Shown in pieces: positions 1 through 64,000 of a stretch of 64,000 bases of DNA (positions are counted from its first letter, which is position 1; the number at the start of each line of letters is the position of its first letter). Both the position numbers and the translations under genes were made by a program. Below the pieces are notes generated by a model, which was not told the origin of the DNA, did no database searches, and saw only the letters and a list, made by a program, of their open reading frames with translations. Source of the stretch: Octopus sinensis (Eukaryota); NCBI RefSeq assembly GCF_006345805.1, contig NC_043000.1, positions 53,320,001 through 53,384,000 on the forward strand. The letters run 5' to 3'.

Positions 1-99
1 CTACAAAGAAATGTTTGCGGAGACATCCACAAATAACCAGGACAAATCATCACAGAAATAGAATAAGGGATTGTCTTCATCCTCCTTCTCCCTGACAAA

Positions 100-1230
100 C
101 ATGACCTTGGCCTTGCTCAGAATAGGCAGGATAAATATGCGTGACATGAGGATGCGGTGGGAACGGGGTTATCTACTCAATGACCTAAGGTCAGTAAGTT
201 TAGATTTAGTGACTATCAGTTAAACCAGACTCTCCAAGCGATCAAATTTCAGTAGATATTATATTTACTTATCTCCTAGCCAACCGAGAACGGAGGAGAA
301 ATGGAACTGCAGTGTTGTTCCCCAGAATTCTGGATCTCAAGACAAAGACCATTTTCAGGAACTCAGAAAGTAAGTCTCTGGTCCTGGATATGATCAGATG
401 CGACACGGCCGCGTTCAGACTGGTGGCTGCTTATGTTCCGACAAGGGCAAGACAACCGAATTTCTTCAGACGTCTGTAGGTCTCTTTGGAGGCGTCTCGA
501 TGTTTAGTGCTAATGGAGGACCGGATGACCATCTTGGATGCACGCAACTGGAAACAGAACGGGAAAATAACTACTTCTGTGAGTCGATGAGCGGTGACAC
601 TGCTGAGAAAGGTGCCAAACAATGGAGATAAAATAGAAAATTTTAGGCTTATAACGTTGCTGGACTCGGATTTCAAAATTTGGGCCAAATTGTTAGCAAA
701 GAGGTTGGAACTTATCGTCGAGGAATTGATGGGTGATGCAGAAAGAGGCGGCGTCCCAAGCAGATGCATCCACAAAAATTTCCATGTCATACAATACATC
801 ACAGATTGGGTGAGCAAAGAAACTTCATGGATAGGGCCCTGATCGATTTGGATCGACCGAAGGCCTTCGATATTGGCGGCCGTTCTCACGGCAGTCGGTT
901 TCGCCCTCTCTTCCTGTGACTGGTTCACCGCATTGCATAGCGATATCTACTCGGTATTCGGATGAATGATTATCTATCAGAATCATTCAACATCACGTGT
1001 CCGGTCTGTCAGGTATGTCCGCTCTCATATCTTCTGTATATACCAGCTCTAGAGCCACTACTGTGGAAACTAGAATGTGGAAGAACAGTGTCGACATACG
1101 CAGATGATGTCAGCATCAGAATGCCGAACACCAAGCACATAAACCTGGTCGGCGCTGCTTTAAATAATTCGAGGTGAGGACAGAAGCATAAATTAACCAG
1201 GAAAAGTAAGTGGGTCTGAGCTATCCATGA
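100..1230 (+). mobile_element. Decayed, internally deleted L1/Tx1-clade LINE (APE endonuclease + RT remnants)
   Basis: Fragmented motifs in order: endonuclease start (RIGRINMRD..DLVTIS*TRL), LLRKVPNNGDKIENFRLITLLDSDFKIWAKLLAKRL, LIDLD..KAFD, Q.CPLS.LLYI.ALEPLL, YADD, INQEKS. Many stops and frameshifts. Confidence 0.85.
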
Positions 1231-1244
1231 CAAACTTCGTCCAT

Positions 1245-1780
1245 TTTTACATTCTCAGTTCAAATTCCACCGAGGTCAAGCTTGCTTTTCATCATTTCGG
1301 GGTCAATAAAATAAGTACCAGTTGAGTACTGGGGTCGATGTAATTGACTTACACCCTCCCCTGAAATTTCTGGCCTTGTGCCAAAATCCTAAACCAGTAT
1401 TATTATTCAAGGTGGTGAGCTGGCAGAAACGTTAGCATGCCGGGCGAAATGCTTAGCGGTATTTCGTCTGCCACTACGTTCTGAGTTCAAATTCCGCCGA
1501 GGTCAACTCTGCCTTTCATCCTTTCGGGGTCGATTAAATAAGTACCAGTTACACACTAGGGTCGATATAATCGACTTAATCCGTTTGTCTGTCCTTGTTC
1601 GTCCCCTCTGTGCTTAACCCCTTGTGGGTAGTAAAGAAATAGGTATTTCGGCAAGATTTTGAGTTCAAATTCTTTCGGGGTTGATAAATTAAGTACCAGT
1701 GAAACACTGGGGTCGATGTTATCGACTGTCTACCCCCCAAAAAGTGTCAGGCCTTGTTCCTATATTTGAAAGGATTATTA
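1245..1780 (+). mobile_element. Cluster of tRNA-derived SINE family 2 copies (Deu/Nin-domain-like)
   Basis: B-box-like gagttcaaattcc followed by gccgaggtc..gcctttcatcctttcggggtcgat(t/a)aaataagtaccag and a ggccttgtgcc tail. The same sequence recurs at 7565, 10857, 12281, 19863, 26816 and 28427. Confidence 0.85.
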
Positions 1781-1799
1781 TTATCATCATCATCATCAT

Positions 1800-2290
1800 T
1801 ATAACCTTAGAACAGCTTCTAAATCTGAAGATTACTACGGCGTCAGCTGTTCACTGCCAGTAAACTAACGTAACACCTTATTTTTCGGGCACCTTCCGGA
1901 GTATTCGAGTGGTTCCAAGTAGTGCTGTTTTCTGCAAGTGCTCCACCCTTATTGCAGCCACTATTTGTTCCATGTACTTCTGGAGATTTTTGCTTTCAGT
2001 TCCCAGGGCTCTGACAATTATTGGTACTACTACTACCTTTTTAATCGACCTCAACTGCTTAACTTCGTAAGCTAACCTGTCAACTCACTCGATTTTTCTG
2101 TCTTCCTTATCGCATAGTTTGTTATCAGCTAGGCATGCTATATCATTGATCCAGCATAGTTTGTTTTCTTTCTCAATTAAGACTACGTCTGGCTTCTTAT
2201 TCTCTATCTCATGATCGCACTGAATCATAAACTCCCTCAGGATCTTTGCAATTTCATTTTCGATGACGCTTTCGGGATTGTGGTCGTAAT
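1800..2290 (-). mobile_element. 3' fragment of R4/Dong-like LINE (restriction-like endonuclease), family A
   Basis: ORF 2085-2327 contains KKPDVVLIEK..CWINDIAC..D.K...KE..KIE, a PD-(D/E)xK REL domain. It is collinear with the copy at 11147-12135, including the 3' UTR. Confidence 0.85.
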
Positions 2291-4255
2291 ACAGTGTAGG
2301 TAAGAATGCACCGGAAACTTTAGTCATCTGTCAGATCGCAACAAGGACCTCAGAAAGATAATACTTTCCTTGAGATATGCGCTGTGACCAATAAGGCTAC
2401 TTTTTGCAAGACATCAATCTTGCACGGGTTTTCCAGTTGCCTAAAGAAATTTTGGAGTTTCAATGGGATTGAGCCCAACGCTTCGATCACCAGGGGAATC
2501 GCTTTTACAATACCCACTCGCATTAGATAGAGTCTTGCCATTTCCACTTTCAACTCGGTGTACTGTCCATGCATTCTCATTTCAAGAAGGTTTTCATTTC
2601 TCTTATCAGCTCTTTCGCTAAAGTTTGCCGTGCCCCATCATTTCATCTGCATTTACACCCAAATGTTTTGCGGCATATTGCAGCAGGTCTTCATCGCAAT
2701 TTATCAAATACTCAGCTAGCGTTCTCCTTTCACTCTGTATACAATTGTCTATACTAATTAGTCCTCTATCACCATTCTTTCATTTCATATACAGTTTGTT
2801 TACGTTTGGTTTAGGGTGTAGCGCCTCTTGTATAGTCATCAACTTCCTCCTCATTCTATCCAGTGTTGATATTCCTCCTTAGTTCATTTAAGTATGGACG
2901 CACTACATATGACCACTGCAACTGCCCAGATATTAATTGCGGTAATCAGATTTTTGGCATTCAGATTGGATTTCAACACCATCTTCACCCGTTCTTGATA
3001 CGCCTCGCTGATATTGACTTTCATTTCTCTATGTAGAATGTCATCCAGCTCCAAAATCCCTAAATATCTATACCCAGTACCGTCGGATTCACCCATGGTC
3101 TCTACTGATGGTAACCGCAATCCTCTGCAGACTGCTTTCTTCCGTCTTTTCATATTAAGTACTGAGCCTTTGTTAATCCTAAATTCCATACCGATGTCCC
3201 TACCAAACTTCTCGAACTGTTTTCTTGAAGGAATCTATCTGTTATTCAGATTTCCCAAACAGTTTGTAGTCATGTATAAACGGAAGATGGTTCAATGATG
3301 GTCCTTTCTTCACACTCCGGTAACCCATCTTAACTTTCCTAAGTGTCATTGTTATGGGTATTAGTGCAATTACAAAAGTAGTGGAGAAAACGAATCACCT
3401 TGGAAGATTCCCCTTTTAATATTAACTTCTCCAAGGAATACATTACTTGAATACAATTTATTTTTCCTCATCCTTAACAGCACCTTTACCCTCTTCTTCC
3501 TGTCTACTCATCTCCCTGCTCTCAACTCCTCCACCTCTGTTTTCAACTCCGACCATCCTTTGTAGCAGGTTCTCTCAGACCCTCACTAATCCGATATGTA
3601 TCTACTCCAGTTAAGTAACCCTTCCTCCTAATTACTCTCACTTGGTTCATTAGGTTATTTTCTGATATAGGACACATATCCTTTTCCATCCAAAATTTCA
3701 ATGTCCATCGGCCTACTCCACATCTTCTTTCCAGCTTTGCTCTTTCATGACATTGAATAAGTGTATCGCATTCTTCCTTCGTTTACTTATGTCTGTTTTT
3801 GCGCACACCATGTATGTGATCTCTTGTGACATAACGATCGTCCGAGGCCAGGTCACTGCCATGATGCGGGCGGTTTCGGACGTGCCGGGCGGGAAACCTT
3901 CACAATGATCGGCTAAAGCTTCATTCTCGCCGTTAAGTCTTTTCTTGTTGTGTTGCAACATGAATTCATGAGTCGTTCGTGGGGTTCCCACGAGAGATGT
4001 TATTGAGATCCCATATCTCTCTCTTCCTCTCTTTATTTGTATAAAAACGTGCACATGCATGTTCATACGCATATATATAAAGAACATGCATGCATTGTGC
4101 CGCCTCCATAACCACTGTGGTTATTGTTAACACCATCGTTCTACCTATAGCATTTAAAGTTATCAATAATAATATGAGTCCCGGGATATTGCAGCAGATC
4201 TCCATCACTATTCTTTCTTTTCAAATACAGACTGTTTACGTTTGCATTTAACATT
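2291..4255 (-). mobile_element. Internally deleted R4/Dong-like LINE, family B
   Basis: N-terminal motif (~3600-3800, SENNLMNQVRVIRR), RT (QGDSFSPL, LNHL...DYKLF, GMEF, YRYLGILE, NLITAINIWAVAV) and REL C-terminus (LVIEALGSIP..LQKVALL.TAHI). The 5' end abuts a (TAA)n-type tract. Confidence 0.8.
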
Positions 4256-4311
4256 TATTATTATTGTTGTTGTTGTTGTTGTTGTTATTATCATCATCAC
4301 CATCATTGCTG

Positions 4312-4364
<53 letters not shown>

Positions 4365-4385
4365 GCTATTTCCATTTATTATTAA
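4256..4385. repeat. (TTA/TTG/CAT)n trinucleotide microsatellite
   Basis: Directly visible. Confidence 0.95.
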
Positions 4386-4700
4386 AAGGTGTTATTAAAC
4401 ATTGTTTAGTTACAACTTTTGAATTGCACTTGAGATAATCATAAATATGTGAGTGTTGAACGGAATAGTTGGAGGTGAATAGGCCAAATTCTACAGGTCT
4501 ATAAAATAGATTCGGCAGATGGTGACGAGGTCAGCAATAGACATTCCTGTGCGATAAGAAGACAAAAGAGGTCTCACACCTTTTGGGTCTGCAAAAGTCA
4601 AATGTGTTTACTACTACCAGCGATCAATGAGAACGCTGAACTTCGCCTTGAAAAGAAGGAATTCCCCTTGTATTTTTAATTACTAATAGAAAAAAATAAT

Positions 4701-4727
4701 TCATACATACATACATGCATACATACA

Positions 4728-4758
<31 letters not shown>

Positions 4759-4778
4759 GTACATACATACATATATAC

Positions 4779-4822
<44 letters not shown>
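4701..4822. repeat. (TACA)n(TA)n microsatellite
   Basis: Directly visible. Confidence 0.95.
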
Positions 4823-4824
<2 letters not shown>

Positions 4825-4990
4825 ATGTTCTCATCGTTGAATTTTTGAATTTCTAGATTTTTTGTTTCTTTTATGTTTATAAGTTTTGCTGTGGTTTACA
4901 GTTGTTGTAATTGTGCAGTTTGTATATATTTGCAGGTGCTTACCTACTTAATATTTTAAAAACCTTATCGTACATTCAATTTTGCAGCTG

Positions 4991-5485
4991 CAATAAAAGG
5001 TATGTTTACATATTCGGGTAGTTAGGGAGAAAAGAAAGATAAAAGATAAAATTTTCACAGAAAATTGTAGATATTAAAGTTTTGAAGTTATCTAGGGATG
5101 TTCTTTTGCATGTCCAATTAGCGAAGACAGTCGTGTTTTTGCAATAAAAAGTCTGTTTACATTTTCGAATATTCAGGAAGAAGAGAAAGAAAAGAAAAGT
5201 AGATTAAAATTTTCACAGAAAGTTGTAGATATTAAAGTTTTAAGATTTACTAAATATGGTCTTTTGTATGTCCGCACAGAGAAAAGTGTAGTATTCTTAG
5301 AATAAAAAGGATGTTTACATTTTCGAATACTGAGGGAGAAAGGAAAGGATAGCTATTCACAGAAGTTGTAGATACTAAAGTTTCTTAAAACTGATCGTTT
5401 GTGTGTTCGAAAACTGTAGATATGTAAGTTTCTTACCTTATTTTGAGGGAAATTTAAAATACTCACAGGAAATTGTAGATATTCC
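4991..5485 (+). repeat. Diverged tandem repeat, ~150-160 bp unit, 3 copies plus fragments
   Basis: aataaaa..tgtttacat..ttcg..a.ggaga..aaag..ttcacagaa..ttgtagata.taaagttt recurs at ~4991, 5142 and 5301. Confidence 0.8.
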
Positions 5486-5590
5486 GGTGTTTGTGGGTTA
5501 CTTTTCAATTGTCCTGCTGGGTTGTATTATTGTTAGAGCAGCGAAGAACACGTCCGGCCGCTGTCAAGGCTGGTGCTATTATTCCGTATC

Positions 5591-5601
5591 ATTATTATTA
5601 C

Positions 5602-5644
<43 letters not shown>

Positions 5645-5710
5645 GTTGTTGTTGTTGTTGTTGTGATTGATGTTGTTGTTGTTGATATTAGCATTATTAT
5701 TATTATCATT
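5591..5710. repeat. (TTA/TTG)n microsatellite
   Basis: Directly visible. Confidence 0.95.
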
Positions 5711-5950
5711 ATCTCAGTATGAATCAATAATATCAAAACTATTTTTTGTTATTAGTTCCTTAAAGATATGTCTAACTGATTAAAAATTTCCTCTCCACAA
5801 TATGGAGACGTTGTTCCGTTTAAATATTTGTAGATAAAATTTGAGTTAGTTGATGAGAAGCTTGAAATACTAAAGGTACGTTGAGTGAAATCTAAAGAAT
5901 ATGTCAAAATAATTGATATGACACAACAGCATTGTAATATCTCCCTCGCT

Positions 5951-5989
<39 letters not shown>

Positions 5990-6027
5990 ATATTCATTGT
6001 TTCTTTATCCTCATCTGAATTCCATAG

Positions 6028-6137
6028 CATTTCGGTTAAGATTGACAGTTCGGATTATTACATTGACACAGCATGGCACATGTTCGGTAGATGGATATGT
6101 TCGAAGTCGAAGCTTGATAAAAGTTGCTGTTGTCAAA
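6028..6137 (+). CDS. Weak candidate internal exon (110 nt), product unknown
   Basis: Pyrimidine-rich tract ending ccatag, donor aaa|gtaagt, and two open frames (ISVKIDSSDYYIDTAWHMFGRWICSKSKLDKSCCCQ or FRLRLTVRIITLTQHGTCSVDGYVRSRSLIKVAVVK). No partner exon was recognised. Confidence 0.25.
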
Positions 6138-7564
6138 GTAAGTAATATTTATGGAAGAAAATTATTCATCCATATTCCGAAATCAATTGTTTTTCTTAAC
6201 CCTTGCCAATATGGTTTGGATTGTGTGTGACGAATTTACATTGCTTCAATTCTTTCAATGAACATTAGATTTACGAGGAAATGTTATCTAAAGTCCTCTT
6301 GAATCCTGTTTTTATTGTAAGCTCTGTCAAGTTATACGAGTATACCGGATATTTTCTATCAATAATCTATCTATTTATGTTCTTTTACTCCGGAACACAC
6401 AGCACACATATTACTATGCTTTATGTCCGAAGAATTGATGTAAAGCGATTGTATATTTCATAAAGAAATAAAATCGTTTAAGGGAGATATATTTCGTGTT
6501 ATCTTTTGTACTATTTATTTTTCTTTCTTTCTCTGTCTTACACTTGATTGACGATTATGATGTTCGCAGAATAAAATACAGAGGGTAAACCACTCCAGTA
6601 AAGGAATATATGATTTATATCTTCAACCTATACATGTCAAGACAATTCTTGTAATATAACGGCATCAAGTCTTGCAATGAATTTATAGCTAATAATAGTT
6701 GATTACTTTAATTCTTCAGATGCTAAATGAACTGTAGATAGCGTTTTCCTTGCAATTTTCTTTTTAAATTCTTTGACAGAATTCTTCCAGTCTATCAGAG
6801 GTACTATTATATGTTTTACATTATTTGCCAAATCCATTAATCATAAAACCCAATGAAATGGCCAACTGATGAAGTAACAGTTCTGTAGACAAGCGCATTC
6901 AGAAGTAGAAAGCAACCTTAAATTTTCATTTTCTTTAACGGGTATCAGTTTTATTACGGTTTGGTAATTTACATAACAATGTGGTAAAGGGTATAGATCG
7001 ACGTGAAAACTGAGGAAATACTGATAAAACGAAGACGTTTCAATATTCACTTGAGTTTATATCATTGCCCCTATTTTTACTAATACAGCTTCATGAAAGT
7101 TATGAACGAAATATGTTTTATCCTCCATTAAGGTACAGGCGTTTCCTTATAAAAAGAAGCCAAACATAGCAGAGACCGCAATATTCCAGTATTTTATTTT
7201 GGAACAGAACAAATTATTTAGACCAGCTGGATAAACAAGTGCATCGCATATGTCTGCTACATATTTTGGTGATGGTTGGCGAGGTGACTTCCAGGGAGTC
7301 ATTACAAATTCTCAAGAAATTATCAAGATATTATTGTTCGTCATCTAGCTGTTTTAAGCAAAAATGAGGGGCATTTACTAAACAAGTCATAATTTAGCCC
7401 CCAAGAGCAACCGATGGAGAAAATGAAACCAGGTCTCTAACGTTCTCATTAGTTTATCTCTATAACGATCACAAATGTACAACTTATTACTTTGTTACAC
7501 AAAGTAAATAACAACAAAATTACGGGATTTAATGCTCTTTGCGTGTCGATAACAAAAACAATAA

Positions 7565-8252
7565 TAATCCTTTCTACTATAGGCACAAGGCCTTACATTT
7601 TGGGGGAAGTGGGCCAGTTGAATATATCGACTCCAGTACGTAACTGGTACTTAATTTATCGACATCCGAAAAGATGAAAGTTAAAGTCGACCTCGGCAAT
7701 TCTGCCAGCTCACCTCCTTAACAAAAATGATAATCCTTTTTACTAAGGGCACAAGGTCTGACATTTTGAGGAGGGGACTAGTCGATTATATGGACCCCAG
7801 TGTTCAACTGGTACTTACTTTATCAACCCGACACGATGAAAGGCAAAGTCGACCTCGGTGCAATTTGAAATCTGAACGTAGCGACGGGCGAAATACCGCT
7901 TAGCGTTTCGTCCGGCGTGTTAACGATTCTACCAGCTCGCCGCCTTCTATAATAACTATTTCAAAGGGCAGTTTGGTGTACATACGGATGAGTCAATTAC
8001 ATCGACCCCATTCAACTGGTACTTATTTTATCGATCCGAAAGAATGAGACGTAAAGTTGACCGTGGGGGAATTGGAACTTAGATCGTGAAGTTGGATGAA
8101 ATGCCGTTAAGCATTTTGCCTGGTATACAGACGATTCTGGCAGCTTGACACCTAAATAAGCACAATAGCAACAACAACAATAATAATGGTTTAAAATTTC
8201 GGCACAAGGCCAGCAATTTCTGGGAGGACAAGTGTAGTCATGGACCCCAGTG
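7565..8252 (-). mobile_element. Cluster of ~4 diverged or partial SINE family 2 copies
   Basis: Repeated ggcacaagg..ttttg.ggg..cgacccca..aactggtactta.tttatcgacccgaaaggatgaaaggcaaagtcgacctcgg. Confidence 0.85.
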
Positions 8253-9130
8253 CATTATCTTCGCAAGCTAGATTCCTGAGACATTGCATTTGCGTTGTGC
8301 GCATACGTTTAGTGCGTAAAACTTATCTCGTAGACGGATTTTACTGCCAACAATATCCATAAGGAAAATCTCAGCTTTGCAAAATATAAGCAGATTATAT
8401 TGAAGTAGGTAAAAAATTAAAGGAAACGTTAGTTTCTAAATTTCACACGTTTTAGGGATAATTTTTAGGACTAAATTAAACTAATGCATTTCATATGTTA
8501 GTTTTTATATTAAATTCTTTAAAAAGCCATTGGAAATGTTAGATATTTGAATTAAGTATTTGAAGATTTTCTGATTATTAAACAACTCTGTCAATACAGG
8601 TTTGCCACTAAATTAGAGAGCGCGTAGTTGGTAATTAGAAGCGATCATATCGGGAAGATTGTGATGAAATCATCACGAAATAGATATTTGATTATAAGAT
8701 TCAAACAAGCAAGATATGCAGAAACTTACTTTGAACCAGTACCGCTTCAGTTACTATAATTTAATAATTGAATATATGTTAAGAATCTATATAACTGACA
8801 TATTCGCAGTACAAATGCTGAGAGATCAGTTTTGATCTTGTTATTCGTGCATCCTATGAAATATACACCAGTCATGCATCAGGCCCACTTTCAAGTTAAT
8901 ATATCACTTCATTCTGCGATGTTTGACTTTTGCAAGTGTTAGAAATTTAAATGTACAAAAATGTGTTCTGTACTAACACAACATGTTCCATATGACGTGT
9001 ATGTAATTACTACCATTTATCATTTACGTATTGTTTCAGTCATTTCAATGCCCTGCTGAGGCAAGCCTTGGAGAATACCAGTTCAGTAGAACAGATTGAT
9101 CTAACTACTTAAATTGTATAAGTCTGATAC

Positions 9131-9131
<1 letters not shown>

Positions 9132-9186
<55 letters not shown>

Positions 9187-9292
9187 TTATCTATTTATCT
9201 ATCTATCTATATATCTATCTATCTATCTATATATCTATCTATCTATCTATCTGATTGTCAGTCTGTCGATCAATATATATATATATATATAT
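9132..9292. repeat. (TCTA)n and (TA)n microsatellites
   Basis: Directly visible. Confidence 0.95.
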
Positions 9293-9705
9293 TACTCTTT
9301 TACGCTTTTACTTGTTTCAGTCATTTGACTGCGGCCATGCTGGAGCACCGCCTTTAGTCGAGCAAATCGACCCCGGGACTTATTCTTTGTAAGCCCAGTA
9401 TTTATTCTATCAGTCTCTTTTGCCGAACCGCTAAGTGACGGGGACGTAAACACACAAGCATCGGTTGTCAAGCAATGCTAGAGGGACAAACACAGACACA
9501 CAAACATATACATACACATACATACATATATATACATATATACGACAGGCTTCTTTCAGTTTCCGTCTACCAAATCCACTCACAAGGCATTGGTCGGCCC
9601 GAGGCTATAGCAGAAGACACTTGCCCAAGATGCCACGCAGTGGGACTGAACCCACAACCATGTGGTTGGTAGGCAAGCTACTTACCACACAGCCACTCCT
9701 GCGCC
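9293..9705 (-). mobile_element. tRNA-derived CORE-like SINE family 1, full length
   Basis: Reverse complement shows A-box tggctgtgtggtaag, B-box ggttcagtccc, CORE-like cttgggcaagtgtctt, an internal microsatellite and the tail ggcggtgctccagcatggccgcagtcaaatgactgaaacaagtaaaag. It is flanked by (TA)n. Confidence 0.9.
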
Positions 9706-9806
9706 TATGTATATATGCATATATATACATATATATATATATATATACATGTATGTATGTATGTATGTATGTATGTATGTATGTATGTATGTATGTATGT
9801 ATATAG

Positions 9807-9945
9807 TTCAAATTTAGAGAAAAACAAAACAACCGAAGAGAAGAGAGAGGTGATAGAGCAACAAATAGGTGTATGAGTTTGACGATCGGGAAGAATGAAA
9901 ACATTTTTGATGTTTCGAGTCTACATCCTTCGACAGAAAGCGTCA
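9807..9945 (-). mobile_element. Penelope-like 3' terminal fragment (family P2) with degenerate hammerhead-like motif
   Basis: The reverse complement aligns with 32845-32970. It contains ctttctgtcgaa-ggatgtagactc-gaaacatc-aaaa and abuts a (TA)/(TATG)n tract. Confidence 0.6.
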
Positions 9946-9962
9946 TGAGGAAAAAAAAAAGT

Positions 9963-10580
9963 TTTGAACGTTCCATCACATGCCCAACGATGACATGATG
10001 CTATATGCTGAAGAGCACTTTCTAATGCAAATATTAGTATGCGATGTTGATCCTCGATACCCGAATCGTATCTCAGAAACTGTTCACCATTATCAAGTTT
10101 ACAACATTCTTAAGCTATTTCAAAGCCAGTTCTAGCCCAAGGATGAAAGGGAAATCCAGAAATTTTTTGTCGACATCTTTGAATAATTCTGGAAAGTACA
10201 GGAAAACGAACAAGTTGGGAGCAAGTATTCTCTGTTAGCTGCGTAAACTTGCTTCTATGTTTTCCACCGCTTCATGCTTTATTTCTGCAACTATTTGTCT
10301 AGCATTTAACGAATCTACATCAGTTGGGATGAATGTGCTCACTAGAAAAATAAATAAATTTCGGCTAATGTTTTCCGTTACAGTGTGAATTTGCACTGAA
10401 ATAGCCTTCTTTTCTTGCAGTTTCATTATTCTTTTCCTAGTTTTGTATTGTTTATACTTTCATCAACTACTTTTCTTTTGTTTTTGGTCGATACTATGAA
10501 CTTTGTAATTTCGGGATAGGTAAATTAAAAATATGTACACTAAATTTGCAACACTCTTTATACACAGTACCGTACTTAAG
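9963..10580 (-). pseudogene. Mutator/MULE transposase remnant
   Basis: Minus-strand translation of ~10067-9963 gives YDSGIEDQHRILIFALESALQHIASCHRWACDGTFK, the MULE first-catalytic-Asp block. A possible FLYWCH-like C..C remnant lies near 10530-10575. Not in the ORF track. Confidence 0.75.
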
Positions 10581-10856
10581 AGAGAAAGTAAAACTATTAA
10601 CAGAGAAGGAAAAAGAACGATAATAAAGATCCTATATCGAGGCTCGTTATAGTTCTGTTAATATATCATTAGAGACATTTCACCTTGCTTTCTACGTCAT
10701 GCACATTCAGTACAGTGAAAGTAATAACACCAAAACAAACCACAGTGCAGACCCAAGGTACACAGATCTGCTCTCGGTAGTTAAGTTAATGCACGTGATA
10801 AAAAAATATAAATGCTGTATAACAACAACAACAACAACAACAATGATAATAATAAT

Positions 10857-11071
10857 CATTCCTACTATAGGCACATTGTCTGGATGTTTGTGGGGAGAGG
10901 GACAATCGATCACATCGACTCCAGTACTTTACAACAACTTAATTAATCGACCCGAAAAGGATGCAAGGCAAAGTGGACCGCGGCGGAATTTGAACTCAGT
11001 ACGTAGCGACGGGTGAAATACCGCTAATCATTTTGTCTAGCGTGCTAACGATTCTGTTAACTCGCTGCCTC
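10857..11071 (-). mobile_element. SINE family 2 copy
   Basis: Matches the family consensus and is flanked by (AAT/AAC)n. Confidence 0.85.
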
Positions 11072-11087
11072 AATAATAATAATAATA

Positions 11088-11131
<44 letters not shown>

Positions 11132-11146
11132 TAATAATAATAATAG

Positions 11147-12135
11147 CGGAGGAAGAGGACTTATTGGATGCGAACACAGCATTAGAGCAGAAGAAAACAA
11201 CATAGCATGGTAAGGAAAAACTGCCACAGAACCACTATTACTAGAAGTAAGAAGGTCAGGTTGGTGTAAGATGAATGATTGCAAAGATAAAGCACTGTAC
11301 AAGCAAGTGAAAACGAATGAAACTGAAAATAGATGGGTAAAGAAAAGAATGCATGGAAAATTTCATAGAGATGTTGAAGATAAGACATACAGAGAAAAAG
11401 AAAATGATTGAAAATCGGAACCGCAGGCTCAAATCTGTGCTGCCCAAGAACAAGTACTAAGAACAAACTACATAAAATACAGAGTAGACAACACATCAGA
11501 AAGTGATAAGTGCAGAATCTGTGAAACCGCATGGCATATTACCAACCAATATACGCCACTAGCCCAGAAGGAATATAAAAGACGCCACGACGATATAGCC
11601 AGGCTTGTCCATTGGACACTTTGCAACCGGTATGAGCTTGACAGAAAAAGATATTGGTACGACAACAACCCCGAAGGCATCATCGCAAATAAAACTGCAA
11701 AGATCCTTTGGGATTCTATGCTTCAGTTCGACAATGAGATAGAAAATAGGAAGCCAGACATAGTGTTAATTGAGAAAGAAAGTAAACTATACATGATCAT
11801 AGATATAGCATGCCCAGCTGACAACAGGGTATGCGATAAGGAAGAAAGAAAAGTTGATAGGTTTGACAGGTTATTTTGGCGAGTAAAGCAGTTGTGGTGG
11901 ATAAAAAGGTGGTAGTGGTACCAATAATTGTCGGAGCTCTGGGAACAGTGAGTACAAATCTTGAGAAGTACATGGAACAAATACGGGCCGCAATAAGGGT
12001 GGAGCAATTGCAGAAAACAGCACTGCTCGAATGCTCCGGAAGGTACTCGAATAAGGTGTTACCTTAGTTCACTAGTAATGAACAGCAGACAACCTAGTAC
12101 ATCTCCAGCGTTAGAAGCTGCGGAAACGCAATCAT
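11147..12135 (+). mobile_element. 5'-truncated R4/Dong-like LINE, family A
   Basis: MHGKF, AAQEQVLRTN, CRIC..HI...CCHC-like knuckle, YKRRHDDIARLVHW, ILWD, RKPDIVLI..IIDIACP, VPIIVGALG, LQKTALL. Embedded between (AAT)n (11072-11145) and (GAT/AAT)n (12141-12278). Confidence 0.9.
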
Positions 12136-12148
12136 AATGATTATAATA

Positions 12149-12195
<47 letters not shown>

Positions 12196-12232
12196 AATGA
12201 TAATAATAATAATAATAATATTAATAATAATA

Positions 12233-12278
<46 letters not shown>

Positions 12279-12280
12279 TT

Positions 12281-12478
12281 GTACTACTGGCACAAAGCTT
12301 GAAATGTGGAGTAGTGTTGATAGTCGATTACATTGACCCCCAGTCCTCAATTTATCGATACCCGAAAGGATGAAAGGTAAAGTCGACCTTTGCGGAATTT
12401 GAACTCAGTACATAGCGATGGGTGAAATACCACTAAGCATTTTGTTCAGCGTACTAACGATTCTGCCAGTTCACCCCC

Positions 12479-12479
<1 letters not shown>
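12281..12479 (-). mobile_element. SINE family 2 copy within (AAT)n
   Basis: Matches the family consensus. Confidence 0.85.
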
Positions 12480-12537
<58 letters not shown>

Positions 12538-12538
12538 G

Positions 12539-12575
<37 letters not shown>

Positions 12576-12586
12576 TGATAATGATG

Positions 12587-12629
<43 letters not shown>

Positions 12630-12640
12630 TGATAATGATG

Positions 12641-12697
<57 letters not shown>
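12480..12697. repeat. (AAT/GAT)n microsatellite
   Basis: Directly visible. It is the source of the poly-N/I/L ORFs. Confidence 0.95.
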
Positions 12698-12699
<2 letters not shown>

Positions 12700-13305
12700 G
12701 ATTTCATTTATTTACCTCCCGAGCGAAGGATGAGAGAAATAATGCAATGACAGACATAAAGCGCTGTGGTTTACATATAATGAAATGATAAAATAATTAT
12801 AAAAAAGTAAAAAAAAATAAAGCGTGTAGGTATACACGGAAGTATACAAGGAAGGGACAAAAACAGTATACAAAAGTTTTTAAAAATTATATATAACGGG
12901 CGCGTTTTTCCTGAGCATTTCTATAACCTTATGAAACGTATGATATCATTTGGAAGGGTATAAAGTCATATATTTATGCATTTCATATTAATACATTATG
13001 TATTTTTTCTCCGAAAATATTGCGTCGTTGCATTAAATTTGACGACTGCAATATTCACTTTAAGAAATGGTAAGAACTTAATGATCCCAATCCAAGAAAA
13101 TATTTCAAATTCCACTTTGAGGTGAATTCAATTCACTGATGCTGCTTATGTTACGAAGAAATGCATAGATATAAAACGCAAACTGCATATATTTCTCTTG
13201 CAAAATCTCTGACTTCATGCCCTTCAAAAGGGAAGGAAAACCAATATTCCATAACATACGTTCAATATGATGATAGAAAAGCGAAAGAAATACAGGCATA
13301 TTTTT

Positions 13306-13377
13306 ATCCTCATCCTCATCATCACCATCACCACAACCACCACCACTACCACCACCACTACCACCACCACCCTCACC

Positions 13378-13409
<32 letters not shown>

Positions 13410-13412
13410 TAT
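13306..13412. repeat. (CAT/CAC)n microsatellite
   Basis: Directly visible. It is the source of the poly-His ORF. Confidence 0.9.
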
Positions 13413-13800
13413 TATGACGAATGAGGCAGAAAGTAGTATGTAGCTTGGTTTGTTACCTTTGATGCAGTACATCTTTCTAATCTCACTCGATTTCTCCCGC
13501 AGGTTATACAGCAAAATACTATAGGAATATTATCAAAATATATCCTAAACAGATGATGGAAATGAAGTTGTCAGAACTGCCTAGAAGGCTTCCACAAAAG
13601 AATGCAATATATGAATATATTTATTTGTTTATGCATTTATTTAATGATATTTTTCCATGATTTGCTTAAATTTCTTTTATTGTCAAGAAGCATAATTTTA
13701 CGTGACGACAAGAACAACAGTAAAATCAGAATCAATGTGACATTTCAGTTTTCATTAATACCTCTCTGAGTTTGCTTAAATTATTAACATACTTCTATGT

Positions 13801-13841
<41 letters not shown>

Positions 13842-14539
13842 ATGTATATATATATATATTATATATATATATATATATATACATGTGCTGCAGTTAAGAG
13901 AAAATATGCATATTACCTACTTTGACTCATTATCACAGGCACATTCTTATAATTACTTATACTTATTTGCTCTTTATCTCTGTAGCTCTCTTTCTATCGC
14001 TATCTCTCTATCTCTCATGTACACGCGTAGACGTCATTATATCCGGGTGACTGTACAGTGAACGATTTGGTCGACGGCAACTCGTGACCAGGTTAGTGAA
14101 ATTACCTGCATTTCACTGTTGGCATCTAAAGACGCACGTTTCGAATTTTGTTTATTATTTTTAGTAATATTCTTGTTTCTTAAAGCACAGAGTTATGTAT
14201 AATTGATTAACCGTTTTGAAGACATACAACCTTTTCCCATTAGCACATCCATAATGTAACTTAGCATGTTTTAATGATTTAAAAACCTGTAAACTTAAAA
14301 CACATGCAATGACAGGTAAGATGTTTACTTTGGAGTTATTTTATTTAAAGTATTGTCGTTCAGTTTCGTTGCATACATTATTTTAAAAGTAGGAGACAAA
14401 TTTGCAATGATACAGAAATAACTATACAATGTGAGCATTTTTCATTTTTAGTGTTTCCCCACTTCTGATTTCATACCCTGCATAGACTTAGTCTTCTCTG
14501 TTGTGGTTTGAGTAAATAAATACAAGAGAGCTCGTATTT

Positions 14540-14735
14540 GCTGGCTTCAACTTCTAGAAATAGTAGCCAAATTTTTGTAAACTTTCACCCATTCTCTTAA
14601 ATCACGAAGGATACTTTTGACAATAAATTCCTAGCTGCACTCTATATTTGAGAATATACAGTAAACATCTAGAGGAACATCATCTATCATTTCTCTGCTC
14701 GATCAGACCTGACCTGTGAGTTAGACAGCGTCAAC
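14540..14735 (-). repeat. Old interspersed repeat family 3 (~200 bp, class unknown), representative copy
   Basis: Consensus ttgttgtt..agcc..aggtca..cctgatcgagcaga..tatgatcaaa..attcca..catgaccat..ctaggactac..gatttggctgctatttctag. Diverged copies at ~38920, 47250, 49960, 51280, 59090, 61640, 61815, 62220(+62720) and 63355. Confidence 0.6.
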
Positions 14736-17700
14736 TTCACGGCCGTTTAATCGATAATAGTTTCCATTTTCTACGATATACTTTGTGCCTTGTTAAAAGG
14801 AAGTTTATTTTCAATGTTGAGTAGCGCGTGCATTGGCCTCGTGAGATTCCTCCTTACTTTATGGACGGCACAATGTTACATCCCTTCAGCACGCTCTAAT
14901 GACAGGTCCTCTTCGCAAAGAGAAACATTGTATTTACGAGTAATATAATTAGATTACTTAATAAAGTTAAAATCATATAGTAGGAAATGACAGCGGACAG
15001 AAAGCAGAACAGTTTTAATTTCAGTTGAAGCCATTCAATCTAAATTATGTTATTTATACGATATGAAATGGACCCTATCTCGTACCCTGTTCGAAATCTC
15101 CGCGATTTCAAAACTACAAAATTTTTTTGCTTTAATTGGTTTTGGCAGTTTTCATTAATTATTCAACTAATTAGTGTCTTTATTAATTTTATAGTGAACT
15201 AAATGTATTTAACATTTTAGCAGTCCAAGCATTAGTCCGTTAAAATGATGTGCGAAGTATTTCTTTCAAATATATTGAGGAACAGAATGTTACAGTTGTG
15301 CTTACAAACAATTTTAAAGATGGCCGGAGAATTCCATATGTATCACGGTATCTAATATCACTGGTGCTGGAATGCCGGAGGCTAAAAGCAATTTCGGAGA
15401 GAAAACTAAATTCAGTATAATCTTTTTCAGCCAAATGTTTCACGCATCGCTAAACACTCGTTGACTTCGAGTGTATATGAACTTTTAACTAATATTCTAA
15501 AAGTCCCGGTAATTACTTAGCAGCGAGTCTGTGAAGAAATGAGTGATGAAGTAATTATGTCAGTGAACTGTTTTTAATCTTAAAAGGTATTTTGTAACAA
15601 CATAAATAGCGATAAAACCTTTAATACTCTTGAAAGATCTATGTTAAATATAAAACCAGAAAAAGAAATCATAAATCGTTTCAGCTGTGAGATTTTTTGC
15701 TTTTATCAGACAACATCATTCTGCAACGCCACATGAATCATTACAATTCAATATCAGATCTTCTACCTGATGGTTCGATCTATTACAAAGACCACACCGA
15801 CATGAATCAAAACAATGTTTACAATTTTAAGAAAGAAAGGAATCTAGCATATTACATTTTTAGATATTAAACAGTTTGATGGTCGTGGCTGTAACGTAAC
15901 GAACGGTAGTTTCTGCCATATGGAGCTAGTGACTAAGATCTTCATTATTAGATCTCATTAATTGCTACATATGTTTCGGTTAAACTCCGCAAAATGTTTG
16001 AGCGTTACATTGATAACAATCAGAATTATCTATATTTCTTTTGAAGATACTTAGTAAATTATTATATGCTATGTAAGAACCTGAATACGTGGTAATTAAT
16101 TCGGTTGCTTAGTTGTAGACTACATCAGGAATGTAATCATAACAATCTAGAAATAAAATTCGCTTACAGAAGATGCCCCTCAGTATATCAATTCCTTACT
16201 GCTTAACAGAAATATGAGACACACATAGATACAATATATTTAATGTTCCAAACTGTTGCTTTCCAGACATGAAATTCTTTTCTTAATTCTGAATTCGTAC
16301 TGTACCATTCGGTTCACGCACTAAATTATAGTATGGTATTGCCTGCATAATACGTATGCATCTACTTCCGGTAATATCATTAATAAAGTGATTGTTTGAA
16401 AAGATTTAAGAACAACGCGCCCAAACTTATATTAAGAGACAATAATTCAGGATACAATAGTAATAATCTAATAACATTTTGATATTGATGTGTAATTATT
16501 TTGTGAGTGAAAAGAATACTTGTTAAATATCCATTTGCATAAAATTAATGATGTGTTCGGAATGCATATGCGTCCTCAACCTCAGATCCTAGATAACAAA
16601 AAAGAGGCAGTATTGTCTAAACTATGTATCTGATGTTTATTCGAACCATTATTTGCCATGACATTTATACAAAGATATCCGACATTGTTGAAAATTCTTT
16701 CCGCTTTACTTAGATACAAATTATTCGAAAATTTTTACCGAGATATATGAGTGATGGAACAATAGACGATGGCTTCAAATAAATACGTTAAGAGGAAAAA
16801 AATATTAATAACATGCCAAAAACAAAAGTGATTGCTTCCTTTTCATATGCATATTTTAGTTTACGTAGGTAACTTTACGGAAAGATTCATATTGCTTACT
16901 TCAAGCGCACTCTTTTGTTTCATTTGCATTATTGATGCTACATGAATGGCTTCAGAATTGACGTAATACATATTCATGACAGATATTCATGCGCAGGATG
17001 TGTCATTACAAAAGTCTTGTCAATATTTATCTGAACAGATTCTTTTTTTTGCCAGAAAATGAATCGAGAATATTGAAAGCCCATGGAAACAAAAATGATA
17101 CAAAGAAAAGTAAAAAGCAACGAAAGTTACTTGGGAAGAAGCACGCTTGTAAATGGCGGAAAATGTATTTATATTGCCAGAATTTGCAATCAGTTGCACT
17201 TGATCAACTAGAAGAAGGTCATGTACTTCTTAACAGATTCTTATTTTTATAAAAAGAGGCAAAATATATTTGACAAAGGGATAAACTGAAAACAATTTGA
17301 AAACAATATCCTGATTTAAATTAATGGTTTTAAAAAATACAACTGCAAAACCAAAAAAAAGTTAGTATCATCATCGCGTACAGAGTAACTATGTTACTTT
17401 AATGGTATAATTTCAAATGCTGCTAATATCAGTTTTACTTTCATTCATCTTTGATTAAATATATTTAGTTACTATTGATACAATTTAGTTATTCCAGTAC
17501 ATTTCCTTCTATACAAACACAATAACTGCAGCACTTCAAAACAAAGTTATTTAAATGAAGTTTCATATATTGAAAAGAATGTGACAATTTTCCCGCTGAT
17601 CATGTTAATACGCTACACGTATACTTTTAATAATTTCAGGGATTAGACCGAGATCGGGGTAAGTACGACCTTCTATTTTAGTTTATCATCTCGGCCAAAG

Positions 17701-17836
17701 TGCATATTTCAATCTTTATCGAACTTTCTTGCACGGCCAAGATACCCTGCGGTCATAGATCAGCGTAAGATATTATACCATTTTACACTGGTAATCCTAA
17801 ACCGAAGCATGTATACATTTACCTGAATATATATAC

Positions 17837-17868
<32 letters not shown>

Positions 17869-19862
17869 ATGTGAATGTGTGTGTTTATGTGTGTGTGTGT
17901 GTGTTTACGTGTCTATGCATGTGTGTGTGTGCGTGGGTGTGTGCATGCCTGCGTGAGGCGAGTGCGTGCACATTCATAGCCGGCATTTTTTTTGAAAATA
18001 ATTTTGTCGAAACATTTTTGCACAAATACACATTCGTAGAAAAACATATTAAATGCAATGGAATTTCATATCGACTAACTTTTGCATTAAAATATCCTAT
18101 GGTTATTTTAAAATTAAAAGAACAAATTATTTTCAAATGAAATATCATTTCACTTCATTTTAAAATCATCTGTTTTTATAGAAGAAAATATCGGTATGCA
18201 TATATACATCAAAAATTAATCTCTCCTATTTTGAAATAACTTATTGTGGTATGAAAATGATAAGGACAAATCATTTTTTAAATGAAATATATTTCCAGCT
18301 ATATTATCAGACCATCTCTGTTTATTTTAATCCTTTTAAATGAGAAAATAGAGGCAAATTCGAGGAAAGAAATATCCATCACAAATATAAATCATTCATT
18401 ATATCCAATATTAATCGCAATACATCGAATATAATCCAAATATTAATATTTTCATCATTCAACAAAAGAGTTAAAATTCTTTACAAGTTAGGACACATTT
18501 GACAGTTTTTCGCACAATGGAAACATCAATTTACATAATAGTTATCCGAGCATCAAATCAACAGCATCTTATACAAATTAAACATTTCAATATGATTTAA
18601 AGATAGAAGCAGTCTGTATATGGCAGGATTCAAATGGATTAATTGCGTGATCCTCGTCTTGGTTATAATATACATATTCCAGACGGAAAGATTGAATAAC
18701 GATTCACTATACCTTCCACAACACCTTTTTTGTCTTAAATGCATAAACACACTCACAATTATTTGACTGCATCTCATTTAGCAAAATATTTTAAAGTTAC
18801 TGAAAACCACCTGAAAGATATTCTCACTTACAATATATCTGTTTTCCTATATTTTCACTATACATATGTGTGTCTAGATTACCTACGTAAGCATATATAA
18901 AGAGATGGTAAACAATGCCATCAATACGGAATATTCGAGTATCGCTATGACAATTCTGTGAATGGTTGTGGAGTACCCAATTTTGAATACAGAATTTAAT
19001 GTTTCCTCTTCTTTATTAGTAAGAGTAAAACTAATAATTTTTCTGATATTGTACCATGCCTCAAATTTTATACGCAAAATATAGTTGACTTGCTGTGTCA
19101 AATACTTTTATTGGTGCTTATTTTATGAATGGCGATGGGAAAAATTGATTATGAAACAGTTGGGTTGCAGATGCCTAAAGAAAATAACTCAGTACCACAG
19201 GTTATTTTTCGTTTCCTATTCTCACTACCCAATGTTCATCTAATAACTGTTTTTGACTAAGGCACACGACCAGAACAATTGAATGGATGCTAGTTCTTGA
19301 CAGATACTTACGCAGTTAATTATGGTATAACCAGTATGTATACTTGAAGTATATTACCGATGCTTTTTTAATGAGTGATTTTTATTTCATGATAATGAAA
19401 AATATCTTCCATATTACCTGTTATATGTAATCGCTTAATTCTGATGAAAACATTAAAAATTTTCAAAAATATTTTTTTAAAAGGCAGCCGATTCTAATCT
19501 CACGATTAATTTGTAATAATTTTTCTAACACATTTTAAAATATTTCCGAATGTTTTAATTTTTCTACTAATATATTTTTGACCAAAGTTCCTATAATCCC
19601 AACCACTGGCCGCAGTCAAATGATTTAAACAAGTAGTAAAAGAATAAAATAATATGGAAACCTAGATGACATGTCATCAACAGAGGATCGAGTAAGCATC
19701 AAACTTGAACTCGTTCCCCAATTTACTTCATATATTCATATTTCAACAGGACAGGAATTCTTCCATTTTAAAACCTGAGAGAATCTGTTTCAATCTTGGC
19801 TTTCTGAAATAATTTAACGGAGTAAATTTGGTAAATACTGAGAGTCCGATATTTTGAATATT

Positions 19863-20077
19863 TTCTACTCTAGGCACAAGGCCCGAAATTTTGGGGGAGG
19901 GGGCCAGTCGATTAGATCGACTCCAGTATGCAACTGGTACTTAATTTATCGACTCCGAAAGGATGAAAGGCTAAGTCGGCCTCGGCAGAATTTGAATTCA
20001 AAATGTAAAGACAGACGAAATACAGCTAAGCATTTCGTCCGGCGTGCTAACGTTTCTGCCTGCTCGCCGCCTTCTTG
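19863..20077 (-). mobile_element. SINE family 2 full-length monomer with 13-bp TSD
   Basis: tattttgaatatt at 19850-19862 and 20078-20090 flanks a head-to-tail complete copy. Confidence 0.9.
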
Positions 20078-21104
20078 TATTTTGAATATTATGATATTAA
20101 ATGCTTTGAAATACTGCATGGTCTCACTGTAGACATTGGAAAACCTTAAATCTCGAACGATATTTCTGTTATTTATTATTTTATATACAATGAACTATAT
20201 CATAGATATTCTTTCCTTCATTATCTTCAGAGATTTCCAATTCATGCGGAAAGACAATGCGGGTTTATGACACAGTTCATTTACGATGGATATTAATAGC
20301 TCTATCAAAATGAAAGCTTATGTAGAAATCACTAATCAGCTATTATAACGTTTCGGCAGATAGCGTTAATATATAGAAGCTGGACAGATCTTTTTTACAT
20401 CGTTGATTAAGAGTAAATGCGCCAAGTAATCAAGATGTGTTTAATGCTCAACATATTTTACTAGAGATAAATAACTGTTATAATCAAGCGAGATAAAAGG
20501 AAATTTTGTCTCATTTTTCCTCTTTATTTTTATCGTAATAGTCAAGTTGATTGTAGAAATTGACGATATTCCAACATATTTATTCATTTAAAATACTTTT
20601 GTAAATATTGTCCACTATATGTCGCAGATTATGCTCCCTAATTAGCGTCGGCTTCTATATTGTTTTAGATTGTACCTTGAGATGATATTGCCATTTCCCA
20701 ACTACTGAAATATCTAATGAGAGAATGCATCTTCGTATCCACAAAGTGATTATCGTACTTCTTCAAATGTCTCATTCTACATTTCACTCAATGAATCAAT
20801 GCAATTGAATAGATATGATATTTATCCCTATGTATTTGTTTGTGCGTGTGGGTACTGGAGTTGCAAAATGGATGCAAAAATGATATTCTGTTGATCTTAA
20901 GAGCTAGCCTTCTATAACCACATTAGCTTGTAAAATGTACAATATTGCACTATACAATTTATAACATACACTTTAGTGCAGACATGCAAAATAAATGATT
21001 ATACATTAAAATAAATTATTATTCCATGATGTTGGCTGCGAAACGATCGACATCTTATAGATAACTGTTGAAATAATATATCCACCCTATAATTTATATT
21101 CTAT

Positions 21105-21335
21105 GCATACACACATACATACATACATACATAAATACATACATACATACATACATACATACATACATACATACATACATACATACATACATACATAAGC
21201 CTAATACTTATTCTATCAGTCGTCTTTGCTGAACCGTTAAGTTACGGGAACGTAAACCTACCAACCGGTTGTCAAGCGATGATAGGATGGGTGCACAAAC
21301 ACAGACACTAAAACAACACCCACACACATGACGGG
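21105..21335 (-). mobile_element. (TACA)n tract plus internal fragment of SINE family 1
   Basis: tacttattctatcagt..gctgaaccgttaagttacggg..ggttgtcaagcgat..acaaacacagacac. Confidence 0.8.
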
Positions 21336-22330
21336 TTTGGATCTAGGTTAGAAACTTGCTCTTTCGCTTTTGGCAAATCTTGAAATAAAACTGAACAATG
21401 ACATACATAAGTACACCACATATATAAGATATACATATTAATCGTTATTTAACCACCTACATTTTACGATGTAGGTGGCTGCTGCGAATATTAACGTTGC
21501 TTATAGTATGTTAAATTACAAGAAACATTGCAAATGGAACAGTTGTTTCCAAAATATTAACTCTAATTTATTTTCAGTATGTTGCTATTTTACCTAAAAT
21601 TGTTGCCTCGCAATCCCACGTTAACTAAGGCATAAATCTTATAAAATTAATGAATATGTGGGGAATATCATCAATCATAATACATGCATTCGTACGTAGA
21701 TACGCACGCTCGCACACACGCACACACGAACACAAATACCCACACTTACGGGTGTGTGCACGCGTGTCTGTATATGTGTGTGAATGCACATGTATACATA
21801 TGTAAATGAGAGATTGATGCATTGATTAATTGATTGACATAAGTTCACATGCTTTTATATATGCATTTAACTTATGTATGTTTACATGTAACCATGAAAT
21901 TAATCAAGCTTTATACTTAAACAATGCTGATAATTTTTCATTATGATTAATTAATATTGTTGAGAATACTGTTATATTTATAGTCCATATCATGAAAACC
22001 ACGTTTTCGTTGTCAACCCGAATCATATCGCAATATTTGCGAATATTCTTAAATTTATGAATAACGTTCGTGGTCTACATTAGATTTTTGATCTTCATAT
22101 ATAGCACTACTTACTATATTTAGATATATATTGCCACTTGGTTACAATGCTGAACAATCTACCTTTTATCTGGGATTTCACTTCAGCATGCCTTATTAAC
22201 AGTTGTGATTAATTTGTTTTGATACTCCATTGACTGTAATTAAACTGATTAGTCCAAGCATATGATTTCTTTCTACCAAAATATGAACACGAATGAGAGA
22301 AACAAATATTATCGATGAACTTGCTATATA

Positions 22331-23507
22331 CCAGGTGGATTCAAATGTTTTTCGTTTTTCAAACTTTAGTTAAAGTTCAAACAAATTACATATGAATAGC
22401 GTTTATTCATCAAAATGTATCTCATAATTTTCTATTGTATGTTGCCATCGTTGTACCAGACGCCCAATTCCATGCTTATACCATTTTGATAGTTTTGAAG
22501 GCGAAATCTCCATGCATCCATTTTCAACTTCATCCACATTTTTTAATCTCCGTCCGTGCAGAAAATTAGTCATGACTAGAAAAATCTGATAATCTGATGT
22601 TCACTGTCTGGACTGTAAAAAGGGTGAAGCAACAACTTCCAGTCCCTCAAGTTTGAAGTTGGACACATTGGCAATGTGTATTGGGGAATTGAAATAGTCT
22701 AGTAGAGCAAGTTCTCGATTTACCAGTGCCTGGTACTCGCGGCAGTTGTTAACCACAGAAGTTATAGTTGAAAGCATGACCATTTGGGAAAAGCTCAACA
22801 TGCAGTACCCCTTCTAAATTCCACCAAACACACAACATGACCCTCTGTTCAAACCGCCCTTGTTTGACAGCAGGTACTGAAGCTCAGCCGGAACGAAGCC
22901 ACTGATTTGTTTTCGCCAAATAGATCCATTTTTCCTCCCCAATTACAATTTGACGCCATAAACGGTCGTTTCGAGAATTTGTCAGCAGTCGGTTTCAAAT
23001 GTTCATACGACACTGAGCCTAGTCATTGGTCAGTTCATGACGAGATTCTCAACATCGACTGTTCAAAATGGAGGTTTCGATTGAGGATACTTTATGAATG
23101 ACTGAGCACTGATAAACATTATGAAGTCATGTGCTTAGCTGTTCTTCAAGGAAGCAAGGCCTCCTTTTCCACATCAGAAGATCTCTCTGAAATTTGTCTT
23201 CGAGGTTGGAGTCATCCTCCTTGACAGTTCATGGACCTTCCACATCATTCAATTCTTTCCCCGTTGACCTTATACTCACTCCTATTCACCACAGGTAGAC
23301 TAAAAGGCTCTAATTGCAATTTTTCAATATACATTATCGAAGTTAAAATAAAGGGTAAACAATTAATGTTTATATGTTACATATGGAAATAAAAATGAAC
23401 AATTTAGCATCGATAGGACAACTTGTATCAAATAAGTAATATAACATGAGATACAAGTTGCCAAAACTTATTAGTGAAAACCCGAAAAAGCTTTCGACTC
23501 AACCTGG
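22331..23507 (-). mobile_element. Decayed mariner (DD34D-type) transposon with both TIRs
   Basis: TA-ccaggtggattcaaatgtttttcg ... cgaaaaagctttcgactcaacctgg-TA. Transposase remnants: QIVIG.EKWIY, RVMLCVWWNLEGVLHVELFPNG, YSPD..SDYQIF, WYKHGIGRLVQRWQHTIE. Confidence 0.85.
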
Positions 23508-24717
23508 TACATATCAATACTTACTTGAAAGTTATTTGTAGTTAAGCGAATGGAAAGCATGTCTGTACACTGATTCCTGTTTATCATAATATTTTTCAAA
23601 TGGCCCTTACATACAACCATATGTGCTGTACCATATATATTGAAGAGATTGAAACTTTATTGAAGATTGAAATTCCTCCTTATATGGGATATTGTTAATA
23701 TTTCTTAGCTGCTAATTTTTTTCATGCAGTACGATGATGTATTTGTTTTGGTACAGACACCACTTTACCAAACAATTCAAGAAATTGTTAAATTTTGTCG
23801 TGAAGTGTGATATTATATGTGGTATATATTTCAGTAATGGATATGAGCTGCCATTTATATCTTCTTGTCAGTGAAATACGTATCTAATGTCGTTATCGTT
23901 TGCTATGTGTTTAACTCGGGTTGGACAAAGTATGATCAAAGGCGTATTACCTGTTACATCAATTTTTATCCAGAGAGTGTACCAAGACGATACGTCTTCA
24001 ATTGCTTGTTAAAGGTGTGTCTGCACCAAAACAAATACGTTATGTTAAGAGGAATGACAGGCTGGCGTATTTAGCAAGTCAAAAATCAGCTACAAGCTTC
24101 CACCATATCTCAAATAATACAGGGTAATACTACTCATCACGCAAGGTTTAATCAAATTACAACAAGACGAAAACACATGTTGATGCACTGAATGCTTCTC
24201 GCTAAAACTACACGAGTCAACAACCTATTCAAAATGTAATTAAATTGATTCGCACTCTATACCGAAGTTGATTCAATCCACTCAAAATCGTTTCAAAGAT
24301 TTTGGAGTTTTCGAAAAGAAAATATTATTGTTCGTCTTATCTGTGACACAAGTAATTAAGAATAATTTTGTCAAAGCTGAAAAGAGAAATCAAGTAACAT
24401 GTCTTGATGTTATTTATTTGCGTAAAAGAAACGAAGAACATCAACGTTTTCGTTTGAACAAAGCACCTACGTAATTCTTTTTACACACATATATGAAATT
24501 GATATGCCCAAAATATCAGAATTTACTACACATATAACAGTATTTCTAAAATCTAAATATTGTTCATTTTGTGTTTGAATACAGCCAAGACAGGTGGTAA
24601 AATTGTAGAAACGTTGGATATTTTGACAAACATTGCGTCCGACTCTGCAACAGGCATTCATCCAGACTCTTAAAACTTCATGATTCCAAACTATATATCT
24701 TCATTCTCGAATATGAT

Positions 24718-25141
24718 TTACTCTCTTACTCTTTTACTTGTTTCAGTCATTTGACTGCGGCCATGCTGGAGCAGCGCCTTTAGTCGAGCACATCGACCCC
24801 AGGACTTATTCTTTGTAAGCCTAGTACTTATTCTATCAGTCTCTTTTGCCGAACCGCTAAGTTACGGGGATGTAAACACACAAGCATCGGTTGTCAAGCG
24901 ATGTTGGGGGGACAAACACAGACACAGAAACACACACACACACACATATAACATACATACATACATATATATATATATATGTACGACGAGCTTCTTTCAG
25001 TTTCCTTCTACCAAATCCACTCACAAGGATTTGGTCGGCCCGAGGCTATTGTAGAAGACACTTGCCCAAGGTACTACGCAGTGGGACTGAACCTGGAACC
25101 ATGTGGTTCGTAAGCAAGCTACATACCACACAGCCACTCCT
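24718..25141 (-). mobile_element. SINE family 1, near full length
   Basis: Collinear with 9293-9705. Confidence 0.9.
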
Positions 25142-25254
25142 ACATTCAGAAATGTAATACATATTCTATGGATATAGAGATGAAAAGAACATGATGTAAT
25201 CCATCTTAACTACATTTACTATATTTATGTATATACACATACACACACACGCAC

Positions 25255-26186
25255 ACGAGTGTGGGTTGAACGGTCCATAGGCTGACTATGCAGGCCTGAT
25301 GCTAGAACTGTGAAATCGTCCTTACATCAATTCTATCTTTTCTCTGCATTGTTTCTTCCCAGGTAAACTGACATCTGACTGTTAAAAGGCCACTTCAAAT
25401 GTAACGAGTAATGACTTCTCATGAAAATAGACAACATTTGGTAACGTAGTCTTACTAAGTACCTGCAGAAAAATGACATTCATACTGACATGGTTGCTAC
25501 ATTAGGGGGTGACGCTCCAGCTTCAACAACTTATATAGCTGAATTTTAGATGGAAGGAGAATTTAAAGATGACGCAAAGTCTGCACATCCTGCTGCTGCC
25601 ATCACATGGTGAGGGATGACAGGTGATTGACAAAAAAATCAAATAGATATTGCTATTACCATGTCCCATGAAAGATTTCAGGATATTCTGCACTATGCAT
25701 TTAGCATGACAGAAGTTTCTGCTCGAGGGGCATTACGTTTTATGATAACTGATCGAAAGCGCAACCAAGATTATCACGTCACGGTAAAATCTGACATTAT
25801 TTGAGGCAGATCGAGTTGGTTTCCTTAAATGTTTTCTAACTCAGGATTAGAGTTGGCTTCATCACTCTGAGCCAGCGACAAAAAGACAATTAATGCAGAA
25901 GAAATGCTCTTTCTTACCTGGTCTCATGATGTAATCCCATCTGAGTATCATCTGTTTCGCAACAGGAAAAAAATTACTAGGCTAGGAACCAGTATTGCAG
26001 TGATGATGACATCATATCTGATGTTGATGAATGTTTTGGCATCTTTGCCACAGGGATCCAAGCACTGCAACCACAATGGAAGAGGTGTGTGGACCACAAA
26101 AGGGATTGTATTTAAAATAAATCTCATTAGCTCATGTTGCATGAGAGTATCTGTTTCTGTCTATGTCCTCTTCAGCCGACACTCGT
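25255..26186 (+). mobile_element. Internally deleted mariner transposon
   Basis: Imperfect TIRs acgagtgtgggttgaacggtccatag / ctatgtcctcttcagccgacactcgt-A. Remnants: AEFRW..LKDDAKSAHP, EVSAR, FLTQD*SWLHHSEP, PWSHDVIPSEYHLF (YSPDLAPSDYHLF-like), QGIQALQPQWKRCV. Confidence 0.85.
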
Positions 26187-26264
26187 ATATACAGAGAGAG
26201 AGAGAGGAGGAGGAGAGAGACGATAGGGGTGAACAGTGTGAATGAATGCTCAATACTGCATTGG

Positions 26265-26453
<189 letters not shown>

Positions 26454-26815
26454 TTCCATAATATTAATTTTTTTTAACCTCTAGTATTACTAATGATAGT
26501 TAACAATTATGATCTGCCTGCCAACACTATTTAACCAGTCATTTTTCTTTTTTTTTTGTCAACGACAGAACGATAAATGTGATAGAAATTCTGGCGAATT
26601 TTTGATTTCCGATGGACTGCAAACTTGTGAATACATAAAAGTTACTTGCTTGACGCTCTATCTACTTTGTCATTCAAATTGTTGTTTTAAATATAGTGAA
26701 ACTAAAAACACCCAGCGTATCTTCACTGAAGGAAAAATAGAAGAAATTATTTCGAAATGAACGAAATTTCATAAATGAATGTTTCGATTCAGCGATATAA
26801 CAGGTATGTAATTAT

Positions 26816-27829
26816 GGCGGCGAGCTGGCAGAAGCATTAGCACGCCGGGGCGAAGTGCGTCGAAGTATTTCGTCTGCCGTTGCGTTCTGAGTTCAAATTC
26901 CACCGAGGTCGACTCTGCCTTTCATCCTTTCGGGGTCGATAAAGTAAGTACCAGTTACGCACTGGGGTCGATATAATCGACTTAATCCGTTTGTCTGTCC
27001 TTGTTTGTCTTCTCTGAGTTTCGCCTCTTGTGGGTAATAAAGAAATAGGTATCTCGTCTACCGTTACGTTCTGAGTTCAAATTCCGCCGAGGTCGACTTT
27101 GCCATTCATCCTTTCGGGGTCGATAATTTAAATAGCAGTTACGCACAGGGGTGGATGCAATCGACTTAATACTTTTGTCTGTCCTTGTTTGATCCCTCTA
27201 TGTTTAGCTCCTTGTGGGTAATAAATAATTAAGAAACGTTAACACGCTGAGCGAAATGCGTCGAAGTATTTCGTCTGCCGTTACGCTCTGAATTCAAATT
27301 CCACCGAGGTTGACTTTGCCTTTCATCCTTTCGGGGTCGATTAAATAAGTACCAATTACGCGCTGGGGTCGATATAATCGACTTAATCCGTTTGTCTGTT
27401 CTTTGTTGTCCTCTCTGTGTTTAGCCCCTTGTGGATAGTAAAGAAATAGGTATTTCGTCTGCCGCTACGTGCTGAGTTCAAATTCCGCCGAGGTCGACAT
27501 TGTCTTTCATCCTTTCGGGGTCGATTATATAAGTACCATTTATGCACTGGGGTCGATATAATCGACTTAATCCTTTTGTCTGTCCTTGTTTGTTCCCTCT
27601 ATGTTTAGCCCCTTTTGGGTAATAAATAAATAAGAAACTTTAGCACGCCGAGCGAAATGCGTCGCAGTATTTCGTGTTATGTTACGTTCTGAGTTCAAAA
27701 TCCGCCGAGGTTGACTTTGCCTTTCATTCTTTCGGGGTCGATAAGTTAAGTATCAGTTGCGTACTGAGGTCGATCTAATCGACTGATCCCCTCCCCCAAA
27801 ATTTTGGGCCTTGTGCCTAGACTAGAAAC
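26816..27829 (+). mobile_element. Five-unit tandem array of SINE family 2 (184+217 bp dimer, 401-bp period)
   Basis: ctga(g/a)ttcaaa anchors at 26887, 27071, 27288, 27472 and 27689. One head at 26816 and one canonical tail at ~27790-27829. Confidence 0.9.
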
Positions 27830-28426
27830 GGATATGAGTGCTATGTAATTGAATTGTTTTCTTGAACATAGTATAATTGAAATGGACATACTAATCCTAT
27901 GTATCTGCAAGGAAAGGAATCCTTTAAAATTTATTCTGTGAGAAGTCACAATGTGTAGCAAGAGAAGAAAAAGCTCACGGAAAGTTTTCTTACAAAAAGT
28001 AATTCAATAATTCCTAAGATAGATAACATAAATAACGCAAGAGAACATATAATGGAACTATATTACAATCATATTATATTAGCTAACAAATTATAGGGTT
28101 TATTTGGCGGTAAGAACCTGTGCTTAAACAAATATCCTTTATACGCTCTTTCTCTTTGACGAAACTTTGTCACGAACAGATTACGAGTGCACGTTGGTAT
28201 GTAGAATGTTAGCAAATGCTTTCAACCTTCTACTAGTTGAACTGTGTTGAAATGAGTTTTCTGACATCGGAGATAGTTTAGTGGTATATACTGTGCGTGA
28301 ACAACTTTTGTAGAGAACATATATAAATTTTAGAGAATATTCCAAAATTATTTTCATTTTTACGGTAGTCTAAAGCAGAAGCATTAGGGCATAGGATAAA
28401 TTCGTTGCAATATTTATTCAGGTGTT

Positions 28427-28561
28427 CAAATTCCGTCGAGGTCGACCTTGCCTTTCATCCTTCCGGGGTCGATAAATTAAGTACCAGTTGCGTACTAGAG
28501 TCGATCTAATCGACTGGCCCCCGCCCCCAAAATTTCGGGCCTTGTGCCGAGAGTAGAAAAG
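28427..28561 (+). mobile_element. 5'-truncated SINE family 2 copy with 18-bp TSD, nested in an older copy
   Basis: aatatttattcaggtgtt at 28409-28426 and 28562-28579. The flanks (28375-28660) are a degenerate copy of the same family. Confidence 0.85.
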
Positions 28562-30296
28562 AATATTTATTCAGGTGTTTCGCGTCCTCAGTTCAAATCC
28601 CACTAAGTTTAACTCTCATATTCTTCATTCCAGCGTCGATAAAATACACCGGGGTCCAATTTTTCTCACTTTCTCACTCACACACTCAGAATCGGATGCA
28701 CTACCAGAAAGACGTGGTGAACTTCTAACAATATTATTTTTCTCGAAGACAATTTCTTCTAGTCTATTGTATTGGGGAAACGCAGTCACTCACAATGGTG
28801 CTGGCAGAACATAGCATATAATGATGACAACTATTCTATTAGCATTAATATTATTAACTGATCATTACTACTGTAATTATTATTATACGTGTAGTTGTTA
28901 ACCAGAAGGGATTGGAGAAAATATCTCGCTTGATTTTAATTTCATACTCTTGCTTTCGAAATATAAATCCCAGTTCGCTCTTGACTTTCTTCCTTGCAGA
29001 GTGAAAAATTAAGAGCCTTAAATTGTGAGGTAATTATAATCGACTACAGTTCCGCAATATCAGTGACGTTATAGTAATCATTTGAACCACTGTTCATTCT
29101 TACACATTTTAGTTCTACTCCTGGTGAAAGAAGATCATTATTATTGATTGTTTTACGAATCTGACTTTAAGTATTTTACCATGGGTAAAGTAAACACCTG
29201 TTAAATAATGGGGACGAAATGTGTAATCTCGTGCCTATGCTAGAAATCTTTAATATTGAATTATTAAAGATAATAATGGAAAAAAATATGAAATTGCTTG
29301 CCTTTTCCCAAGGTCAATACTATAATTACAAATAAAACACTGAAGTTGAGTGACAGAAAAGTTGCCTCCTGAAGATGTTAGTATGACTTCGTCTTTTATC
29401 GTGCTAGGGTCAATAAAACATTTATCAGTTAAAATCTTGGGTAAATCTAAAGTAAAATGCCTTGTGCCAATATTAGAAATCTATATTATTGACCTTTTTT
29501 TCAATTTCGTTGTAACATTTTATTCTTTCGTACTTCAGTGTACCATTTCGTCTGGCCAAGCACTGCATCTACTTCGATTTCCTAAGTCGTTTATATCGCT
29601 TTAAATCTTTTGATAGTAGCTTCCATTACATAATCGATGCAAACGTTGCTAAATTTCTAATAAACAGTTGAGAGAAAATATAAATATCGCTCGAACGTCA
29701 CTATTTTACTGCGAGTTGAATTATTCAATGTTTCCAAGTCTTTAAGGCTAGCCAGAATTTCATTAGATTTTATGTCAATAAAAAAATACAATACTTTTTT
29801 CTCCTCTCTTTGGTTTCTCACATTTTCTTTCTCTGATTCCCTCTTACTTTCATTCTTTTAAAAATTAATTCCTATTATCACATAACTCTTTTACTTGAGA
29901 ACTATTCCACTTCACGTTGTTATTTCATTTGATTTATGGAGTCACTTGTGTGTCTTTCTGCATGTGTCTGTATAAGTGCGTGATAATATGTGTGTGAGTA
30001 TTTGAATGCATATGCGTGCATATAGAATCTGTGTGTTCATTTTGTGTGTGCTTATGTGTGTACACGTGTTAGTAAGTTGTCATTTCCTTTCGCATGAAAG
30101 CAAAGCCTTGTACGTCTGCAAATGAAATATGTCGAGCTTTATTGAATTATTTCTGAATCAATGTACTACTAACCCAGACACATTTCCTGCAGTTGATATG
30201 CTCGAGAGTTATCGCATTTTTCACTCATTCTAATTAGTTATTTCAAATACAATCTGAAATCTAGACAAATGTCCATCTGTTCTCCCTGCCCATACA

Positions 30297-30334
30297 GTAT
30301 ATATATATAATATATATATATATATAATATATAT

Positions 30335-30423
<89 letters not shown>

Positions 30424-30463
30424 TATATATATGCATATATGTATGTGTGCGTATATATATATA
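30297..30463. repeat. (TA)n microsatellite
   Basis: Directly visible. Confidence 0.95.
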
Positions 30464-30648
30464 GGCGCAGAAATGGCTGTGTGGTAAGTAGCTTGCTTAC
30501 CAACCACATAGTTCTGGGTTCGGTTCCACTGCGTGGCACCTTGGGCCAGTGTCTTCTAATATAGCTTCGAGCAGACCAAATCCTTGTGACCGGATTTGGT
30601 AGACGGAAACTGAAAGAAACCCATCCTAGTATATGTGTGTGTGCGTGA

Positions 30649-30689
<41 letters not shown>

Positions 30690-30901
30690 TGTGTGTCAGT
30701 GTTTGTCCCCCCACCATCGCTTGACAACCGATACTGCTGTGTTTACGTCCCCGTAATATAGCGGTTCGGTAAAATAGAACGATAGAATAAGTACTAGGCT
30801 TACAAACAATAAGTCCTGGGGTCGATTTGTTTGACTAAAGGCGGTGCTCCAGCATAGCTGCAGTCAAATAACAGAAGCAAATAAAAGAATAAAAGAATAA
30901 A
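30464..30901 (+). mobile_element. SINE family 1, full length
   Basis: ggcgcagaaatggctgtgtggtaag ... gcggtgctccagcatagctgcagtcaaataacagaagcaaataaaagaataaaag. Confidence 0.9.
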
Positions 30902-30919
30902 ACACATACACACATATAC

Positions 30920-30965
<46 letters not shown>

Positions 30966-30968
<3 letters not shown>

Positions 30969-32520
30969 TTTTTAATTGACTCCTTTTTATGGGTTTCAGA
31001 CAAATGCTGATGCCATGCTGGTGCACCGCCTTTACTATCCGGGGATTTTTCCAGTATTGCTTCTGATTAAGTGGCGACTTGGACACTTGTTGTTTTTCAT
31101 TGTGCCTTCTACCGCGATGTCGGTTCATATAGTATTGCTGATAAAAAAAAAACTGTCTTGACGTTTTTTTGAAGACTTCCATGTCCACATTTCGCAGTAT
31201 CCTGATGGTATGTTGTAGAGCATTAAAAATTTGTTGCCCCTTGAATCTCAAACTATTACAATATTGGATTTGTATCTCGATGGAGGAGATGGGACATTTG
31301 GTACAGTGCAGTGCCGTTCAGTTCGGGGATGGTTGTAGCTTTCGATTCCGAAATTTGGAGCTAGACTCTCCATTAGTTTCCATATCTCTCACGTTTCCTC
31401 TCCAGGGAATGGCGTCCCAGTTCCTGTAACCTCTCCCAGTAGTCCATCTTCTTTGTGAAGTGATGCTGGATCACTTCTATTTCCACAATTAGTTTTACTC
31501 TCAACGGTGACCATAGTTGGGAGCAGTGGTCCAGATGACTGAGGACAATGATTCTGCAAAATAGTAGCATTGTGTTTCTGTTCCTGGTCCTGAAGGATCT
31601 CAAGATCCAGCCTGCCACCCGGCCATCTGAGCAGTGTGCACATGGAAAGTTGCGTCGTCTCTCTTGAGGATTTCCAAGTCGAGCATCGACTCTACCTCTG
31701 GGATTGCCTTGCCTACTTGTCCCGAGTAATTCAGTTGTTGTTTGTTTTGGTGTTGATAGCGGAGTGCTTGAAATTTTGCGGTATTAAACTACATGTTATT
31801 CTCATCAGCCCACTTATACATTGCGTTCAGGTCATTCTGCAGTATTAGGATATCAGTAGGATCCTTGATCGGCTGCGATACTTTTGGATCGTCGGCGTAG
31901 CTAGTGGGCGAGGATGACGCTATAGCCAAGGGCATATTCGTGAAAGAAACCACAAACAGTTGTGGGCCCAGCACTAATCCCTGAGAGACTCCCCTGAGGA
32001 TTGGTGTTACTTCAGAGAGAGCACCATTTGCTGTGATAGCCTGATTTCTGCACTTGAGCAAATCATGCAGTCACTCCCTCAATCTACCAGTGATACCGAG
32101 GTCACTCAATTTGCGACATATCATGCCATGATTGACTTTGTCAAAGGCCTTGCCAAAGTCGAGATATATCACACCCACACTTGAATAGTTGAGCTGGTGA
32201 TTTAGTATCCACGCGAAGAGCTCTTGTAGCTGTTTTAGGCAGCTCCTTCTAGGACAGAAGCCACGTTGCGTGTCCTTAAGCAAGTCATTTTCTTCTAGGA
32301 ACGTGGTCAGTCTTTTTCTGACATATGATATGCTAACATATGAGGTCACAGAGATAGGACTGTAGTTTATAGCATCTGCTCTGCTTCCTCCTTTGAAGAC
32401 AGGGCAGATTATTCTCTCCCTTAACATTTGAGGAAATGTACCGCATTCAGCGGAGCTCTGGAAAAGCATTTGCAGTGGTTTTGCAAGAGCTTTCTTAAAT
32501 ATTTTTGCTGGAAGATTCAA
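30966..32520 (-). mobile_element. 5'-truncated decayed CR1-group LINE (RT and 3' end)
   Basis: ICPVFKGGSR..NYSPISVTS, QRGF..RRSC, IYLDFGKAFDKVNH, GVSQGLVLGP, YADD, SHLDHCSQLWSP, YWERL..SLERKRERY. Related to 43638-46391. Confidence 0.9.
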
Positions 32521-32569
32521 CTCTCTCAAAGTACTAATAATACTATAAATAGTGTCATGTAAATATTGA

Positions 32570-32965
32570 GTTGGAAAGCCCTGTTGGGTAGAAAACGTTG
32601 AAGGCTGCTCATGAACCAACAGTTCCTGTAGAAAGACAGCACTCTATTCCTTATGGATTCAACACAGGGACATATACGCTGTCACATACACACACACACG
32701 CGCACCTTCGTGTTGAGATCACCACTACTCTATTACCTTCCTTTGTTCCTTGCTTTCCTGTGTGACCCCTCTGTCCGGCATTCGCCATGATAGATCGTTA
32801 GCCATTAAATCTTTTTCTATTTTCTCTTCCTGTTTATTTTTGTGTACCTTCTATCGAAGAGCGTAGGCTCAAAACGTAAAATACTTTCTCACTTCCCGAG
32901 CGTTAAACTAATACATCTCTTTGTTGCTTACACACCCGTCTTCGTCTTTTGTTTTTTGTAAGTTC

Positions 32966-32970
<5 letters not shown>
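32570..32970 (+). mobile_element. Penelope-like 3' fragment (family P2): GIY-YIG C-terminus remnant plus terminal region
   Basis: Frameshifted R..HE.QFL.K.STL/IPYGFN resembles the GIY-YIG TLxPxGxN end motif. Hammerhead-like ctatcgaa-gagcgtaggctc-aaaacgta at 32851-32878. The fragment ends in (TA)n. Confidence 0.55.
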
Positions 32971-33027
<57 letters not shown>

Positions 33028-33341
33028 ATATACATATGTATATATACGTATGTATGTATATATGGATACATATTTATATATATATGTATGGATGTATGCA
33101 TGTATGTATGTATGCATGTATATATATATCTATACATGTATGCATTATGCATATATGTATATATTTATACGTATGCATATAGAGGAACGATTTATTCGAC
33201 TAAACACTTTAAAGTGCTGCTCCAACATACCCACAGTCCAAAGTCTGAAAGAAATAAAATATGCATTAGACAGACAGACAGGTACATAAATAGATACATA
33301 GATTGATAGATAGATATGAAATCATGTACATTTATATATTT

Positions 33342-33383
33342 ACTAGCATTAAAGACCCGTCGTTGCCGGGTCATAGTGCTAGT
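33342..33383. repeat. Hairpin at the edge of a probable non-autonomous element (Helitron/Helentron-like end)
   Basis: actagcat-taaa-gacccg-tcgttgc-cgggtc-ata-gtgctagt forms a two-stem palindrome. The class assignment is from resemblance only. Confidence 0.35.
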
Positions 33384-34691
33384 GCATGTATATATGTGTA
33401 TATATATGTGTACATATTACATGTACATCTATATATATACATCTACGCATAAAATATAAAATACAAAGTTATATCTTGATATCGCTAGTGATAACAATAC
33501 TAAAAATATATAATAGACTGGAATTGTTAGCCCGTCTCTTGTAATTTCGATCAATTGTATCGTGTCCTCCCTCTTGTATAGAAGTGTAGCTACAATCCAG
33601 CCTACCTCTACTTCTGGGGTGGGGGTGGGGCATTTTAAATTTTTATCCGGGATGTCCTACGTCCCAGATATAAAGGTAAAAATAAAATATTTCCACTTTG
33701 CAAGTTCGAGTCGAGTACTCCATTGACTCGAACCTTGCTTGTATTGCGGCGAATTTACCGCCTCTGATTAGATAACTTTCATAGTCGCACCAAGACACTT
33801 TTCGAAGGTGCTTTCCTCCATGTGTTCAAATCTTTTTTCTCTACATTGTATACTTTATAGACAATAGTCTTTTCTTTAATTTAATTTTTTATTATCCATC
33901 TGGACTATTCCATTTCTGCACGCTAATTTTATTTTTAATTTATTCCCATTCATGTGAAACCACTTATTCAAGTTCAAGTCATTGATGCAATTTTATACCA
34001 ATTGCTATTTTTACTTTTGTTATGCTACGATTATATTATACTTTAGTTTAATTTAGAGATTCATTATAAATAGTGTCATGATATAATGTTTCATTTTGCT
34101 AATGGACAAATTCTTAGGGCATAATTTTGCTAAATAGCAGTAATTGAAATATAACTACATTTAAACATCTAAATATATTTGAAATGATATAGTGAATAGG
34201 TACAGATCTTAAAAGAGTGACTCATGCAGATATTCATTCTATATCAGTACAACTTGTAACATATGATCTGAGAGAATAACATATTGAGTGAATAGTAAAC
34301 TATTCGGTTTCACAATCATTAGTACCGGTTTCGATTATACTATACAATACCGTGAATAAACTTCTCTTACTTAATTCCTGAGTCTACTCACTTCTTAACA
34401 GTGAAAAATGGTTGGAAGTACATCGGATGGTTTATAAATTAAGTCTACATCTCAGTCTCGTTTCACAGTGTCGTATGGATTTCTGCTGAGAATTGTTTTA
34501 AACGTACACGTCTCTGAAGTATACTCAGTCACTTACACGTAAATTTACTCCCTTATCGGACTGTTTGAACATTCATCGCCGAAACCTACCGAGACTCATT
34601 TAAACTCTACATATAGCTATGTTGTATTTTCCTGTATGTAGATCTTTATACAAATAGACACGCGCTGATATTCATACATACAAACATACAT

Positions 34692-34741
<50 letters not shown>

Positions 34742-34743
<2 letters not shown>

Positions 34744-35726
34744 TTTACACATTAATTGTTGTCTGTAATGACGCGATTAGCTCTTTTCCTGTATAATCTC
34801 TAAAACTTTGTTTTGTTAAGCTCTAGAAGTGCTGGTTTATTCTAGTTGAAAATATTCTATACATTTCACACTGGAGAATTCATTTGTGATGATGAAATTT
34901 TAATGATGCATGATTAGTTAGTTTTCAAAAATGCCATTAGTTTTACTGATGTTGCTTTCAACTAATATAAAGGGATAAGATTTAAATATTAAATTTGTGT
35001 AAAATCGACCGAGTTTCTAGAAATATTTTCAATTTAAAATAAGGAGGTACTGTCCAAGGAATGGAACTATTTGGATTTCTCCCTTTAAGAAATTTGTAAG
35101 AAATTCAGAAATAATATTTTAAAAAGTAACTGAGCGACGTACCGTCAAACAGTCCCGTTTCGAACTCGAGGACCACTGCTCTCTTGGCGCTAAGAATAAC
35201 AATTGATTCAATATCCAAAAGGGACATGAAACAGCTCGAGTTCAGATATAGACATAATAATCTCCAACTAATCATAATTAAGGTTGCCAGCTTTGTAGTG
35301 TAGAAGGTTATCATTCAGCATCCTGAAGTGTTTGGAATGTAAGTTGGAGCCAATCTTCATTATTTCATATATAAATGCCACTCAAAGAATCAAGGTATTC
35401 ACATAGAGCGTACATTCGGACACAGACTCAGACACACAAATAACTCGGTCGATTTTACACAAATTTTACACAAATTTAATATTTAAATCTTATCCCTTTA
35501 TATTAGTTGAAAGCAACATCAGTAAAACTAATGGCATTTTTGAAAACTAACTAATCATGCATCATTAAAATTTCATCATCACAAATGAATTCTCCAGTGT
35601 GAAATGTATAGAATATTTTCAACTAGAATAAACCAGCACTTCTAGAGCTTAACAAAACAAAGTTTTAGAGATTATACAGGAAAAGAGCTAATCGCGTCAT
35701 TACAGACAACAATTAATGTGTAAAGT
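34742..35726. repeat. Long inverted duplication: arms 34742-35015 and 35442-35726, 426-bp spacer
   Basis: The arms read as reverse complements by eye, except for an 11-bp tandem duplication (ttttacacaaa) in the right arm. Confidence 0.95.
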
Positions 35727-36604
35727 TTTTAGTATTAAACAATACTGCCCAGTTATCTTATTAACTGCGATTTGAAAGTGCATCATTCACATGTAAACAT
35801 TTGAGCAATGACACAGTTGTGTTGATGATTAGACGCGAACTACTCACATTTTGGTCGATTGTGTGATACCTTGTGTCTTCGTTAATTAGCTTTCCGTATA
35901 ATCATATTTGTTATACGTGTTGGACATCTAAGTGATGGATAATTAATCATTTGTAAATATACGATATCAAACAAAAGAAATATGAAATCCTCAAGACCAT
36001 TCATATATCTTTCTTTATGTATACTCATAACTCTAGTTATCAAAGAAAATGCGTTTTATTATTCTAGACATTAATCTCTGTCATATGGGCACGCCATATT
36101 TTTTTGGGAAGAATATAATCGATTTTACGCTTGAATGGTTCTCACTTATATTAGCCTCGGAAAGATGCAATACAGACCTATCATCGGAAAGATTTGAAAT
36201 CAAAACATAAAGGATCATAAATGATTGCTGTAGGGCATTTTATCAAGAGTTCTACTGATTCTGCACATTCTACTGCACTTAATATATCACCCAACTATCA
36301 ATAATTCTGAAACCTAAAGTGTTGCACCAAAGTAAACAATGAAAAGGCAGAGTGTGCTGCATGAAATATCTAAATTCAAAATTAATGAAGCCTTTATTGC
36401 AAAGAATTGGATCCCGGTTTCCCGCATGACAAGCAGAGATAGTTACCACAAAGTTAAAATGAAAGTTCCAGAAATGCATATACAAGAGCATATGTGTTCA
36501 TTGTTTTTCACAATTTGTAGTGATAAATACGTTAGAGATTTAGTTAAGAGATTTAATTAAAATCTTAACGGTTCGGATTCTTTATATATATATATATATA
36601 TATA

Positions 36605-37472
36605 CAGGGTGCCATAGGTAAATTGTCACCATTTTATATTTTTTATTTCACGCACACGCATTCCTGTTTTTAAATTTTGTTGACTAAACAGTATAGTATG
36701 GACAGTTGGACACTGTCTGTGAGAGACACAGCACCATGACCCAATTCATTCTGCCAGAAATTTGGAAACGACATGCTGTACTGCTTGGCATTCGGACCGG
36801 AAGCTCCAATACGAACATTTCAGAGTGTTTGGGTGTCAATCTGAGGACATGTACATAGACTGATAAAAAAGAAACATCCAGTCAACATCATAGTATTTGC
36901 AGTGATCACGAGTGATGACGACGTTATGCCTCCATTCATCTTCCCACTTGGCATCACACTCAACACGGAGGCCTACATCAAGTGCCTGGAGTAGGTACTG
37001 ATGCCCTGGGTCAAGAAGGTGGCTGCTGGAAGACCTCCATATCTAGCAACTGGACTCTGCAACATACCACACAACCAGGAGAACCCAGGCATAGCTGTCA
37101 TACAATATCTGCGACCACATCACCCCCTAACATCTGACCGTTTAACTCCCCAGATTGCAACACCCCTTGATTATCATGTATGGGGCGCAGTTGAGGGAGA
37201 GACCAACAAAACTCCTTGTAACACCAAAAAAATGAACTGAAGGCGAGGATTGTGGCAGCATTCACCAACTTATACAAGGCGACCGTCAGAAGAGTTGCAG
37301 GAGATTCCGAGGTCATCTGGAGGCAGTGGTTGTAGCCAAACGCTATTTTATCGAATAAATTTACTCTTTAGTATTTGAAGATATTTATACGTAATTTTGA
37401 TAAATATATTCTAAAATGAGATTCAGTGTTTCCTTTTTGCGTAATTTAGACGATAGTTTATTTACCACACTG
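36605..37472 (+). mobile_element. Internally deleted Tc1/mariner-superfamily element, maT/DD37D-like
   Basis: TA-cagggtg ... cacactg-TA ends. KHPVNIIVFAVITSD.DVMPPFIFP.G..LNTEAYIKCL..VLMPWVK, a QDSA-like block, NSPDCN.LDYHVWGAVE, RFRGHLEAVV. Confidence 0.85.
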
Positions 37473-39477
37473 TATATTAAAGCGTTCAGTCAATATAGAT
37501 ATACATAGGTGCTCTTTGTTGTCATAACTCATAAATATCAATGCATAAGAGATATTTCTTTAGTTAGCTAGTAATTAATATACCACAGTTAATGAAGATA
37601 CTACAGGTACCTATCTCGCAACCACAAATATCCAATGGTATACCTGTACGGTAACCCATTTATTTAAACGTAATTATTTTACTTCTTGTTCACTTTTGAG
37701 AATATTTCTGTATTAGTATTGTTGTTGTTGGGTAACCTCATGCGCACGCTAATCAAACAAATCTATTTTCGTGAGAGTTTCAGCTATAACCATGCCTCAT
37801 GTTTTCCTATATTTATTGACACCTAATCTAATATGTAACTTTTTAAGACATCTATATCGGATTTTAAGATTAGAGAACTATTTCAGCGAACGTGTTTTGG
37901 GCATCTCCTTAATAAACTAGTCAAATAATTTCTGGAAACAGGAATTGGGAAGTATTCGTTACAAATACTAGGCAAAATAAAATGAATTTAGTCAATAAAC
38001 TTAACTATCATTCTCGAATATTTCGTACAACATACATCTGACAAAAACACGAACTAACGAGGAAGCGTCTAAACGATCAAGAAATTAGCGAGAAATATCA
38101 AGCAATTGTCCTTCAAATCATTCAGTACCGATTGCAAAGAGGAAGAATAGATTGTAATCAATTGATCCCCTAAGTTTACAGACTCAGCGAAGACGAGATG
38201 ACCACGATTTGATTACCAAGCATGTAGTATGCCGGCAAAACAACAACAAGGCTCACAACACCTGAAACTGAAGAAGCAGCTTCGGGCATATGCATCTATT
38301 GGGGACGACAGCCAAAGCTTCTTCTAATGTCACCCTGAAATCTGAGACACATTTACAATGCATTTCTAGCAAATATTGATTAAAAAGTTATGATTACTGC
38401 TGGTACAGCTTTGATTAGAGTTATACTCTCTCAGAGTTAACCAACATCATCAGCAAAATAAAAACAGCTGTTGTTGCTACAACTATTACTACGATTGGCA
38501 GAAAAAATATGTATTTAATGAAAATATATACTTTTTTCCTTTGTATCTTTACACGAGGAATATGACAGATTTTAGGTGAAAGTTATAGATTATATCGACC
38601 AATATATATATTTACCAATATTTATTTCTTCGACCGAAAACAGCTGAAAATAAATTCAATCCCACTAGTTTCAGATTCAGAATTAGACAGAAAAAAAATG
38701 AATGTTATATCAAATGTTTAGTTGTTTTTCCACCCCCGTTGCATGCTCTATAATTGAATTGTTGGTTTTTATTTGACTAGGGAATTTGTGTAAGTTTACA
38801 GAGGAAGAAGTAATATCAGTTTAATCGACAAGATCATTTCGGATATTTATTTTATCTACCTCATACATGGCTATATATGAGAAGGCAATCGCGTCAACGA
38901 GAGTTTCTATTCAATCGTTCTACTTACTAGAAATATTAGTAAAATCTTTCTAAATCACACCCTTCCACCTTATAAAAGGACACGTTATTGGACAATATGG
39001 TCCTAGATACACTCTATCTTAAATAAAACAGATAGAATGGTCATAATTGGACTGTCTTAAATTATAGACCTGGTTAATTTATAATCAAACAACAGTGTTG
39101 ACAACATCAACAGTAAGAACAAAAGCAGCAACATATTAATAATAGCGTATTCTTTTACGAGATTTCAATAGATTATCTTTTACATTTTAGAGAGAAAGAG
39201 ATGGAGAAATCATTGGCTGTGTGAACTAATAATAACATGACGGTAGAGGTTTTTTTCTGAGACTAAGGAATATTCACTTTGGAACTACGTGTTTCTAGAT
39301 TTGATCCCAAAATGAGATATTCTGAATACGTTTCATCTATTGCAGTCTGAACTTGACCATTAGGTTATAAATAGAATGCTGTTGAGGGAAATTATGTGGA
39401 AGCCCGTTATACGTATATGCATGTACATACATTCAGTCAAATACATACATATATACATATAGACATCCATCCATCCT

Positions 39478-39560
<83 letters not shown>

Positions 39561-39674
39561 ATATTTCGGAATGGTCATATTGCCAGTTTAGCCAATAAAA
39601 ACACACGCACTATATATTTGGTGTTATTTTGCTTCAGTGATATTTATTTTTTACATTAATCTTAATCTTATTTC

Positions 39675-39719
39675 GGCCAAAGTTCTTTCGTCACACTCCT
39701 GTGACCGCATCAGTGGTCC
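39675..39719 (-). ncRNA. Putative minimal hammerhead-like ribozyme in the left (inverted) pLTR
   Basis: Exact reverse complement of 42850-42894. Confidence 0.5.
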
Positions 39720-39813
39720 TTTGTTTTCTTCTCACTTACTTGTGTCTCTCCTTACTAACCGTCAGCCATTTTGTATTTCTATTGTATGTCTTCATTTGCG
39801 CATGCTTATATCT

Positions 39814-42262
39814 TATGGAAACAGTAACGATAATGAAGATAACCCTAGAGAGACCATTGACATGTATGCCCATCCCTTTGACACTCAATTCTTCAACGTA
39901 TGCGACAAAACTTACTGCATGAACCGAATTTATCCAACAACATTACCCTTCAACAAAAGAGTATACATCCCAAGACGTACTAATGACCACATGGAAGCAC
40001 AGTTCACTATAGCTAGGACCAAACTTAGACAGATTTTAGGATTATACATTAAGAGACAGAGACAGAATAAGACAGATGCTCAACAACTCGGGATTAAACC
40101 TGCATGTGGCCTACAGAAGCTCATTCAGCGCACGAGGAACGGAGAGGTGATATGCCTTCCCACGGATAAGTCCGGCAGGATGTCAATAGACAGCTTACCG
40201 AACTACATCCAGGCAATGCAACCTCATATCGCCAATACAAAAGTAACAACTGTACAGGCGCATGAGGAGAGAGAAAAGGTCCTCAATGCCCATATGATGA
40301 TGTGGACAATTGTTCTAGGACCTCAGAAACGTACTGCAAAGAATTTCCAAGCCTGGAACAATGATATCCCGGCACTGTATGGACTTCGCAAGGACCATAA
40401 AGGTTTTACTGACCCTATAGCAGGACCACCAACAAGACCAGTCTGTGGAGCGAATATCGCTAGCAATTACAGAATCTCCTACTTCCTCTCAATGATCATA
40501 CGCCCTATAATCAGGATGTCACCTGATGTGTGTGACAGCACAGAAGATCTCCTAAGCAGGATCAGTGACTGTAACAAAACTTGTGACTTGACAGGATGTA
40601 TAGTAGGTAGCATGGATGTGGTATCCCTATACCCATCGATTGACGTAGATTTTGCAGTGGAGAAGTGCGTGGAGATGATCAACGAGAGCCAGGTGGAGTT
40701 CTGTAATGTCGACACAGAAGAACTAGGCCTCCTACTTAGACTGACATATAATAGTGAATACTTAGATAAACATAATCTTAGTAGTTTCTGCCCCAGTAGA
40801 TGTTTAAGAGGTAGACCGCCTACAATTACTTCTATGGCTAGGAAGACACATATAGAAAGATGCGCGGATGGACCAGAGCCATACGGAGCCCCGCAAATGT
40901 CCATCAGGTAAAGAAAATGATCGCACATGCACTAGGAGCTAGTATAAGAGTTACCCTAAAAGGCCACACATTTAAATTTAATAATAAAATATATGCCCAG
41001 GACGAGGGGGCAGCCATCGGTGTTAGTATCGCTGGTGATGTGGCCAACCTCTTCATGGTATGGTGGGACAGAAGGCTTAAAGAATGCCTACTGCAGAAAT
41101 CCATACTCATAAACATGTACTCTCGCTATGTTGATGATATCAATATAGTAGTAAAGGCACCCCCACAAGAGAGTAATGTTGATATAGTAATAGAAACTAA
41201 TATTATGGAGAGCATCCAGCAAATAGCTAACTCCATCCACCAGAGTATTAAGGTCACAATAGACTACCCCACTAAACACCCCAACCATAGACTACCAGTA
41301 CTAGACACTGAACTCTGGCTAGAAATTGTGAAAAATAAAACCCACATCCTTCATTCATACTATGCAAAACCTATGGCCTCAAAATACCTGATCCACCGGA
41401 ACTCAGCCATTGCGGGCAATGCCAAATTCACTATTTTGATGGCAGACCTCGTCAGAATAATGAGAAATGTGTCACGCATGTGCGAGCCTACAGAATTAAA
41501 GAGACACATACAGTATTTCATTCACCGCATGCAGTTCTCAGGTTACAGCCATAAAGAAAGGGTCAGAGTATACAAAGGAGCCATGAAGAAATTTGATAAT
41601 ATATTATGTAATGATAGGAATGGGATTTGCCCACTCTATAGGAACAAGTCATGGAACACTATAGAAAGGACAAAAAAGAAAATAGGGAAGGCCAACTCTT
41701 GGTATGATAGCCATAAATACCAGAGTGTCATGTTCGTTGACACCACCCCTGGAGGTGAACTGGCATACCGCTTTAGAAGGACCCTAGATAAACTTAAACT
41801 AAGAATTAAGGTTGTTGAAAAGCCAGGCAACACTATCAGATCTATAATTGGTAGAAGCTATCCTTTTAGTAGAACTCTCTGTACGGATAACTATTGCACT
41901 GTATGTAGATTTAGCCCACAAACAAACTGTAAAGCCGAAATGTGGTCTATAGTATAAGATGTATAGAGGGACGATGCAGTAACAAGACAGTAACATACGT
42001 AGGGGAAACAGCAAGAAGCATTGGTGAGCGGGTGAATGAACATTGGAGACAACTCAAGGAAGGTAAAAGCTCATCGATTCTGTACCAACACGCTGAACAA
42101 GAACACGGGGGATCAATCAATAACATAGAGATTAAGATATTGTCCACACATAGAACAGATGCAACAATTAGACAAATTACAGAAGCTACACATATAATAG
42201 AAAATAAACCTAGCCTGAATAGAAAACTAGAATGGAGCAATAGCGCACACCACAACATATGA
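39814..42262 (+). CDS. PLE reverse transcriptase-GIY-YIG endonuclease polyprotein (~815 aa when joined), split by two single-base frameshifts (~40862, ~41940)
   Basis: [35 protein letters not shown], a long insertion before [46 protein letters not shown] linker, [25 protein letters not shown]....H..RQITEA..LN. No internal stops in the three joined ORFs. Confidence 0.9.
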
Positions 42263-42434
42263 CGATAGTGGATCCTGCAAACATAATAAATACACAGATA
42301 ATTAAAGAAATAGAAATGAATAACTATATATATGTATATGTGTATGTATATGTGTATGTGTGTGTGTATATATGTATATATATATATATGTATATATATA
42401 TATAAATGTGTATGTGTATATATGTATATGTGTA

Positions 42435-42507
<73 letters not shown>

Positions 42508-42849
42508 ATATATATATATATATATTTTTTTTTTCCAATTAGATTTATTATTATTATTACTAATATTGTTGATATCCATACATACAAGCATATGTAATGA
42601 TAATAATGGGTGGATGTAAACACATGAACAAAATTAGAACAAAAGCAACAACAACAAAAACAAAATACAAATTACAAGAATGTATATAACCAGAAGATAC
42701 AAATATTACAGGCATCCCCCCCACACACATACTAAATAAACATAGACGCACATAGAGATATAAGCATGCGCAAATGAAGACATACAATAGAAATACAAAA
42801 TGGCTGACGGTTAGTAAGGAGAGACACAAGTAAGTGAGAAGAAAACAAA

Positions 42850-42894
42850 GGACCACTGATGCGGTCACAGGAGTGTGACGAAAGAACTTTGGCC
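42850..42894 (+). ncRNA. Putative minimal type I hammerhead-like ribozyme in the pLTR (core variant CUGAUGCG)
   Basis: Stem I GG(A)CCA/UGGCC, core CUGAUGCG, stem II GUCACA-GGAG-UGUGAC, GAAA, 2-bp stem III AG-AA-CU, cleavage triplet CUU. It has C where canonical A9 is expected. Confidence 0.55.
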
Positions 42895-43070
42895 GAAATA
42901 AGATTAAGATTAATGTAAAAAATAAATATCACTGAAGCAAAATAACACCAAATATATAGTGCGTGTGTTTTTATTGGCTAAACTGGCAATATGACCATTC
43001 CGAAATATAACAATATCTGTTTCAACACACGACTTCACGTAAAAAATCTTGCACAACAAATATTTAAACG

Positions 43071-43113
43071 TATATATATGTATATATATATATATATATG
43101 TATAATATATATA

Positions 43114-43195
<82 letters not shown>

Positions 43196-43229
43196 GCGTG
43201 TGTGTGTGTGTATGTATAAGTATACACAT

Positions 43230-43266
<37 letters not shown>

Positions 43267-43317
43267 CTACATATGTACACACACACACGCGCATATATAT
43301 GTGTGTGTGTGTGTGTA
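43071..43317. repeat. (TA)n/(TG)n microsatellite
   Basis: Directly visible. Similar tracts at 39478-39552 and 42325-42525. Confidence 0.95.
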
Positions 43318-43637
43318 TTATTGCTTGTTTCCTCTTTTCGAGATCTGTGACTTTTTGTCACTGGAGAAGTATATATATATTTGCATTGAGAATTACTTCC
43401 TATCGCCAATCGGTGGGTGTCACACGCTAATGACGGGTCAATACTCAGAAACTCGGGTCCGTGAGTATCACGTCAGGCTGGGGTTGGGACGATGACTTCC
43501 CTTTGCAAATATTGATAAGGCACGGATAGTGTGCCAATAGCCAGCTGGAGGAGATGTCTTCCTGGGGCTACAAGCTACAGTAGCATCGACTCTTAATGGT
43601 TAGCCACATTTAAGTGGCAAATATACTTCACGATATA

Positions 43638-46390
43638 TTGATTTTGATTTTGATTTTGATTTTTCCAGTTTCAGCTAATGAGCTGTGGTCATGCTGGGGC
43701 ACCGCCATTTGGTTTGCTACACGATTTTACCTCATGGATGCTTTTTAGCAAACGCCATCTGATGCATGAGAGAGTTCGATGCAGCTGCCCTCATCTGCAC
43801 CTCCTGCCGTGAAGTTGGTTCATCCGGGACACGTGACAGGAAGAGATCCAGTCCTACTTTAAAGACATCCGCATCTACACCATGCAGGTCCCTCAGGTTC
43901 TTCGGGAGGATATTGAAGAGCCGTGGGCCTCTGAAGCCCAGGCTATCACAATATCTTGTCCTACATCTTGATGGCAAATTTGGAGTCCTTGGTACTACGC
44001 AGTGGCGTCCGGTTCTGGCATTTGTGTGACTCTCGATGCCAAAGTCTGGGACAAGACCTTCCAGGATCTTCCAGATATATATTATGGCATATCTTTCTCG
44101 CCTACGCTCCAGGGAATAGAGCTTTAATATCTTGAGTCTTTCCCAGTAGCTCATATGCTGCACAGAGGCTATCTTCTTCGTGTAGCTTCGTTGGATCGCC
44201 TCAAGTTCTGTGATCAACTTGACACTGGATGGTGACCATAGCTGAGAGCAATAGTCAAAGTGGCTTAGGACAAGTGTCTTCCAGAGGACCATCATGGTTT
44301 CTTGTTCTCTTGTTCTAAAGGTTCTAAGAATCCATCCAGCCAGCCGTCTACATTTCATTGTCAGTTTAGCAACATGTACATGAAAGGTCGCGTCATCACT
44401 CATGTGAATACCCAGGTCACGCACTGATTGTGCCTCTGGAATTGCAATCCCTCCGGGTCCAGTGTATTCATTGGGTATTGCATTCAGTTTTGCATGCTGA
44501 TAGTATAAAGCTTGAAACTTTTCAGCATTGAACTGCATGCTATTCTTTTCAGCCCACTTGTATATTTCGTCCAGCTCATATTGCAGGTGCTTAGTGTCTT
44601 CAGGGTTCTGTATTGCCTGTGAAACTTTTGTATCATCTGCATAACTTGTGATCGTGGCTCTCTGCGTGACTGAGGGCATGTCTGAGAGGGCCATTATGAA
44701 CAGTAGTGGTCCCAAAACAGTGCCCTGCGGAACACCGCTCACTATTTGCGTGTTAATGGAAGTGCTACCACCTGACTTCTATTCTTCAGAAAGTCATGAA
44801 GCCATTCTCCCAGTTTTCCAACTATGCCAAGATCACGCAGTTTGTGACATATCATTCCATGATCGACTTTATCGAAGGCCTTTGCAAAGTCGAGATATAT
44901 GACTTCCACATTTGAGTGGTTGAGCAGTTGTTTCAGCACCCAGTCATAGTGTTGTAGGAGCTGAGTTAAGCAGCTTCTTCCTGGTCGGAAACCATGTTGG
45001 GTGTCAGGCAGCAAGTCATTTTCTTCAAGGAAGGTGATTAGTTTCCTTCTAACTATTCGTTCCATGACCTTGCTGATGTGTGAGGTGAGAGAGATAGGTC
45101 TGTAGTTCTTGGCCTCCGCTCTGCTACCTCCTTTATGAATAGGGCATATTTTACCTTCCTTCAGTTTTCTTGGAAGTTTGCCAGCTGCAAGGAAGCTCTG
45201 AAAGAGGAACTGCAGTGGTCTTGCTAGGACTCTCTTACATACTTTTAGGAGGATTGCCGGGAATCCATCGGGGCCAATAGCTGAGTCTGTTTTCATTTCA
45301 TCTATAGCCTTTATTACATCATCTTCCTTTATATCGATGTAATTTATCGTCGCCGCCTCTGATTTTATATCTGCAGTGGTAAAGAAGTCAGTTGGATTGC
45401 TGATTTGGAAATGCCCAAGGGGTGGAGTGAAAACACTCTTGAATTGTTCATTCAGTATTTCACTTACACTCGTTGGTTTTCCTGTGAGTGTGCCATCCTT
45501 TTCAAGGAGTGGCCCTATCCTACAGTGCACCGTAGCTGTTTCTTTGGCATACCTGTAGAAAGCTCTAGGGTTAGTTTTTATGTTGTCTATAGCCCAGGCT
45601 TCTTTGTCTGCTCTTTCCTTTTCATGGGAGAGTTGCAGACAATTTTCAATTTCCAACAGTTTTATTTTCAGGCGGGACTTTTCACTGCTTTCAATTTGTT
45701 TGTTTAGGCGATTTGAAATTTTTGTACGCCGTCTCATTAAAATTTTCCTCTCTCTGGGGATTTTGTTCTTGTGTACAGTGGCCTTTCTCTCTGGGACACA
45801 TTTGTAGCATATGGCTTGAATTACAGACATGAATTGTTGAAGTTTCATGTCGATGTCCGGCGAGGAGAGACATTCAGGCCAGTTTTGTTTGAGGATCTCT
45901 TTCTCAATTTATTTCCAGTTTGCCTTATTGAAGTTCAAGCTGGAAAGCTTCTGAGAGCTTCTTGTAGGCTGCATGTCCATGCTTTCCTTTGGCCCGTACA
46001 TAGTCAGCTCTACCATGTTGTGATCCGAGAGTAGTGTCGGTGTCACTTTCACATTATGGATGAGATCCATATTATTTGTGAAGCAGAGGTCCAGTGTGTT
46101 ACCTGCCCTGGTTGGTTGGAGTATTACTTGCTCCATGTACAGGGTGTTGATGAGGTTCAGGAGGGACCTCGCCTGTCCCCGTTCACATCGTGTCATTCCT
46201 GGGAGAGAAAGGCCCTCGGGCCATCTGACATTGGGCAGGTTGAAGTCTCCCATGAGAAGTACACTTATGTGCTGTTCTAGTCTTCAAACTTGCCCATATG
46301 GCTTGGGGCATCTGGAGGGCGATATGTAGCACACACAACTACATCAAGTTGCCTTATATGTACAATTAGTGTGTCACACACCGAGTTTGA

Positions 46391-46391
<1 letters not shown>
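43638..46391 (-). mobile_element. 5'-truncated CR1-group LINE, ORF2 (APE + RT) largely preserved
   Basis: APE: TYRPP, MGDFNLP, PTRAGNTLDL, SDH. RT: GPDG, NYRPISLTS, QHGFRPGRSC, YLDFAKAFDKVDH, SGVPQGTVLGPLLF, YADDTK, RDLG, YSLERRRERY. 3' (AAAATC)n tail. Lesions: deletion at ~46280, stop at 45909-45911, frameshifting deletion at ~44763. The 5' end abuts (TA)n. Confidence 0.93.
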
Positions 46392-46462
<71 letters not shown>

Positions 46463-49400
46463 CATATATACACATAAATATACATACGTTATAGGTGTAT
46501 ATACATATGCAAAGACATACATATATCTGCTATTTGTGTGACTGTAGCGGTTAATATCCCGTTGCAAATTTTCCAGTTATGTTTGCAGATTGCTGTTAAC
46601 ACTTATTCTCATCCGGTTCGGAATTCCTGGAAAGCGTCTTGGTTAATAAACTTCCTCTTCTGAATATGCCATTAAAACTTATATTGTTTTCGTGATTTAC
46701 ATCCAGTTTCTTTACGCTTACTTATTGGATTTTGTACTGCTAAAGAATCAAATATGAAATTCGAATGGACGATGCTTTTTCATTTATGTTCTCTCCTTTT
46801 CAAGTATTGTTAAGCAGCATACTAAAGGCATAACGTGGCAATAATACAGTTTTGTACTTATAACAAAGTTTAGGTTGATATTAACCTAACAGGCATTGTA
46901 CTCTGGTAAAATATTGATGACGTTATACAGTAGTAAATATGTCAAAATCTAGCTGAATCTGTTTCGATGTACGGAAAGTGCGGTACAGAATTGTATGAAC
47001 TATGGATTATGTTTCCTCTAAGTTCAGCGTTAGACTTTATGTATACGACTAACATAAAGGGAGAAATACAGCGTAATAAACGTAGTTTGAATGAGTGAAA
47101 GCATTATGATAATCAGGCTTACTCAGCGTCCACATAACACTCACCACATTATTTTCTATAATTTTGTGCAGGAGAATAACATGTCGGAGTTTGAAGTTGT
47201 ACTAGTTATTACATTTATGGACAAAGTACTGTTGGTCTTGTGATTGTTGTAGCTGCTGTTGATTTCTCCAGGTCAAACCCGATTAAACAGAACTAAGATC
47301 AAAGGAATTCAAATTCTAATCTCTCACTTCTTTTAGGATTATCTGGGACTACTTTACGCAGTGTATTATTTCTTCATCTAAAAAGTTAGGAAATGATGTT
47401 GAAGACATTTAGTTGCTATTGATTGGACATGAAAATGTGTCCATGCTGCTTTTCCTTTTCTTACCTCTGAAAGCAAGTTCATCAACATAGTTTTAAAAAT
47501 ACTTCTCTCTAGTGACATATTAGATCATTTTAATGCACATTCTTGCATATTTTGAAATAGCATGACGATCAACCACGCAGAGGCTTCTATAGTACTTATG
47601 TATATTGTAGAATGTGCGTAGGGTTTTGTAAGGGAGAAATAAAATCAAACATAAGTGTCACTAAAAGGCAGTGTATTACTTATGATTGTAAGAGATTACT
47701 TACTAACTTTAAGCAGAATAAGAAACAGCAAAGAACAATACTTGTGTGGTTATAAGAAAAACTAAACAATAGTTTAATCTTTATTAGGGAAAACAATCAA
47801 GGGGCTGACACTTTTTCCAATGTTTTATGGTTTAACAAGTATGAAAGATTTCGTATTGTGCATGAGTGTACATTAAAATTATTTAATATGTCACTGGAGA
47901 CAAACGTGTCTGAAATAATGTTGATGGAATTGCTGCCAATGATAATAAAGAGAAGCAGCAGGAATTTTCTTTAAGAGCGATTACTGGAAGTTTTATTGAT
48001 AAGAAAGGGTCGGTAGTATCAATAATAAAGCCTACTACACAAATGAGATGCTAAATAAAGCAATATTGTAGAGAGAGTTAAGGAAAACCGTAGGACAAAT
48101 TTCCTAATCATTAAAACGCAGAATTCTTGGAACTGGACTGGTGTGTCATTAGTCTTTCGCTTGGCAATTAAATTTTGCGTAAAGTAAATCCATTAGCATT
48201 TATCTAATGACTTAAAGGATTAGGGTTTTCAATAGAATGCATTTTAGAAATGCTTTGGCAGAAAATGTTAAAGAAAATTGTTGCAAAGTAATTCATGGTC
48301 TTGTGACTAGAGCATGTTTTGCATTGAATAATCTGTTGAAGACCAGTATGATTTAGATGCTTGGGAGAATAGGTTTGAGTATCAAATTTAGAAAGGTGAA
48401 AATATCCAGTATGCAATCTATTAATTTGTTTTAAGTTTTAAAAATGTGTTTACTAACTCAAAAGAATTACTCTTGTTTGTAAGAATTATGTATATCATAT
48501 TTGAGAAAAGTTATCCTAGATATTTCAAAGCATAAAGAATGTTGTCTATATTTGGATAACATTTCTCGTATAAAATATCAGTCTGCAAAAAGATTATCTC
48601 AATAGGTTCTCCAATGGTTTCTTGACTTTCTAAATCAAATCTAATTGCTGTTTTTGCTAGAAATCCTTACGAGTCCTAATCATGGAGAAGACTTACAATA
48701 CTGTACAACACAATAATCATACAATACTTCATATTTTATGGTGGACTGGGAACAATTCTGCTGACATAAACGTGATTCATGAAGATACCTTTACTATGAA
48801 ACATGAATTACTTTATCAACAATCATCGATGAGTGTTTGAGGCAAATCCTTTCCCCCAACGATTCTGTTCGTTTTCATCTTTATTATACTAAGTGAAAAT
48901 GAGAAACGTTATCCCTGGATATGATTGCAACTTACCACACTTTCACATAAGTAAACCAAGTAACATATAAGCTTCGCTTTGTTACACTGCTACTACTACT
49001 CCTAAAAACATATTTAAAACATACTTCAAATATCTTGATATACAAAAGCAATAACGATAAGCCTGGTATTCTATATTTGACTAACTGTCTTAACCATATG
49101 TTTAAATATAGGAGTCTTAAAGTATTTATCCATCGTTATTTCAACATATCAAAAGTAATAAAGCATTTTTATCAAACCGATATTATTTGCTTACACACCT
49201 AATTCTAGTTAATTCTTTATGATTGTTTATGGTAGAAAGAAAAATCTAACTTCACACATAATCAGTTAGCCATTTGATATTTATATTATTGTATTCATTA
49301 TATTCCTTTGTTATAGTTTAGTTGTTAATGGAAATCAAGATTAAAAAACAAAGCTTCGGGCAACATACTATAAAAGATTAATCAATCATCTTTAATGCTC

Positions 49401-51516
49401 TCTTGTGCATTGCTATTAAATTTATATACATTTACCAGATTAAATATTTTGATGTTTTTATTTCCTAAATACTGATACTCTTTCGTATGAGGGATTTTCT
49501 TTGTTAATAAAAAGTCACCAAGAATGTTATTAAAACATGATTTAAGATCCAAAATTGATGGTATATTGATGGTTTTAGAAAACACAGACTAGAAATGTGC
49601 ATTTTTGGACTGAAACTGAAGTGGATCTATTCTTATTTTCCTGATTCAGATATAATAAATCAAATTTAATTTCAAAATTTCAATTATATTTATTTTCAGA
49701 ATAACAAATTTCAGTCTACAGTAAATACGCATACAAGAAGATTGTTGTAATGCGGCATAGCTTCCTTATGCAATGACTTGCGCTCAATGTATATCGCTGC
49801 GGAATTTATTTAAAATAAATCTCAATTAAACTTTTCTATTCAAGGAGTTTAACGAATAAAATGTTGCGTTTCCATGTGCTTCTCTGTTTAAATATATAAC
49901 AGAAGACTCACTTTCGGAATTTAATTCAGAAAATTATTCAGTAAGAGATAATATACATGACTGCTCGATGAGCAAGAAATAGTTGTTGAATTTCCTTCAT
50001 CATACACCTACTGTCTTTGAAATAAAAGGGGGAAATGTACAGTGGATGATGAAGTTCCACATCTAAAAAATGTATGGTCAAGGATGGAATGTCTTCCACA
50101 ACAGGTAACCTCGATCAGGATTGATCTGAGGCAACACAACAACAAACATGAGCTATTTTGAAATGCCTATATTTTGTATATAATTAAAAATACAGTTCCC
50201 TGTTGTTTTCCTTGCTTCAAAAACAGCATTTCTGAAAGGATTACATCAGAGGTGATGAATGATTTCACGTTGGAGGACAGCGCAGCAGTTAACTGCCATC
50301 TGACAAGGCTACCAAAGGAAAAAAAGGGAAGAAATTATGCTGCTGAATTTTACTGTATGAGAAAATATAATTATTCATAAAACTCTAACAAAATGTACAA
50401 AATAGCAATGATTCAGAATAAGCAAAACCACTTAAATTAATTTTTTTCTTCTAATTTATTCGCACATCTCTTCAAAAAGGTTTGTAATTATTTTAGAATA
50501 CCTCTTGCACGCATTCATAATGAAATATAGGTAGCTGTTCCCAAAACTGTGATTTGTTGAAAGCTTAATTTTTAAGTTATAATAAATCAACAATAACATA
50601 TTCCTGAAAGAGTATTTTCTCTCATATGTACTTATTCCAAAGGTAGCACTTAGCGGTTCAGAAGGTTATATATTTCACGTCGCTGTCATAAACATTCCAA
50701 ATCTGATATACTATTATTTCTAGATATAATGATTTGGCCTAAAGAAAACGTAATTCCAAATCGCTGCCCTATTTCAATTGATTTCAGTGCTCTTTGACCA
50801 CAAATTCTTTCAAAAGAAAGGCAAGAAAAGTTCATTCAAAAACAACCAGCGTCTTAAAAAATAGAAAAACCCATTAGGGGAATTAAACCTAATATACTTA
50901 TAAAAAAGGGAACGTCACAATTGAAAAGACACTCATTGCAGTTCTGATCCATTGGTGTTTAGAGTGGTTAAACAACAAATTTGTATTAGTGCTTGCTTGC
51001 TCAACTGCCAAATGTGGGAAGTTGGAAACAGCTAATAGATGTATTCTGTTATATTTTAGCTTCAGATGATCAAAATTTCCAGTCATGACAATCATATATT
51101 TTCCTCTAAAAATAATGTTCCTAAGACAAAATTATTAAACGTTCCTCTCCAGTTTTAAGGGTTGGCTATGATTTAGTTCCTTTTATTTGAAGGTTAAGTA
51201 ATGAAGTAGTGGCTTTCATTCTGTTGTTGATAATGTTCGTTTCGCTGTTTCACTTCTTGCTGATGCTGTTAAGTTGTTGGTGGTGTTGCTTATCTCGATG
51301 TGGGCCTAATTCGACAGAATTATGATCAAATATATTACTACCATTACTATCTCATCATTTATGTGACATAATATTGGCTTCGAATATTGGTACATTAAGC
51401 GCTCAGTGCTTTGTTAACGCTCGGCGTTTTGAAGGAGTCACATGCAACCCGTCTAGTGGCGGCTGACCGGCCAACAAGCAAATCACACACATTGTGAATG
51501 TTAGATAATGTTTATA

Positions 51517-51678
51517 GGTGCAGGAGTAGCTGAGTGGTAAGTAGCTTGCTTTCCAACCACATGGTTCCGGGTCCAGTCCCACTACGTGGAACCTTGGGTA
51601 AGTGTCTTCTACTATAGACTCAGGCCGACCAAAGACTTGTGTGTGGATTTGGTAGACGGAAACTGAAAGAAGCCCGTC

Positions 51679-51772
<94 letters not shown>

Positions 51773-51900
51773 TGTATGTATGTATGTATGTATGTATGTG
51801 TGTGTGTGTATGGTTGTGTCTGCGTTTGTCCCCCAGCATCGCCTGGGCAACCGATGCTAGTGTGTCACGGCCACAGTCAAATGACTGAAACAACTAAAAA
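51517..51900 (+). mobile_element. SINE family 1 with expanded internal microsatellite and 3' internal deletion
   Basis: Head ggtgcaggagtagctgagtggtaag. The sequence jumps from gatgctagtgtgt to the tail cacggccacagtcaaatgactgaaac. Confidence 0.88.
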
Positions 51901-52297
51901 GAAAAAGAAAAAAAGAAAAAAAGGACACTTGCGCTGCTTCTTATTCATATCTGAATTTATTCTTACGAATGAATCGCTCGGACATACCAGCAAATGGTTT
52001 TTGCACCATTTTACATATAGTCATGAATAGGCTATTCGATTTGCCTCAGGTCTGGTTCAGGTACGTGATGTTGATAGGCCACAAAAGCGGCGAAACACCG
52101 ATATCCAACGCTTCTGAATGGGATGAGTTGTCTCGCCTGTCAATCACTATGACTTTAAGATGTTTTAAGACCCGGCACTTTGAGAGAGTCAGCTACCAAG
52201 TCCCAAATCGCTGTTAACAAGCCAACAAGCAAAGCATATGTATTGTGTATTTGTGTTCGATAGTGTTTACAACACCCTCGCTGAATCTAATTCATAT

Positions 52298-52339
<42 letters not shown>

Positions 52340-52880
52340 GTGCGAACACGCTCTTTTTAAAAGAGCATGTTTTACATTGGTTTGATATCATTGTATTATA
52401 TATTCCTCTAATGTATATGCGAACGTATACATATGGCTTGCATGTGAGAGGACTTCTAGAAAAACATGCAACATGAATAAATCTCTAACATTAATAATGA
52501 AAAACGTGAGGTATAAGTAAGGCTGTAAGATGAAATGCAATTATGTTAAAAGAGCTTGCATTTATAAAGCAACGTAAAATTACTACCTAAATTCTGTCCA
52601 TAAATTTTAATATAAACATATGTACATACATATATATATATATATATACACACACACGCATATATATATACACACTTCGACCGATTTTTCATACAGTTGG
52701 TATTCATTTCTAAGCACAATACCATCTTAAATACAGTCACTCCATTTATGTTTACGTTTAGTCAAAGATTGAGCCCATCACATTAACTTATTGATCCTTT
52801 TTTATGCAACTAAATTCACTCCCAGGGTTTTTGACGGCCCAAGGCTACAGTTGTAGTCACCTGCGTACGAAACCGCCCAT

Positions 52881-53484
52881 CGAAATATTTTTTTCGCATT
52901 AGAGTTCCGGACCTCAGTTACGGACTCGTTTGCATGCAGCGAATCAAACCACTATAGGACTAGCGTCATAGAATTAAATACGATAATTTTAATAAATAGA
53001 TCTATAATTATTACTAATAATGTAATAGTATTCACACATTTTCGTGACATTTTGAGCTATTTTTACAACAGCTCATAAAATGTATGAAACTCGTTTTTCG
53101 CTGAAGACCACAGAAAAATGTACATGTGTGACTTGGATAGCCAAATACACATTAACAATACACACACGACCATAATTCGTATCAATGAATCACTTAGTAT
53201 TTATAAAAGCTTCAAGCAGTTTCCGTATATTCATATTCGTCAAACACATTATGTTTTCTTGCTATAGTAATCCAAACTTACCGCTAACCAGCGTATGTGT
53301 TCAGTATTGATGATACTGACATCTGTTTGAGAGCACAATACAAAACTCACATGGTAATGAGAGGTCGCCATTTTGAATGCCAACCTTTGTTAACTTGACA
53401 ACAAGTTCAATGTGAGCTCTGATTGGCTGTATGCAAATGAATTCAATACTGGGGGTCCGGAACTCTGGTGAGAAAAAGATTTCG
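52881..53484. mobile_element. MITE-like non-autonomous element with ~65-bp imperfect TIRs, splitting an old family 1 SINE
   Basis: cgaaatatttttttcgcattagagttccggacctcag..tttgcatgcagcgaatca (52881-52946) versus the reverse complement of 53420-53484. SINE halves lie at ~52795-52864 and ~53488-53565. Confidence 0.75.
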
Positions 53485-54347
53485 TGAGCTGCGCAACTGG
53501 ACTGACGTCGAGGTTACATGATTGCAAAGTGAGCGTCTTAAACACAGAGCCATGCCAGCACCTATAGATGTCTTTTCTTTTTAATTAAGTAAGATCAAAG
53601 TGTTGAAATCCATAGAAAATATCTAACTAAATGGTACTAAATCTGGAGTTGTAACAGAACTGATAAAGACAATAAGTTCGAAAGCGATATCTGATTAGAA
53701 AAAAAATAATAGATTTTTAATTTGTTCTTATCTTAGCGAAAATATTTTTCTTAATATTATTTATCTTTAGTAAATATATTCTCTTTACGGAAGAAAAGCA
53801 AATGAGGACGAGATAGAAAGACAGACCAAGATTCAATGAGAAAAACGTGTTTATTGGTTATTTTCGTGGAAAACACAATTTATTTTTGCTTTTAATTAGT
53901 AAAGAGTTTTTCATTATTTTAAAAGTAATGAATGAGAGAGAAGAGGAGCTAAGAAAGAAAATAAAATTATTTCATTTAGTGTTTTTATTTTATTCACAAT
54001 ATTTTTTAGAAAACAAATTCGTAAAGATATAAACAGCATGATTTCAATTTAGCTTATTGTCACATCAGTCATATATATTAAAATTAATGTTTGTTTGAAT
54101 AGGTGACTAAGAATTAATGCGTGGTTAATTAGAATTGACATGAAGATTTGTTAAAAAGATACATTTAGAGTAAGTCAATGAAAATTAAAAATAAAGAGAA
54201 ACGAATTGAAGTGTTAGAGTAAGAACTGTTCCGTTTTGAAAATATATATGGATAGCAACCAATCAGTATAAGAACTATAATGGCTCGCTATGAAGTAGTA
54301 GATTACAAAGATTATTAGAAGTCAGATGTAAACAAAATACACGAGAT

Positions 54348-54480
<133 letters not shown>

Positions 54481-54484
54481 ATTG

Positions 54485-55028
54485 CAGTAACAGGCAGTGG
54501 CTCTAATGGCTTCTGATCTTAACTGATTGGAAGTGTTTTCATTTACATTGTTTCGTCTCGGTTATAAAAGATGGGTTACAGCAAATATTCTGCTCAATAC
54601 CACAGATTTGCATGTCAGTTGCTTGACCTTAACCAATTGCAAATGTCCCTTAGTGGCTGACGATATGTGCACCTCTGATCACGAACAGAAGTGAGAGAGC
54701 ATCATACCCATATGTTGAGAGGAACTCTTTGGAGTTTGGATAATTCCCCTTTGGAAACAGGGGTGTTTCGTTCGTCATCCTTAAACAACCCTTATACAGA
54801 CATCTTTTGAGCCGGATGAGCTACTCGACTAGACGAAAATTCTAACTGGGCCCCACCTGCAAAGTCATGCACTGTTTTTCTTAATATGAGATTACCATGT
54901 CGCGCACATATGGTTGTGATGCATGTGCCTGGTGTAAACTTATCAGACGGGTAGCCATGATGGATATACTGGGCTTCGTATATTTTACTCCAATGTCACT
55001 TTGCTGGTATGCACTGCTCTCTCACTCA
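54485..55028 (-). repeat. Probable interspersed repeat bounded by (TAA)n, class uncertain
   Basis: A GC-richer non-coding block with sharp (AAT)n borders on both sides. It resembles a repeat I recall from octopus DNA but is single-copy in this window. Confidence 0.4.
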
Positions 55029-55039
55029 ATAATAATAAT

Positions 55040-55330
55040 ATCAGTAGACTAAAAGATGTAAGTGTTCCCACTGATAAAAATATATCGGTAAAAATCTTGA
55101 CAAATTAAGTAAATATAAGAACCTGCAAATTGAAATAGAAAATATGTGGCATCTTAAAACGAGAACTGTTCCTGTTATTGTGGAAGCCCTAGGTATGATA
55201 AAAAAAAGGCCTGTCAGAAAAAACTAGATAACATCTAGATAACACCCTAGGAGAACCATGTCTCAGATAAATTCAAAAGATTATACTGACAAGTACTGCC
55301 CATATTCTTAGAAAAACCATATCAGTTTAA
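55040..55330 (+). mobile_element. 3' REL-endonuclease fragment of a third R4/Dong-like LINE
   Basis: DVSVPTDKNISVK..KLSKYKNLQIEIENMWHLKTRTVPVIVEALGMIKK..IQKIILTSTAHILRK. It starts at an (AAT)n tract. Confidence 0.85.
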
Positions 55331-55588
55331 ATGTCTGTGTTGTATTGCTTGAAAATATTTCGCTACTACCTCTCCCACTTAACCTTCCCAAGCTTTCCGT
55401 CATACTGTAACAGCTCTTATCCTTCACTCGCTCTAGGACGCTGGATGTGTCTCGGCAAGTGATTGTAACAAACATGCAGATTAAAAGTAACGATGAAATC
55501 AATTGAGTTTTCTTTTTTAACAAACATTTATTCTTTTCGTACACAAGCAAAAACAAACGCTATTCTTACTATGAAGGATAAATGTTAA

Positions 55589-57902
55589 CCCATTAGCGCC
55601 CATGGTCCTTTTTTAGGACCAGAAGGATAACCTATCATATTTCTGCAACATCTGTATTTTTCTGAGATATCTTTAGTTAGTTATCAAGACTGGAGTGTCT
55701 TTCAAATATTACACATAATATCTGATGTATATTAGCAACAGTGATGTCTCAGTTTTCATTACAGTGTGAAAATCTTGAGGGAAAGGATACACTCAGTTTC
55801 AACTGTGATTCAATCAAAATGTTTTTGGTAAGAAGTACTTATATTCAACCCATATTTGTATATAGTATAGATAATTGTTCTAACTGTCCTTTGAAATTAA
55901 TTTTGCTCAAATATAGCATGCTCTAAAAGTTTGGTCCTAATACAAGTACCATTGTCACTAGAACTCCACTTTTCTCTGTTTTCAATGGATGTTACATAAA
56001 AGAGAAAATGCTTTGCAGGAGCAAACTTTTTTATGCAGTAAACATTTTCTATGTATTGACAGCTGTGAAAAACATATTTTTTATTTGTTATTTTCTTTCT
56101 TTGTTATTCTTATTTTAGTTTTATTTTCAGATACTCTTCCATGGTTTTCTATCATTCAGTTAAGTCATTCTATTCACTTCATGAAGCAGTAAATTATGCA
56201 GAGGAAAATGAGTCTCCTAGTGATGAAAACTTCATAGATATTGTTGCAATTTCTTCGCCAGTAGATGAACTAACTGATGAAGAAGACTTTGATGATGAGA
56301 CTTTAGATGATGAGAACAGAGATCCGACCTTTATCTCACAGGATGTGCCAGGAAATGTTGAGCTTCATCGTTTTGATAATGAAGAAGAACTAACACAACC
56401 TAAAAGAAAAAAGAATGTGTCTGAAGACCTTGAAATTCCGATTATTCGAAAAACGATGCCAAGAAATAGATTTCTAAGCATCAAAAGGTTTCTTTATTCG
56501 TGGACAATGAAAATGCATAAATCTACAAAGATGATAAATGATTTAAAGTTAGACCACTTAGCTAATGCTCTGAACCAGAAGTTCAAGCAGTTCGAAATAT
56601 TCTCTAAAAAACTGTCAGTAGATGAATAGATAGTAAGTCAAAATGGAAGAAGCTCCCTAAAACAATTTATAAGAGGTAAGCCAATAAGATTTGGTTTCAA
56701 GCAGTGGGTAGCTATTGTTTTAGAATAGATTTATATGAAGGACAGCAAGAAAATTCTACTTCCAATACCAAGAACAATGACAATCTAGGTCCAAGAGTGG
56801 GTTTATCAATGACCAATCACCTAGAGAACCCCAATGATCATGAAACTTATATCAACTTTTTCTCAAGTTGTAAAAATGAAATCCTTAGGAATCAGAATGA
56901 CGGGTACAATGCTTTCACACAGAACATTAAGATGTCCCCTGAAGGATGTCAAATCCCTGAGAAAGGAAAATCGTGGATCCTATGACTACAAATTTGAAGA
57001 AAAAAAAATCTTTTTTTAATGGCATGACAACAGCGTTTTCACAATCGCAAACAATCACAGTCTCCCACCCCTGTTGGAAATACTAAAAGATGGTCAACTA
57101 GCCATAGAAAGGAAATATTTGTTCCTCAGCCATTTCTCATATCCGATTATAACAAATATATGGGAGGTATCGACCACCTAGACTGGCTATGCCAAAGGTA
57201 TCGCAACTTCGTTAATCTAAGAAGTGGTACTTTATTCTATTCACAAATTTCCTTGATGCTGCAATGGTTATTTCCTGGACTATACATTGTTTTGCATGCA
57301 GAATTGCTTTGACATTACTAGATTTCAAGAGTTCAGTTACACAAGCTTATTTGGAGTTATCCTCTGGTTCTGATCCCAAAAAATCGGGACGGCCAAAGGT
57401 ATTTTCTTCAAAAGTATTACCAGAAACTAGATTTTCTACTACTGGACATATTCCTGATTAGAACAGAGAGAGGGAAACACAGAAAATGTGTATTTTGCAA
57501 CAAAAAAAGAAGTTTTAAAACGATGTGTAAAATGTGATGTCTTCATATGGGTGAATGTTTCAAGAAATGACATTCGAAGTAAACTGTATTTAGATTGTTC
57601 AGAAAACAAATTACTTTTTATTCCTTTTTTTAAGTAATATGCATTTCGTTCGAAATAATAAGTAAAGACACGAATGCTTTCTTGTTTTTATTTTCCTTTT
57701 TGAAATCACGTATTCAACTTTTAAAACCTTGCTTTTTGAACAAGATACTATATATGCCCATGGTCCTTAAAAAAGGACTAAATTAAAATGTATTTTTCTT
57801 AGCATATTATAATAATATTTTTTATATATTTAGTGTCAGATAAAGTTGTATAAAAATAAGATTTTTGGAGATAAATTAAAGAAACAATTGGGCACTAATG
57901 GG
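55589..57902 (+). mobile_element. piggyBac transposon, both ends intact, transposase decayed
   Basis: TTAA TSDs at 55585-55588 and 57903-57906. 14-bp TIRs cccattagcgccca / tgggcactaatggg (1 mismatch). Subterminal palindromic repeat gcccatggtcct..aggac at 55598 and 57756. Confidence 0.95.
56141..57582 (+). pseudogene. piggyBac transposase pseudogene (PGBD2/3-like)
   Basis: Acidic N-terminus, MPRNRFLSIKRFL, LSVDE, LKQFIRGKPIRFGFK, WHDNS, YNKYMGGIDHLD, C-terminal C..C..C..C..H..C domain. It has stops, frameshifts and an internal deletion. Confidence 0.9.
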
Positions 57903-59409
57903 TTAAAAGGGATTGTTTTTTATTGTTCTTGGTGCAATTGTCATAGTATTAATAAAGTCAACTACTAGGCGTTGTGTTACTACCACTGATAGATCATTAT
58001 GTAGATGTCAGCTCGGTCCAGCCGCTGTCTACGTCTGTTCGCCGTCCGTCTACCGTGTCGTCTCTACTGTGTTTCATGCTCTCATTGCTATATTCCAAAG
58101 TTTTCTGTCGATTTTATACTGATTGATCGGCTCAGAAAGAGCACGCCAAAAGTTGAAATTGTCACTAGAGGCTATTCCACGAGAAGTCATGATGATCAGA
58201 TTTAGTTGATAACGTGGGTAATATTCTAGCAAATTGCAACATCGGATGGTTGATGAATGTTGCCGCTACAATAACAATCCTTTATATTAGAGGTTCAAGG
58301 CTTGACATTAGAGGAAGAGGGATAATCGATTTCACTGACCAACAAAAAGTTAAGAGGTAAAGTAGGATTCGGTAGAGTTTGAAATCAGAATGTAAAGACA
58401 GAGAAAATATCGTAACCGTTTTGTCAGGCGTGCTAGTGATTCTGCTCACTCACAGGCGAATAATAAAAACAGTAATGGCTTTCAAGGCCAAAAATGTTTC
58501 TTTTCGATTTGCTACAAAGGTTTTATGACAAATAAAACGTGTTGTACAACTCACATTAAGGCCTTAATTTTCATAAATAAAGAGCTATGACATATATGGA
58601 TAAGAAGAAGCAGGTATCAATGAAACATACATACAAGTCATTAAAGAACGGAAATCATCTCACACTCAGAAGAAACGTCATCGAGTTTAATCAGCGTACT
58701 CTCTAAATTTAAACCTTTCTATATTTCCCACTTCTATGTACCCTACATCCTAGTACACAGAATTCTCTGCCCCGAAAGTCCCTGTGACTATTTCAGGGAT
58801 GAGTATGTAATCGAGAACCCACAATCACATGTGTTCTAAAGTATAACTATTCGTAGACTGTAGAATTGTTTTTTCTAAGCAACCTATCGCTTGCTTGTTT
58901 CACATAGCAGAGGCCTATCTCTTAAATCTGGACTTCATCTTTTCTATCATCTTCCTGAAGATCTTTAAAAACACTCGAAGAACTATGGACCTTGCACGCA
59001 CTAACATTATCGACCACTATATACCGCCTAGCTAAACTGATCAAGTTTGTCAAGCAAAATACATGAGTTAACGAAGGTATCTCTACATGGAACACGAAAT
59101 TTATAGAAATAGTGACCAAAACTCTCTCACATCAACCACATGTCACCTTAAAAAGGAATAAAAACATTGGTTAATGTTGTCACATAAGCTATATCTGACA
59201 CAAACAGCGGTTCGCCATGGCTGGGTTGTCTTTCAATCTGAGTCTACTTCATCACGGCTAACTGGATAAATGACAACAACAGCAACACATATAAGCGCTC
59301 ATCCATATGCAAACAAGCACTTAAGTTTCATAATTCTCATATGTATTGTGGACTACCTGCAAAAGCAGTAGAAGCACAGTGATTTATGTGAATATATAGT
59401 ATATAACTC

Positions 59410-59410
59410 A

Positions 59411-59458
<48 letters not shown>

Positions 59459-59491
59459 ACACACACACACACACACACAAGCACACATACA

Positions 59492-59542
<51 letters not shown>

Positions 59543-59589
59543 ACACACACACACACACACACAAGCACACATACATATATGTATATATA

Positions 59590-59636
<47 letters not shown>

Positions 59637-59655
59637 AATATATGTGTGTATGTAT
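59410..59655. repeat. (TA)/(CA) compound microsatellite with ~85-bp tandem duplication
   Basis: gcactaacacacac..aagcacacatacatatatg occurs twice (~59453, ~59537). Confidence 0.9.
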
Positions 59656-60252
59656 GTTCTCTGTGTTTTTGTTTTCCTTTGCAAGGTAGTAGAGTGCCAT
59701 TTGAGAGCAATCTGGCTGTAGTTTTAACAAAATTGCATGATGATTTATAGGACTTATGTTTCGTCTTTTTTCTAATACGTATAAACTGCACCATAAAAAT
59801 CGAAGTTTGAAGATAATGTGCTTTCAATCTCCTAAAAAATAAATACAGGTTTCTTTTCAACATTTGTTCACAACTTAGAAGCACTGAGCCAATGAGAAAC
59901 ATGCTAAGGAATCGCTTTATGTACTAAATTTAGCTATGAAAACTCCTTCAAAACTGTGAGATACATTGGTGAATGCAATTCTAAATGCACAGTACATGAG
60001 TGAAGTACAGGATGAATATAAATGGAAAGCCTTCGACTATAACTCTGCTATTCAAAACAACAAAGGTAAGAAACAAGAATTCCACCTATAGGCGTGTTTA
60101 TGAATACGAATGAATGCGGGAACCCTTGTATCAATAACGTAGAATTTACAGTCAGCATATGGAAGAGCTTGTTCAAGCAAAAAATTGCTGGATCCAGTGC
60201 AATATTGTATTTTATAAGGTGGATGTAACGCAAGTTCTTGTTAACAAATATA

Positions 60253-60283
<31 letters not shown>

Positions 60284-61450
60284 CTGTGTATGTATGTATG
60301 TGTATGTGCATGTGTGCGTGTGTATTTGTGAGTGGTATAACACTGAGAATTGATGAGCTATGTATGACTGGTACCTTTTTGAAAACGATTGTGTTTGCCG
60401 TAACTTGTCGTATATAGCATGAAATTTTGGTTGCTAGTTGCTTAGCAATTTGGAGGTTTATCAAATGTAATGTCAGCACAGTGAAAATCTTCCTTTGTAT
60501 AGAATAAAGTTGGCAGAACATTTTGTTCAAGATATTGGTGATCTTCTACTTCTATTACTTTTATGATGGACTTGTCATATATAAATAAACTTTCTTTGTT
60601 GTTAACTTGGACAGAAATTCTTTCAATTTCTTCTTCCCATTATGGATACTTGCCATTGTGATATTACTGATTTCAATTCCATGAATATGTTCAATAACAG
60701 AAATTTTCAGTAATGGAACTTTATGGGATCTATTGCGACTCACTACCTTTACAGGTGAATCGGAAACCTTTTTTTCCTCTGTGTGAATAGATTTTGAACA
60801 CTTTTAGTATAGTATCACCGTATCAATTTATTTTATAAATACTGGTGTACCTATTGTGCTTTAAATCTTAATATAATTCTTTTAAAATCTCACTCTGCTT
60901 GCCTTTCAGTGTGTCCTATGAGGATTACAACTGTAGCCACATATCACAGCTTTTACCATGGTAACCATTAATTCATTTAATTCTATTAGAATTTGGTAGG
61001 TTTTAATGTTTCTTCTATCCCATTCATTGAGTGAGCAATATGAAGAAAAATATCTGCCTAAAATATTTTATGGTAACAAGAAAAAGAAAAGTTCTACTTG
61101 TGATTACTATAATATATATTCTCTTGTGCTTCGCTAAGTGTATCTATGTTTATTTCAATAAGCTTTGTGTGTAGCATCTCCGAACTTATACCAGCAAGTG
61201 ATAAAATGTATTGATTTTTCCACTTCTTCTTGTCCTCCTTGTCTCATATACGTGTGATATATGTCTAGCTTTGCATCTACTTTTCTTATTGTTCATATTT
61301 AATATTTATCTAATGTTCATAACAATTCTTCTAGATGTTTCTTTTAGTTTTTGTCTTTGGTAGTATCATCATGACAGGTATCTATTTTGCGAAATAAATT
61401 AATAGAATAGATAAATGACTAAAATAAAATGAGTGTTTTTATTTTCAATT

Positions 61451-63544
61451 ATGAGTAAGTACGCTTAACAATTACATTTCAATTTTTGAAAGAAACGAAA
61501 GCTTACATCTTCTTTAGAACATTTATTTCCTTTTAATACAACAAGCTAAAGAAAGAGTCTGAAAACATTTTGTAAGAAAGCATCGAGAATTTACGTTTTG
61601 CTACAAATACTTTTAGATCAGTGAAGGTAAGGCAGCTCGCATTATTATTTAGCCCTTAGTAAGACCTAATCGAGCAGATATGTGGTCAAATGTATTCCAC
61701 CTTTGCCATGCGTTGCTTTGTTTCTTATGTGATAAGATATGATTTGAAAGGGATTTCCTTGCAGGTTTTAATAGTAACGTTGCAAATATTACTTCATTTA
61801 CTTTTCTCTTTGCCTGTTGTTGTTATTGTTATTGTTGTTATTCAGCCTTGGCCATCCTGAGCTATTATTAAATTCGTCTCACATATGACAATCATATTTC
61901 TTATGTGTATCTAGGACTACAGCATTTGGTTACTTCTCATAAAATAAAAAAATAATTGAATTTAGTTTCTATTTCTAGCAAACATGACTGCGGTACAGAA
62001 CCCCTTCTTAATGCTGTAGAGAAAGGCGAGATGAGTAAGTACGCTCAACAATTACATTTCAATTTCTGAAAGAAACGAAAGCTTACATCTTTAGAAAATT
62101 TATTTCCTTTTAATACAACAAGCTAAAGAAAGAGTCTGAAAACATTTTGTAAGAAAGCATCGAGAATTTACGTTTTGCTACAAATACTTTTAGATCAGTG
62201 AAGGTAAGGCAGATCGCATTATTATTTAGCCCTTAGTAAGACCTAATCGAGCAGATATGTGGTCAAATGTATTCCACCTTTGACCATCACATCTTTTATA
62301 TCAAACCTTACTCTCTTTTACTCTTTTACTTGTTTCAGTCATTTGACTGTGGCAATGCTTGAGCACCACCTTTAGTCGAGCAAATCGACCCCAGGAGTTA
62401 TTCTTTGTAAGATTAGTACTTATTATATTGGTCTCTTTTGCCGAACCGCTAAGTTACGGAGACCTAAACACACCAGCATCGGTTGTCAAGCGATGTTGGG
62501 AGGACAAACACATACACACACACACATATATATACATACATACGACGGGCTTCTTTCAGTTTCCGTCTATCAAATCCACTCACAAGGCTTTGGTCGGCCC
62601 GAGGCTATAGTAGAAGACACTTGCCCAAGGTGGCACGTAGTGGGACTGAACCCCGAGCCATGTGGTCGGTAAGTAAGCTACTTACCACATAGCCACTCCT
62701 ACGCCCCAATTAAGGAGTGGCTTATATTTTACGGTATGCCTTCATGTTTTTGTTTTGTTTTGAAAGATGGTAAGTAGTGATCTGATGAAAGTGAAGATTG
62801 GCTGCTATATCTAGAAGGTCGAAACCATATGAGAGTTCTAGATGGTACATTATCTACTTAGGAAAATATTTCTGAACAAAACAATCTAAAAAATTCTGAT
62901 AAAGACTGTCTCTGCAAAATAGCAAACTTATGAATATGTTATCTTTTAAATGTTGTAATAATATTATTGTTCCTGTGTCGCACAGAGAAGTTTGAGTAGA
63001 TCTGTGTAGAACATTTAGTGAACCAAACTATTTTTCTTGATATTCTAAGATTCTGCATGGCTGAGAAACATAAGCACGTTCTCACATACAGTGTTAAATT
63101 GTATCAGTTTATAAATTTCGTAATGTATTCACATTTTTCAACACAAACTCATCTCAAATCATGCAAATTGATTATCAAAGGCCATCCAACCATGATCTTA
63201 GCTTTCGCCAGGTGCAATATACCCACAGCATGCCATGCGTTGCTTTGTTTCTTATGTGATAAGATATGATTTGAAAGGGATTTCCTTGCAGGTTTTAATA
63301 GTAACGTTGCAAATATTACTTCATTTACTTTTCTCTTTGCCTGCTGTTGTTATTGTTATTGTTGTTATTCAGCCTTGGCCATCCTGAGCTATTATTAAAT
63401 TCATTTCAAATATGACAATCATATTTCTTATGTGTACCTAGGTTACTTCTCATAAAATAAGAAATAATTGAATTTAGTTTCTATTTCTAGCAAACATGAC
63501 AGCGGTACAGAATCCCTCTTAATGCTGTAGAGAAAGGCGAGATG
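61451..63544 (+). repeat. Complex direct duplication X-Y-X'-Z-Y'
   Basis: X 61451-61705 matches X' 62031-62282. Y 61704-62033 matches Y' 63231-63544. There are few substitutions and small indels. Confidence 0.93.
62309..62705 (-). mobile_element. SINE family 1, full length, interrupting a family 3 repeat
   Basis: Collinear with 9293-9705. Confidence 0.9.
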
Positions 63545-63666
63545 GGTTCTGTAACAGCATGACAAGTGCTTTTTCCTTACACTTAACATTGGAAATATTT
63601 TAATGTAATTTTCCTCAAAGTAAATAGTTTGATGAGTAATTGGATAACATGAAGTACAACACATAT

Positions 63667-63995
63667 GCACAAGCATGGCTGTATGGATAAGGGGCTTCTT
63701 CTACAATCATGTGGTTTGGATTTCCGAGCCTCTTTGCAGGAAGTTGGGTAGGTATCTAACACTATAACCCCAGGCCAAGCAAAGTGCTGAGTGTGAATTT
63801 GTTAGACGGAAACCATGACTATGTAAAGACCCGTCATATGTACATGTTTGAGTATGTGCCTTTGTGTTTGTCTCTGCACGGCTTGTCAGCTATTTTTGAT
63901 TTGTTTATGTCCCTGTATCATGGTAGTTCAGCAAAAGGAGATAAATAAATGTTAGTGCTTAAAAAACTATAAATGAACTGGCATTGGTTTTCTCA
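63667..63995 (+). mobile_element. Highly diverged SINE family 1 copy
   Basis: catggctgtatggataag..ttgggtaggtatct..actataaccccaggcc..gaatttgttagacggaaac..tttgtgtttgtc..gttcagcaaaagg. Confidence 0.65.
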
Positions 63996-64000
63996 ACTAA

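Follow-up and report, generated by a model that had tools for sequence, protein, structure and literature searches.

A young, 5'-truncated Penelope-like element of Octopus sinensis points to a widespread and likely undescribed lineage with a long reverse transcriptase insertion

We find that the retroelement at 39553-43070 of the window (the 64,000-nucleotide stretch of Octopus sinensis contig NC_043000.1, positions 53,320,001 to 53,384,000, to which all coordinates refer) is best explained as a young, 5'-truncated copy of an abundant family outside the Naiad clade. This family belongs to a marine-animal lineage that carries an insertion in its reverse transcriptase (RT) and is likely undescribed; the insertion is predicted to help grip the TA target, and the copy would have arisen by two-site priming as in the anole element PAc. 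We assign this joint reading a probability of about 0.78. A reading made from the sequence alone had described a Penelope-like element with inverted pseudo-LTRs (pLTRs) and an asymmetric tail, and this description holds, as RT and GIY-YIG domains, arms and a one-sided tail are all present.

The two arms (39553-39813 and 42756-43016) measure 261 nt and are 100% complementary, as the sequence-only reading had judged by eye, and they reach 265/266 nt once one 1-nt gap is allowed near 39813. Alignment of the arms identified the left one (39553-39817, minus strand) as an inverted, 5'-truncated and tailless copy of the 3' end, which overlaps the sense body by a 2-nt microhomology (TG, 39816-39817). 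Only the right arm runs on, for a further 54 nt (43017-43070, plus strand), and the copy is flanked by (TA)n on both sides (39480-39556 and 43071-43274); both features had been recognized before. A third tract, (TA/TG)n at 42325-42525, lies inside the element's own 3' UTR or pLTR (42263-42990, plus strand). The 5'-truncated ORF (39816-42262, plus strand) covers RT, linker and GIY-YIG endonuclease in three frames (39592-40911, 40842-41957 and 41933-42262), with weak domain matches to RVT_1 and GIY-YIG. Along it, translation and comparison with homologs placed a DKS motif (40165-40173), a lineage-specific insertion of ~70 aa that separates RT motifs A(3) and B(4) and occupies the site of the IFD in telomerase (40687-40898, also seen in the structure model), the YVDD of RT motif C (41127-41138) and a short Cys linker, CX4CxxCX7C, with Nematis-type spacing (41880-41930), followed by the C-terminal GIY-YIG endonuclease (41940-42240; VVY...C...C...YVG, R, H, E, N), which was assigned from domain and structure matches. 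Other repeats share the window. At 43732-45908 on the minus strand, 460 nt to the right of the element, lies a LINE-type RT (RVT_1) in two overlapping frames, presumably CR1-like; a further LINE RT fragment occupies 32071-32643 (minus strand), and tandem units of ~184 bp at 26830-27784 form a SINE-like repeat.

The copy had been called near-intact, a label that does not survive comparison with the many longer genomic copies, which extend ~1.47 kb further 5'. In four full-length copies the distance from ATG to stop is 3,900-3,924 nt (~1,300 codons), within a whole unit of ~4.6 kb whose start codon sits in the pLTR. Reading across unit junctions, we located this ATG in the window at 42991, in frame with the ORF, so that 42991-43070 (plus strand) holds the start codon and the first 27 codons of the next unit's ORF; at 10 places in the genome the tail reads on into the ORF. 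A homolog (P0011) starts with MVIPK, matching the family's pLTR start, and one longer copy (L082) reads unbroken from the pLTR ATG to an LPPKYAV motif, with neither GIY-YIG nor CxC in its 220-aa N-terminus. The joined protein of ~815 aa proposed earlier stands insofar as the three frames do cover RT, linker and GIY-YIG, but it represents only the C-terminal 63% of the ORF, and codons 1-74 of the first frame belong to the antisense arm and are noncoding. As the start codon and ~490 codons are lost, the window copy is dead whether or not its frameshifts are real, and it is an ordinary, non-autonomous insertion with known Penelope anatomy. In one long copy (L005:850-1500) and in others we also observed a low-complexity stretch of ~270 aa, rich in Asn, Ser and Gly, within the ORF after a GxKF/Y-like motif; relatives carry inserts of widely varying length at this place.

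The family is large and its ends are regular. Searching the Octopus sinensis genome (2.72 Gb) at the DNA level and scoring the best 40 of 3,039 candidates, we obtained at least 29 further long copies at 92-99% identity. A 22-nt motif from the 3' end had 3,420 exact matches genome-wide and its reversed control 0, which marks a family signal and not chance. The summed contig depth climbs ~20-fold toward the 3' end, although this is no measure of copy number. We classified the first 30 distinct ends along one chromosome: 16 were tailless, 13 carried a tail of at least 45 nt and 1 was intermediate; 24 of these 30 ran into at least 4 TA units, compared with 2.4% of window positions. Both the existence of further copies and the preference for (TA)n, which the sequence-only reading had left to a genome search, are thereby borne out, with flanks that are mostly (TA)n. 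The 3' ends fall at two fixed points, the tailless at 43016 (ORF +26) and the tailed at ~43070 (ORF ~+80), both joined to (TA)n. Exactly one tail was present in 19 of 20 two-armed units, and the family includes partial tandems (of the pLTR) as well as inverted 5'-truncated copies with a tail at one end. Related metagenomic loci include a partial tandem (L139) and one ending in (TA)n (L140). A second family of the long-insert lineage seems to be present in the same genome, represented by related endonuclease ends (L091, L106) and a named octopus protein (P0292) at 59% identity.

The frameshifts of the window copy are two private 1-nt deletions. The first, a missing G at 40861/2, is as previously proposed; at the second, the copy lacks a lone A following 41936, in the context CC-A-GA and outside the A-run to which it had been ascribed, although a one-base repair suffices there too. 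Both bases are present in 29/29 other aligned copies. Across 19 young copies (<1.2% divergence) we counted 29 short deletions, 0 insertions and 119 private substitutions, compared with 8 indels and 267 private substitutions in 11 older copies. As the indels do not grow with age and the young ones are all deletions, the pattern points to assembly error in near-identical repeats; both window frameshifts are probably of this kind, which makes the earlier suspicion of consensus errors a probable one. That they are instead true mutations, and the family recently extinct, seems unlikely to us. No single unbroken ORF occurs in 10 full-length junction copies (longest 748 aa), one break lies outside any homopolymer and the window copy has 8 private substitutions, all of which would suit extinction; against it stand the indel pattern, the 5 of 19 young copies that are open across their aligned part, an L005 frame open for 1,044 aa, and contigs from four other sequencing runs with both bases, which break at (TA)n and reflect the family state and not the window locus. 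Recent mobility of the family is supported by the closest copies, which differ at 5 positions per 2,447 nt, in agreement with the youth claimed before. Furthermore, shared changes comprise 58 synonymous and 41 nonsynonymous substitutions and private ones 100 and 257 (Fisher p 4e-8), and the synonymous excess among shared changes supports selection on a source lineage. The ORF was also found in runs guessed to be RNA, one of which contains the 5' part as well and leaves the unique flank empty; since a multi-copy repeat may stem from DNA, this says nothing about expression.

Within the pLTR, a motif fold located a minimal hammerhead-like motif at 42850-42894 (plus strand), present in inverted form in the left arm too, whose cleavage is putative and whose core position 9 is C in place of A. 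Of 74 family copies, 68 share this C and none has A, and a scan of 53 related metagenomic loci gave 7 motif hits, of which 6 have A9 and one (L140) has C9. A search against Rfam retrieved no hammerhead, only microsatellite-driven microRNA matches.

The encoded protein belongs to a widespread lineage. Protein searches at E 0.001 returned 196 near-length proteins, and 316 representatives were obtained at the stricter cutoff of E 1e-30. The nearest named protein, from Octopus vulgaris, is 98% identical, and with this match set aside the best 120 of the 196 near-length proteins share 32-53% identity. The homologs come from octopus, sea cucumber, jellyfish, corals and marine metagenomes, with named members from Octopus vulgaris, Holothuria leucospilota, Sanderia malayensis, Desmophyllum pertusum and Porites evermanni; the Sanderia protein (P0269) is 55% identical to the octopus family over 447 aa, above most relatives. 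In a domain census of the 115 scorable among the best 120 near-length matches, YIG was C-terminal in 105/115 and N-terminal in 0/46 of those with a long N-terminus, DKS was present in 90/93 with the motif found, and the commonest linker spacing was CX4CxxCX7C (64/105), the linker being 5-11 aa long across the lineage. The family thus has the makeup of C-terminal EN+ Penelope-like elements, a single ORF with a telomerase-like RT followed by GIY-YIG with CCHH. The best solved-structure matches of the full RT model are telomerases (Z 13-14), and the GIY-YIG model matches the catalytic domain of I-TevI (Z 10.6, rmsd 2.0, 88 aligned); a sequence search of the PDB found nothing.

The insertion sets this lineage apart. 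In all 144 scorable proteins of 268 collected, a distance of 126-144 aa separates RT motifs A and B (131 for the octopus element), compared with 59-72 in canonical references (59-63 in those of Neptune, Poseidon, Nematis and Hydra type), 60-72 in 6/7 endonuclease-less ones and 82-87 in Naiads. It retains the motifs E-x-G-L-Y-L, C-P-x-R-x3-G-x2-P-x2-T and R-x3-W, and residues E531, G533, L534, C554, P555, R557, G561, P564, T567, R577 and W581 (P0001 numbering) are kept in 80-97% of 150 rows. The insertion is modeled as helices and loops with a pLDDT of 87. Taken alone, it gave no Foldseek match at E 0.001, which is no proof of a new fold, and in VIA the best Z was 4.2 among 48,161 chains, with no telomerase or TERT among the matches listed, which does not imply different folds. 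In the literature, Repbase and Dfam aside, we came across no account of a lineage that joins a C-terminal endonuclease to an insert of this kind, and the present one, with its conserved, telomerase-sized fingers insert, is likely an undescribed variant. The accessible part of a 2026 preprint still counts eight Penelope-like clades, and the octopus repeat annotation, in the part available (PMC13282606), reports 31 recently active families of Penelope-like elements and gives them no clade names.

We placed the lineage using maximum-likelihood trees of 22 of its members and 10 Naiads together with other references, with the insert columns removed. Two rows were dropped (P0061, motif unparsed; P0251, misaligned N-part), and a second tree also omitted Hydra and was thinned to 33 rows. 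References other than the Naiad seed were labeled by motif (Figs S2 and S7 of PMC8557442), the tree holds no named Nematis, Athena, Chlamys or TERT, and most canonical references had been retrieved with the long-insert lineage's own patterns; Poseidon references were taken from metagenomes because 25 loci of that type in the own genome had no open frame. Long open frames of 712-883 aa occur in the same genome for Neptune-type (L119, L120, L121, L124) and Hydra-type (L244, L254) elements, and the Neptune-type copies have a second frame upstream. The lineage was monophyletic at 99/100 in the first tree and 100/100 in the second, with a stem of ~1.0 change per site that equals the stems of named clades in length, and the 10 Naiads formed a separate clade at 100/100. 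Without Hydra, it grouped at 93/88, not starred, with the Nematis-like L197, a single motif-labeled reference. Scored against the lineage profile, 15 canonical references reached 86-172 bits and 10 Naiads 33-63 bits; the top score belongs to the Neptune-type L193 (172 bits), above L197 (159 bits), and the Hydra-type L244 scored 9.5 bits. On these data, the deep placement of the lineage among Penelope-like elements is weak.

The assignment to Naiad made from the sequence is refuted by domain order and tree. Naiads have an N-terminal GIY-YIG, CxC, DKA and an IFD ~20 aa longer than canonical, according to the available part of PMC8557442, and our comparison Naiads likewise showed N-terminal YIG, DKA and an A-B distance of 82-87. 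The octopus element has a C-terminal endonuclease, DKS and not DKA, no CxC and a finger insertion about three times that of Naiads, and the RT phylogeny, which the earlier reading had named as a check, puts it outside their 100/100 clade. Naiads are indeed described with a (TA)n target, with CX2-5CxxC and CCHH motifs and with an insertion separating RT motif A from B, which speaks for the assignment, although linker, CCHH and (TA)n occur in Neptune and Nematis too; given the endonuclease position across homologs and the A-B distance of 131, the element has next to no chance of being a Naiad. The exact Naiad pattern gave no match, and with mismatches allowed 6 degenerate places. Among Naiad-type proteins from our searches, P0445-P0458 combine N-terminal GIY-YIG, DKA and RT with a C-terminal ubiquitin C-terminal hydrolase (PF00443 on 10/31 hits; E 5e-26 at residues 1010-1288 of P0449), a retroelement with a deubiquitinase that the available part of PMC8557442 does not describe. 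We regard as improbable a further scenario that makes the lineage the sister group of Naiad/Chlamys: having retained a telomerase-type IFD of ancestral origin and lengthened it, and with its endonuclease at the other end, it would link N- and C-terminal types. The insert does sit at the IFD position with telomerase-like length (text of Fig. S1, PMC8557442, available part), and a tree with the lineage beside Naiad is not rejected by the AU test (p-AU 0.358); yet both maximum-likelihood trees put the lineage among canonical elements, Naiads have the lowest profile scores except Hydra, the insert is modeled as helices and loops, and independent inserts occur at the same site in some Coprina and in Adineta Pen3/Pen5a.

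The lineage may be a large Nematis sub-branch already present in Repbase or Dfam as generic Penelope, a serious contender that we rate somewhat short of an even chance: in its short Cys linker, its IxVVEKPG stretch and the residues inserted from KxHK to RP, it is similar to the three Nematis rows that Fig. S7 gives (PMC8557442, available part), it groups with L197, and the 31 octopus families lacking clade names leave room for it. The Nematis rows of Figs S1 and S7, however, show no insert and have DKG or DKR, the stem is comparable to those of named clades, and canonical Penelope-like elements are said in the available part of that source to be without an IFD. At the other extreme, we hold only tentatively, at about one chance in three, that this is a ninth deep clade, common in marine animals (molluscs, cnidarians and echinoderms) and unique among groups with a C-terminal endonuclease in having a fingers insert of telomerase size. 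The insert would then be a new subdomain for binding nucleic acid, through which the enzyme primes from a few TA pairs, and the octopus family would still be mobile.

The best-explained route to the window copy follows PAc by analogy. For that element, the available part of PMC11167929 reports that both target strands are cut and extended, that the tail in vitro spans from one to the other of two RT start sites lying internally at the beginning of the ORF, and that these sites are not homologous to the cut DNA. In the octopus family, a longer-than-unit RNA would be bound by the element protein at the pLTR-ORF junction, both strands of a (TA)n tract would be nicked by this protein and reverse transcription would begin at two internal sites, one per nick. 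For the window copy, one cDNA of 266 nt and another of 3.25 kb, joined at the 2-nt microhomology, would yield inverted arms with one tail. We hypothesize that the conserved Arg, Trp and Gly-Pro of the insert contact nucleic acid and that the insert steadies pairing of the primer with the RNA over 2-4 nt, as both ends finish in TA/ATA; it would thus do the job of the IFD in telomerase, reached independently. The nonhomologous start sites of PAc speak against such short pairing.

Penelope-like RTs are the sister group of telomerase. The IFD has been used to link Naiad/Chlamys with telomerase, and canonical C-terminal-endonuclease elements are said to lack it (PMC8557442, available part). A large lineage with a longer, conserved insert would either add a clade to the eight named or show that new subdomains have settled at this site more than once. 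The family offers a clean genomic read-out of two-site priming, with its one tailed and one tailless arm in 19 of 20 units, and as the open 1,044-aa copy is usable for biochemistry, the role of the insert is directly testable in the PAc assay.

The element resembles PAc (Poseidon_Ac) of Anolis, as described in the available part of PMC11167929, in an ORF start within the pLTR, a tail between two fixed points in the ORF start, an AT-rich target and a putative pLTR hammerhead, and differs in its 54-nt tail at ORF +26 to +80, the position of the hammerhead-like motif ~100 nt upstream of the ATG, the Cys linker and the RT insert. The minimal hammerheads of metazoan Penelope-like elements (PMC4209133) share with the motif at 42850-42894 a short stem I, a 6-bp stem II with a G-C closing pair, an extra base before stem II and the absence of a stable stem III, whereas C9 is not among the variants that the available part of that source describes. 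In telomerase RT, the top structural match of the element's RT, an insertion of similar length is found at the corresponding position; the octopus insert shows no detected sequence or fold likeness to that of TERT, and the element differs further in bringing along an endonuclease and in encoding the template that it copies. With Naiad/Chlamys it shares an insertion at the IFD position, the (TA)n target and tandem or inverted units with a tail, but has its endonuclease at the C-terminus, no CxC, an insertion of ~70 and not ~20 aa, and minimal hammerhead-like motifs (compared with the available part of PMC8557442). With Nematis, compared by eye for the linker with Fig. S2 and within the available part of the same source, it shares RT, the short CX2-5CxxC linker, GIY-YIG with CCHH, additional residues separating KxHK from RP, a similar stretch before the linker and a weak grouping with a Nematis-like metagenomic element; its ~70 extra residues between A and B, DKS, KDHK, an ORF of 1,000-1,300 aa with a variable low-complexity linker and a long stem of its own are distinct. 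The Neptune linker is long (CxxC, ~25-35 aa, C), also in the Octopus sinensis Neptune copies, compared with 5-11 aa here, and Hydra elements, with a CxCX5C linker, no CCHH, DKT, a divergent motif B and a length below 3 kb, differ from the octopus element. The DK motif reads DKG in canonical Penelope-like elements, DKA in Naiad, DKT in Hydra and DKS in the octopus lineage.
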